Below are positions 1 to 64,000 of a DNA stretch of 64,000 nucleotides, one piece after another. The stretch covers positions 1 through 64,000 of the forward strand of contig JAXCHI010000002.1 in the NCBI GenBank assembly GCA_033977065.1. Reading direction: 5' to 3'. The stretch comes from Candidatus Algichlamydia australiensis. GTDB taxonomy: Bacteria > Chlamydiota > Chlamydiia > Chlamydiales > JAJFMI01. Position 1 is the stretch's first letter, and each line of letters starts with the position of its first letter. Both the position numbers and the translations under genes were made by a program. The notes under the pieces were generated by a model. The model made no database searches and was not told the DNA's origin. It saw nothing but the letters and a program-made list of their open reading frames with translations.

Positions 1-9042: not shown

Positions 9043-9479
9043 TCGTTGTAAAGAATCGGGTGGGTTTCACTTTTTAATCGGTCACCGGAGGCGTAACCGA
9101 GATTTTTTAACTCTCCTGTAAAGGGATCGTTAGGATGGTACTTAACGACCGCTTTGCGGGTTGTATAGCCAATAATTTTGGCGTTTTTGATTTCATGAAA
9201 AGGGTAGCGGTGGTTGGGAGCGAGGACAAGAACTCTCTCTTCGGTGTAAATGATTGCACAGATGATGGGGCTAATGGAGACAAAGTTTCTTAGGGATTGC
9301 TCTAGTACAGGAAAGGCGTTTTTCGTTCCAATTTTCCATTCAAAAGCAAGGCGCAAGCAGGGCTCTTTGAAGAGCTCTGCTACGATTTGAGGAAGGCTTT
9401 TCTCAGCGACTTCTTCAAATTCAATATAGCCGTTTTCTTCAAAAAAATGTCTTTGATCGCGATCTATTTCGTAGCGCAT
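9039..9479 (-). CDS. Conserved chlamydial hypothetical protein (CT296-like by position next to rnc)
   Basis: Likely start MRYEIDRDQRHFFEENGYIEFEE overlaps the dapL stop. The FFxxNGY pattern is typical of the PhyH-like N-terminus. Confidence 0.6.
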   Translation of the reverse strand: MRYEIDRDQRHFFEENGYIEFEEVAEKSLPQIVAELFKEPCLRLAFEWKIGTKNAFPVLEQSLRNFVSISPIICAIIYTEERVLVLAPNHRYPFHEIKNAKIIGYTTRKAVVKYHPNDPFTGELKNLGYASGDRLKSETHPILYNE

Positions 9480-10588
9480 GAAACTCTCTCCAATCGTTTG
9501 CACACTTCTTTCATATCTTCCTCTTTTGCGAATGTGGAAAAGCGAACAAAGCCCTCTCCACTCTCTCCAAATCCGCAACCTGGAATTGTGACAATGCCAT
9601 ACTCTGCTGCAAGGTGTTCAAAAAATTCCCATGAAGTCTTCCCGGGGGGATTTTGTACAAAAAGGTAGGGGGAATCGACTCCACCAAAGATTTGAAGCCC
9701 CATTTTTTGTAAGGATGCACGCAATCGTTTGGCATTTTCTAAATAAATGGTTACGGCATCTGTTGGTTCGTTTAGCGCTGCAAGTGCTGCTTTTTGAATT
9801 GGATAGGAGACGCCGTTAGATTTAGTCTCTTCGCGCATCTGCCAGAGGTCCCGATAAGGACCGAGCGCTTTAGGAATGACGGTGTAGCTGCAGCGCAGTC
9901 CAGTAAAGCCGTGCGATTTAGAAAAACTTTTTAATTCGATGGCAACTTTTTCGGCTCCCGGAAGTTCATAAATACTTTTCGGCACATTTTCACTATGAGC
10001 GAAGGCGGCGTAAGCGGCATCAAAGATGATATAACTCTTTTTTGCAACGGCGTAATCGACAAAGGCTTGTAGTTGATCGCGGTTCATTGCAATTCCGGTC
10101 GGGTTGGCCGGAGAGCAGAGGTAGAGTAGATCAAAGCGCTCTTGAGGCGGAGTTAAGTTTTGCCAGTTCTGACGGTAGACTTTTTTTCCTGCCATAAGAT
10201 GTGTATCTGCATGGACCGGATAGGTAGGGTCAAAAACAAACACGCTCGCGTTTTCTGCAAAAAGATCGGGTAGGCAGCAGAGATCGCGATTGATGCCGTC
10301 AGAAATAAAAATTTCAGAAGGTGTGAATTGCGGGTACTCTTTTTTTTGAATCGCTTCTCTTAGGAAATCATAACCGCAAGAGGGGCCGTAGCCAATTGCC
10401 TTGCTTCCCATCTCGCTTGCGGCCTCTTGGAGGGCTTTAACAACTTTTTTTGATAGGGGGTATTTAATATCGCCTACACTTAAGTCAATTAGCGGATAAG
10501 GAGAGCGCAGAGAGTCAATCTTCTCCTCAATTAGAGGAAAGATATAGCGTTTTTTAGAGTTTGCTAAGAATTGATTTATGCATCCCAT
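9464..10588 (-). CDS. dapL: LL-diaminopimelate aminotransferase
   Basis: RYIFP, GYGP, IFISDG, LCSPANPTG, FDAAY, SFSKSHGFTGLRCSY, NGVSY and PGCGFG..GEGFVRFS. Confidence 0.92.
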   Translation of the reverse strand: MGCINQFLANSKKRYIFPLIEEKIDSLRSPYPLIDLSVGDIKYPLSKKVVKALQEAASEMGSKAIGYGPSCGYDFLREAIQKKEYPQFTPSEIFISDGINRDLCCLPDLFAENASVFVFDPTYPVHADTHLMAGKKVYRQNWQNLTPPQERFDLLYLCSPANPTGIAMNRDQLQAFVDYAVAKKSYIIFDAAYAAFAHSENVPKSIYELPGAEKVAIELKSFSKSHGFTGLRCSYTVIPKALGPYRDLWQMREETKSNGVSYPIQKAALAALNEPTDAVTIYLENAKRLRASLQKMGLQIFGGVDSPYLFVQNPPGKTSWEFFEHLAAEYGIVTIPGCGFGESGEGFVRFSTFAKEEDMKEVCKRLERVSCATK

Positions 10589-10632
10589 CTCGACAAAAAA
10601 ATTAACTTATTGGAATATAAATAGCAAGTTAT

Positions 10633-11343
10633 ATGGATCCTTTGAAAGTGTTAGATGAGCAATTGCCTGAAATTGAGGCGCGGCTCAAAATTTCTCTTCA
10701 CGATAAAGCCTTACTAAGGCTCGCTTTTGTGCATCGCTCCTTTGCGAACGAATATCGTCGAGAAGGAATGGAGCACAATGAGCGACTAGAATTTTTGGGC
10801 GATGCTGTTTTAGAACTCATTGTCTCTTCCCTGCTTTATCAACTTTTTCCTGATGTTCGTGAAGGGGAACTCTCGCAATTGCGCGCAAAACTTGTGGATG
10901 CGACAGCGTGTCAAGGTTATCTTCGGGCGCTTGGTATCGATGAGTTTTTGCTTCTTGGAAAGGGGGAGCAACTCAATATTGGTAGGGGACGTACGACTCT
11001 TTATTCCGATCTCTTTGAAGCCATTATTGGGGCGATCTATCTCGATAGTGGATTGGAAGGAGCAAGAAATTTCTTTACCACTCACTTTCTCGCTGATGTC
11101 GAACTTATTCGTGAAAAGCCGGAGGAGAATTTCAAAGCAATTTTACAAGATCATACGCAGCGTTTGCATCAAATCCAACCCGACTATGAGTTGCTCAGTG
11201 AAAAGGGGCCTGAGCATGAGAAAGAGTTTGAAATTGAGGTGAAGGTCGAAGGAGAAGTTCTCGGAAGAGGAGTAGGAAACTCCAAAAAAATCGCCCAACA
11301 GATGGCAGCAAAGGAGGCGTGCGAGAAACTTGGCATCAACTAA
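10633..11343 (+). CDS. rnc: Ribonuclease III
   Basis: HNERLEFLGDAVL signature and a C-terminal dsRBD. Confidence 0.98.
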   Translation: MDPLKVLDEQLPEIEARLKISLHDKALLRLAFVHRSFANEYRREGMEHNERLEFLGDAVLELIVSSLLYQLFPDVREGELSQLRAKLVDATACQGYLRALGIDEFLLLGKGEQLNIGRGRTTLYSDLFEAIIGAIYLDSGLEGARNFFTTHFLADVELIREKPEENFKAILQDHTQRLHQIQPDYELLSEKGPEHEKEFEIEVKVEGEVLGRGVGNSKKIAQQMAAKEACEKLGIN

Positions 11344-12709
11344 AGCAAAGACGAAAAAAGAGTGGGGCTGTATTGAGTGTGGCCACACCCAGCCAAAGTG
11401 GACGGGTAGCTGTCCTATGTGTCAGGCGTGGAATACGCTAAAAGAGATGGTGCTGCATCAAGAGGCAGAGGGGCGTTTTGAAGGGAAGAGCACAAGTAAG
11501 CCCGTACGTGTTGGTGAGGTGAGCACAGAAGGCTTCTCTCGTATCCAGACAAAAATTGGGGAGCTCGACCGTCTTTTTGGAGGAGGAGTTGTCATTGGCT
11601 CACTCGCTCTTTTGGGAGGACAACCAGGAATTGGAAAGTCGACTCTTCTTCTGCAGCTAGCTCAAAAATATGCGGAGCAGGGAAAGAGGGTTCTCTATGT
11701 TTGTGGTGAGGAGTCTGCAGAGCAGACTTCGATGCGAGCCAAACGACTTGGCGTTACATCTGAAAATCTCTTTCTTTTTAGTGAAACACTTTTTTCAAGA
11801 ATCAAGGTTGAGGTAGAAAACTTAGAGCCAGATCTTTTAATCGTAGATTCGATTCAGATTGTTTACAAAGCGGAACTGGCCTCACTGCCAGGATCGATAT
11901 CCCAGGTGCGCGAGATCGCGATGGAGTGCATGCACCTGGCAAAACGAAAAAATATTACCACTTTTTTAATTGGTCACGTGACCAAATCGGGCGAAATTGC
12001 GGGACCGCGTGTTTTAGAGCATTTGGTCGATACGGTATTAGAATTCGAAGGAGATCGTCAGCATGGCTATCGGATTTTGCGTTCGATAAAAAATCGTTTT
12101 GGTCCCACAGATGACATCGCGCTTTTTCAAATGGAAAATAATGGTTTGAAAGAGGTGCCCAATCCATCAGAACTCTTTCTACAAGAACGCATGACAAAGC
12201 TTCCAGGGTCTACTATCTCGGCGACAATTGAAGGGTCACGTGCGATTCTAATCGAGGCGCAAGCGCTTGTTGCTCCTTCAAGTTTTTCCACCTCTACTCG
12301 TCGTCAGACCGGAATGGATCAGAATCGCCTTTCGCTACTTCTTGCTGTTTTAGAAAAACGCCTTAGCTACCAGCTTTATAACTTAGATGTCTTTGTCTCC
12401 ATTGCAGGAGGTCTACGGATCAACGAACCTGCGATTGATCTTGCTATTTTACTCGCTCTAGCCTCCTCTTTTCGCAACCTAACTCTCCCAAGCGATCTCA
12501 TTATTATTGGGGAGGTGGGGCTTGGAGGCGAAGTGCGTAGCGTTCCCCGAATTGAAGCGCGCATAAAAGAAGCAATTCAGATGGGCTTTACAAGGGCCAT
12601 CATTCCAAAGAAAAATTTAAAGAGCCTAAAATCCTATGCGGAAAAAATTCGCCTTGTTGGAGTCGAACGCGTAGAAGAGGCCGTTGAAGAAGGAGAAAAA
12701 CATGGCTAA
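11330..12709 (+). CDS. radA: DNA repair protein RadA/Sms
   Basis: C4 zinc finger, Walker [15 protein letters not shown] motif and a Lon-like C-terminus. Confidence 0.97.
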
Positions 12710-13310
12710 ATATACACTACCTGACCTTCCTTATGATTATAGCGCCTTAGAGCCTGTAATTGCTGGAGAAATTATGGAGCTGCACCACTCTAAGCATCAC
12801 AATGGTTATGTGACAAAGTTAAATGAGGCGACAGAAAAGTACGCGGAAGCGGAAGCAAAAGGTGATGTTGCGGTAATGTGCGCAACATTGCAAGCGATCA
12901 AGTTTAACGGTGGTGGACACATCAATCACTCGATCTTTTGGACAAACTTGGCACCACAAAGTGCTGGCGGTGGAGAGCCACCAAAAGGAGCTCTTGCAGA
13001 AGCAATTAACAAAGAGTTTGGTTCACTGGAGCAATTTATTGAAAAATTCAATGCTAAAACAGGCCCTATTCAAGGATCAGGTTGGGGCTGGCTAGGTTTT
13101 TGCCCAGAGAAAAAATCTCTTTGTATCGCCGCATGTGCAAATCAAGATCCCCTTGTAACAGCAGGACTTGTCCCCCTACTTGGGATAGATGTATGGGAGC
13201 ACGCTTATTACCTGCAGTATAAGAATGCACGTCCTGAGTACTTAAAAAATATTTGGAAAGTGGTCAATTGGCAGAATGTAGCGGAGCGCTATGAAAAAGT
13301 CATTCAATGA
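12702..13310 (+). CDS. sodA: Superoxide dismutase (Mn-type signature)
   Basis: [19 protein letters not shown] and [11 protein letters not shown] at 12702 follows an AAGGAG RBS. Confidence 0.93.
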
Positions 13311-13335
13311 CAATTATCTACTATTTTGCTATAAT
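13307..13335 (+). promoter_or_regulatory. Putative sigma66/70 promoter for accD-dut-ptsN
   Basis: ATGACA-N17-TATAAT with an extended -10 TG. Confidence 0.55.
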
Positions 13336-13364
13336 AAATAGATAACTTTTTTTGAAGGGATTGC

Positions 13365-14303
13365 ATGGGGCTATTTTCCAGACAGAAACCGAAAATTAAG
13401 GTGCAAACCACTAAGAAAGATGGATTTAGTGGGTGGGTGAAGTGTACACACTGCTCCGAGATGGTCCATGCGAGTGAGTTGCATGAGCAGCATAACTGCT
13501 GTCCTAAGTGTAATTATCACTATAGATTGTCGGCGACACAGCGTGTCTCTTTACTGGCAGATGCGGGAACTTTTCAAGAAATGTTTACTGATTTAAAGCC
13601 TGCCGATCCCTTGCAATTCGTTGATCAAGAGCCCTACCCTGACCGCATCAGGCGCGCCCAAGAAAAAACAGGACGTGATGAAGCAGCAATGGTAGGGATC
13701 TGCGAAATGAAAGGGGAAAAATGCGCTCTAGGTGTGATGGATTTTACCTACATGGGGGGATCGATGGGTTCTGTTGTTGGCGAGCGCCTTACCTCTTTGA
13801 TTGAGTACGCAACGGCAAACACTCTTCCCCTTGTTATCGTTTCTGCTTCTGGCGGTGCACGCATGCAGGAGTCGATTCTTTCACTAATGCAGATGGCAAA
13901 GACATCAAGCGCTCTAGCTCGACATGCAGATGAGGGGCTTCTCTATATCTCTGTTCTAACAAACCCCACAACAGGGGGAGTGACCGCTTCATTTGCTTCA
14001 CTTGGAGATTTGATTATTGCAGAACCAAAAGCTTTGATTGGTTTTGCAGGACCGCGTGTAGTTGAACAGACAACACGTCAAAAACTGCCTGAAGGGGCGC
14101 AAACCTCCGAATTTCTTTTGGAGAAAGGGATGATTGACGGCATCGTTTCTAGATGTGATCTTAAAGAAAAAATTGCATATTTTATGAATTTTTTTACAAA
14201 AATCAAAAGATCATCTTCACAAAAAAATATGTTTCCGAATAAACTGAGGGAGCTACTAGCCCCGCCCTTAAAAGAAGCTGCGGAAAATGTAACAGACGCA
14301 TAA
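13365..14303 (+). CDS. accD: Acetyl-CoA carboxylase carboxyltransferase beta subunit
   Basis: C4 zinc ribbon, GGSMGSVVGE, SGGARMQE and PTTGGV. Confidence 0.98.
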   Translation: MGLFSRQKPKIKVQTTKKDGFSGWVKCTHCSEMVHASELHEQHNCCPKCNYHYRLSATQRVSLLADAGTFQEMFTDLKPADPLQFVDQEPYPDRIRRAQEKTGRDEAAMVGICEMKGEKCALGVMDFTYMGGSMGSVVGERLTSLIEYATANTLPLVIVSASGGARMQESILSLMQMAKTSSALARHADEGLLYISVLTNPTTGGVTASFASLGDLIIAEPKALIGFAGPRVVEQTTRQKLPEGAQTSEFLLEKGMIDGIVSRCDLKEKIAYFMNFFTKIKRSSSQKNMFPNKLRELLAPPLKEAAENVTDA

Positions 14304-14318
14304 TCACAACTTACGTTC

Positions 14319-14765
14319 ATGACAGATAGAATTAAGATATTTGTCCTCACGGAGGATGAAGAACTCATGCCACTTTATGGAAGTGAAGAAGCTGCGGGTG
14401 CGGATGTTCGCGCAGCAATTAAGGAAGAGATGGTAATTGCCCCTGGTGAGTCGCGACTCATTCCTACTGGAATTAGTGTAGAGATCCCACGAGGTTTTGA
14501 AGTACAGGTCCGTCCGCGTAGTGGATTGGCTCTTAAATTCGGAATTACTGTTCTCAACACACCTGGGACCATTGATTCTGATTATCGTGGGGAAATTGGT
14601 GTGATTCTCATTAATCATGGGAAAAAACCATTTACTATTTTGCCAAAGATGCGCATCGCGCAACTTGTCGTGCAAAGAGTTGAGCAGGCAGATTTTTTGC
14701 CAAAAAAAGAGTTAGAAACAAGTGCAAGAGGGGAGGGCGGTTTTGGCCACACGGGTACGCACTAG
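14319..14765 (+). CDS. dut: dUTPase
   Basis: [22 protein letters not shown] and [10 protein letters not shown]. Confidence 0.98.
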
Positions 14766-15240
14766 AAGAAAGGCACCGAAGATTGAATTATCTTCGCTAT
14801 TTGATGCACGCGCAGTTTTCTTTCTAGAAGGAGGCTCACGCGATGAAGTTTTAACAACAATGGTAGAAGGGATCAAACAGACTGGTAAAATCAGTAATGA
14901 AAAAACTTTTTTTCAGGCTCTTTTAAAAAGAGAGGAGCTAGTTTCAACGGCTATTGGTTATGGCATTGCAATTCCCCACGCCAAAACAGAAGAGTTGAAC
15001 CATTTTTTTCTCGGGATAGGAATCGTTCAAGATGAAGGAATTGAGTGGGACTCAGACGACCAAATTCCTGTTCGGTTGATTATGTTACTTGGAGGTCCTA
15101 AAAGGGCAGAGAGTCAATATCTTGGGCTTTTATCCCAAACTACAGCTCTTCTTCGCGATCACCGTTTGGACCTCCTTAATGCAAAGACCCCTGAAGAAGT
15201 GGCCCAAGTTGTTGCCGCACAGGAGATTTATGGATCTTGA
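14722..15240 (+). CDS. ptsN: PTS EIIA(Ntr)-like protein (start uncertain, possibly TTG at 14743)
   Basis: [14 protein letters not shown] phospho-His motif. Confidence 0.88.
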
Positions 15241-15856
15241 AATCACAGATGTAGCAGCCCTACTAAAAGTTTCAGAAAAAACTATTGAGGATTGGCTTGT
15301 CGCGGGAAAGATTCCCTCCTACCGTCTCGATGGAAAACATCGCTTTTCTCGCATAGAAATCCAAGACTGGATGATGCGCCGGCAACAGGAGGAAAATATA
15401 CCTTCAGGGTCGGATTTTTCTCTCTATAGAGCCCTTTATAGAGGAGAAGTACTTCACGGAGACTTTGGAACTACAAAGGAAAAAATCATTGAAAATGCGA
15501 TGTCAAAGCTTAGCGAGAAGCTTCCGGATCATGTCGGTAATCCTGCACAACTTTTTTTAGAGCGGGAGCGTATGATGTCAACAGCGCTTGGCCGAGGTAT
15601 TGCTGTTCCGCATACCCGTGAATTTTTACTTGAAGGTCCGCATGACATCGTCTCTACAGTTTTTTTGGAGAGACCAGTTGATTGGGGCAGTTTAGATGAA
15701 AAGCCTGTGTCTACACTCTTTTTTTTAATGGCAACATCAGACAAAAGCCACTTGCAACTGCTTGCCCGTATTGCACACCTAGCAAGCAGTCCCAAAACTC
15801 TTACATACCTTGAGAATAAGCCTACTAAATCAGAACTCCTTGCCATTATCAAATAG
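15230..15856 (+). CDS. ptsN: Excisionase-type HTH fused to PTS EIIA(Ntr)
   Basis: N-terminal DVAALLKVSEKTI..W...GKIP...RF HTH, then RE.MMSTALGRGIAVPH. ATG at 15230 follows AGGAG. Confidence 0.88.
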   Translation: MDLEITDVAALLKVSEKTIEDWLVAGKIPSYRLDGKHRFSRIEIQDWMMRRQQEENIPSGSDFSLYRALYRGEVLHGDFGTTKEKIIENAMSKLSEKLPDHVGNPAQLFLERERMMSTALGRGIAVPHTREFLLEGPHDIVSTVFLERPVDWGSLDEKPVSTLFFLMATSDKSHLQLLARIAHLASSPKTLTYLENKPTKSELLAIIK

Positions 15857-15920
15857 AGCATTGATCTGAGATAAGTTCTCCTCAAGCTGTCTAAGAGCGA
15901 AGGGGCTTTTCCAAAATGAA

Positions 15921-18443
15921 TCACTCTTGGTTAGAGCCAGCGAGATCTTCTTTTTCTTCTTCTTCTTTTTCCTCACACTCTTCAAAATCGAGTTCGTTCT
16001 CTTTAACTGTGATTTTGTAAGTGCGAAGTTTTTCAGGATCAAGAAGAAGGCGCTCAGCAAGGGAGTCTTCCAGTTGCTGTTCGATGATGCGGCGCAATGG
16101 TCGCGCTCCCATCTCGGGCTGATAGCCTTTTGTCAGCAGAAGCTCTTTTGCTGGATCGTCAATTTCAATTGTGATCGGAGTGCGCTCCAAGCGTTTTTGT
16201 AGCTTGCCAATCTCAATATCAATAACAGATTTGAGAGTCTCTTTTGAGAGCGCACGGAAAATGACAGTGCTGTCAAGTCGATTGAGAAATTCCGGTTTGA
16301 AATGTTTCTTCATCGCTTTATTGATGCGCTCCTGCATCACTTTGTAGTCGGGAATGCCCTCTTGTTGCACACCAAAACCGACCTCAGTTGTTCGACGAAT
16401 CATATCAGATCCGAGGTTGGAGGTCATGATGATGATCGTGTTGCGGAAGTCAATTTTTCGCCCGAAAGAATCGGAGAGACGCCCCTCTTCTAGAATTTGA
16501 AGGAGAAGGTTCATCACATCGGGATGCGCTTTTTCAACTTCATCAAAAAGAACAACAGAGTAAGGGCGCTGGCGCACTTGCTCGGTGAGCTGGCCACCCT
16601 CTTCATGCCCAACATAGCCGGGAGGAGAGCCTGTAATACGGCTAACTGCAAACTTCTCCATATATTCTGACATGTCGACCTGAATGAGCGCGTCTTCACC
16701 GCCAAACATATTGATCGCAAGTTGGCGTGCAAGTAGAGTTTTTCCTACACCTGTTGGTCCGAGGAAGAGAAAAGCTCCAATAGGGCGATTCGGATCCTTA
16801 ATATCTGCACGCGAGCGTCGAAGGGCTCTGCATACGGCAGTAAGAGCATCGTCTTGCCCGACGATAGTATTTCTAAGATGCTCTTCCATGTGCAGCACTT
16901 TTTGCGATTCTCCTTCAGTGATGCGATTTAGAGGAATCTTTGTCTGTTTTGAAATAATAGCTGCAATGTCTTCTTCATCGACCACTACGCGCTGCTTTGC
17001 CTTGTTTTTCTCCCACTCTGTTTTGACGTTTTGGAGTTTTTCTCGCAGAGTCTTTTCTGAATCGCGCAGTTTCGCTGCACGCTCATACTCCTGATGGCCA
17101 ATTGCGTCCTCTTTCTCCTTTTGGAGACGATCCACTTCCCCCTCCATATCAAGAATATCTTGAGGTTGCTTGCTAGAGATACGCGCTTTTGCTCCTGCCT
17201 CGTCAATGAGATCGATCGCCTTATCTGGGAGAAATCTACCAGTAATATAGCGGTCAGAGAGATAGACCGCAGCATGGATCGCTTGGTCGGTATAGCTGCA
17301 GTTGTGGTGCTCTTCGTATTTTGTTTTTAACCCGCCGAGAATCTCTGTTGCTTCTCCAAGCTGAGGAGGAGGAACAGGAACTCTTTGAAAACGACGCTCA
17401 AGAGCGGCATCTTTTTCAATCTGTTTGCGGAACTCATCGGCAGTTGTCGCGCCAATACATTGGATTTCACCGCGCGAAAGAGCGGGCTTTAAAATATTTG
17501 AAGCATCAATTGCTCCTTCCGCCGCGCCGGCACCCACAATTGTGTGGAGCTCATCAATAAAAAGAAGGATATTTCCCGCTTTTTTGATCTCATCCATCAC
17601 AGCTTTAATGCGCTCTTCAAACTGGCCGCGATACTTTGTTCCAGCAATCATTAGAGTAAGATCTAAGGAGATAAGGCGCTTGTTTGCTAGAATATCTGGC
17701 ACTTCACCGCGTACAATTGCGTGCGCGAGTCCTTCAACAATCGCTGTTTTCCCAACCCCCGCTTCTCCAATTAGGACGGGATTATTTTTGCGACGACGGC
17801 AAAGAATAAGAATAAGACGTTCTACTTCGCCTGCTCTGCCAATAACGGGGTCGAGTTTTGCCTCACGAGCAAGCTCGGTAAGATCGTGACCATAAGCGCG
17901 AAGAGCGGGCGTCTTATCATTAATGCCCATTGAAGGACCGGCGCGCTCTTGAGGGCGAGGACTTTGCGGACCATTGGAGAGCCCCATTGGAGGGAGCTGA
18001 AGATTAAATGTTTCTAACTCTTTGAGGACCTCTTTGCGAACGTCCTTTAAATTAATATTAAGATTTTCTAGAATTTGCGCTGCAACTCCATCAACTTGGC
18101 GAAGAAGAGCAAGAAGGAGGTGTTCGGTGCCAACATAGTTATGGTTAAGAGAGGCTGCTTCTTCATTTGCAAATTCAAAAACTTTTTTTACTTTTCCTGT
18201 GAGCGCGGGATCTCCATATACCTGAATTTCAGGGCCAAAGCCCACAAGGCGCTCTACTTCAGCGAGAACAGTGTCATAATCAAGATTGAGATTTCGGAGA
18301 ACATTAACAGCAATGCCTTGTCCGAGCTTCAGAAGGCCGAGCAGGATGTGTTCGGTACCTAGGTAGTTGTGGTTGAGCTTCTGCGCCTCTTTTTTGGCCA
18401 ACTTAATGACTTGCTTCGCTCTATTCGTAAATTTATCAAACAT
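15921..18443 (-). CDS. clpC: ATP-dependent Clp protease ATPase ClpC
   Basis: Double Clp-N repeat, two NBDs ([16 protein letters not shown]), UVR domain and the VGF ClpP-docking loop. Confidence 0.97.
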
Positions 18444-18558
18444 ATTAAACCTTTATTAAAAAACGACACTTCTGCCGGCTTACCCGCCACCAAGTTTATA
18501 GTAAGTTTTTTTAGATTTTTCTACAAATCTTCCCTTATGATAGACTAAGGTCTTCATT

Positions 18559-19266
18559 ATGTGGAACGTACTCGACACAGGAATTCAGACAGCACGAGAG
18601 AACATGGCATTCGACAAAAAATTACTCGAATCCATGTTGCCCGATGATGCCCCTATTCTCCATCTCTACGACTGGCAGCGAGATAGCGCCACCTACGGCT
18701 ATTTTACCAAACCCAAGCACTTTCTCGATATAGCAAAGGCGGAAAGTAGAGGGCTTGATCTTGCTCGTCGCCCAACGGGAGGAGGGATTGTCTTCCACAC
18801 CTTTGACCTCGCTTTTTCCGTCCTTGTCCCGGCAAATCATCCCGGCTATAGTGAAAATACTTTAGAGAATTACGCCTTTGTAAACTCTTTAGTTCAAGAG
18901 GCCATTTTGCCACTGATCCCTGAAGAGAGCGACCTGCTACCGCAAGATCCCGAGCCCCTTGATGAGAGCTCTCGCAACTTTTGCATGGCCAAACCGACAA
19001 TTTTTGACGTGATGATCAAAAGTCGTAAAATTGGTGGAGCTGCCCAGCGCAAAAAAAAGCAGGGCTTCCTTCATCAAGGAACCATTAGCATTATCCCTCC
19101 AAATCAAGAGTTACTAGAAGAGATCTTGCTGCCCGAGACACGTGTTTTAGAGGCGATGAAAAAAAATAGTTTTGCGCTTTTACCTGAAAATCATACTCCA
19201 GGTGAGTTTTTAGAGATGCGTGAAACCCTTAAACAAGAACTGACAAAAATAGTAAAAAGTTTATGA
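18559..19266 (+). CDS. Lipoate-protein ligase / octanoyltransferase family (LplA/LipM-like)
   Basis: NMAFD, RRPTGGGIVFH, KIGGAAQ and HQGT. Confidence 0.9.
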   Translation: MWNVLDTGIQTARENMAFDKKLLESMLPDDAPILHLYDWQRDSATYGYFTKPKHFLDIAKAESRGLDLARRPTGGGIVFHTFDLAFSVLVPANHPGYSENTLENYAFVNSLVQEAILPLIPEESDLLPQDPEPLDESSRNFCMAKPTIFDVMIKSRKIGGAAQRKKKQGFLHQGTISIIPPNQELLEEILLPETRVLEAMKKNSFALLPENHTPGEFLEMRETLKQELTKIVKSL

Positions 19267-19605
19267 GTTTTTTCCGCTATTCATGTTTTCAATTTTTCCA
19301 TGCTTTTGGCCTCTGTACCGGACAAAAATTTTGCCAAGAGGAGCAAAGCGAGCCAAAATCAAATCGAAGCAGCAGCGTTTCGAGCGACGAGTCCATAGCC
19401 CATAGTGCTATGGACGAGGAGGAGAATCGATTTGATAAAGGCGCAGCTCTCCCATTGGTGAAATTTTTGTCCAGTACAGAGGCTTTTGGCCCATTTCTTC
19501 CTCAATTTTTTCGGCCAACTTTTCAAAGTTTACCTCAAAAATTGAGAAAAAACGAACTGAAAATCAAGAAAAAACTTACAAACAGCAACAGCGGGAGAAC
19601 CTCGT
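19263..19605. repeat. Outer ~163-bp imperfect palindrome filling the ligase-proS gap, split by the inner element
   Basis: GAGTTTTTTCCGCTATT pairs with AACAGCGGGAGAACCTC. With the inner element removed, the arms pair up to a loop near 19520. Confidence 0.75.
19311..19481. mobile_element. 171-bp MITE/RPE-like palindromic element, family B
   Basis: 27-bp terminal IR (CTCTGTACYGGACAAAAATTT..CCAA, 24/27 match). Internal stems ATCAAATCGA/TCGATTTGAT and GTCCATAGC/GCTATGGAC. 9-bp direct repeats GCTTTTGGC at 19302-19310 and 19482-19490. Confidence 0.9.
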
Positions 19606-21088
19606 GATGAAACATGCAATCAACCCAACAAGAGATCAAGACTTTCCTGAGTGGTACCAACAGGTGGTAAAAGCAGCTGACTTGGCAGAAAGCTCTTCAG
19701 TACGCGGCTGTATGGTGATCAAGCCGTGGGGCTATGGCATTTGGGAAAAGATGCAGCGTGATCTCGATCAAAAATTTAAGCAGACTGGTGTCTCTAATGC
19801 CTATTTCCCGCTCTTTATTCCTCTTAGCTATCTTGAAAAAGAGGCGGAACACGTCGAAGGATTTGCCAAAGAGTGCGCGGTTGTCACACACCATCGCCTT
19901 AAAAAAGATCCAGATGGAGGGCTCATCCCTGATGGAGAGCTAGAAGAGCCGCTGATTGTGCGCCCAACCTCCGAAACCATCATCGGTGCCTCCTTTGCCA
20001 AGTGGATCGAGTCGTATCGCGACATGCCGCTTCTGATCAACCAGTGGGCCAACGTTGTACGCTGGGAGATGCGCCCACGCATTTTGCTTCGCACAGCCGA
20101 ATTTCTCTGGCAAGAGGGCCACACAGCGCATGCTACAAAAGAGGAAGCGGTTGCCAAGGCAAAAGAGATGCATGCGATCTATCAACAATTTTCTGAAGAG
20201 AGCCTTGCGATCCCTGTAATTGTAGGTAAGAAAAGCGAAGGCGAGCGTTTTCCAGGAGCGCTAACGACTTACACGCTAGAGGCAATGATGCAGGATCGCA
20301 AAGCGCTCCAAGGGTGCACCTCACACTTTCTCGGGCAAAACTTTTCCAAAGCCTCCGGCATCAAGTTTCGCAACGAAAAAGGGGAAGAGGATTTGGCCTG
20401 GACGACCTCTTGGGGCTCAACAACACGCTTTATAGGCGCGCTTGTGATGGTGCATAGCGACGATGATGGGCTGCGTTTGCCGCCTCGCATGGCTCCCTCA
20501 CAAGTTGTCATCATTCCTGTTATTCACAAGGAAGAGGCGCGCACAAAAGTCATGAACTGCGTCCAAAAAGTGAAAGAGCAACTCTCTACTATTGACTATC
20601 ATGGAGAAAAAATTTCCGTTATCATTGACGATCGCGAGATGCGTGGAGGAGAAAAGAGCTGGTCTTGGATTAAAAAAGGCATTCCGATGCGCATTGAGAT
20701 CGGTCCACGCGATATTGATGAGGGAAAACTTTGTATCCGCAAGCGCACCTCTGGCCATAAAGATATGGAAAAACAGAGTCCAGATGAGCTTGCTTCAACG
20801 ATTATTTCACAACTCGATGAAATGCAAAAAACTCTTTACGCCGAAGCGCAAAAATTCATGCAAGAAAATATGCATGAGATCGATACAAAAGAAGAATTTG
20901 ACGCCTTTTTTACAAAAGGAAAAGGGGGCTTTGCACTGACACCGTTTGCAGGCGATGTGGCGATGGAAAAAGAGATTCAAAAAAGATTGAGCGTTACCGT
21001 TCGCTGCATACCGGAAAATTTAGGCGAAGGCGTCTGTCCATTTACCGGAAAAAATGCAAAACGTGTAGTATTTGCGAAGTCGTATTGA
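19604..21088 (+). CDS. proS: Proline-tRNA ligase, archaeal/eukaryote-like type
   Basis: RPTSET, QWANVVRWE, EFLWQEGHT and a C-terminal KSY. No INS editing domain. Confidence 0.97.
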   Translation: MMKHAINPTRDQDFPEWYQQVVKAADLAESSSVRGCMVIKPWGYGIWEKMQRDLDQKFKQTGVSNAYFPLFIPLSYLEKEAEHVEGFAKECAVVTHHRLKKDPDGGLIPDGELEEPLIVRPTSETIIGASFAKWIESYRDMPLLINQWANVVRWEMRPRILLRTAEFLWQEGHTAHATKEEAVAKAKEMHAIYQQFSEESLAIPVIVGKKSEGERFPGALTTYTLEAMMQDRKALQGCTSHFLGQNFSKASGIKFRNEKGEEDLAWTTSWGSTTRFIGALVMVHSDDDGLRLPPRMAPSQVVIIPVIHKEEARTKVMNCVQKVKEQLSTIDYHGEKISVIIDDREMRGGEKSWSWIKKGIPMRIEIGPRDIDEGKLCIRKRTSGHKDMEKQSPDELASTIISQLDEMQKTLYAEAQKFMQENMHEIDTKEEFDAFFTKGKGGFALTPFAGDVAMEKEIQKRLSVTVRCIPENLGEGVCPFTGKNAKRVVFAKSY

Positions 21089-21101
21089 CGAGCGATCACT
21101 T

Positions 21102-21380
21102 ATGAGAGATATACACGAAGAAGATCCAAAAAAATTCAGGATTGTGAGTTTTAAATTCTTAGAGGATTTTGTCATAGAAGTTGTTCACGTGGACGGAACA
21201 AAAAAAGTCATTGATTTTAGAAAGTTGAAGCTCAAAAAATGGATGAAAAATTTAGAGAATCTCGACTATTTTAACCAAGTGGGAATCAATGAAATTGGGA
21301 ATTTGGAATGGCCCAATGGAGAGGATTTTCACCCTGGATATTTTTACTACTGGGAAGAGTACGAAAAATATTATCAATGA
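21102..21380 (+). CDS. DUF2442-family protein, copy 1
   Basis: DGTKKVIDF..L..LDYFNQV....LEWPNGEDFHP pattern. Confidence 0.8.
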   Translation: MRDIHEEDPKKFRIVSFKFLEDFVIEVVHVDGTKKVIDFRKLKLKKWMKNLENLDYFNQVGINEIGNLEWPNGEDFHPGYFYYWEEYEKYYQ

Positions 21381-21664
21381 CAGAAAGAAAGCTTTATTTA
21401 GAAGATCCGAGAAAGTTTACCATAACGAGTTTTAGAATCTTAGGGGATTTTGTCTTGGAAATCGTATACGAAGATGGAACAAAAAGAGTTGTTAATTTTG
21501 GGAAGCTAAAGCGCGAAGGTTTTTGGGAAAAGTTGCAGGATCTCAACTATTTTAACCAGGTGAAATTATCGGATATCTATAATTTAGAGTGGCCCAATGG
21601 GGAAGATTTTCATCCAGGGCATTTCTATTACTGGGAAGAATACGAAAAATATTACTTGAGATAG
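21377..21664 (+). CDS. DUF2442-family protein, copy 2 (tandem paralogue)
   Basis: ATGA overlap with copy 1. Shares NLEWPNGEDFHPG.FYYWEEYEKYY with it. Confidence 0.8.
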   Translation: MTERKLYLEDPRKFTITSFRILGDFVLEIVYEDGTKRVVNFGKLKREGFWEKLQDLNYFNQVKLSDIYNLEWPNGEDFHPGHFYYWEEYEKYYLR

Positions 21665-21785
21665 GAATTGGACTTTGTAGTTAAATTTTGCTAATACAGG
21701 ATGAGCTTTAACCGTATAAAAATAAATCAAAATCTAAGATACATGGTGGTTTTATTTTAACTCCATTTAGCAGTGATATCGCAAT

Positions 21786-21827
21786 GGGAAAAGAGCAAAA
21801 CGTGTGGTCTTTGCTAAATCGTATTGA
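21786..21827 (+). repeat. Diverged duplicate of the last 14 codons of proS (att-like)
   Basis: GGGAAAAGAGCAAAACGTGTGGTCTTTGCTAAATCGTATTGA (GKRAKRVVFAKSY*) versus 21047-21088 (GKNAKRVVFAKSY*). Confidence 0.9.
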
Positions 21828-21909
21828 GGATTCATTACTTTTGTAAAGGATATACTGAATAAGTGATTTGTCGATAGGCTGAGCCGAAAATAACCTTTTC
21901 TAGAATTTC

Positions 21910-24189
21910 TCAGCTGGGATGTCGGTAGATGACTTGTTCAGCGTCTCCTAATGGTTCTAATCCAAGAAGATTGATGAGTTCAATGCGCAGTGTATTTGTC
22001 ATTCTGCTTTGAAAGAATTCGGATTTGAAACTAGGAGAAACTTTAGAACCAAATTTTGCAAGTAACCTGGCGCGCTTTTCAACGAGATCCCTGCTATCCT
22101 CAATCTCCTCATGAAGACCTGGTGTGATGGATAACATATTTCCTCTTACCTCTTTTTGATTGATCTCAGTGCTGTCGAGCAGAGCTAGAAGTAGGTCGAT
22201 ATTAACTCCATTCATTTCGCAGTGAATCAATCCGTAAATATAAGGTTTTCTTTTCTGGTAATCTTCACCAACTAGGGAGTCTCCGTACTTAATAATTTTT
22301 TTTACTGCATCTATGTTCCCAGTAAGAGCTGCGATATGTAAAGCGGAAACTTCTTCGGGGTCATGGGCTAAGTAGTCCCATTTATCAAAAGTTTCGCTAT
22401 GAAGGATTTTTTGCGTGAGGGATCCCTCTTCAATATTTTCTAATTTATTAGGTAGCAACCGATCTTTTGATAGGGATCTCAAGTTTTCAAGCATTGCATT
22501 TACGATACTCTTGTCCCAAAAGTTATTTTTAAACAGTTCGTAAATAGCATTTGCCGAGCTATTCGCAGCAAAATAGACATAACGAGCTTGATTTTGGCTC
22601 TTTAATGTCGCTTTTACTGCGTATCGTAACATGTCAGGATCTCTTCCAATTTGTGTAAGGATCCTTCCGACGTCTGTGTTTTCATTGCGCGGTTTTGTAG
22701 AAGGAACTCTTTCACACTCTGACTGCCATCTTGAAAGAATTTTGTTCATGGAATCAAGAAAACTCCATTTTTTTCTTTTAGCCTTTTCTTTGGCTTCCTC
22801 CTTCGCATTTTCTATTTCAGTCAGTTCTTTGGCTTTCTCCATTGGATCGTAGAGTTTAAACACCCTGGATAAAAGGCCAGCCGCTAACCGCTGTATTTCA
22901 CCTTTTCCTTGTAACTCGACTCCAAATAACGCAACCCTCTCTCTCAGTTCCAATGCTGGTATGAGGTTTTTCGCCCAGTGCAAGGGGTGATAATGTGTTT
23001 GCGTGATGTTTCTCATTTTTTGTATATCACTCCACTTAATTAGCTTCAGTTGTCCATTAGAGTTGGCTGTGCATGTAAAACTCCCTCGCTTTGCCATTCT
23101 GGGAGGAGTGGTGGTGATAATAGATCCAAGTGCGTCAAATTTCATTGCCCAGCGAGGATTCAAATTTCTTTGTATCTTAACTTCTAGAATTAAGCGGGGC
23201 ATTTCCTGAGGAGATGCGTACCTAGAAGTGCCATCACTAAAGTTTTCTGTAACTGTGTTTTCGCTTTCTAAGATTTTGATTGCTGTACAGGGCTCAGGAT
23301 AGTAAACACCATTTGGGAAAATTCTTGCAGTAGCCTCTCTAACGACAAGATCTGCCAAAACGCCTAATTCAAGCGGAATATTTTCTCTTTCTCTAACTGT
23401 ATAACCTGTTGAGATGATGCTAGCTTCTTGCGAATATTTGTCTATGATAGAAAAAGGGCCGCAAGAGTCTTGAGAACGAAGTGAGAGAAGGTCTCCATCA
23501 AGAAAAAGTAAAAAAACCTCCCCACACCTTTCTTTTTGACGTAATATTCTAGTTGCATTTGAAGTTGTTGGATGATTTTTGATTAAATCGCGGATCTCTC
23601 GGATGGGAACGAGATGGGCTCTCTTCTCTTCTATTTTTTCGCGAAAAGCTTTTGCCTCTTTTTTGCTTTTATTTTTTAATTGTTTGTAAAATTGACGAGC
23701 ATCATCGTAAGAGCATTTTGTCCATCTCCCATTCTTTTTTCTTTGCCACTCACCCTCCCAAAAAAACGCAATTTTTTCGAAGGGGATTGAGGTGTTGGAA
23801 GCATCTAGATAGGTTTGCAGAGAGCGATTTCTTGAGGTGCTCAATGAGCGCATCTTATTGAGTCCTAAAACAATTTTTATTCTAGGCAAAAGAGAGCCAT
23901 TTAGATTCTGATTCTCCTCTTTGAATATCTTAGATATTTCTTCGATTTTCTCTACTGAAACAGGGGGATCAGCGGGGGTGCTTCTTTCTAGAACTTCTCC
24001 TAAGAACCCTCTTAAGGTCTTCTGTTGACGGAGCTGAAAGTGGTTACTTGGGTTTGTAAAACACTCATCTTGAAAAGTTCCATCAATTTCTTCATCCGAT
24101 GAGTCTGATTCTTCTGAATCGCTATCTACCCTAAAAGGAATGTTCACAACATAGGAACAGTTGCGAACTCTGTCACTTGAGCTTGTCAT
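21910..24189 (-). CDS. Orphan 759-aa effector-like protein: putative GT-A-like domain plus C-terminal ankyrin repeat
   Basis: Ser/acidic N-terminus, FLLFLDGD (DxD after a hydrophobic strand) and the ankyrin motif SALHIAALTGNIDAVKKII.YG. Confidence 0.6.
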   Translation of the reverse strand: MTSSSDRVRNCSYVVNIPFRVDSDSEESDSSDEEIDGTFQDECFTNPSNHFQLRQQKTLRGFLGEVLERSTPADPPVSVEKIEEISKIFKEENQNLNGSLLPRIKIVLGLNKMRSLSTSRNRSLQTYLDASNTSIPFEKIAFFWEGEWQRKKNGRWTKCSYDDARQFYKQLKNKSKKEAKAFREKIEEKRAHLVPIREIRDLIKNHPTTSNATRILRQKERCGEVFLLFLDGDLLSLRSQDSCGPFSIIDKYSQEASIISTGYTVRERENIPLELGVLADLVVREATARIFPNGVYYPEPCTAIKILESENTVTENFSDGTSRYASPQEMPRLILEVKIQRNLNPRWAMKFDALGSIITTTPPRMAKRGSFTCTANSNGQLKLIKWSDIQKMRNITQTHYHPLHWAKNLIPALELRERVALFGVELQGKGEIQRLAAGLLSRVFKLYDPMEKAKELTEIENAKEEAKEKAKRKKWSFLDSMNKILSRWQSECERVPSTKPRNENTDVGRILTQIGRDPDMLRYAVKATLKSQNQARYVYFAANSSANAIYELFKNNFWDKSIVNAMLENLRSLSKDRLLPNKLENIEEGSLTQKILHSETFDKWDYLAHDPEEVSALHIAALTGNIDAVKKIIKYGDSLVGEDYQKRKPYIYGLIHCEMNGVNIDLLLALLDSTEINQKEVRGNMLSITPGLHEEIEDSRDLVEKRARLLAKFGSKVSPSFKSEFFQSRMTNTLRIELINLLGLEPLGDAEQVIYRHPS

Positions 24190-24258
24190 ATAAACCTCCT
24201 AAGCGAAATTTTTACATAGAGTTCAAGCTTTTTTCAAGAAATAAAAAGAATGGGAAGT

Positions 24259-24287
24259 TGGACTTTGCTAGATCAGTTTGCTAGAAT
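24259..24287 (+). promoter_or_regulatory. Putative sigma66/70 promoter
   Basis: TGGACT-N17-TAGAAT with an extended TG, 27 bp before the ATG at 24315. Confidence 0.6.
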
Positions 24288-24314
24288 GGAGAAAAATTTA
24301 TTTCTAAGGTGTTT

Positions 24315-26474
24315 ATGCTTTCGTTCTTTCGCAGATATCAAAAAATTATTTATTCTGTAGTTGCTGTTTTTATCATTTGTTCATTCTCTTTTTTTGGAAC
24401 ATTTTCCTCTTTTCTAGGTGAAAGCTCACAGCCAAAAGATCGTGTAGTAGGAAGGCTTTTAGGAGGGAAAAAGCTCAAGGAGAGCGACCTAAGAAAAGCA
24501 GAGCGATTCCTCTCAAGCGATATGTACGATGTCGAATTGATGCAAAAGGGGAGTTTTCCCAATGCGTTTAATGATGGCGTACTAAGAAGGGACTTTTTTG
24601 AGACACCGCTCGCACAGAAAGTGGCTGTGCGCTACTTTGATGAGATTCAAGGTGAGCTTGCTGAATGTTTGGAGAAGGGGAAGCGTTTTACTCCTTATAC
24701 TCATCCAAGTTTCGGGTTCTTATCTGCTGAAGCGATTTGGAATATGTGGCGACCTGAAATTTCAGAGCATTTGCAAAGTTTAAAAACGCAAAAGCTGGCT
24801 GCTAGCGCTGTGAAAACTTTGGGGCAACTCTATCTTGACCAAGGGCATTTTCCTTCCCACTTTCTACGCCAATTTTTGCTTTCACAGGAGAAACAGCATG
24901 AGTGGATTCCACACGATCCTCAACTAGAGAGAGCAGATTTGGCGCTTTGCCACAACCACTCTCTTGAAGATTGGGTGGGACCTCGTTTTGTTCAGATTTG
25001 TGCGCAGCTTGTCCTCAATGGGGCAGCTCTTGCAGAGGAGCGCGGCTTTAAAGTCTCTTTGCCAGAAGCGCATGCGAGCATGGTACGCAATGCAGTTGAA
25101 TTTTTACAGTTCGAGTTAAAAAAACAAGAGATTTCTCAGGAAGAAATTACAAATTTTATTCAGAGAAATTTGCATGTTTTGGGAATGAACGAGCAAGAAG
25201 CTGCAACTGTTTGGCAAAAAGTTTTACTCTTTCGTTCGCTGTTAGAAAATGTGGGGAGTGTGGCATTTCTTGATTCGATGCCTTACAAGCAGTTTCACGA
25301 GTATGCAGATAGTCAAGTTTTGGTGAATCACTATACACTTCCAGAGGCTTTTCAACTCAAAGACGTCTCTTCAAAGCTCTGTTTCCAAAAGTATATTGAC
25401 TTAGTCGGGGAGCGTGTTTCGGGGAAAGCACTTCCTAGAAATATGCGTCCGACTTCAGCAATTTGTCCAGAGCTGCGCGAGGAAGCATTTAAACTTTGCT
25501 ACTCTTCTGTCAATGAAGATGAGATTGCCCTTTCAATTGGGACAAAAGATCTTTGGGATTATAAACTTGCAAATTTTTCAAAAATTTTAAAAAGATGTCC
25601 CGCCTCCTCAGTTGTTGCGCCAGAGAGCTTAGAGGAAAAATTGCAACTTTTGGAAAATCTAAAGCGCCATGTACGGGCAAAAGTTGATAGCTATGCAGCG
25701 GAACTTATGATTCAAGAGCATCCTGAATGGATTGAAGAGGCTCTTGCTAAAGGAAAATTAGAAGAGAAGCAGCTCTATATTCCCCTTAAAGGTGAGATAG
25801 CGGAGCTTGCTGGTATACCTGATGCAAATGCTCTATTGAAAGCGTTGCGAAAAGGGGAGAGCCGCTTTTGTGGAGATGGCAAAACCCACTACAAATTTGA
25901 AAAAGTAGAGAGTATTTTTGATGATCGTGTCTTGACTTTTGCTGAGGCGCAGCAGCGCGGTATTTTAAAGCAGTTAGTGCGTGCAGATCTTGAAAAGGCG
26001 TATCAAAAAATTCGCGAGAGTGATGCCAAGACTTTTCAAGATGAAAAGGGCGTATGGAAGCAGTTAGACGATGTTTACAATATTGTTGCAGAGCAGCACT
26101 ACGCTAGGATTGGAAACGCAGATAAGCGTTTAGAGACGTTTGTGAAGAGAATGCGTGAGAGGGTAAAAACGCACAAAGATATTGCACTAAAAGGTGATTT
26201 AGAGACGCAGTGGGAGTTGATCAATTCACAAGTAAAAGTAGCGCGTAAAGCGATTCCTGAATGGATGCAAAAAGAGGATTTCACTCAAGCAGGTCTCTCT
26301 GATGTGCAAACAAAAAACGTAGTTTGCTTTTACGAAGTTTTAGAAAAGACAGATGAGCCTAGCTCTTTACTCGAGCCAATGCGTCAAGGACGAGAGTTGC
26401 TTTCTCACGAGATCAAAGGGCACTTTATGGAAGAGTTGTTGGAAAAAGCACCGATCTACAACAAGGCGATCTAG
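24315..26474 (+). CDS. Conserved chlamydial membrane-anchored protein (CT283-like position; PpiD/SurA-like N-terminus)
   Basis: MLSFFRRYQK followed by one TM helix (..SFSFFG). Lies upstream of gcvH, as in the chlamydial gene order. Confidence 0.7.
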   Translation: MLSFFRRYQKIIYSVVAVFIICSFSFFGTFSSFLGESSQPKDRVVGRLLGGKKLKESDLRKAERFLSSDMYDVELMQKGSFPNAFNDGVLRRDFFETPLAQKVAVRYFDEIQGELAECLEKGKRFTPYTHPSFGFLSAEAIWNMWRPEISEHLQSLKTQKLAASAVKTLGQLYLDQGHFPSHFLRQFLLSQEKQHEWIPHDPQLERADLALCHNHSLEDWVGPRFVQICAQLVLNGAALAEERGFKVSLPEAHASMVRNAVEFLQFELKKQEISQEEITNFIQRNLHVLGMNEQEAATVWQKVLLFRSLLENVGSVAFLDSMPYKQFHEYADSQVLVNHYTLPEAFQLKDVSSKLCFQKYIDLVGERVSGKALPRNMRPTSAICPELREEAFKLCYSSVNEDEIALSIGTKDLWDYKLANFSKILKRCPASSVVAPESLEEKLQLLENLKRHVRAKVDSYAAELMIQEHPEWIEEALAKGKLEEKQLYIPLKGEIAELAGIPDANALLKALRKGESRFCGDGKTHYKFEKVESIFDDRVLTFAEAQQRGILKQLVRADLEKAYQKIRESDAKTFQDEKGVWKQLDDVYNIVAEQHYARIGNADKRLETFVKRMRERVKTHKDIALKGDLETQWELINSQVKVARKAIPEWMQKEDFTQAGLSDVQTKNVVCFYEVLEKTDEPSSLLEPMRQGRELLSHEIKGHFMEELLEKAPIYNKAI

Positions 26475-27086
26475 ATGGAGCTTGATGAGATTTCTCCTAT
26501 CTCTCCGCTGCAGTTTTTCTCGTTTAGCTACCCTGTTCCCTTTGCAAAAAAGTTTCCTGAGAAGGGAATCTTTACAGAGCCTTATCTGCTTCCTTGCATG
26601 GCAGAGTTTTTGGGTGAAGAGGCATTTGCTGATGTTGCCTTTTTCTGGAATGAGAAGGGGATAGAAGTTGTGATCAAGGTAGATAAGAAGAGAAAAGAGG
26701 GAGATCAGATCGAGCTCTTTTTTGATACGCGTGATCGCAAGGACCTTGGCTTTTTGAATCGTTACTGTCACCACTTTCTTTTTACAACCATTGGAGAAGA
26801 GGTGACAAGATTGCGTGCGGACCAGTTGCGAGAACTTGCTAAACCCGATCAGCTACAAATCGCAATTGAAGAGAGCACAAAATCGCATAAAGTAAAAATA
26901 AGAATAGATGCAGAGGCACTTTTTGGGTTTGCACCAAAAGAGTTTGCACGCCTAGGTTTTACCTACATCATTAAAAATGGGGAGGAGCTGCAACACTTTT
27001 CAGTCTCATCAAAAGATCACGCTGTTGCCTCTCATCCTAGCCTTTGGGCTAGTATACTAATGCGAAAATTGGAGAATAAGAGATGA
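26475..27086 (+). CDS. Hypothetical protein (beta-rich, DOMON/CBM9-like)
   Basis: WNEKGI, DQIELFFDTRD, HHFLF and HPSLWAS. Abuts or overlaps its neighbours. Confidence 0.65.
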   Translation: MELDEISPISPLQFFSFSYPVPFAKKFPEKGIFTEPYLLPCMAEFLGEEAFADVAFFWNEKGIEVVIKVDKKRKEGDQIELFFDTRDRKDLGFLNRYCHHFLFTTIGEEVTRLRADQLRELAKPDQLQIAIEESTKSHKVKIRIDAEALFGFAPKEFARLGFTYIIKNGEELQHFSVSSKDHAVASHPSLWASILMRKLENKR

Positions 27087-27442
27087 AATTTTCAGAATCA
27101 CACGAATGGATCAAGGCAACAGATGGCATTGGAACTGTTGGCATCACAAACTTTGCACAAAAAGAGCTGGGGGAGATCGTTCACGTCGAACTGCCAAAAG
27201 TAGGTGATCATGTAGAAGTGGGACAAGAGGTTGCTGTTGTGGAGTCGACAAAAGCAGCAGTAGATATCTGCTCACCTGCATCAGGCGTTATTGAAGAGAT
27301 CAACCCTGCTATCGTTGAAAACCCTTCACTCATTAATAAAGATCCGCAAATTGAGGGGTGGCTCTTTAAGATCAAACTTTCAAAAGTAAATGAGCTTGAA
27401 GATCTCCTCGATCATGTCCAGTATCTCGCCCTAATGAGGTAG
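27083..27442 (+). CDS. gcvH: Glycine cleavage system H protein
   Basis: SHEW, VGITNFAQKELG, lipoyl-Lys ESTKA and GWLFK. Confidence 0.96.
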   Translation: MKFSESHEWIKATDGIGTVGITNFAQKELGEIVHVELPKVGDHVEVGQEVAVVESTKAAVDICSPASGVIEEINPAIVENPSLINKDPQIEGWLFKIKLSKVNELEDLLDHVQYLALMR

Positions 27443-27455
27443 GGTATTTGGGTAT

Positions 27456-28538
27456 ATGGGAAAGTTTTATGTCCGGTTCCCTCCCCCTGGTAGATATGAG
27501 GGTTATTCTATCCCTACTTTTAGAGAGTTTAGCGAGCTGGACTGTTTTAAAAAAATTGAAGTTCTCTCTATCGCCTTTTTTGCCCAATTCGGTCTAATTG
27601 AAGAAAGAAAAATTACTATTTGCTCAGAGCAATACAAGATTGATTTTGTATTACCTTCGGTGGAGAAGATTTTACTGAGGGCGTTTAAAAAACAAAATGC
27701 AAGTTTAATAAAAACCCTATTTGCAATTCAAAATTACCTACCCACTTCTCATTTTTTAGATAAGATTGCAACTCTTAGAAGCTTAGACGAAAAACGTTTT
27801 GGTGAAAAAAGAGTAAAAGACTTTTGGTTAGAAATTGATAAAACTGTCGAAAATAAATGGAATGAGAGAGTCGAATGTGTTTTTTCTACTTGTAACATTG
27901 AAGAGATAAAAGAGCTCTTCTATTTCGCTCATAAAACTAACAACAAAAATATATTAAGTTTGTTTAAATTAAAAGTGTGCTATTTATTACAATCTCTATA
28001 TAAAAAAGTCTTAGAATTGCGTTATGATCTAGAGTATTCTTCCGGTATTCCTTTAAACGCTTCAATTTATTTAAAGGGAGTAGATTGGAATCTTTCTGGC
28101 TTGATGGAAAAATTTTTGTCTGGAAAATGGATCTCTATTTTGATCAAATGTACTTTACTTAAAGCGCAGTTTTTAACTCTGCTTGGGAAGTCTGAAGAAC
28201 TTAAGGATTTATTAGAAAAGCAGACATCAATCCTCATTTTTTCAAGTGAAATCTGGTTAGTATTTTCAAACTGTATAAATGAAGACGGACACACAGAGGA
28301 AATCTCGAAAGAATTTTCAATTGGATTGGCTACACTTTATGAAAATCGAGCTGAAGCGGTTCATCGCGCTCTTTTTTCGGGAGAGAATCACTCTCCTTAT
28401 TTTCTCAGTGTAGCAAAAACTTTGATTCCTCATTTTGGTAAGCAATTTTGGTCTAATTTTGGTGCTTTTTTGGTAGGGAAAAAAGAGAGCAACCCTGAGA
28501 GGGTTGCTCAAATGGAATGCTTAAGAGACTGTCTGTGA
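27456..28538 (+). CDS. Orphan hypothetical protein (AT-rich)
   Basis: 360-aa uninterrupted ORF with no recognised motif. Confidence 0.6.
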   Translation: MGKFYVRFPPPGRYEGYSIPTFREFSELDCFKKIEVLSIAFFAQFGLIEERKITICSEQYKIDFVLPSVEKILLRAFKKQNASLIKTLFAIQNYLPTSHFLDKIATLRSLDEKRFGEKRVKDFWLEIDKTVENKWNERVECVFSTCNIEEIKELFYFAHKTNNKNILSLFKLKVCYLLQSLYKKVLELRYDLEYSSGIPLNASIYLKGVDWNLSGLMEKFLSGKWISILIKCTLLKAQFLTLLGKSEELKDLLEKQTSILIFSSEIWLVFSNCINEDGHTEEISKEFSIGLATLYENRAEAVHRALFSGENHSPYFLSVAKTLIPHFGKQFWSNFGAFLVGKKESNPERVAQMECLRDCL

Positions 28539-28576
28539 ATTAAAATTCGACAAAAGTTAACTCACAGACAGCCTCT
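28524..28576. repeat. 20-bp inverted repeat between convergent genes (terminator-like or IS-end remnant)
   Basis: AGAGACTGTCTGTGAATTAA-N13-TTAACTCACAGACAGCCTCT (18/20). Both mismatches are G-U pairs on the minus-strand RNA. Confidence 0.75.
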
Positions 28577-28591
28577 AGAAAGCGCTTAAGC

Positions 28592-29806
28592 TTAGCCGCG
28601 TCTTCCTCTACGGCCCTGTCCGCGACGCCCCTTTGCGGGAACCTGCTTGGCGTCACTCTGTGCTACAGCAGTACGGCCTTGTCTTCCCCTGCGGCCACGT
28701 GCACGACGATTTTTTGCAGAACTCTCTTGAGTATCATTTGGTGCAACAGAAGCGCGGCTTTGTTTTCCTCTGCGACCACGTACACGACGTCCTTTTGCAG
28801 GACTCTCTTGGGCATCATTTTGCGCAACAGAAGCGCGACCTCGTCTTCCTCTGCGACCACGTACGCGACGACCTTTTGCGGGAACTTCTTGCTCGTTGCC
28901 CGTTGCTGCGCCTGCGCGAATATTCCCTCTGCGTCGTCCTCTTCTTCCGCGTTGCTCTTTTATATCGCGGTTTGTTTCAACAGCAACAGGCTCTTTTTCT
29001 GGAGGGACCTCTGCTGGTAGAGCAACGGGGGCAGGAGCGGGCCTTGGTACAGGTCGTGGTTGGACTACCGGAACAGTTTTTGGTGGTGGTGCAGGCTTTC
29101 TTGTAGTAGGTTTTGCATTTTTTTCGATTGTTTTTTGATGCACTAATTGTTCTGTAGAGAGGAATTTTCGGCGTATGGCTTCTTGGATACAGTTTGCCGC
29201 CTCGTTAACTTCGCCCTTTAGCAGCGCTTCACGCGCTCTTTCAAAAAATCGTAGGCACTCTTTCTCAATTTCTTTAATGCATTGTGAGATTTTTGGTGGG
29301 ATTTCATGAAAGCTTGCTAAGCTATCTCCATCATAGAGAAAGTCCCATGCTCCTCCCACCTCTCCTTTAGAGGGGTGTTTTAATGAATTGTTGCGGTGCT
29401 CTATAGCAGCAGCAAAGATGAGAGGTTTCATAGAGGGCAGTGAGTTCTGCATCCCATCGGAGATGGAGGCTTCTACAACATGATTAAGGCTAGAAGTGTC
29501 CATCAAATCGGTAAAAATATTAAACTCTGAGGAGTGAAACGATCTTGAAAAATCTGCAATGGCAAGAGACTCTTCACCAAGTTCTGCATAGAGAAGGCCT
29601 CTGCGGAGAGTTGCTGCTTCAAGCAAATTCGGGCAGTCTGTCTCATTAATCACTTTTGTGTAGCAGCGTTCCGCTTCACGTTCATTAGACCAGCGCCACC
29701 AGTTATCTCCCTGATGGATTAGGCTTTGTGCTTTCTCGTAGCTACTGTTTGCTTTTGCAAACAAGCTGCAGGCGAGAAGAGCAAGGGGCACAATCATCTT
29801 TCTCAT
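28592..29806 (-). CDS. Exported TPR-like protein with a Pro-rich linker and Arg/Gly-rich 27-aa C-terminal repeats
   Basis: Signal peptide MRKMIVPLALLACSLFA and TPR-like RGLLYAELGEESLAIADF. About four 81-bp repeats encode QESPAKGRRVRGRRGRRGRASVAQNDA. Confidence 0.8.
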   Translation of the reverse strand: MRKMIVPLALLACSLFAKANSSYEKAQSLIHQGDNWWRWSNEREAERCYTKVINETDCPNLLEAATLRRGLLYAELGEESLAIADFSRSFHSSEFNIFTDLMDTSSLNHVVEASISDGMQNSLPSMKPLIFAAAIEHRNNSLKHPSKGEVGGAWDFLYDGDSLASFHEIPPKISQCIKEIEKECLRFFERAREALLKGEVNEAANCIQEAIRRKFLSTEQLVHQKTIEKNAKPTTRKPAPPPKTVPVVQPRPVPRPAPAPVALPAEVPPEKEPVAVETNRDIKEQRGRRGRRRGNIRAGAATGNEQEVPAKGRRVRGRRGRRGRASVAQNDAQESPAKGRRVRGRRGKQSRASVAPNDTQESSAKNRRARGRRGRQGRTAVAQSDAKQVPAKGRRGQGRRGRRG

Positions 29807-29881
29807 ACGTTTCTCCTTGTTATAAACATTTCAGGTAATATTAATTTTATATTTAGAGATTTTAAAGACAAGAAAAATTTT

Positions 29882-30577
29882 TCAATTGCTCTCATCATCT
29901 GTGATGATAAGAGGGTAGGTATCGTCCTCTGCTACTTTATCCAGGGAGATCCCTGCAAATCCCATAAAACTTAAAGAGATTAATCCTGTCATTATAAATG
30001 TGATTCCCATCCCTTTGAGTCCAGGAACAACATTTGAATAGGTAAGTTTTTCGCGAATAGATGCAATAAGGAGAATCGCAATCCACCAGCCGATTCCAGT
30101 TGAAAAGACGTAGACGATGTGTGGCACGATTGGGTACTCGCGTACTGTCGCAAAGAGAGAAGCTCCTAAAATTGCGCAGTTAACTGTAATTAAAGGGAGG
30201 TACATTCCAAGAGCGCGGTAGAGTGGTGGAGAGAATTTTTCAATAAAGATTTCCAAAACTTGTACAAGGGCAGCAATGACGGAGATGTAGATGATGAGTT
30301 GCAGAAAGTTTAAATTGATTTTCCCGGGATCGATACCAAACACAGAGAGCCATGAGAGAGCTCCGTCACCTGTAAGGTAGTGGTTGATGAACCAGTTGGC
30401 TGTCCCTGAAATGGTGGTGACAAAAATAACGGCTAAGCCGAGCCCATTTGCCGTTTTAATTTTTGCAGAACAGGCGAGGTAAGAACACATCCCCAGAAAG
30501 TAAAAGAGAAGAATATTTTGAATGAAGATCGATTGAATTGCCAGCCCAATGAGATTGACCCAAGAGTAATTGCCCAT
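29882..30577 (-). CDS. nqrE: Na+-translocating NADH:quinone reductase subunit E
   Basis: FLGMCSYLA and LPLITVNCAILG. Confidence 0.95.
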   Translation of the reverse strand: MGNYSWVNLIGLAIQSIFIQNILLFYFLGMCSYLACSAKIKTANGLGLAVIFVTTISGTANWFINHYLTGDGALSWLSVFGIDPGKINLNFLQLIIYISVIAALVQVLEIFIEKFSPPLYRALGMYLPLITVNCAILGASLFATVREYPIVPHIVYVFSTGIGWWIAILLIASIREKLTYSNVVPGLKGMGITFIMTGLISLSFMGFAGISLDKVAEDDTYPLIITDDESN

Positions 30578-31213
30578 TTACAGCTCTCCCTTGTGTTTGA
30601 TCAAATTCGCGATCCAGATCAGAAAGCCTAAAATGAAAAATGCCGAGGGAGCTAAGGCCATTAAATTATTATTAAAGTAGGCGTCTGGATGCGCCTCTGA
30701 GGCGTAAAACATGGTAGGGATAAGTTGAAAGCCAAAAAGGGTGCCAAAGCCAAAAAATTCGCGAATGACACCCACGGTAAGGAGTACAATCGCATAGCCT
30801 GCAGCGGCACCAGCACCATCGAAAAAAGCAGGAAGAGGAGCTACGTTGCGTGCCATGCTCTCAGCTCTTCCCATTACAAGGCAGTTAGTAATGATCAAGC
30901 CGACAAAAACAGAGAGGCTAAGTGACATCTGGTAGAGGTAAGCTTTTAAAAACTCATCTACGGTAATCACAAAGAGGGAGATGATTGCAAGTTGTGCGAT
31001 CATGCGCACACTATCAGGTGTCTTATTGCGGATGAGCGAAACAAAGAAGCAGCTAAAGGAGGTCACAAAAATTACGGCAAGGCCCATTGTAATTGCGACA
31101 TTCACTTTAATTGTCACAGCCAAAGCAGAGCAGATACCTAGTACTGCTACAAGAATCTGGTTTTCTTGCCAGAGTTGCTCAACAAAATAAGTTTTAATTG
31201 GCTTTTTGCTCAT
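30578..31213 (-). CDS. nqrD: Na+-NQR subunit D
   Basis: [10 protein letters not shown] and [17 protein letters not shown]. Confidence 0.96.
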
Positions 31214-32006
31214 TTGCTTTAATCAAAAATGGTCTATATTGTGCTAAACAGTTACGATACGCTTCTGAAACACCGCGCATCGTCTCTGTTGCTCCTGTCA
31301 CACCATCTACAGAACTATCTGCAAGTGGACTATCTCCTAATTCCTTTACACTTTTTATAATATTGATTCCCAAAGGGGCTGTCTTGTAATCAGTGTTTCC
31401 ATCCGCATTCTTCTGGAAAACTACTTTATTGTAAAATTGTGCTTGCCACGCTTGTGTAGAAATTTCTGCACCAAGTCCTGGTGTCTCTTTCTGTTCGTAC
31501 CAGGTGGTTCCTAAAATGGTATCGGCATCGCTTTCAATTGCGATGTAGCCATAAATTGCGTCCCACAGGCCATACCCATTGATTGGAATAATATACGCAT
31601 CAGGTGTTGTAGCCTCTTTTTTTTGTACGAGGTAGAGAAGCTTATATTTGAGTTTGGAAAACCCATACTTTGTGTTTTCTCGTCTGTACACTTCTTCATC
31701 GATACCCGCCTCTTCAAATGTGTAGAGGTTTCCCTGAGTGTCTGTTAATCGCGGTTGAATGTTTTCTTTTACAAAGGTGGTAATCTCACTATTTGTCGCT
31801 TTTTTTACCGGAACTCCATCCTCTAAGAAAAATCCTCGATGATTGAGAATGCGTGCAGCAATAAGCATCTGTTTGCTTTGGTAGAGTTCTTGTGCCTCTT
31901 TCTGTTTTGAAGAGAGTGTCGAGGCGAGAAAAGAGAGGAGTCCTGCACAAATAAGGCAGAGAGTGGTCACAAAAAGAAGGGTGTAGCGATTAGACGATTT
32001 TGGCAT
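31194..32006 (-). CDS. nqrC: Na+-NQR subunit C
   Basis: [15 protein letters not shown] and the FMN-Thr motif VDGVTGAT. Confidence 0.95.
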
Positions 32007-32064
32007 GAACCGATCTCATTAAAGCTGTTATTTGAATTTTTTTTGTTATTTTGAGGCAATTTCC

Positions 32065-32122
32065 CTCTGTACTGGACAAAAATTTCACCAATGGGAGAGC
32101 TGCGCCTTTATGAAATAGATTC
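32065..32122 (-). mobile_element. Right-end fragment of the family B palindromic element, overlapping the nqrB stop
   Basis: The reverse complement is 56/58 identical to 19424-19481. Confidence 0.92.
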
Positions 32123-33625
32123 ATATCGTCTCCTTCTCATGCGTTTGAGAGCAAAGTGGTCAAAGAGGGGGGCAAAAACGTTACCAAGCAAGATGGCGAG
32201 CATCACACCTTCAGGGTATGCGGGATTGATCGTTCGAATCAAAATCGCCATGGCACCTACAAAAATTCCGTAAATCCACTTGGCGCGGTTAAGACTTGGA
32301 GAGGAGACGGGATCTGTCAACATAAAGACAAGACCAAAAGCAAAGCTCCCAATCAATAGATGTTTATATGCAGGGAAATCAAATTTCGCGGGATTCCACG
32401 CGCCGTGGTTAGGGCCAATCCAAGAAGAAGCAAACTCAAATAGATAGGCAATGCCTAAGGCGCCAATTAACATAGCCAACATGGAACGCCAAGAGCCGAT
32501 GCGTGTTACAAGGAGGACTAGTGCACCGAATAGAACAAAGAGAGTGGAGGTCTCACCCATAGAGCCCAGCATGTTTCCGAAGAAAAAATTACCATTTGTA
32601 AAGAGGCCACTACCCCATTTGAGTTTGGCGAATTGAAAGGCACTCTCAAAATTTTCTGGGGAGAGACCAAGACCGCCACTCTCTATCTTTGCGGTGATAA
32701 AATTTTTCAATTGTGTGGGATTGAGCATACCCAGTTTTGCTCCTGGGGCAAAAAGCGCGCTCCATTTTGCGAACTGTAGGGAAATCAGATCCCATGTACC
32801 TACTTTTTCGGTAAACTGTGTCGCAATCGCATCTACATGAATGCGTTTTATTTCAAAAGGAATATTAAAAATTCCAAGAGGGGTGTCTTGTGAAATGCCA
32901 TCAAGTGTGCCGAGATCAAGAGAGTGATTCATTGCCTGAATACTCTCTTTAATTTTGACCGGGTTTGTCCCTACCCAAATTTGCCCCGCCATCTTTGTTG
33001 GGTAGGCAAAAAAGAGAAAGCAGCGACATGTGAGGGCAGGATTTAAAATATTCATTCCCGAGCCGCCAAACAGCTCTTTGCTTAAAATAATTCCAGCACT
33101 CACACCCACAGCGACCATCCAGTAGGGAATGGTTGGAGGCAGAATAAGAGCAAACAAGATCCCTGAAACTAAAAATCCTTCGGAAATTTCGTGGCGTCTG
33201 ACAATAGCAAAAAGGGCTTCCCAAAATCCCCCAACAGCATAGGAGATGATGAGAACAGGTAAAAAAGCGCCGCAACCGTAAAGCAAAATTTTCCCTATAT
33301 GCGAAAAACCAAATTGAAAATATTTAGGAAAACTTTTTGAGGCTTCAAGATAAGACTCTAAAAAAGCAAGATCACCGCTACTGTAGACCAACTTTTGTAG
33401 ACCCGTATTCCAAATGGCCATAAGGGTACAGGGCAGCAGAGCAAAGACAACAATCACCATCCAGCGCTTGAGATCGATCGCGTCACGAATGTGAGGGCCA
33501 GATCGCGTTTGATCGGGAACCTCGTAGAAAAAACTATCAAGGGCAGTTACAAGAGGGCGAAACCGGTTGAGTGGTCCACCTTCTTCACTTATTTTTAGTC
33601 CGTAATCGAAGAGTTTGCGTAGCAT
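32108..33625 (-). CDS. nqrB: Na+-NQR subunit B
   Basis: PHIRDAIDLKRWM, KELFGG.G.NILNPAL, GSMGETS, TDPVS and YPEGVMLAIL. Confidence 0.96.
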   Translation of the reverse strand: MLRKLFDYGLKISEEGGPLNRFRPLVTALDSFFYEVPDQTRSGPHIRDAIDLKRWMVIVVFALLPCTLMAIWNTGLQKLVYSSGDLAFLESYLEASKSFPKYFQFGFSHIGKILLYGCGAFLPVLIISYAVGGFWEALFAIVRRHEISEGFLVSGILFALILPPTIPYWMVAVGVSAGIILSKELFGGSGMNILNPALTCRCFLFFAYPTKMAGQIWVGTNPVKIKESIQAMNHSLDLGTLDGISQDTPLGIFNIPFEIKRIHVDAIATQFTEKVGTWDLISLQFAKWSALFAPGAKLGMLNPTQLKNFITAKIESGGLGLSPENFESAFQFAKLKWGSGLFTNGNFFFGNMLGSMGETSTLFVLFGALVLLVTRIGSWRSMLAMLIGALGIAYLFEFASSWIGPNHGAWNPAKFDFPAYKHLLIGSFAFGLVFMLTDPVSSPSLNRAKWIYGIFVGAMAILIRTINPAYPEGVMLAILLGNVFAPLFDHFALKRMRRRRYESIS

Positions 33626-33669
33626 CTATAGAGAATGTTATAATCAACAGACGGTAGCAAAAAAAGATT

Positions 33670-36600
33670 ATGTGGAAAAGAAAAAAACTTTTATTTCTGA
33701 TCATTCCTGTTTTGGCAGTTGGTTTGCTCTTCTCTTTCCGTCGTCAAGTAGCTACTTTTGCCTTTAAATCCTACCTAGGTCGATATGTAGAGGGGGCTGG
33801 CAAATGTGATCTCACATTTGGTGAAGTGACATGGGAAGGAAAGGGATTTACGATTGAGCGTTTTCATCTCGAGAAAGAGGGGGAGTATGAGCTTAAAATT
33901 CGCAAACTTCACTTTAATTTCCCAAGGGACCTCTATCTCCATAGACCAAAATTTAAAGTTTGCAAAACAGATGGTCCTGCGATCCGTTTAAAAAATCGAC
34001 GTCATAAGGGATCATCAGGAAATCTGATAGTAGAAAAAGGGGAAATTGAAACGCCCCTCTCTAAAGCCTATTTTGCTTATGAAGACGACATTTTGCGCTG
34101 CTATTTCGATGATTCAGAAGTTCTTGCTAACTTTTCCACGCCGCAGAAAAAAGAGTTTTTAACCCACATCTCTACACGTGGGGCAGATGCTGCCTGGCTC
34201 TTTGGGCTTCTCTATCCCTTCGTTCCAACACATGACCTTGAGTTAGAAAAAGGCAAAGTAAAAGGGGAGTTGGATTGGCTTGTTTCAAAAAAAGAGTCCA
34301 CAGCAAAAGGAGCTTTTCATTTTGAAAATCTCTCCGCTAAACGAGGTGATATGGAATTTTTTGCAGAGAACCTCCACCTCTTAGGAACCTGGCCGGAAGC
34401 AAAAGTGGAGCTTACGGGAGGGGAACTAGAACTTTTGTCAGGAAACTACCACTTTTCAGGACTGCAGGGCCGCTATGAGCAGGGGGATGCCCTTTACTTC
34501 TCTTTTGAAGGGGAGTGCGCACATAAAAATCTCTCAGCACCCTTTTTTGTTCAAGGACAGGATTTTGGTGATCGTCTATTTGCAAACCTTCTTTTTGACC
34601 GCAGCTCTCTTGCAAACATCGAAGTGAAAGGATCTGATTTTTGCAACTGTTCCATAAAAGTGGAGTCTCCTCAAATTTTAACTTCACATGTGGAGTGGCT
34701 TAGTCCGATCTCTCCGCTCTTTCACGAAATTACAGAAGGGCGTTTTTCGGGAACTGTTTTTACTCAGATTGAGCAAGGAGCTTGTAAAGAGATCAACGCT
34801 TGTAGCATAAAAGGGGAGAACTTCCTCTTTCGAGACATTGAAGTGGAAGAACTTCTTTTAACGGGATGGATTTCTATAGAAAAACTGGCCCGCTCGCGTG
34901 TGAAGGGAGAGTTTCTCTTGAAAGAGAGGGGAGAGGGAAACTTTTTCTATGAGATGGGGGAGTATGATCTTTCAATTACAGCTCCCCCAGACTTGCTTGT
35001 GGGAAAAGAGAAATGGACGATCCCTTCCCTCTTTCTAGAAGCAAAAGGGAGAATTGCAGGGGAGTTGATTACCGCAAAGGGAAGGGCGCATGCAGGGGAT
35101 GAAAGTGTTGACTTCTCCCTGCTCTACGAAGGAGATTCTTTGCGCAAACTTTCACTCCGCTCAGACCGAATCTCCGACCCTTTTTACAGCTACCCTCTCT
35201 CGTTGACAGGTCACGAGATCGATGTAAAAGGAGAGCTGGCTCTGCGAGCGAGTTTTGATAAAGAGAAAGGGACAGAATTTGAACTTCTTCCAATAGATTT
35301 GACCTATGAAAATGAAGAGCTCATTTTACAGGTGAAAGGAGCAACGATTCCTTCCCATTTTATTTTTGAGCCAGGCAAATGGAAGAGCGAAATCATTCTT
35401 TATGGGTCTGAACTAACAGAAAAATCGCGTGATATTCACTTCACGGGATTGAATGGGCGTCTTTTTCTTGAAAATGGTGTGGGGTACTCCTCTTGGATCG
35501 AGGGGGAAGTAGAGGCGTGTCACATTGGAGGAGAGCTAAAATTCAAAGAGGAGCAGTTTGTCTTTCGGGGCAAAGAGTTTAGAGGGGAGCTTTCAGGGCT
35601 GCTCACCTTTTTGCGCCATTTTGAAATGTTTGAAGATTTAGAGACTCCTCTTACGGGAAAGTTTCAATCTTCAGGTGATGGACTGACAATTATACAAGAA
35701 GATGAAAAGAGAGAGATCCAAGTGGCAATGTGTGTTGAAGGGGGAGAGTTGCCACTTACTTATGACACCTCGGCAAAAGATTTGAGTTGCAAAATCCTCT
35801 TTGACTCCCAAAAAAAAGAGTTTGAAGTCCAAGATCTTACAGGGAAGTTGCACCTTTTTGATACACCTGTTTATGGAATTGATGGGCGTCACCTAGCCAT
35901 TAATGATGGTAAGCTGAGTTTTGACTTGCGCGTAAGCAACCATGTGCGAGAAATCGTGAAACTAGTGGGAAGCGGCATCGCTCCTTTTTCCTACTTGATC
36001 GACCTCGATTTAGAGCAGAGTCACCTCTTCGGAGAGCGTTTTGCAAAGGGATCTTTAGAACTCAAGCCCAATGGAAAAATTGTTGCACTCCACACCACTT
36101 TCCCGCTTCACTTGGAGAGTTTAGAAAGACAGGTGCTTGCCCATCTGCCCGACCTTAAGGAGCATCGTCTTGAAGGGCGCGTAGATCTCTCCTTGACCGT
36201 TGAAGAGAGTGGGCAAAAAGCAGCACTTACACTCTTTGGAGAAAAAGTTAGTATTTTAGAGAGAGCTTACGCTCCTTTTTCTACGCTCTTGATCAAAGAG
36301 GGCAAAGAGATCCATCTCGATCATATTCGACTGGGAATGCACGAGTTGCAAGGCGAAGGAGAGTGGCGTGCCGATCAGCTTGATATTACAAAAATTGTGG
36401 GTTTTTCTCCGCAGGGAGAGATCACAGCCTTGAGTGGCAATTACAATTTTGCAAAAAACCGAGGAGAACTGACTTTTGCTTCGAAAAATTGCAATTTGCA
36501 AAAAGTTTTTCCTGTCCTACCATGCTCTGTTGACGCGCAAGCAAAGCTGCATTTTGATCTGCCCGCCAAATCAATCGAAGGAGAAATGGAACTCCAGAGC

Positions 36601-38058
36601 GCAAAATCCCCGATCTGCTTTGCAACAGAGGAACCGATACAGTTTGATTATAAATGGAGAGAAGGAACAGCAGTAAAAAATATCTCACTCAATGTTGATC
36701 AAGCAAAAATTCGCGTAGAAAAATTGCTCCACCGCAAAGGAGAGTGGCACTGCAGAGGAGTCAATCTCTTTCTGCCTCCCGACACCTTTCGTAAAGTTGC
36801 CCATCTCTCACCCTATCTGGATCCGATTCCTTGGGAGAATCAGATCGACCTCTCAGGTGATTTTAGTTTTGGCAGCGAAGGGATTTCTGCTTTGGGAACG
36901 ATAAAAGAGGGCTACTACTGGATAGGCGGACAGTCACTCTTTCTTGAGAAGGGAGCCTTCTCCATGCAACGCAGCAAACTTTTTCTGGATCTTACGACTT
37001 CGCTTCGGGAATTGCCCATTCAGTTAATAGGGGAAATTGATTGCGCTCACCACTTTCGCACGCAACTCAATCTCAAAACGGATCGCGATTTAGAAGGGCT
37101 GAAAATTGTAGGGGATTGGAAAAATGGTCCTATGATTGAGCGGGTAGAAGGAGAATTTTCCGGGCAGAAAGCCCACTTTATCGGGGCAAATATACCAGAA
37201 GAACTTGATGCCATTGCGCTCTCTGGAAACATCCATTTGGACATCCCTCAACTTTTGCCTCTCTTGCCCCTCAATGTACAAAAGAACCTGCAAAAGATGG
37301 AGTTAACGGGAGGTTATGAACTCTCAGGAGATTTGATTCTAGATCGTACAAAGCCTCTTGATGCTATCTTCCAAGGTTTTTTGAAAGGGCGCTACTTTGG
37401 TTTAAGTGGCAATCAATTTAAAACTCTACTGAGTGAAATTGAAATTACGCAAGACCGCATTTTTCTGCGCGATTTTAACCTCTCAGATGAAGCGATTCTG
37501 ATGAAAGTTAACCATGCACTCTTCTCAAGGAAAGAGAAAGATTGGCACTTTTTTATCCCAAAAATTGCTGTTCAAGACTTTCGTCCCTCGCTCATGCGCA
37601 AAAACCATCGACATGAAAAACGCATGAAACCCTTTACTATCCGTAAAATGGCCATTGAAAAATTAGAAGGCTCTCTAGGTGACCCGCACACGATCACGGG
37701 TCGCGGTTCACTCCACTTTATCAATACCTTCAAACGAAGCAATAATCTTCTTGATATACCTATTGAGATTATCTCCCGTCTCGGACTTGACCAATCGATC
37801 CTCATCCCCGTTATGGGCGATATAGATTTTGTTTTTGAAGATGGAGAGATGCAGCTTGTCAAACTCGACAACTGTTTCAGTGAAGGGCGCCACTCACGCT
37901 TTTCCCTCTCTAAAAATCGCCACTCTTACATCGGCCTTGATGGCTCTATTCATGTTGATATCCGAATGAAACAGCATGTGCTTCTACGCTTTACCCAACC
38001 CTTTATGCTTTCTCTGAGAGGAACCCTTGCTAAACCACGCTACTCTCTTAAAGGATGA
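33670..38058 (+). CDS. Large AsmA/TamB-like membrane-anchored beta-taco protein
   Basis: N-terminal TM helix and ~1400 aa of repetitive beta-strands. The C-terminus LSLRGTLAKPRY is typical of AsmA-like proteins. Confidence 0.7.
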   Translation: MWKRKKLLFLIIPVLAVGLLFSFRRQVATFAFKSYLGRYVEGAGKCDLTFGEVTWEGKGFTIERFHLEKEGEYELKIRKLHFNFPRDLYLHRPKFKVCKTDGPAIRLKNRRHKGSSGNLIVEKGEIETPLSKAYFAYEDDILRCYFDDSEVLANFSTPQKKEFLTHISTRGADAAWLFGLLYPFVPTHDLELEKGKVKGELDWLVSKKESTAKGAFHFENLSAKRGDMEFFAENLHLLGTWPEAKVELTGGELELLSGNYHFSGLQGRYEQGDALYFSFEGECAHKNLSAPFFVQGQDFGDRLFANLLFDRSSLANIEVKGSDFCNCSIKVESPQILTSHVEWLSPISPLFHEITEGRFSGTVFTQIEQGACKEINACSIKGENFLFRDIEVEELLLTGWISIEKLARSRVKGEFLLKERGEGNFFYEMGEYDLSITAPPDLLVGKEKWTIPSLFLEAKGRIAGELITAKGRAHAGDESVDFSLLYEGDSLRKLSLRSDRISDPFYSYPLSLTGHEIDVKGELALRASFDKEKGTEFELLPIDLTYENEELILQVKGATIPSHFIFEPGKWKSEIILYGSELTEKSRDIHFTGLNGRLFLENGVGYSSWIEGEVEACHIGGELKFKEEQFVFRGKEFRGELSGLLTFLRHFEMFEDLETPLTGKFQSSGDGLTIIQEDEKREIQVAMCVEGGELPLTYDTSAKDLSCKILFDSQKKEFEVQDLTGKLHLFDTPVYGIDGRHLAINDGKLSFDLRVSNHVREIVKLVGSGIAPFSYLIDLDLEQSHLFGERFAKGSLELKPNGKIVALHTTFPLHLESLERQVLAHLPDLKEHRLEGRVDLSLTVEESGQKAALTLFGEKVSILERAYAPFSTLLIKEGKEIHLDHIRLGMHELQGEGEWRADQLDITKIVGFSPQGEITALSGNYNFAKNRGELTFASKNCNLQKVFPVLPCSVDAQAKLHFDLPAKSIEGEMELQSAKSPICFATEEPIQFDYKWREGTAVKNISLNVDQAKIRVEKLLHRKGEWHCRGVNLFLPPDTFRKVAHLSPYLDPIPWENQIDLSGDFSFGSEGISALGTIKEGYYWIGGQSLFLEKGAFSMQRSKLFLDLTTSLRELPIQLIGEIDCAHHFRTQLNLKTDRDLEGLKIVGDWKNGPMIERVEGEFSGQKAHFIGANIPEELDAIALSGNIHLDIPQLLPLLPLNVQKNLQKMELTGGYELSGDLILDRTKPLDAIFQGFLKGRYFGLSGNQFKTLLSEIEITQDRIFLRDFNLSDEAILMKVNHALFSRKEKDWHFFIPKIAVQDFRPSLMRKNHRHEKRMKPFTIRKMAIEKLEGSLGDPHTITGRGSLHFINTFKRSNNLLDIPIEIISRLGLDQSILIPVMGDIDFVFEDGEMQLVKLDNCFSEGRHSRFSLSKNRHSYIGLDGSIHVDIRMKQHVLLRFTQPFMLSLRGTLAKPRYSLKG

Positions 38059-38591
38059 GAGACTTCTTCTTTCCTAGAAGCTGTTTGCACTGCAAAGAGC
38101 CGCTCACAGGCAAAGAAAACTTTTTTTGTCCTGTATGTAGAGAGCTTCTGCAACTCCTCTCTCCTAAAAACCGCTGCCCGCGCTGCTTCCGCCCACACCT
38201 GCCCTGCACCTCCTGTCGCAAAAAACCGACAATTTGGACGCGCCGTGCCGCGCTCTTTGATGCAGCAGGTCCAGGCAAAAGTTTGCAGCTGGCGCTTCAT
38301 GAACCCGCTGTCCAGAAACTTGTCGTTTCGTTCATGATTCTCCAAATAGAAAAGCTACAGTGGCCCCAGCCAAATGAAATTCTTTGCCAGCCCTACACTT
38401 TTTTGCAGCGTGTAGCAAAAGGAGCCGATCCCGATCCTGAAATTGTGAAACAACTGAGAAAAAAATTGCGCCTGAAAAAATCGTTGGACACAACTATTCT
38501 TGTGGTGACTTCAGACGGAAGGGAGGTAGATGAAGACAAACTCTTGAGGCGCTTTCCAAAAGAACTCTTACGTCTCGATATCACTCGCTGA
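38055..38591 (+). CDS. ComF-like double zinc-ribbon protein with a reduced PRTase domain
   Basis: DFFFPRSCLHC..CPVC..RCPRC..CTSC. The canonical VDDV.TTG PRPP motif is absent. Confidence 0.7.
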   Translation: MRDFFFPRSCLHCKEPLTGKENFFCPVCRELLQLLSPKNRCPRCFRPHLPCTSCRKKPTIWTRRAALFDAAGPGKSLQLALHEPAVQKLVVSFMILQIEKLQWPQPNEILCQPYTFLQRVAKGADPDPEIVKQLRKKLRLKKSLDTTILVVTSDGREVDEDKLLRRFPKELLRLDITR

Positions 38592-41285
38592 AAGAGGGTG
38601 TTTCTTTAGAATGTAGGAGATAGCCCAATCGGTGAGGGGGTCTCTTTCACTGTTGCAAGCAAATATTGGGTTTAAAGCTCGAGGCAACCGATAAAATAGA
38701 GGGGGGACCCTATATATTTCTTGTGATTTCGATAGCAGTTTTTTAATAATCAGATCTTCCGTATAACCTGTCATTGAATCGGTAAAATACTCTTTCCAAG
38801 CTTCATTCATTTTTTTAATGGAGTCGACAGAGTATTTATCTAGAGAGATATCTTTTTTTTGAAAGACAGTAATTGGATCCCAATTTTGAATTGCACTTTC
38901 TAGAGGACCGTATAGGTGTGCATAAGGATCTGGTAGATCATCATGAAATTCACCTAAATGACCTGCCATTTCACTATTTTCTATTGAACAAATATTTTTT
39001 AGAATCGATAAAATTTTATCGTTTTCAAAATTTAGATCCTCTTCGTAGGTGATTCTTCTTAACTCCTGAATTCGATCATTTTGAGGATTTATGTCCCTCA
39101 TTAAAAATCGGGCGCATTGTTCAGCTGCGCCATTATGATCCTCTATGTCTTCTTTGCAAGAGGTTAAAAAATCACAGGCAATTTTGTTTTTTTCGGCGAT
39201 TTTCTCTTCTAAGAGATTTTTCTCTTCTAGTTGTATTGATTCATTTAAGAGAGATTTTTCTTCGGAAAAAGTTGAAATCGAATGGGGGATATCCCAGATT
39301 TCTAGCTCTTCTTCACAATTCAAAAGATTTTTCAATTCCCTCTTTAAGTGTTCAATAGATTCGTCATGTCCAATCAGACTCTTTGATAAAAGATGTCGGC
39401 AACATTGCATTGCAGTGGTAGCTACTTCTCGATAAGCTAAAATCGAATTTCTAGCAGAGCCAATAAAAGTTCCTGATGAAACAAGAAAAACAGACTTTGG
39501 AACTTTGCTGTTTCTTTTGTATTTAACCTTTGCAGATGTATCAAGAGGGTGATTGCTGACATGCAAAAGAAATTGTTTTCCAGCAATAGCTCCTTGCGGA
39601 ACCAGGGGCATTTTATCTATTGCCTCTTTAAAAGACCAAATACCTAATTCTACGCTAAGAAGCATGATATAATTCGCTGCGATTGAGGCGGTGTCATAAG
39701 CAGGTTCTTTACCTAAAATAAGAATGACCAAAAAGGGTAGGAGTGGCTTATAATCTTCTCCGCAATCTTCTCCTTGATAGAGCTTAAGAAGAGACTTGGC
39801 AAGAAAGGCATCTGTCGTTTTGCGTAATTTTTTAAGTTCGTCCCATTTGGATAAAATAGATATATCATTATTCTTACCCTTGCGGTAGGGCAAATCTTCT
39901 CTCTTTTGTGATGTTTCTGATGGACAATATACACGTCGACTGATATCCCCACTTTTTCCAATCTTTAATACTTCTTTAATTTGTGTTCCTTGAATGTTCC
40001 AATTGATTTCTTTTTCGTAGAGCTCTTTTATCAAGGAAGAAGAATTGGCATTGATTTTAGTTTTAGAGTAAGTACATATGAAATTGAAGATATCTATTTT
40101 AAATTCATCGAATAGATTCTTTAAATGATCTATGTTATCCATAGCTCGAAAGAATCGGGATTGGGCATCAATTTTTTTTGTTTCTTCTTCAAATTGTTTT
40201 TCGGTTTTAAGGCCTTCCTCTAATTTTTCGATTTCCTTAAGATCTAGATCATATTTTGTTTTGATATCAGTTACGCTATAATTGGCATCTTTTTCAAAAT
40301 TTTCTAAGATCGGAATGATATACTTATAGTTTATTGCGCCAGCAATAAGATTTTCTCTAAGATCATTAGGGATTTCAGCATTTGGTGATGTATTTCTTAA
40401 CTCTTTTAAAATACTACAAACAATTTCTTTTGTCTTTTCGTATATTTTTTTACTAATTTCTATTTCTTTTTCGAAGTTTAGCAATTCATTGTCTGCGATA
40501 GGATTTGACGGCTCTAGAAATATGAGATTATTTAGTTTGAGTTTCTTAGATTTAAGTCCAGGAAGGTACTCGCCTGTTTTTAGATTCAACAAAGGGCGAA
40601 GCTTTTTGCTATTATTATTTTCTTTAAAGGCAAGGCAGGTGATAAGAAGTTCCGCATCATCTACGGATATTTTATTTTCAGTCATTTTTGACAAAAGTAA
40701 CGGGTCGAGAAACTTTGTATTCGTCAAAAATAGTCGCAAGTGGTTCATATTATCAGGATCTTCTGGGCATATTTTTTTTGATAAGTAATGCTCGGCATGG
40801 CTCATAATATAGGAATTGAAGTTTGCAAGATCACGTGCAGAGTTGACATCGAACGATAATTTGCCTTCAATTTTGTTTGTGTCTGTTTTGTTTGTGTCTG
40901 CGGACTCGATCAGTAGCTTTTGTCCATACGAAAAAAGTTGAGAGAAGTGAACAATAGATCTATTTAATTTTTCTATGTATGGTAATTTTTTTTGTAATTC
41001 AAAGAGTGATTCCACATAAGGAGAGCGAGCCCATCTCACAAAGGTTTGGATAAAATGATCACCATATTCTGGGAAAGGTAGGTTATTAAACTCGGCTAAT
41101 TCAGCCCCTTCTTCAAGAGAGGAAGTGCTTCTCGAAGCATGGATCGTTTGAGCTTCTTCAGAGGATTTGCGAAGAGTTTCAGAGCACAAAGAATTTATTT
41201 TGCTAACAGTCTCATTTTTTGGAGTAGAAAAAGAAGTTGAGCTGGCTGCTTGTGAACTTCTAGAACCTGTTAATTGTACATCCAT
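38568..41285 (-). CDS. Orphan 905-aa protein with a Ser/Thr-rich N-terminus (candidate secreted effector)
   Basis: Long AT-rich ORF starting MDVQLTGSRSSQAASSTSFS, with coiled-coil segments and a 15-bp tandem duplication at 40871-40900. Confidence 0.65.
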   Translation of the reverse strand: MDVQLTGSRSSQAASSTSFSTPKNETVSKINSLCSETLRKSSEEAQTIHASRSTSSLEEGAELAEFNNLPFPEYGDHFIQTFVRWARSPYVESLFELQKKLPYIEKLNRSIVHFSQLFSYGQKLLIESADTNKTDTNKIEGKLSFDVNSARDLANFNSYIMSHAEHYLSKKICPEDPDNMNHLRLFLTNTKFLDPLLLSKMTENKISVDDAELLITCLAFKENNNSKKLRPLLNLKTGEYLPGLKSKKLKLNNLIFLEPSNPIADNELLNFEKEIEISKKIYEKTKEIVCSILKELRNTSPNAEIPNDLRENLIAGAINYKYIIPILENFEKDANYSVTDIKTKYDLDLKEIEKLEEGLKTEKQFEEETKKIDAQSRFFRAMDNIDHLKNLFDEFKIDIFNFICTYSKTKINANSSSLIKELYEKEINWNIQGTQIKEVLKIGKSGDISRRVYCPSETSQKREDLPYRKGKNNDISILSKWDELKKLRKTTDAFLAKSLLKLYQGEDCGEDYKPLLPFLVILILGKEPAYDTASIAANYIMLLSVELGIWSFKEAIDKMPLVPQGAIAGKQFLLHVSNHPLDTSAKVKYKRNSKVPKSVFLVSSGTFIGSARNSILAYREVATTAMQCCRHLLSKSLIGHDESIEHLKRELKNLLNCEEELEIWDIPHSISTFSEEKSLLNESIQLEEKNLLEEKIAEKNKIACDFLTSCKEDIEDHNGAAEQCARFLMRDINPQNDRIQELRRITYEEDLNFENDKILSILKNICSIENSEMAGHLGEFHDDLPDPYAHLYGPLESAIQNWDPITVFQKKDISLDKYSVDSIKKMNEAWKEYFTDSMTGYTEDLIIKKLLSKSQEIYRVPPLFYRLPRALNPIFACNSERDPLTDWAISYILKKHPLSASDIET

Positions 41286-41362
41286 CCTAATCCTATAAAA
41301 GGTTTATGAGGAAGACTATAAATAATTCAACTTTAATATTCAATTGAATTAAAAATTTGTTT

Positions 41363-42721
41363 TTAGGCCTCAATATTACGGCGCGCCATCTGAATCTGGC
41401 GAGCTAACTTCTCATCTTTTTCGAGTAACCCGCGGACCTTTTTCCATGCATGCAGAAGGGTAGAGTGGGTTTTTCCACCAAAGGCGCTGGCTATTTTGAT
41501 GAGAGGATCGCTTAAAAGTTCTTTAGCTAAGTACATCGCAATTTGACGCGGAAGGGCGATCTCTTTCGCACGAGATTTTCCGCGAAGTTCGCTCTCGCGT
41601 ACATTGAAAAGGGTGGCAACAGCACGCAAGATGGTATCCGCATTGATATGTTTTTGCGGTGCGTACTGAAACATTTCGCCCAAACTTTTCTCTGCGACCT
41701 CTTCTGTGATATCAAGATCCATTACGCGGCAGTAAGCGGTAAGGCGATTGAGCGCACCTTCGAGCTGGCGCACATTGGTAAAGATATGTTCAGCAATGAA
41801 GAAGGCGACACCTTGTGGGAGGCGCAAACCGCGTGATTCGGCTTTATGTTGCAAGATGGCTACGCGTGTCTCGAGATCGGGCATACCGATATTAGCAACA
41901 AGGCCCCACTCCATGCGGCCGACCATGCGCTCGGAGAGTTTTAATTGGCCAGGGGGTTTATCTGATGTAATGACAATCTGCTTGCCCTGATTGATCAGCG
42001 CTTCAAAAGTGTTGCAGAGCTCCTCTTCAAAATTCATGCGCGATTGCAAAAATTGGATATCATCGACGAGCAGAACATCTAAAGAGCGGTAGAAGCGCTT
42101 CATCTTCTCAATCGACTTGTTTCTTAGTGCATCAACCAAAGCGTTAATAAAGCCTTCAGTCGTAATGCACTGCACTTTTAAATTCTTGTTGTGCTTCAAA
42201 ACTTCATGGCCAATGCCGTGCAAAAGGTGGGTCTTTCCAAGACCAACACCGCCATGTATGAACAATGGATTGTAAGAGCGACCAGGACGCTTAGCAACCC
42301 CCATTGCAGCCGATTTAACAAACTGATTGGCAGGGCCTTCAATGAAGTTTTCAAACAGATAATTGCGGTTGAGATTGGGAGAATGGGTGTTCTTTTTTTC
42401 CTCTTTTTTTGCTGTCTCTTTCTTCTTTTTTGTAGTCTTGATCACAAACTCAATAGCAGGTTCTCCCTCAGATTTTAACGGAAGAAAAGTAGCAAGATCT
42501 TGCTTGTAATTGTCTAGTAAATACTGCTGCACAAAGATGTTGGGAACTTCCAGTGAGACGACTTCATCTGAGATCGAAAGTAGCTTGACCGGTTTGATCC
42601 AGTTTGTGAATTCTGCACTTGAAGAGCGCTCCTTCATAAAGAGGAGAAACTGCTGCCAAGCATTTTCTTGATTTGATTTACTTGGTTCTAAAACAGAAAC
42701 GGGGTTTTCTTTTGCGAGCAT
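41363..42721 (-). CDS. dnaA: Chromosomal replication initiator DnaA
   Basis: [33 protein letters not shown] and domain [21 protein letters not shown]. Probable start M17 of the called ORF. Confidence 0.97.
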
Positions 42722-42915
42722 AGTCATGATATCTACAGAAATTGGGTTTTTTGAACAATCCTTCCACAAAGATTGTTTCGTCCCTATTCGGCTGAGAATT
42801 TACCAACAAAAAGCCAAACTCGCAAGCTTTTTCTGCCAAATTTTTGTTGCGCTTAAGGGGGAGTTAAGAGGGGATAAATTTTCCAAAAAAAACACGAAAT
42901 GATAACGTTTCTCTG

Positions 42916-44754
42916 ATGGATGTAAGTATCAATGAATTGCTCACACGTTTGCAGTCATGCGATGAATCTTGTCATATTGAAGCAAAGGAATCTCGCAGCG
43001 CATTAGGCAAAAGCGCAAGAGAAACAATTTCTGCGTTTTGCAACGAACCTGATTTAGGTGGGGGGTATTTAATTTTGGGATCAAAACGCATTGATCAACG
43101 CTATGTCATAACAGGCATACAAAATCCTGACAAAGTGCAATGTGAACTTGCAAATGCTTGTAGGCAAGAGTTTAGTGTTAGGCTTTCTCCTAAAATTCGA
43201 GTTGAACAGGTAAATGGGAAAACTCTTATTGTTGCCTACATCCCTGAAGCCTGTTCTCGTGAAAAGCCGGTCTATATTAAAAGTTTTGGATTAGAAAAAG
43301 GTTCTTTTAGGCGGATTGGTTCAGCAGATCATCGCTGCACTTCTCACGATTTAGACTTACTATTCCAACTGCGAAGCAATATACCTTATGAAAAAGAGCT
43401 ATTGCCGGATGGAACTTGGGAAGATATTGATTCCGATGCCATCTCAACCTATCGTAGGAAGCGAAAAGAGGTGGATCCAGAGGCAGCAGAGCTTGCTCTT
43501 GATGATCAAGAATTGCTCGCCTCTCTACGCTGTCTTGTTCGTGATGGGAGAGCTTATATACCGAACATTGCGGGCCTTTTGCTATTTGGGACCAAAAGGG
43601 CTCTGCGTCGCATGATGCCTTCCGAAGCGCGGGTAGATTATGTCATTACTGGAGGACCTGAATGGGTAGGAAATCCTTCAGCACGTCACTTTTCCATTGA
43701 CTATCGGGAATCGCTTATAACACTATTGCCCAAGTTACATGCAGAGATTATGGGAGATCTCCCAAAACTTTTTGGTTTAAAAACAGGTGAACTACAACGA
43801 ACAGACACACCAATCATTCCAGGGAATGTCATTCGAGAAGCACTGTCAAATGCTATGATGCATCGAGATTACCGAGTCGCACAACCTACCCTTGTCATTC
43901 GCTATTCGAATCGACTTGAATTGAAAAATGCGGGGTATTCTCTCAAACCTTTTGAAGAGCTAGGACAATCAGGTTCTAGGCAAAGAAATCCGATAATTGC
44001 TTCCGTTTTTCATGAGTTGAAATATGCTGAAAATAAAGGAACAGGCATTGCTTCCATAAAAACTTGGATGAAAGAGGCGGGATTAACAACCCCACCAATT
44101 ATTGAAACAAATCGTGAAAGTAACGAATTTGACCTTGTGCTTCTTCCCCACCATCTTGTTGATAAACAAGATCTTGAATGGTTAACACAATTTGCCAAAG
44201 TGAAATTATCAGATGCTGAAAGACGCGCACTGGTGTTAACGCGAGAGATGGGAGCGATTACAAATCAAGATTATCGCCAGATTAATGGGATGGATACACT
44301 TGGGGCGAGCAAAGCTCTTGTTCACCTGCGCGATTTAGAGCTTCTTACAATGAAAGGTTCGGGCAATCGTACCTACTATATACTCTCTAATTTAGGTCGA
44401 ACCCCTCATATAAGCGCTATAAATGAGGGGTTAACCCCTCATATAAGCGCTATAAATGAGGGGTTCAAAGCATTACCTGAGGGGTTCCCTCCACTAAGTA
44501 AAGAGTTGATAAATGAACTTAAGTCTTTAAAAACTCGTACATCTCCTGAAAAGGTTAGAAGGTTAATTAAAGCGCTCTGCTCAATACAAGCTCTACAGCT
44601 TGCTCACTTATCTAAAATTTTTGATCGAGCTCCTCGTTATTTAAGAGATAAATTTTTAACTAAGATGATCAAGGCAGGTGAATTATCCTATAAATATCCC
44701 GATCAACCCGCTCATCCCAAACAAGCATATATCACACAAAATGAAGGTGAATGA
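42916..44754 (+). CDS. Schlafen/AlbA_2 + HATPase_c_4 (RecG-C-like) + wHTH protein, copy 1
   Basis: IEAK, ETISAFCN..GGYLILG, REALSNAMMHRDY, RNPIIA, AENKGTG, and C-terminal HTHs ending YPDQPAHPKQAY. Confidence 0.85.
   Translation: MDVSINELLTRLQSCDESCHIEAKESRSALGKSARETISAFCNEPDLGGGYLILGSKRIDQRYVITGIQNPDKVQCELANACRQEFSVRLSPKIRVEQVNGKTLIVAYIPEACSREKPVYIKSFGLEKGSFRRIGSADHRCTSHDLDLLFQLRSNIPYEKELLPDGTWEDIDSDAISTYRRKRKEVDPEAAELALDDQELLASLRCLVRDGRAYIPNIAGLLLFGTKRALRRMMPSEARVDYVITGGPEWVGNPSARHFSIDYRESLITLLPKLHAEIMGDLPKLFGLKTGELQRTDTPIIPGNVIREALSNAMMHRDYRVAQPTLVIRYSNRLELKNAGYSLKPFEELGQSGSRQRNPIIASVFHELKYAENKGTGIASIKTWMKEAGLTTPPIIETNRESNEFDLVLLPHHLVDKQDLEWLTQFAKVKLSDAERRALVLTREMGAITNQDYRQINGMDTLGASKALVHLRDLELLTMKGSGNRTYYILSNLGRTPHISAINEGLTPHISAINEGFKALPEGFPPLSKELINELKSLKTRTSPEKVRRLIKALCSIQALQLAHLSKIFDRAPRYLRDKFLTKMIKAGELSYKYPDQPAHPKQAYITQNEGE
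44400..44465. repeat. Perfect 2 x 33-bp tandem repeat, each unit palindromic, in a coding linker
   Basis: AACCCCTCAT-ATAAGCGCTATAA-ATGAGGGGTT occurs twice and encodes TPHISAINEG(L/F). Confidence 0.95.
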
Positions 44755-45011
44755 ATGAACTTTGTTCTTCCGGGTTCAGAATTACTTAAGGCAGCTCTTA
44801 TAGAGGAGATAGAAAAACCGCTCACCACTGAAGAGATCAAGGCTGTTGAAGTATTTAAGGAAACATCGCAAGCTTGTTCTCAAGCGTTGCATCAACAAGT
44901 GGGTGGAAAACCAATTACGCAAGCCGAAGTTATTGAAAAACTTGCATCTCACTTTGCCTCTAGAGGTTTTTCCGAAACACCCAATAATCAGTATTTAAGA
45001 GCTTGCTTGAG

Positions 45012-46420
45012 GATAAAGCAACACTTTGTCTGTAAAATTTGAAATCTGTTTCTCTTAAGGTGTTTTTTTACACCCTATTTTTGCCCGTTCAGCCATCTGC
45101 CTGCTCCCAGCTATCTAGGGGCTTCTCGCAGGCAGCTGACTTCTCTTGAGGCTTATTTTAGCCTAGATATTTCCTCCCACTTACCCATCCTTCATGGATT
45201 TCCACTACTACTGCTGTTGTCAATCTCAGTAGTGATTCTGTGTTCGGAAATACTCCTATTACTCTTGCTCTCCTTCGGAGTTCCCTATTTAATCTCTCCG
45301 ACAAATTGTTTGTTCTCAGCTTTTTTCTCTCTCTTTTTGGATGCTCATAGTGCGTCAGCCCTTCTTCAAAATTCTCCTCTAGCCAAACGCTAAATTCTGA
45401 CGCTCTCATTTCGTACTTCTTTACTACTCTTTGCAGGCGCTCTCTTGCTTCTTCTTTGCTTGCCGCTAGGTAGATATCTCTTACATCATCTGCTATTTCT
45501 CCTCTCATTTGATTCGATTTCGCGTAATGTTGCGCGTTTTGCGTTAAGTGAAATAGGCATCTTTGCCATTTCACGGATGGCAATACTGCCTCTCTTGCTT
45601 TTGAGAGTCCTGTGTGGGCGTCACTGATGATCAGTTCTACTCCGCATAAACCTCTCTTTAAGAGCTTTTCTAAAAAACTCCTCCAGTGTACTTCTGCTTC
45701 TGATAGGCTACAGGATATTCCCACTACCTCTCTGTAGCCCTCTTCATTCACTCCTATTGCTGTTAGTATTGCTACACTGCGGACGCATCCATCTACTCGT
45801 GCTTTTTCATATGTAGCATCCAGATAAAGGTACTTGATTTTACCAAGTGGTCGATCTCTAAATTTTTTTAGCTCTTCGTCTAGCAGAGCAGTTAGCCTCG
45901 AAACCTGGCTTGAGCTCACCTCATGATCGCATAGCTTATCTGTGATCTTTTTTACTTTTCTTGTTGATACTCCTTTGATATACATCTCTGCTATTGCCAA
46001 TTGGAGCGCTCTTTCTGAGCGCATTCCTTTCTCTAAACAACTTGGATAAAAAGGCTCATCTCGTGTCTTTGGGACTTGCAAATGCAGTTTTCCACACCGC
46101 ATTTGCAGCGTTTTATTCTTAAATCCGTTAGCATAGCCTTTACGTTGCTCACTCCTTTCATACGGAGCTGCTTGCAGAACTTGATTTCGCTCTATGAGCA
46201 TAAGCTCATTGAGTAGCTTTTCTAAAGTGGGTGTGAGACACTCTAGCCCGCTCATAGCAAGTTCGTGTAATATCTCTGCTACCAGAGGTGAAAGTGTTTG
46301 GTTTGAGATCATTTGATTTTCCTTTTGTTTGTTCAACTTAAGAGAATCTGATCTCAAACCTTTTTTTTCAACCCCGAGTTTCCTCGGAATTTGAATTTAC
46401 AGACCTAATGTTACACTACC
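45012..46420 (-). mobile_element. Complete IS256-family insertion sequence (1409 bp)
   Basis: Imperfect ~28-bp IRs GATAAAGCAACACTTTGTCTGTAAAATT and GGTAGTGTAACATTAGGTCTGTAAATTC. 8-bp TSD TGCTTGAG at 45004-45011 and 46421-46428. Confidence 0.95.
45158..46357 (-). CDS. IS256/Mutator DDE transposase (probable start ATG at 46312)
   Basis: EMYIKGVSTRKV, YLYLDA (D), IISDAH (D), QRCLFH and RTNNLSERLN (E). Confidence 0.96.
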   Translation of the reverse strand: MRSDSLKLNKQKENQMISNQTLSPLVAEILHELAMSGLECLTPTLEKLLNELMLIERNQVLQAAPYERSEQRKGYANGFKNKTLQMRCGKLHLQVPKTRDEPFYPSCLEKGMRSERALQLAIAEMYIKGVSTRKVKKITDKLCDHEVSSSQVSRLTALLDEELKKFRDRPLGKIKYLYLDATYEKARVDGCVRSVAILTAIGVNEEGYREVVGISCSLSEAEVHWRSFLEKLLKRGLCGVELIISDAHTGLSKAREAVLPSVKWQRCLFHLTQNAQHYAKSNQMRGEIADDVRDIYLAASKEEARERLQRVVKKYEMRASEFSVWLEENFEEGLTHYEHPKRERKKLRTNNLSERLNRELRRRARVIGVFPNTESLLRLTTAVVVEIHEGWVSGRKYLG

Positions 46421-46505
46421 TGCTTGAGGCTGTTTCTATATCAAATTAAAGTAAAAATAGGACCAGAACAACGATTTATTCTGATTTCAAGAGTTATTTC
46501 TGCAT

Positions 46506-47396
46506 TCAGTCAGGTGTCTCAAAAGAGCTGTTGCTAGTGATTGCATTGCCAACATTTTTTTTGTCGGGAATAAAAGAAGAGATAGCAAGCCCTGTAGTGT
46601 AAGCAAAAAAGAGACTTACAAGGATTCGATCGATGTGCGGTATTTTGCTGCAGTTGAAAACAAAAAAATTAAAGAGGAAATGTGAAAGGATCGGGCAAGC
46701 TAAGCTATCATAAGTTTCATACTGGATAGACATTGCATTTGCAAAAAGGATGATGATAAGGCATTGCGGTAAGGCGGTTGTTCTCTTATCCGCTTTATGA
46801 TTAAGAATATGAGCAAATCCAAAAACTAGAGAAGTGGTTAAGCAACGAAATGAAGGCGAGAGTAAATAAGAATCTTTTCCATAGCCTTCAGGGATTTTTT
46901 CTTTGAGGCTTTCTTGGAGATAGTGCAGGCCCCTTTGGAAAGTAAAACGGAAAATAACTTCTTCTGCAATTGCTATCATAACATAAGTGCTTATGCTTTT
47001 TGGTAATAGGTTACAGATGGGGTAAATTAGCTCTTTCAATCCATCATTAATTCGTATAAAAGAGGTGGTAGAATAAATGAGTGGTTGAAAATTATTAATC
47101 CGTTTATCAAGGCTCGATCCAATAATGAATTTTTTCACTGGAAGCGAAAAAATTGAGCACATTGTTAGATATTTTATTGATGACAGAAAAGAATAGCCCC
47201 CTTTTGCGTAAAAGGAGGTCGATTTTGCTTCTACTCGTTCTTTTTCAAGTTGTTTATTGCTTAAGGTATGGAAGATCGAGTTCCCAAAAACCACGCTCTT
47301 TAGACGCTCTATAGATTTTTCTTGAGAAGAGGGAAAAAGTGCTTCTGAACAGTTTTTTGCAATCTTTTGTAATTTTATTGAGGGGATTTCTAACAT
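46506..47396 (-). CDS. CPBP (Abi/CAAX) family intramembrane glutamic endopeptidase
   Basis: EEVIFR, FGFAH and HFLFN motifs, with multiple TM helices. Confidence 0.85.
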   Translation of the reverse strand: MLEIPSIKLQKIAKNCSEALFPSSQEKSIERLKSVVFGNSIFHTLSNKQLEKERVEAKSTSFYAKGGYSFLSSIKYLTMCSIFSLPVKKFIIGSSLDKRINNFQPLIYSTTSFIRINDGLKELIYPICNLLPKSISTYVMIAIAEEVIFRFTFQRGLHYLQESLKEKIPEGYGKDSYLLSPSFRCLTTSLVFGFAHILNHKADKRTTALPQCLIIILFANAMSIQYETYDSLACPILSHFLFNFFVFNCSKIPHIDRILVSLFFAYTTGLAISSFIPDKKNVGNAITSNSSFETPD

Positions 47397-47449
47397 CTTG
47401 CAAAAATTATATCAGAAGAAATCTTTAATTAAAATTGGTATTAAAAAAT

Positions 47450-47842
47450 TTATGAATACGCTTCAATCAGAGCGGAAGCTTGGTTGGCAACGCTTGTATC
47501 TTCGTTTTGGGAGAGGGCGCTAGCAGCTTGTAGAGCTTGGTCGCGGTAGCCGAGAGAGAAGAGCGTTTTGACGCGGTTGAGCTGGGTGGGTACGTGATTG
47601 GGATCAAGCTCTAAGGCGCGTTCCAAAGTTTTGAGGGCGGCCATGTTGTCTCCCATTTGGAGGTAAAGGGCGCCGAGAGTCTGATGATCATAGGCGCTAT
47701 CGGGATGGAGGACGATGAGCGCTTCAAAAAAGGTAAGGGCAATTTTGTACTGTCCCTCCTTTATATAAGAGTAGCCGACGTAGCGTATGTCTTCTAAATT
47801 CTCCTCGTTCCAGCCGAGTAGTTCCATCCAATTGCGCGTCAC
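47450..47842 (-). CDS. TPR chaperone-like protein (chlamydial CT274-like, SycD/LcrH fold)
   Basis: Three TPR-like repeats, RYVGYSYIKEGQY and conserved synteny between dnaA and rsmH. Confidence 0.8.
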   Translation of the reverse strand: MTRNWMELLGWNEENLEDIRYVGYSYIKEGQYKIALTFFEALIVLHPDSAYDHQTLGALYLQMGDNMAALKTLERALELDPNHVPTQLNRVKTLFSLGYRDQALQAASALSQNEDTSVANQASALIEAYS

Positions 47843-47849
47843 AAAAATT

Positions 47850-48308
47850 TTATCCTTTTTTAAATTGGTTCATACTACCTGTGATATCACCTAAGACGGC
47901 TGTAAGGTTGCTTAAGGTGGAGAGGAAAGAGATGAGTTTCCCACTCTGCCTGTTCTCTGGCTCAGTTAGGTTTTGGAGCGATTCCAATTTTTCTTTATGA
48001 GAAGTCAACCGGTCACTATTTCCAAGCGAGGGAATAATGAAGTAACTGGTGAAGATTCCTCTCTGCCTAGTATAGCCTTTTGGGGGATAAAAATCAGGAA
48101 AGGGTTTATTGCGATTCGCAGATCCGGTCAAGACGCTCGATTGGGTCGGATAAGCGGGGGCGGTGACGTCAACTCTCGCTCGCCCTGCAATTTGAGGAGC
48201 TTCGCGTAGATTTACGCCTTCGCTCTCCATATCTTGTGCGCGTCGGGTGGAGGTTTCAACGGGCAGGTTATCAATTGTATTGTAATTGGTGAAATCTTCT
48301 GGAATCAT
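47850..48308 (-). CDS. Conserved chlamydial hypothetical protein (CT273-like)
   Basis: TIDNL..ETS.R.A, F.PPKGY, IPSLG and a C-terminal QFKKG, plus synteny. Confidence 0.7.
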   Translation of the reverse strand: MIPEDFTNYNTIDNLPVETSTRRAQDMESEGVNLREAPQIAGRARVDVTAPAYPTQSSVLTGSANRNKPFPDFYPPKGYTRQRGIFTSYFIIPSLGNSDRLTSHKEKLESLQNLTEPENRQSGKLISFLSTLSNLTAVLGDITGSMNQFKKG

Positions 48309-48364
48309 GTGTTTATACTTTTTTCTTTAGATATAAAGTATTTTCTTTAGATTCGGCAGAAAAA

Positions 48365-48514
48365 GTTTTCCCACTTTTTCCCACATATCTATCTTCTTTT
48401 AAATGAAGGGTTTGTAAAGTTTATAAACGGGTTTATGAACGCTTTTGTCGACAGTTTGTGGGAAAATCATTTGCAAAATTGGGGTTTGATCGCTACCATG
48501 TGGAATTAAGTGGG
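48365..48514 (+). promoter_or_regulatory. mraZ/dcw promoter with MraZ-type GTGG(G) repeats
   Basis: TTGCAA(48471)-N17-TACCAT(48494). GTGG at 48500 and 48510 (10-bp period) and at 48458, with an inverted pair at 48365-48384. Confidence 0.7.
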
Positions 48515-48520
48515 AATGAA

Positions 48521-49036
48521 ATGAATAATCAGCACTTTTTTAGTGGATCACATGAGTCTAAGCTCGACGAGAAGGGTCGCTTTGTTTTGCCGCAGGCAAT
48601 GCGTTACGGCTTGGTGGAAGAGGGCAAGCTAGAGTTTGTCATCGGTCTTGGCTTGGGCGGTTGTTTAGCGATCTATCGCAAAAGCGAAATCGCTTCTCTT
48701 GTTGAAAAGTTCCGTGCAAAGATGCACATTGCCAAGTTTCAGAAGTTTTTTACGATTTTCTTTTCTACGCTGCACCACACGACTTGCGATAAGGTTGGCC
48801 GTGTAGGTATTCCCCCGATTTTGAAAAAAGCGATCGGCTTTGATAAGGAGATCGTTGTCGCTGGAGTTCTCGATAAGATTGAGCTCTGGCCGAAAGAGAA
48901 ATATATGAGCGAGCTAGAAGATTTCCTAGGTGGTGAGAATCCACAGGAGCTCTTAAAAGATCTCTTGGATGAGTCGTTTGCTCAATTAAATGAGAAAGAA
49001 GATGCCCCGAAAGAAGAAGAACTCCTGCCCCTCTGA
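48521..49036 (+). CDS. mraZ: Division/cell-wall cluster repressor MraZ
   Basis: FSGSHESKLDEKGRFVLP, CDKVGRVGIP and GVLDKIELW. The ATG at 48521 lies downstream of the promoter. Confidence 0.93.
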   Translation: MNNQHFFSGSHESKLDEKGRFVLPQAMRYGLVEEGKLEFVIGLGLGGCLAIYRKSEIASLVEKFRAKMHIAKFQKFFTIFFSTLHHTTCDKVGRVGIPPILKKAIGFDKEIVVAGVLDKIELWPKEKYMSELEDFLGGENPQELLKDLLDESFAQLNEKEDAPKEEELLPL

Positions 49037-49942
49037 ACCTCATGTCTCAGTGTTAAGGCAAGAGTTTATTGATCTTTTTGCAGATCAAAAGATTGGGGTC
49101 TTCTTTGATGGGACACTAGGTGCAGGCGGTCATGCTGAGGCGCTTTTAGAAAATCATCCCGAGATCAAAACCTACATTGGCTGCGATCAGGACGATGAAG
49201 CGCTAAAAATTGCGATGGAGCGTTTAAAGCCGTTTGGAAAAAAAGTTGTGTTTATGAAGAGCAACTTTGCTGATATCGATGAGGTGCTAGGTGAGCTAAA
49301 CATCGATCAGGTCGACGGTTTTTTTTTGACCTAGGAGTCTCATCGATGCAGTTAGATGAAGGGGGGCGGGGGTTTAGCTTCCAAAAGGAAGGACCCCTCG
49401 ATATGCGTATGGATCAAACACTCAAGACAACAGCCGAGGAAGTAGTCAACCGCTACAACGAGAAAAAGCTTGGCGAAATTTTGCGAGATTATGGTGAAGA
49501 GCCTAAATGGCGTCTCTATGCCAAAGCAATTGTTGAGAGTCGTAAAAAGAAAAAGATCGCCTCGACTAAAGATCTTGCGGACATCATCTGCAATGCTGTG
49601 AATGGTGTGCGCAGACGTTTGCATCCTGCAACTTTAGTCTTTCAAGGGTTGCGTCTCTTCGTCAATAAAGAGCTTGAGTCTGCAGAAGAGGGTTTGAAAA
49701 AAGCGATGGAATTTATGGCACCAGGTGGGACGATGGGGGTAATTAGCTTCCACAGCTTAGAAGATCGCATTGTAAAAAATCTTTTTCGAGATGCGGCAAA
49801 ACCGCTTGATAAAATGAAAGGAGCGGTGGCGCCTTTTGAAAATTTAACTAAGAAACCGATTGTACCGACGCGATCAGAGATTCTTGCGAATCCGCGCTCG
49901 CGCAGCGCAAAACTCCGCGCACTGATGAAAAATGCTTTATAA
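48990..49942 (+). pseudogene. rsmH: 16S rRNA m4C1402 methyltransferase, frameshifted at a T9 run (49319-49327)
   Basis: Frame 1 has HVSVL and DGTLGAGGH. The shifted frame has DLGVSSMQLD..RGFSF..PLDMRMD, ISFHSLEDR and NPRSRSAKLR. One extra T gives DGFFFDLG. Confidence 0.9.
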
Positions 49943-50276
49943 GAAACTCTCTTTAATTCTGCTAGGTCTTTTCCTCCTCTCTGGGATGGTCGCCTCCTAT
50001 TTGATTAAGCAGAATGAAGTGACAGCAGCACGTGTAGAAATTCCTAAAATTTCTAAAGAGATCAAGCAGTTAAAAGAAGAGTTGCGTAGCATGCAGTATG
50101 AGGTAGACGTCTTAGAAAACCCAGAGCGTCTTCTTGAACTTGCCAGACAGAGTGAATATAGCCATTTGAAATTCCCGCAAGATTGTCATATCGTAAAAGC
50201 TAATGAAACGCCGTTGGAACCTGAAACAGCCACAGTCCCTGTCAAAAACCCACTCGTTGTCGGGTCAATACAGTAG
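49932..50276 (+). CDS. ftsL: Cell division protein FtsL-like
   Basis: TM helix, coiled coil and ENPERL. Lies between rsmH and ftsI. Confidence 0.75.
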   Translation: MLYKKLSLILLGLFLLSGMVASYLIKQNEVTAARVEIPKISKEIKQLKEELRSMQYEVDVLENPERLLELARQSEYSHLKFPQDCHIVKANETPLEPETATVPVKNPLVVGSIQ

Positions 50277-52188
50277 AGCTCGCCGCCTCATCATTGTTGC
50301 GCTCTGCTTAGCTTTTTTTTTCTCTCTTCTCATCATCCGTTTTTTTCAAATCCAAATTATTGAGGGAGAGAAGTGGTGCCGGATTGCCAAATCGCAGCAT
50401 CAGCTCAAAGTCACTATCCCTGCTAAACGCGGACGCTTCTTTGCGATGTCACGACAAAAAGGACATCCCAATGAGTGGATTCCTCTTGTTGTTGATGTGG
50501 AAAAGTTCCATTTTTATGTGGATCCTCTTGCCATTCCTCGAGGTTATTGTGAAGAGATTGCACGGCATGTGGCAGAGATGATGGAGTATGATCGCAAAGG
50601 AGAGGAGAGAATTATACGCGAGCTTACAAAACTCTCCCGCTCTCGAAAAATCGAAGGGTTTATTCCAATTGAGAAGAAGGAGCGAATTGCTAGCTGGTGG
50701 AAGGGGTTTGCAAAAGAGAATCGGTTGCCGCGTAATGCACTCTATTTTATCGAAGATCGTGAACGCTCCTATCCTTACGGCAAGTTAATGGGGCAAATCT
50801 TGCATACGGTCACGCGCGGCATTGATGAAAAACTCCCGACAGGAGGTTTAGAACTCTTTTTTGATCGGGATCTTAAAGGGAAAGATGGTTCAAGGCTTTT
50901 GCTGCGCTCTCCCCGCCATCCGATGGAGACAGGTGTTGTGTTCGAGGAGGCGCAAGATGGGAAAGATTTTTATCTCACGATCGATCCGACTATCCAAGCC
51001 ATAGCAGAAGATGAAGTGGAGAGGGCAGTCAAAAAGACGCGTGCAAAAGGTGGGTGGGCATTAATGATGGATCCGCATACTGGTGAGATCATGGCATATG
51101 CACAATACCCTTTCTTTTACCCTGCAAAATATAACGAATATTTTAATGATCAGGAGCAAATGGATGCGACCCGTATTCATGCTATTTCTGATTGCTATGA
51201 GCCAGGGTCCACTGTGAAAATGATCACTTCGGCTATCATTCTTTTTGCTAATGAGGAGATGAAGGCAAGAGGAAAAAAGCCGATTTTTGATCCTGATGAG
51301 ATGATCCCTTGCGATCGACGCTATTTTAAAGGAAGAAGTAAGCCTCTTAAAGATGTGCGTACGCACCGGTTTTTAAACTTCGACCTCGCAATTCAAAAAT
51401 CTTCTAATGTCTATTTGGGGCAAATAGTAGAGAAAATTATTGATCATTTGGGAGAAGAGTGGTTGCGCGAAAAAATGATCACCTGCTTTGGTTTAGGTCA
51501 AAAAAGTGGAATTGAACTGCCTTCAGAGTCACCAGGGTTTATTCCGAAACCGGGACGACTCTATCCCTCAGGACATCCTGAGTGGTCAGGTCCTACGCCC
51601 TACTCTCTCATGATGGGATATAATTTGATGACAAGTGGAGTCCAAATGGTGCGGGCGTTTGCGATGATTGCAAATGGAGGAAGGCTTGTGAATCCTACGC
51701 TCCTTAAAAAAGAGAAAACAGAGGAGCTTACCCCTAAAATCCCCCCTCATATTTTTGAAAAACTCCGCTATTCATTAAAATTCGTGACAAAACCTGGTGG
51801 TTCAAGTTCGCGCGCAGATATTCAAGGATACACCGAGTTAGGAAAGTCAAGTACAAGGGAAAAATTAAAAGGAGGCAAATATTCAAAGCGAATGCATATG
51901 GCTTCTTTTTTGGGATGTGCACCTGCAAACAATCCACGTTTTGTATTAATGGTTTGCATTGATGAGCCAGAGTATCGCCACATACCGGGCTATGGTTTTG
52001 TCCATTACGGAGGAAAGAGCGCAGCACCAGTATTTAAAAAAATTGGTCAGCGTACTCTGCAATATTTAGGTGTTGCACCTGACGATCCAACAGGATATCC
52101 TAAGGGCGATCCGCGCTCTGATTTTAATCGAGCAGACTGGATGAAAGAGACAAGAGAATTAAAAAAACTCTACGACAGCTACAACTAA
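50203..52188 (+). CDS. ftsI: Penicillin-binding protein 3 / FtsI
   Basis: AKRG, RSYPYG, GLE, LTIDPTIQ, EPGSTVK (SxxK) and KSSN (SxN). The third motif reads KSS. Confidence 0.93.
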   Translation: MKRRWNLKQPQSLSKTHSLSGQYSRARRLIIVALCLAFFFSLLIIRFFQIQIIEGEKWCRIAKSQHQLKVTIPAKRGRFFAMSRQKGHPNEWIPLVVDVEKFHFYVDPLAIPRGYCEEIARHVAEMMEYDRKGEERIIRELTKLSRSRKIEGFIPIEKKERIASWWKGFAKENRLPRNALYFIEDRERSYPYGKLMGQILHTVTRGIDEKLPTGGLELFFDRDLKGKDGSRLLLRSPRHPMETGVVFEEAQDGKDFYLTIDPTIQAIAEDEVERAVKKTRAKGGWALMMDPHTGEIMAYAQYPFFYPAKYNEYFNDQEQMDATRIHAISDCYEPGSTVKMITSAIILFANEEMKARGKKPIFDPDEMIPCDRRYFKGRSKPLKDVRTHRFLNFDLAIQKSSNVYLGQIVEKIIDHLGEEWLREKMITCFGLGQKSGIELPSESPGFIPKPGRLYPSGHPEWSGPTPYSLMMGYNLMTSGVQMVRAFAMIANGGRLVNPTLLKKEKTEELTPKIPPHIFEKLRYSLKFVTKPGGSSSRADIQGYTELGKSSTREKLKGGKYSKRMHMASFLGCAPANNPRFVLMVCIDEPEYRHIPGYGFVHYGGKSAAPVFKKIGQRTLQYLGVAPDDPTGYPKGDPRSDFNRADWMKETRELKKLYDSYN

Positions 52189-53642
52189 TGAAGTTAAAAA
52201 AACTGTTTAAAGGGATCCCAAAGGTTAGCATTAAAGGGGCTAAAGAGGTAGAGATCAGTGGCATCTCTGTTCACTCAAAGCTTGTGAAGCCAGGCAACCT
52301 TTTCATTGCAAAGCGAGGCGTTTCAGATGATGGCGCGCGCTACATTGATGAAGCCGTTGTTGCAGGAGCAAAAGCTGTTCTTACAGACATTTACGATCCC
52401 TTTTTATCCGGAGTAACGCAAGTCATTCATCCTGATCCAGCCTCTATTGAGGCGCAGGTAGCTACAATCTATTACGATGATCCCTCCCTACATCTGTTTA
52501 CGGTTGGAATTACAGGAACCAATGGAAAAACAACGACAAGCTACTTAGTTAAACACCTACTTGATGCGGAAGGGGAGTTTTGCGGTTTGCTTGGGACAAT
52601 TGAATATATCATAGGCAAAAAGCACCTGCCTGCTCCCTTAACTACTCCCGATAATATTACTCTGCAAAGTCTTTTATCGGAGATTCGCTCACGTCGCTAC
52701 GCTTCTGCTGTTATGGAGGTCTCTTCGCACGGGTTAAAGCAGGGGCGTGTTGACGGGATCGATTTTGATGTCGCGATTTTTACAAACATCTCTCGTGATC
52801 ATCTCGACTATCATCAAAATTTTGAGGATTATTTTCATGCTAAGAGCAAACTGTTCCGAGATCTTTCTCCCCAAAAAACAGCAATTATCAATATTGATGA
52901 CTCTGCAGCGCAAAAAATTCGAGTACTTACCAAAGCAAAAATTTTGACGTATGGAATTGAAAATTGCGCAGACCTGCAGGCCTCAGAAATCACATTTAGA
53001 GAAAAATATATGAGCTTTTGTGTGACCTTTGAAGGCGAGAAGGCTCATGTGAAAACTTTATTGATGGGGCGATTTAATATTTATAATATCTTGGCAGCTA
53101 TTGCTGTTGGGCTTACTCGAAATATTCCTCTTATTGAGTGTGCTGCTGCGGTCTCAACATTTAAATTTGTTCGAGGTCGGTTAGAACCAGTAAAAAATAG
53201 CAGAGGAATTTCGATTTATATCGACTTTGCCCATTCTGATGATGCCCTGAAAAATGTTTTAAAAACCCTTCGGGAGTGTAAAAAAGGAAAAATCATCACA
53301 GTTTTTGGTTGTGGAGGAATGCGCGATAGGACAAAGAGGCCTAAAATGGCACAAGTAGCAGAAAAAGAGTCTGATTATACCATTGTAACGTCAGATAATC
53401 CTCGTGGGGAGGACCCTCTTGCCATTTGTTTAGAGATCGCAAAAGGGTTTGCATCAAAAAAGAGTTACTGTGTAGAAGTAGATCGCAAAACGGCAATTGA
53501 GAGAGCGATTCAGATGGCTCAGAAGGTGGATGTAGTTCTTATAGCAGGGAAAGGGCATGAGAATACACAGATTTTGGATCATAAAACTATCGAATTTGAT
53601 GACAAAGAGGTTGCGCGATCAGCCCTAAAAAATTTACACTAG
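52188..53642 (+). CDS. murE: UDP-MurNAc-tripeptide synthetase (meso-DAP type)
   Basis: GITGTNGKTT, MEVSSH, DHLDYH, DNPR and AGKGHE. Confidence 0.97.
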   Translation: MKLKKLFKGIPKVSIKGAKEVEISGISVHSKLVKPGNLFIAKRGVSDDGARYIDEAVVAGAKAVLTDIYDPFLSGVTQVIHPDPASIEAQVATIYYDDPSLHLFTVGITGTNGKTTTSYLVKHLLDAEGEFCGLLGTIEYIIGKKHLPAPLTTPDNITLQSLLSEIRSRRYASAVMEVSSHGLKQGRVDGIDFDVAIFTNISRDHLDYHQNFEDYFHAKSKLFRDLSPQKTAIINIDDSAAQKIRVLTKAKILTYGIENCADLQASEITFREKYMSFCVTFEGEKAHVKTLLMGRFNIYNILAAIAVGLTRNIPLIECAAAVSTFKFVRGRLEPVKNSRGISIYIDFAHSDDALKNVLKTLRECKKGKIITVFGCGGMRDRTKRPKMAQVAEKESDYTIVTSDNPRGEDPLAICLEIAKGFASKKSYCVEVDRKTAIERAIQMAQKVDVVLIAGKGHENTQILDHKTIEFDDKEVARSALKNLH

Positions 53643-53647
53643 CGAAT

Positions 53648-54337
53648 ATGCTTGCAAAGCGATTTTTTCTCTGTGCCCTGTTGATTCTCTCTGCCTCGTG
53701 TGCGAATGCACGTCGTACCAACTCAAATCCCAAAGTAAAAAGTTCTGTTTCAAAGGCAGCTCCGAGACCCCCAATTTCAAAAAAACCAGCTCCGCTCATT
53801 ATAATTGATGCGGGTCATGGTGGTTTTGATAATGGCGCGAGTTGCGGAGGACTCCTGGAAAAAATCTCTGCCCTTCGGACAGCAAAACTTGTGCAGACTC
53901 ATCTGATAAAAAAAGGGTATCGTGTCAAGATGACGCGAACGAAAGATGAATTTATTCCCTTAGCAAAGCGAGCGCAAATTGCCAATCAAGCTAAGGCGCG
54001 TCTCTTTGTCAGCATCCACTACAACGCAGCAAAAAGTGCTGAAGCCAAAGGGATCGAAGTTTACTATTACAACTCCAAAGAGCCGTGGCGTCTCAACGGT
54101 TCAAAAAAGCTAGCTACCTGTGTTTTGCACCGCCTCATAGCCCGCACGGGCGCTCGCTCGCGCGGCGTGAAAACGGGCAATTTCCATGTGATACGCGAAA
54201 CGGACATGCCATCGATCCTTGTCGAAGGCGGATTTGTCACCAACAAAAACGAGAGATCGCTCCTCAAAGAATACCGCTATCTTGACCGTATTGCTCTATC
54301 CGTCGCGGAAGGCGTAGATCGTTACTTCAAAAGCTAA
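53648..54337 (+). CDS. amiA: N-acetylmuramoyl-L-alanine amidase (Amidase_3)
   Basis: Signal/lipoprotein-like N-terminus, IDAGHGG, EK, SIHYNA and LVEGGF. Confidence 0.93.
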   Translation: MLAKRFFLCALLILSASCANARRTNSNPKVKSSVSKAAPRPPISKKPAPLIIIDAGHGGFDNGASCGGLLEKISALRTAKLVQTHLIKKGYRVKMTRTKDEFIPLAKRAQIANQAKARLFVSIHYNAAKSAEAKGIEVYYYNSKEPWRLNGSKKLATCVLHRLIARTGARSRGVKTGNFHVIRETDMPSILVEGGFVTNKNERSLLKEYRYLDRIALSVAEGVDRYFKS

Positions 54338-54346
54338 TAGAAATTG

Positions 54347-54492
54347 CAGTCGGGGCTAAAGCCCCTGCTGCCCCTTCGGCTTCATCTTGCTGTGCCAAAT
54401 AAAATTTCTGCTATTGCGCCGTACGCAGTACTGTCACAACAGCAGAAATTTCATTTTGCTTTGCGATATGAACCCGCGGTTCCGCTTCGCGC
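54347..54492. repeat. Intergenic imperfect palindromic element, family A, copy 2
   Basis: CAGTCGGGGCTAAAGCCCCTGCTGCCCCTTCGGCTTCATCTTG resembles 3413 onward. Contains the stem AAATTTCTGCT..GTAC-GCA-GTAC..AGCAGAAATTT. Confidence 0.7.
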
Positions 54493-54536
54493 TTTAATCG
54501 TTAGTTTTGTTAGAATGCTCATGCGAGGAGTGATCT

Positions 54537-54779
54537 ATGAGAAAAATTTTATTGATTTTGCCAGTCGTGAGTGCGCTTTGTGTTGCAGAAGCAAAAGTAA
54601 TCTCACATAAAGAACAACTTGCTTTTGAAGCTCCTTGCACAGTTATCTGTCCTGCAAATGTTCCGCATGAATTTTTTAATACAGGAGATGTGCCAACAGA
54701 TGCCATTGCCATCTTAGGAATTGACTCGAAGATCATCGATCAAAACGAAATTGTGATGGAGCTCCCTTGGCGCCATTAA
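54537..54779 (+). CDS. Small exported hypothetical protein
   Basis: GAGGAG RBS and signal peptide MRKILLILPVVSALCVAEA. Confidence 0.6.
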   Translation: MRKILLILPVVSALCVAEAKVISHKEQLAFEAPCTVICPANVPHEFFNTGDVPTDAIAILGIDSKIIDQNEIVMELPWRH

Positions 54780-56128
54780 GTTTTTGGTTGTTTTAATCTA
54801 TATCGTACCGATCTTGTTTTACCGACTTTTTCTAAAACTCCGTTATCAATCATCTCTTCAATTCTTCTTAAGGTAGTCGCGCGTGAGATTTTCAATCGTT
54901 TTTGGATGTCTTTTGATGTGACTTCTGCTGAAGAGGAGAGTAAATCAAGGACTTTTTCTTCATCAGTTTGGGGTGGCGTTTTCATTTCTTCCCGAGGAAG
55001 AATACATTTTACATAATTTTTCCCTTCTATTAATTGCGGTGTAGCAAGACCTCTTTCTTCGTAGCTATCAAGAATCTCAATGATGCCACTTCCTAATTTT
55101 TCAACGTAACCAACTTCGCGAAAAATTTTGCAAATCGCTGGATTGCGGAGGTAGGTGATTCCTGCGCGCAGATTATCCAGATCGATCGGACCCGGAAATT
55201 GCCCAGGACTGAAAACCTCGATGCGATTATCATATATGGCAATTTTGATTGGTGCTTTTATCATGTAATTTCGATGGGCAATAGCATTGAGAAAAGCCTC
55301 TCGCAACGCAATCTGCGGGATTTCAAGTGTGTCTTTTCGAATGGGACCTTCAAAAGAATATGATTTTGCTAATCGAGAAGTAACAAATTCTAAGGCTTGG
55401 TGATATTGATCAAAAAGTGTTCCTTCGCAATCAATCGTTGCAATGATTTCGCGACCTGAGTTTCCAGAAAAATGACTACAGATAATCATTGCTTCGGATA
55501 GAAAAAATTGTGGTTTTTTTCCAAACAATAAAATTCCAGTAACAGTAGGAAATTTTTGTGTATGTTCACTGGCTACTAAGTGGTAAGAGCGCCAAGTTTC
55601 TTCGTTAATATGGGGATTTCCGTGATTTTTTCTTGCTTTTAGGAATTGAAGGAATTTCTCATCACTTAAGTCCTGAAGTTTGGCACTAAAAATTGGTCTT
55701 CGGTCATAATCAATCCCTCTTGATTGAAAGTGGAGTTCTTCGATCATTTCTTCATTAGCACGAGTAGTAATTCTACCTACTCGAATATAGGTTCCTTTAG
55801 TAGGACCTTCTGAACGTCGAAAATAGGGTTTTTGTGAACCAGAGCTTACTTCAATAATGACAATTATTAGTTCGTCAAATCTTTGGCAAAAAATATTAGG
55901 AATGATTGGGGGCTCAATACTTGCAAAAACTGCTTGGTTTAGGGATTCAAGAAGTTCACTAGCCCTCTCCTCTGGTACACCAACAACAGTTCCATTATCT
56001 TCGACTCCAAGTACAAGTTTTCCTCCATGTCCATTGCAAAAAGCAGTAATAGTTTTGATGATCTGATCGTACTTTGGGATTTCTCTCTTAAATTCTAAAT
56101 TAACTGACTCACTATCAGAGTACTTCAT
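54776..56128 (-). CDS. Schlafen/AlbA_2 + HATPase_c_4 + wHTH protein, copy 2
   Basis: ESVNLEFK, ITAFCNGHGGKLVLGVED, REAFLNAIAHRNY, RNPAI, VEKLGSG and a C-terminal HTH. Confidence 0.88.
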   Translation of the reverse strand: MKYSDSESVNLEFKREIPKYDQIIKTITAFCNGHGGKLVLGVEDNGTVVGVPEERASELLESLNQAVFASIEPPIIPNIFCQRFDELIIVIIEVSSGSQKPYFRRSEGPTKGTYIRVGRITTRANEEMIEELHFQSRGIDYDRRPIFSAKLQDLSDEKFLQFLKARKNHGNPHINEETWRSYHLVASEHTQKFPTVTGILLFGKKPQFFLSEAMIICSHFSGNSGREIIATIDCEGTLFDQYHQALEFVTSRLAKSYSFEGPIRKDTLEIPQIALREAFLNAIAHRNYMIKAPIKIAIYDNRIEVFSPGQFPGPIDLDNLRAGITYLRNPAICKIFREVGYVEKLGSGIIEILDSYEERGLATPQLIEGKNYVKCILPREEMKTPPQTDEEKVLDLLSSSAEVTSKDIQKRLKISRATTLRRIEEMIDNGVLEKVGKTRSVRYRLKQPKT

Positions 56129-56131
56129 TTT

Positions 56132-56297
56132 GGTTGCCTCATTTGGCTTGGATTTTAACTCAAATTGTATTTATGAATCAAATGAAGAGATTTAACACAT
56201 CAATAATCTCCTCATTCGTCTCATTTTCTCCTCAAAAATGTATATTTTGAGTCAAATGAGGAGATTTAACTTAGCTGCAATCTCCTTATTTGACTCA
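56132..56297. repeat. Array of alternating 19-bp inverted repeats with a ~74-bp period
   Basis: Consensus TGAGTCAAATGAGGAGATT. Forward copies at 56174 and 56248, reverse copies at 56205 and 56279, and a degenerate copy at 56132. Each pair has a 12-bp spacer. Confidence 0.85.
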
Positions 56298-56402
56298 ATA
56301 TTTTGTAAAATAAAAACATAACATTCTAATGATGAATGAGGTATGGTTTAAACACTAAGAAAACAACAAATATTTTTACTTATAAAAAATGAGGAGAAAA
56401 GC

Positions 56403-56469
56403 TGTCTTCGGCGCGATTCGAACGCGCGACCTGTCGCTTAGGAGGCGACTACTCTATCCAGCTGAGCTA
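56403..56469 (-). repeat. 67-nt duplicate of tRNA-Arg lacking the 5' acceptor strand (attR-like)
   Basis: 66/67 identical to 57145-57211 (offset 742 bp). Confidence 0.95.
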
Positions 56470-56804
56470 AGAGTCTCAATGACTTCTTCAAGGTCTATTT
56501 GAAATGTAGGAAGGCTTTCTCGAATTGTTTTCCAAACAATTTCGTGATCTACATCAAAATAGGCATGAATAAGCCGATTTCTCATGCCTACAAGCGCTTT
56601 CCAAGGAATATGAGGAAATTTTTTCTTGGTTTTATCTGAAATTTGACCCGCAGCTTCACCAATAATTTCAAGCTCTCGTAGTACAGCAGATTGGTAGAGA
56701 CGGTTGTTCCTAAGTGAAGCTTTTCGTTTGCCTTTCGAAAAATCGAGAATGGCGTTTGTGGAATCGAGCATATGCATCAGTCGGAGCAAATCTTTATTTT
56801 CCAT
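56454..56804 (-). CDS. HEPN/DUF86 (HepT-like) RNase toxin
   Basis: LEIIGEAA, IPW...GMRNRLIHAY (RX4H plus the adjacent Tyr) and IVW. Confidence 0.93.
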   Translation of the reverse strand: MENKDLLRLMHMLDSTNAILDFSKGKRKASLRNNRLYQSAVLRELEIIGEAAGQISDKTKKKFPHIPWKALVGMRNRLIHAYFDVDHEIVWKTIRESLPTFQIDLEEVIETLSSAG

Positions 56805-57096
56805 AGATAGTCTTTGCAGTTGCTAATACATCGTCACGAAAATAGGGGCTCAAGTCGTTTGGAGTTCTAAGATCAACCGGATATCCGAAGATCTCGCTCA
56901 GCTCCGATTCCATTTCTACAATCCCAAAGAGATTAGGGATATGTGCTTTTTCAAATTTCACTAAGACATCAACATCACTTTTTTTCGTAAAATATGGGGT
57001 GATAACTGATCCAAATAGAGCAAGATAAGCAATATGATGTTTTTTGCAAAAATTGGAAATTTTTCTTTTTTCTATTTTTACAGGGGTTTTACTCAT
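56794..57096 (-). CDS. Minimal nucleotidyltransferase (MntA-like) antitoxin
   Basis: LFGSVITPYFTKKSDVD (GSX10DXD) and VDL. Overlaps the HEPN start. Confidence 0.93.
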   Translation of the reverse strand: MSKTPVKIEKRKISNFCKKHHIAYLALFGSVITPYFTKKSDVDVLVKFEKAHIPNLFGIVEMESELSEIFGYPVDLRTPNDLSPYFRDDVLATAKTIYGK

Positions 57097-57144
57097 TTGA
57101 CTACCTCCTTTCCCTCATATTGTATCATTTTTTCAAAATAATGT

Positions 57145-57218
57145 TGTCTTCGGCGCGATTCGAACGCGCGACCTGTCGCTTAGGAGGCGACTGCTCTATC
57201 CAGCTGAGCTACGAAGAC
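57145..57218 (-). tRNA. tRNA-Arg(CCT)
   Basis: GTCTTCG-TA-GCTCAGCTGGATAGAGC-A-GTCGC-CTCCTAA-GCGAC-AGGTC-GCGCG-TTCGAAT-CGCGC-CGAAGAC-A. CCA is not encoded. Confidence 0.97.
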
Positions 57219-57271
57219 ATTGCGACAAGTATACCTGTGTAATGACTTTTGTGGTATAAAAAGGAGTTTAA

Positions 57272-57430
57272 ACTCAAGTTGCTACCTCCTTCCCCCTCTG
57301 GAGAGGCCCTTTTTGCGATCTGTTTAGTTTAAAATTTCAGAAATGTTTAACAAACATTCCTTCAATTTGAAACAAAACATCTCATCAAAAATCCCTCTCT
57401 CCATAGGAGAAACTGGGTAGCAACTTGAGT
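57272..57430. repeat. ~160-bp rod-like imperfect palindrome upstream of gnd
   Basis: 15-bp perfect ends ACTCAAGTTGCTACC/GGTAGCAACTTGAGT, with pairing continuing to an AAC loop at 57349-57351. AGGAGTTT is repeated at 57262 and 57442. Confidence 0.85.
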
Positions 57431-57453
57431 GTTCAAATATTAGGAGTTTTGTG

Positions 57454-64000: not shown

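Follow-up and report, generated by a model that had tools for sequence, protein, structure and literature searches.

Genes and features beside tRNA-Arg(CCT)

The window, a stretch of 64,000 nucleotides from Candidatus Algichlamydia australiensis, carries between amiA and gnd a compact group of genes and tRNA-derived sequence. An earlier note had placed tRNA-Arg, an MNT gene, a HEPN gene, a tRNA copy, repeats and a Schlafen gene in that order on the minus strand. This order holds, and the annotation of the parts is supported by ARAGORN, Rfam and Pfam. The features are as follows.

53648..54337, plus strand: amiA, N-acetylmuramoyl-L-alanine amidase (Pfam Amidase_3, 5.9e-52)
54338..54775, no strand: filler between amiA and the Schlafen gene (MITE-like repeat and cupin-like ORF fragment)
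54776..56128, minus strand: Schlafen/AlbA_2, GHKL ATPase and wHTH protein, 450 aa (Pfam SLFN_AlbA_2, HATPase_c_4, wHTH)
56129..56402, minus strand: spacer with two palindromes, 27.7% GC, upstream of the Schlafen gene
56403..56469, minus strand: distal tRNA-Arg copy, 67 nt, tRNA positions 8-74 (Rfam tRNA, 40.8 bits)
56454..56804, minus strand: HEPN, HepT-like RNase (predicted toxin), 116 aa (Pfam HepT-like, 1.4e-27)
56470..57142, minus strand: apparently inserted cassette, 673 bp, bracketed by the 67-nt repeat
56794..57096, minus strand: MNT, MntA-like minimal nucleotidyltransferase (predicted antitoxin), 100 aa (Polbeta, 5e-15; NTP_transf_2, 3.1e-12)
57145..57218, minus strand: tRNA-Arg(CCT) (ARAGORN 57143-57219; Rfam 57145-57218, 67.6 bits)
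57267..57433, no strand: MITE-like palindromic repeat between tRNA-Arg and gnd (inverted repeat I2)

tRNA-Arg(CCT) is the sole gene with that anticodon, and one of four tRNA-Arg genes among the genome's 36 tRNAs. When it was compared with the genome by BLAST, the copy was recovered at E 2e-30, and the resemblance is thus not due to chance. The copy (56403-56469) agrees with 57145-57211 at 66 of 67 bases, at an offset of 742. It runs from the D arm to the discriminator base, i.e. the exact 3' end of the tRNA, and lacks the 5' acceptor strand; its Rfam match spans model positions 8-63. The proximal repeat copy completes the single tRNA-Arg(CCT) gene. The distal one carries this genome's own acceptor- and anticodon-stem bases, unlike the tRNA of the sister species (G001). 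One other partial tRNA copy is present in the genome, that of a tRNA-Ser, with no genes between copy and gene. An origin from cDNA was considered for the tRNA-Arg copy and rejected, as CCA is absent after the discriminator base.

The mismatch at 56451 turns the D-stem pair G10-C25 into G-U and is, as the earlier note had observed, the only change in the copy. Given that 131 of the 201 possible single substitutions in the copy (65%) likewise preserve the cloverleaf pairs, one compatible change is uninformative on selection, and a single mismatch gives no power to tell constraint from neutral decay. Folded in mRNA context, the copy is predicted to adopt its D, anticodon and T arms, and this fold is no stabler than that of shuffled sequence (z = -0.22). 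A terminator scan found nothing at the copy. The junction of HEPN, copy and spacer is identical in a contig from a second study. The assembled contigs break at the 67-nt repeat. Its identical block of 48 nt exceeds the assembler's word length (31, as we understand it); if so, a joint marking an empty or excised form could not have been assembled. Depth in run X2 is 452 for the contig left of the copy and 65 for the cassette contig; as whole-contig means from a sample with related organisms and high-copy repeats, these values carry no inference.

The 673-bp insert holds MNT and HEPN alone, with no integrase, transposase or other mobile element. It opens with a 46-nt leader that carries the ribosome-binding site AGGAGG, followed by MNT and by HEPN without its own last codons and stop, the two genes overlapping by 11 nt on the same strand. 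The HEPN frame had been said to terminate within the tRNA copy, and it does (ACT CTT AGC TCA GCT GGA TAG): its last five codons and stop are supplied by the copy, and its C-terminal SSAG is tRNA-derived. Two HEPN homologues stop at the same alignment position, each on its own stop codon. At 36.6%, cassette GC lies below the genomic 42.1% and at the 11th percentile of windows of 673 nt. Homology to other cassettes begins about 32 nt upstream of MNT and goes no further than the first base of the copy, and no relative closer than 75% in nucleotides (genome contigs) or 70% in protein (metagenome contigs) was found.

MNT holds GSX10DXD (GS-VITPYFTKKS-DVD, read from the translation) and HEPN holds RX4HXY (RNRLIHAY, with R, H and Y invariant in a three-sequence alignment), the antitoxin and toxin motifs as defined in PMC7641770. 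As in type VII MNT-HEPN pairs, a PF01909-type MNT lies upstream of, and overlaps, a PF01934 HEPN, and both proteins are small. The pair differs from them in missing the NCBIfam equivalog cut-off of 60 bits (MntA 46.8, HepT 47.5) and in its tRNA-derived HEPN C-terminus. It is a relative of the curated MntA/HepT equivalogs that stands outside them; PADLOC matches MNT to PDC-S09 (1.9e-22). To judge from the motifs, MNT would AMPylate the tyrosine of the HEPN RX4HXY motif, which would make the pair a type VII addiction or abortive-infection module.

The Schlafen gene (37.7% GC) is one of four AlbA_2 genes in the genome. Its product carries an N-terminal PF04326 domain (9.2e-22), with the Ex4ExK motif ESVNLEFK at residues 7-14. 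It resembles the prokaryotic Schlafen nucleases of PMC13056530, which gives their active-site motif, Ex4(E/D)xK, and common architectures; the composition found here, Schlafen followed by a histidine-kinase-like ATPase and an HTH, accounts for 19.2% of prokaryotic Schlafens in that source, where a bacterial Schlafen is reported to cut the tRNA anticodon arm. The tested example, RorSlfn5, differs in having another sensor domain, and a role in defence or tRNA cleavage is, for this architecture as for the present protein, candidate only. PADLOC returned just domain-level matches to Argonaute-associated models. The protein may be regarded as a separate candidate phage-defence tRNase.

What had been called a repeat array upstream of this gene amounts to two units of about 74 nt that are 73% alike (56171-56236 and 56245-56310). 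Each contains a 48-bp palindrome in which 12 nt separate the imperfectly matched 18-nt arms of an inverted repeat, with arms at about 56178-56223 and 56248-56301 (repeats D2, I3 and I4). The proximal palindrome overlaps the -35 hexamer of a promoter-like site (56181-56152). The arm motif occurs four times here, at two mismatches or fewer, and forms no clusters elsewhere in the genome; the spacer sequence is unique within the genome, and no arms lie upstream of the three other AlbA_2 genes. The Schlafen protein probably regulates itself via these palindromes, as putative operators for its wHTH. On the amiA side, the filler comprises a palindromic repeat of MITE-like type (54349-54497) together with a cupin-like ORF fragment of 80 aa (54537-54779, plus strand). 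The sister species has neither, and its amiA and Schlafen genes overlap.

The amiA/tRNA-Arg site in relatives

In 14 of the 16 relatives fetched, about 0-77 nt separate amiA from the tRNA-Arg 3' end, with no copy present; one of the remaining two has no AmiA match, and in the other the locus is just 508 nt long. Here the gap is 2805 nt. This comparison shows that amiA and tRNA-Arg were ancestrally convergent with almost no spacer, and the 2.8 kb now between them is, on the same comparison, inserted DNA in two layers. amiA marks the far edge of a hotspot at tRNA-Arg, and towards gnd the MITE-like repeat adds a third insertion to the locus.

The two layers can be told apart by their distribution. 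No Schlafen gene was found between amiA and tRNA-Arg in the 14 relatives, which belong to other families. In the sister species, ftsI-murE-amiA is followed directly by a Schlafen orthologue, and tRNA-Arg, which lacks both MNT-HEPN and a copy, is neighboured by a TetR gene and a hemerythrin-like gene. The contigs of this species end within the Schlafen gene and beyond the hemerythrin-like gene, which leaves its arrangement only partly visible, and the nearest empty-site comparison is with a different species, not a strain. Neither an MNT-HEPN cassette at tRNA-Arg nor a duplicated tRNA-Arg was found in the 16 relatives or the sister species. These distributions show the Schlafen gene to be the older layer and the MNT-HEPN cassette the newer one, seen only in this genome.

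The earlier note had made its proposal depend on the toxin-antitoxin and Schlafen genes not occurring independently of each other in relatives. As regards adjacency, they do so: the sister species has the Schlafen gene and no HepT match anywhere in a genome that is 76% complete, and in the six other relatives holding both families, HepT and AlbA_2 genes never lie within 10 kb on one contig. An AlbA_2 gene is nevertheless present in all seven relatives with HepT versus 11 of the 24 without it. This co-presence could hint at a link or merely reflect accessory-rich genomes.

Direct repeats around related cassettes

Exact direct repeats of at least 21 nt, sought within 600 nt on both sides of MNT-HEPN, flank the pair in 14 of 64 testable loci. 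The controls gave none of 62 for pseudo-cassettes in those loci and 17 of 2972 for positions drawn at random from this genome. A second data set of metagenome contigs gave 2 of 37 loci against 0 of 15 controls. With mismatches allowed the repeats extend to 21-208 nt, and their sequence differs at each locus; across the family, target duplications span 21-284 nt. They copy the ends of neighbouring genes (ComM-like, Trp/Tyr permease, RDD, HisA/F-like) and, in other genomes, of RNA genes, namely the tRNA-Asn 3' half (45-47 nt) and the tmRNA 3' part (284 nt, 99%), where they end within 1-2 nt of the RNA gene end. At more than 10 other loci, cassette-sized units of 733-918 bp are bracketed by non-tRNA duplications. 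Of the 40 closest loci, 7 have a tRNA or tmRNA gene beside them, a proportion far in excess of the genomic share of such genes; a sense-strand tRNA-like element follows HEPN in none of these 40, the six beside a tRNA being convergent with it.

Further sites were compared with relatives. At L036, the two flanking genes lie 30-50 nt apart in three relatives. The L042 site is without a cassette in genome G038, which holds a 91%-identical cassette at another locus, with a flanking match of 10 nt, as expected by chance; the flanking core gene is only 78% identical. At L069 and L045, only the duplicated gene end matches, the non-coding flanks not being alignable. No conserved cassette ends were seen at the inner repeat edges, and cassettes resemble one another only as far as the coding region or its immediate vicinity. 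A scan of 38 flanking ORFs at loci bracketed by repeats found no recombinase. The present genome (93.4% complete) has no serine recombinase or resolvase, and its only tyrosine recombinases are XerC-like (338.7 bits) and XerD-like (324.4 bits).

Origin of the tRNA copy

Given that relatives have amiA beside an uncopied tRNA-Arg and that cassettes of this family are bracketed by unrelated duplications elsewhere, the copy can be read as a target duplication. We consider it very probable that the cluster is a stack of independent insertions at the tRNA-Arg(CCT) 3' flank and not a functional unit. The Schlafen/ATPase/HTH gene arrived first, in this genus; in this genome the 673-bp MNT-HEPN cassette then landed in tRNA-Arg, leaving positions 8-74 on both sides, with the distal copy as a leftover that closes the HEPN frame by happenstance. 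The earlier note had allowed for a plain insertion hotspot as a fallback, and this part of it is supported along with its list of parts, while the decoy or sensor for two tRNases that it put forward is not.

Insertion with long target duplication was reportedly described for restriction-modification gene units by Nobusato et al. in 2000 (Gene 259:99). Such insertions of restriction-modification units are the subject of Furuta, Abe and Kobayashi 2010 (PMC2853133), and they are also treated in Mruk and Kobayashi 2014 (PMC3874152). The hallmarks can be compared directly: a flanking direct repeat of more than 30 bp that duplicates the target, the criterion of PMC2853133, is present (67 nt, 66/67, one copy in the tRNA), the target is uninterrupted and unduplicated in relatives (14 of 16, plus the single tRNA of the sister species), and the insert is below 20 kb without a mobile element (673 bp, MNT and HEPN alone). 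Both cases involve a small addiction-type unit with no mobility gene, a long repeat of locus-variable length that often overlaps a neighbouring gene end, and empty sites in relatives. They differ in cargo, here a type VII toxin-antitoxin pair instead of restriction-modification genes, and in target, here a tRNA; those authors read tRNA plus integrase as site-specific recombination, and an integrase is absent here. By analogy, the MNT-HEPN insertion matches this known pattern, with a type VII toxin-antitoxin pair in place of the usual cargo. A literature search with most subscription journals outside its scope found no paper on long-target-duplication insertion for toxin-antitoxin pairs.

If the copy is indeed a target duplication, the balance tips slightly towards the cassette itself as the incoming unit, joined by a Campbell-type, end-independent, target-duplicating event. 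This would be a single crossover in short target homology on the incoming DNA, carried out by host recombination or by an integrase in trans. The other cassettes of the family have a similar appearance. Against this route, repeats that end at RNA gene ends are a classical integrase att signature rather than the product of random staggered cuts, and the 7 of 40 closest loci beside tRNA or tmRNA genes point to targeted integration.

Islands targeted to tRNA and tmRNA genes are bounded by att direct repeats, and integrase-less derivatives occur as cis-mobilizable elements and through tandem accretion. The present locus shares their layout: foreign DNA and then a partial 3' copy come after an intact RNA gene, whose exact 3' end is also where the repeat stops, and the newest insert adjoins the intact gene with older DNA further out. 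A larger island could thus have integrated in tRNA-Arg via a tyrosine integrase (its own, since lost, or one in trans) and later been trimmed to the toxin-antitoxin pair, trimming having stopped there because antitoxin loss is lethal. At two tRNA-Asn loci (L020 and L021), the repeats cover the stretch between anticodon loop and 3' end and bound several islets of about 1.15 kb with unrelated cargo (MNT-HEPN, a GT17 glycosyltransferase, a RelE-like pair), and Furuta et al. 2010 (PMC2853133) set tRNA-linked repeats apart as probable site-specific recombination. We nevertheless judge this origin unlikely, if deserving of serious weight. Neither an integrase in the element nor a cognate one in the genome, beyond XerC/D-like, was found, and the insert has no other island-gene remnants. 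The tRNA-MNT gap is 46 nt, of which at least 32 are homologous to another cassette's leader, and HEPN abuts the copy, so that there is no room for integrase arm sites. Trimming would require two independent deletions that each halted precisely at an edge of the gene pair, and the repeat, starting at position 8, is longer than the tRNA-Asn block. The many cassette-sized units between non-tRNA duplications also speak against it.

In the earlier note's proposal, the HEPN mRNA would end in a working tRNA mimic that serves HEPN, Schlafen or both as a decoy, processing site or feedback sensor. This proposal draws on the arms predicted to form, on the identical junction in the second study, on the implication of some HepT toxins in tRNA digestion (PMC11586414), on anticodon-arm cleavage by a bacterial Schlafen (PMC13056530) and on the Ex4ExK motif present here. 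We find it most improbable, and the copy is better described as insertion anatomy, whatever secondary use as a 3' UTR, processing site or terminator it may have. Its fold is no stabler than shuffled sequence, most single changes would preserve its pairs, and the 5' acceptor strand is missing; HEPN homologues have stop codons of their own, the targets duplicated by other cassettes are arbitrary, and the Schlafen gene is older than the cassette and found without it. Nor is a tRNA-like element conserved with covariation in orthologous modules, given its absence in sense orientation from all 40 closest loci, those beside tRNAs being convergent, and the single substitution here. It is equally hard to credit that tRNA-Arg was tandemly duplicated before the cassette inserted between the copies by chance. 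"Chance insertions between repeated sequences" are one class listed by Furuta et al. 2010 (PMC2853133), and the partial tRNA-Ser copy offers a precedent in this genome, but no relative examined has a duplicated tRNA-Arg, the insert fills the inter-copy space exactly, and cassettes of this family are bracketed in the same way at many unrelated sites.

Insertion with target duplication, which we favour, has wider bearings. A tRNA fragment beside RNase genes need not be a decoy, and insertion footprints are to be excluded first. A widespread toxin-antitoxin cassette lies repeatedly between long target duplications with no recombinase nearby. Being small and abundant, with many independent insertions and available empty sites, it would be a good system in which to work out the mechanism of such insertions, first described for restriction-modification genes. 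We suggest, tentatively and with some doubt, that the HepT/MntA family may be a self-contained, recombinase-less mobile unit of about 0.7-0.9 kb in bacteria and archaea that duplicates 21-284 nt of its target, with a chlamydial preference for tRNA and tmRNA 3' parts. If so, RecA could drive Campbell insertion and excision through these 3' parts, whose near-identity across species would make them portable homology. Toxin-antitoxin pairs would then join restriction-modification genes as cargo of insertion with long target duplication, which would suggest a shared entry route for addiction modules. In addition, the region from amiA to tRNA-Arg in this environmental chlamydia is an example of a layered hotspot for defence-type genes.

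On the other side of tRNA-Arg, the MITE-like repeat at 57267..57433 has more than 15 full or partial copies in the genome. In a relative from run X2, tRNA-Arg is joined to gnd without it.

Organization of the tRNA-Arg locus

The window covers positions 1-64000 of contig 2 in a 1.8-Mb assembly of 7 contigs, and its gene content looks chlamydial (ftsI, murE, amiA and a nucleotide transporter-like ORF). A tRNA-Arg(CCT) gene is followed there by an MNT-HEPN antitoxin-toxin cassette, a partial copy of the same tRNA and a Schlafen-type gene, arranged as follows:

57143-57219 (ARAGORN) or 57145-57218 (Rfam, 67.6 bits), minus strand: tRNA-Arg(CCT) gene
Between tRNA-Arg(CCT) and MNT, minus strand: leader of 46 nt
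56794-57096, minus strand: MNT
56454-56804, minus strand: HEPN, overlapping MNT by 11 nt
56403-56469, minus strand: copy of tRNA-Arg positions 8-74
Between the tRNA copy and the Schlafen gene, minus strand: AT-rich spacer of 274 nt with two palindromes
54776-56128, minus strand: Schlafen/AlbA_2 + HATPase_c_4 + winged-HTH gene, 450 aa

The copy, offset by 742 nt from the tRNA-Arg gene, shares 66 of its 67 bases with it; the single mismatch, at 56451, changes the D-stem pair G10-C25 to G-U. The HEPN frame ends in ...ACT CTT AGC TCA GCT GGA TAG, with the copy supplying the last five codons and the stop. The layout, the HEPN end within the copy and the G-U change had all been observed in the earlier note, and ARAGORN, Rfam and sequence comparison bear them out. 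Three sequencing runs, all of DNA, contain the stretch. A 246-nt contig from a second study matches 56247-56492 with zero differences; hence, the junction of HEPN, copy and spacer does not stem from the assembly of a single data set.

MNT carries the motif GSX10DXD and HEPN carries RX4HXY. According to PMC7641770, these are the HepT/MntA signatures, and MntA polyadenylylates the motif tyrosine. The Pfam assignments of the two proteins are firm, but their NCBIfam equivalog scores fall under the cut-off; from their sequences we infer that the two form a working type VII module. The titles of the cassette's best relatives name Rhabdochlamydiaceae or Chlamydiae, and its closest matches reach 75% nucleotide identity in genome contigs and 70% protein identity in metagenome contigs. 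The Schlafen protein carries Ex4ExK at residues 7-14. PMC13056530 describes the Schlafen/ATPase/HTH architecture as the second commonest among prokaryotic Schlafens, and one member of the family as cutting tRNA anticodon arms upon phage infection. The window protein is a plausible candidate defence nuclease. The two palindromes upstream of its gene are found nowhere else in the genome, and the proximal palindrome shares bases with a promoter-like -35 hexamer that lies 30-50 nt before the gene; both are putative operators for the gene's own HTH domain.

Direct repeats around MNT-HEPN cassettes in other genomes

Species-representative genomes were scanned with an alignment of three HEPN proteins, yielding 80 loci, in 76 of which MNT adjoins HEPN. 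Exact direct repeats 21 nt or longer, with one copy on each side of the pair and at most 600 nt from it, were found at 14 of the 64 cassette loci with enough flank, compared with 0/62 pseudo-cassettes in the flanks of the same loci and 17/2972 random positions in the window's MITE-rich genome. The rate is lower in a second, more distant set of metagenome contigs (2/37 loci versus 0/15 controls). These statistics are exact-match counts in MAG-derived loci; repeats with mismatches, together with the complete long-read chromosomes among the loci, argue against an assembly artefact. Given that one site is common to L020 and L021 and another to L068 and L069, the 14 repeat-bracketed loci represent about 12 independent events in addition to the window.

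When mismatches are allowed, the repeats span 21-208 nt at 85-100% identity, and their sequence is different at each locus. In the usual case one copy is found 30-225 nt upstream of MNT and the other 3-110 nt downstream of HEPN, and the units are mostly 733-918 bp. The repeats duplicate whatever adjoins the cassette: the 3' end of a ComM-like gene (L042), of a Trp/Tyr permease gene (L036) or of an RDD gene (L045); the 5' end of a HisA/F-like gene (L068 and L069, Methanoperedens); the 3' 45-47 nt of tRNA-Asn (L020 and L021); 26 nt at tRNA-Phe (L023); and 284 nt (99%) of the 3' part of tmRNA, bounding a 2.9-kb islet (L046).

Empty sites were found for two of these loci. Three relatives have 30-50 nt between the two genes that flank the L036 insert, and the right-hand gene accounts for at least 28 nt of the repeat. 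At L045 and L069, the non-coding flanks do not align with those of relatives, and the duplicated gene end is all that matches. At the L042 site, the relative G038 has the gene end once and lacks a cassette; its cassette at another locus (L128:1385-1807) has 91% DNA identity to that of L042, against just 78% for the flanking core gene. No integrase, resolvase or transposase domain was detected among 38 flanking ORFs of repeat-bracketed loci, and the recombinases in the window genome are XerC- and XerD-like only. Taken together, the recurring brackets, the empty sites and the lack of a recombinase nearby indicate that the window's tRNA copy is one instance of a general footprint, namely a target duplication left by cassette insertion.

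Nobusato et al. 2000 is reportedly the founding paper of 'insertion with long target duplication'. This class was defined for restriction-modification units and, in PMC2853133 and PMC3874152, comprises small, addiction-type sets of genes that include no mobility gene and are flanked by long target duplications of variable length, with sister genomes holding empty sites. The window shows the features set out in those papers, and differs from the restriction-modification cases in its type VII toxin-antitoxin cargo and its tRNA target. In the full-text literature covered, which leaves out most subscription journals, the pattern is not described for toxin-antitoxin pairs or HEPN-MNT, and the term 'direct repeats' was not found in the searched text of the two large comparative papers on these families.

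Several loci have further features. The G038 cassette has an internal deletion of ~270 nt in HEPN and an intact MNT, and is an antitoxin-only remnant. In a Rhabdochlamydiaceae MAG (L020:750-3213), three islets of ~1.15 kb lie after tRNA-Asn, none of them with an integrase and each bounded by a 45-47-nt copy of the tRNA-Asn 3' half. The first type of cargo among them is HEPN-MNT, the second a GT17 glycosyltransferase and the third a RelE-like toxin plus its HTH partner. In a Parachlamydiales MAG (L046:1738-5043), tmRNA is followed by MNT-HEPN, an alpha/beta hydrolase, a GNAT acetyltransferase and a BTB-domain ORF; this islet is closed by the tmRNA copy and lacks an integrase. An Armatimonadota MAG (L074:605-1708) has MNT-HEPN between tRNA-Ile(GAT) and tRNA-Ala(TGC), a tRNA pair reminiscent of an rRNA-operon spacer, with a 48-nt repeat bracket (44/48).

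Ancestral arrangement and insertion layers

The region 3' of tRNA-Arg(CCT) was retrieved from 16 relatives of other families. In 14 of them, ftsI-murE-amiA converges on tRNA-Arg, which is followed by gnd; ~0-77 nt lie between the end of amiA and the tRNA 3' end, and a second tRNA-Arg copy is absent from these 14 loci. One of the remaining two relatives has no AmiA match, and the locus of the other is just 508 nt long. In the window, 2805 nt separate amiA from tRNA-Arg. Hence, all DNA from 54338 to 57142 is inserted. The GC content of the cassette (36.6%) and of the Schlafen gene (37.7%), compared with 42.1% for the genome and 41-48% for core neighbours, points only weakly to a foreign origin, as the cassette ranks at the 11th percentile of 673-nt windows.

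The only other species of the genus is G001, whose assembly is 76% complete and breaks at both edges of the region. Its contig C5 carries ftsI-murE-amiA and then a Schlafen orthologue that overlaps amiA by 11 nt and within which the contig stops. Contig C82 carries lepA-ORF-gnd-tRNA-Arg, then a TetR regulator and a hemerythrin-like gene, and then ends; the same tRNA-Arg 3' hotspot thus holds different cargo in this species. Homologues of the latter two genes (L005:2463-3634 in G001) are present in the window genome at C3:571274-572403, with 57-66% protein identity. No HepT match was found anywhere in the 76% complete G001 assembly. Because G001 has the Schlafen gene at amiA and no HepT match, sequence comparison points to two layers: the Schlafen gene as an older insert common to the genus, and MNT-HEPN with the tRNA copy as a newer one specific to the window genome. 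That the newest insert adjoins the intact tRNA is expected if successive inserts target the intact gene.

The locus has received further additions. A MITE-like palindromic repeat of ~165 bp (57267-57433) lies between tRNA-Arg and gnd; its family has >15 full or partial copies in the window genome (best 84-97% identity) and also occurs in the sister species, and a relative in the DNA sequencing run X2 has a tRNA-gnd joint without it. A second such family, with 40-nt arms, is found at 54349-54497, between amiA and a cupin-like ORF, and has several other copies in the genome (best 87%, at C3:365411-365557). That ORF (54537-54779, plus strand, 80 aa) matches Cupin_2 weakly, below threshold, and has no NCBIfam match. 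It is missing from the sister species, whose amiA overlaps the Schlafen gene, and probably represents a fragment of a gene.

Route of entry and the tRNA-mimic proposal

The cassette itself would have been inserted by an end-independent, Campbell-type event. The inserted unit is exactly the MNT-HEPN gene pair, and at least 32 of the 46 nt from tRNA to MNT are homologous to another cassette's leader; moreover, since the HEPN coding sequence abuts the copy, there is no room for integrase arm sites, and many other loci are cassette-sized units with non-tRNA duplications. Alternatively, an integrase acting in trans, or an island now decayed, may have delivered the cassette to tRNA-Arg. The window repeat stops at the last base of tRNA-Arg, the tRNA-Asn and tmRNA repeats elsewhere end 1-2 nt or less from the end of the RNA gene, 7 of the 40 closest loci adjoin a tRNA or tmRNA gene, and tRNA-Asn carries a stack of several islets, unrelated in cargo, between repeats of 45-47 nt. 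The facts behind both routes may be accommodated if incoming DNA brought along part of a conserved RNA gene and recombined with its resident counterpart; the two copies would then match up to the end of the conserved gene and no further.

The earlier note had instead proposed that the copy acts as a tRNA mimic (decoy, processing site or sensor) for the HEPN RNase and the Schlafen nuclease. Two HEPN homologues each terminate at a stop of their own, at matching positions in the alignment (...EEIISELS* and ...EDVIASFDEK*), and nucleotide homology between the window cassette and its best relative ends exactly at the first base of the copy; therefore, tRNA-derived codons replace about three native codons and the stop, and the HEPN/copy junction looks illegitimate rather than designed. 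A sense-strand tRNA-like Rfam match after HEPN occurs at 0 of the 40 closest loci. Six of these adjoin a tRNA gene convergent with HEPN, so that read-through would give antisense tRNA, and one lies directly downstream of tmRNA. Within the mRNA, the copy is predicted to fold into its arms, though no better than shuffled sequence does (z = -0.22). The homologues' own stops, the 0/40 count and this z value speak against the mimic. The D-stem-preserving change is real, but fails as a sign of constraint, given that 131 of the 201 possible single substitutions in the copy equally spare its pairs. The stem bases of the copy are those of the window genome and not of the sister species, fitting a recent event or a donor of the same lineage.

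The proposed HEPN-Schlafen unit is not supported either. Among the 31 genomes of the order, HepT occurs in 7 and AlbA_2 in 18; in the six other genomes holding both, the two never lie within 10 kb on one contig, and G001 has the Schlafen gene with no HepT match. AlbA_2 is present in 7/7 genomes with HepT versus 11/24 without, which counts against reading the locus as a set of separate insertions, although larger accessory genomes would give the same pattern and related genomes are not independent. The nearest HepT-Schlafen/AlbA_2 pair is 12 kb apart (genome G018, C1:338406-351313), possibly within a defence island.

The sole other partial tRNA copy in the window genome is an exact 48-nt copy of tRNA-Ser(TGA) positions 24-71 (C2:358695-358742), ~150 nt upstream of the tRNA-Ser gene (358889-358975), with no intervening genes.
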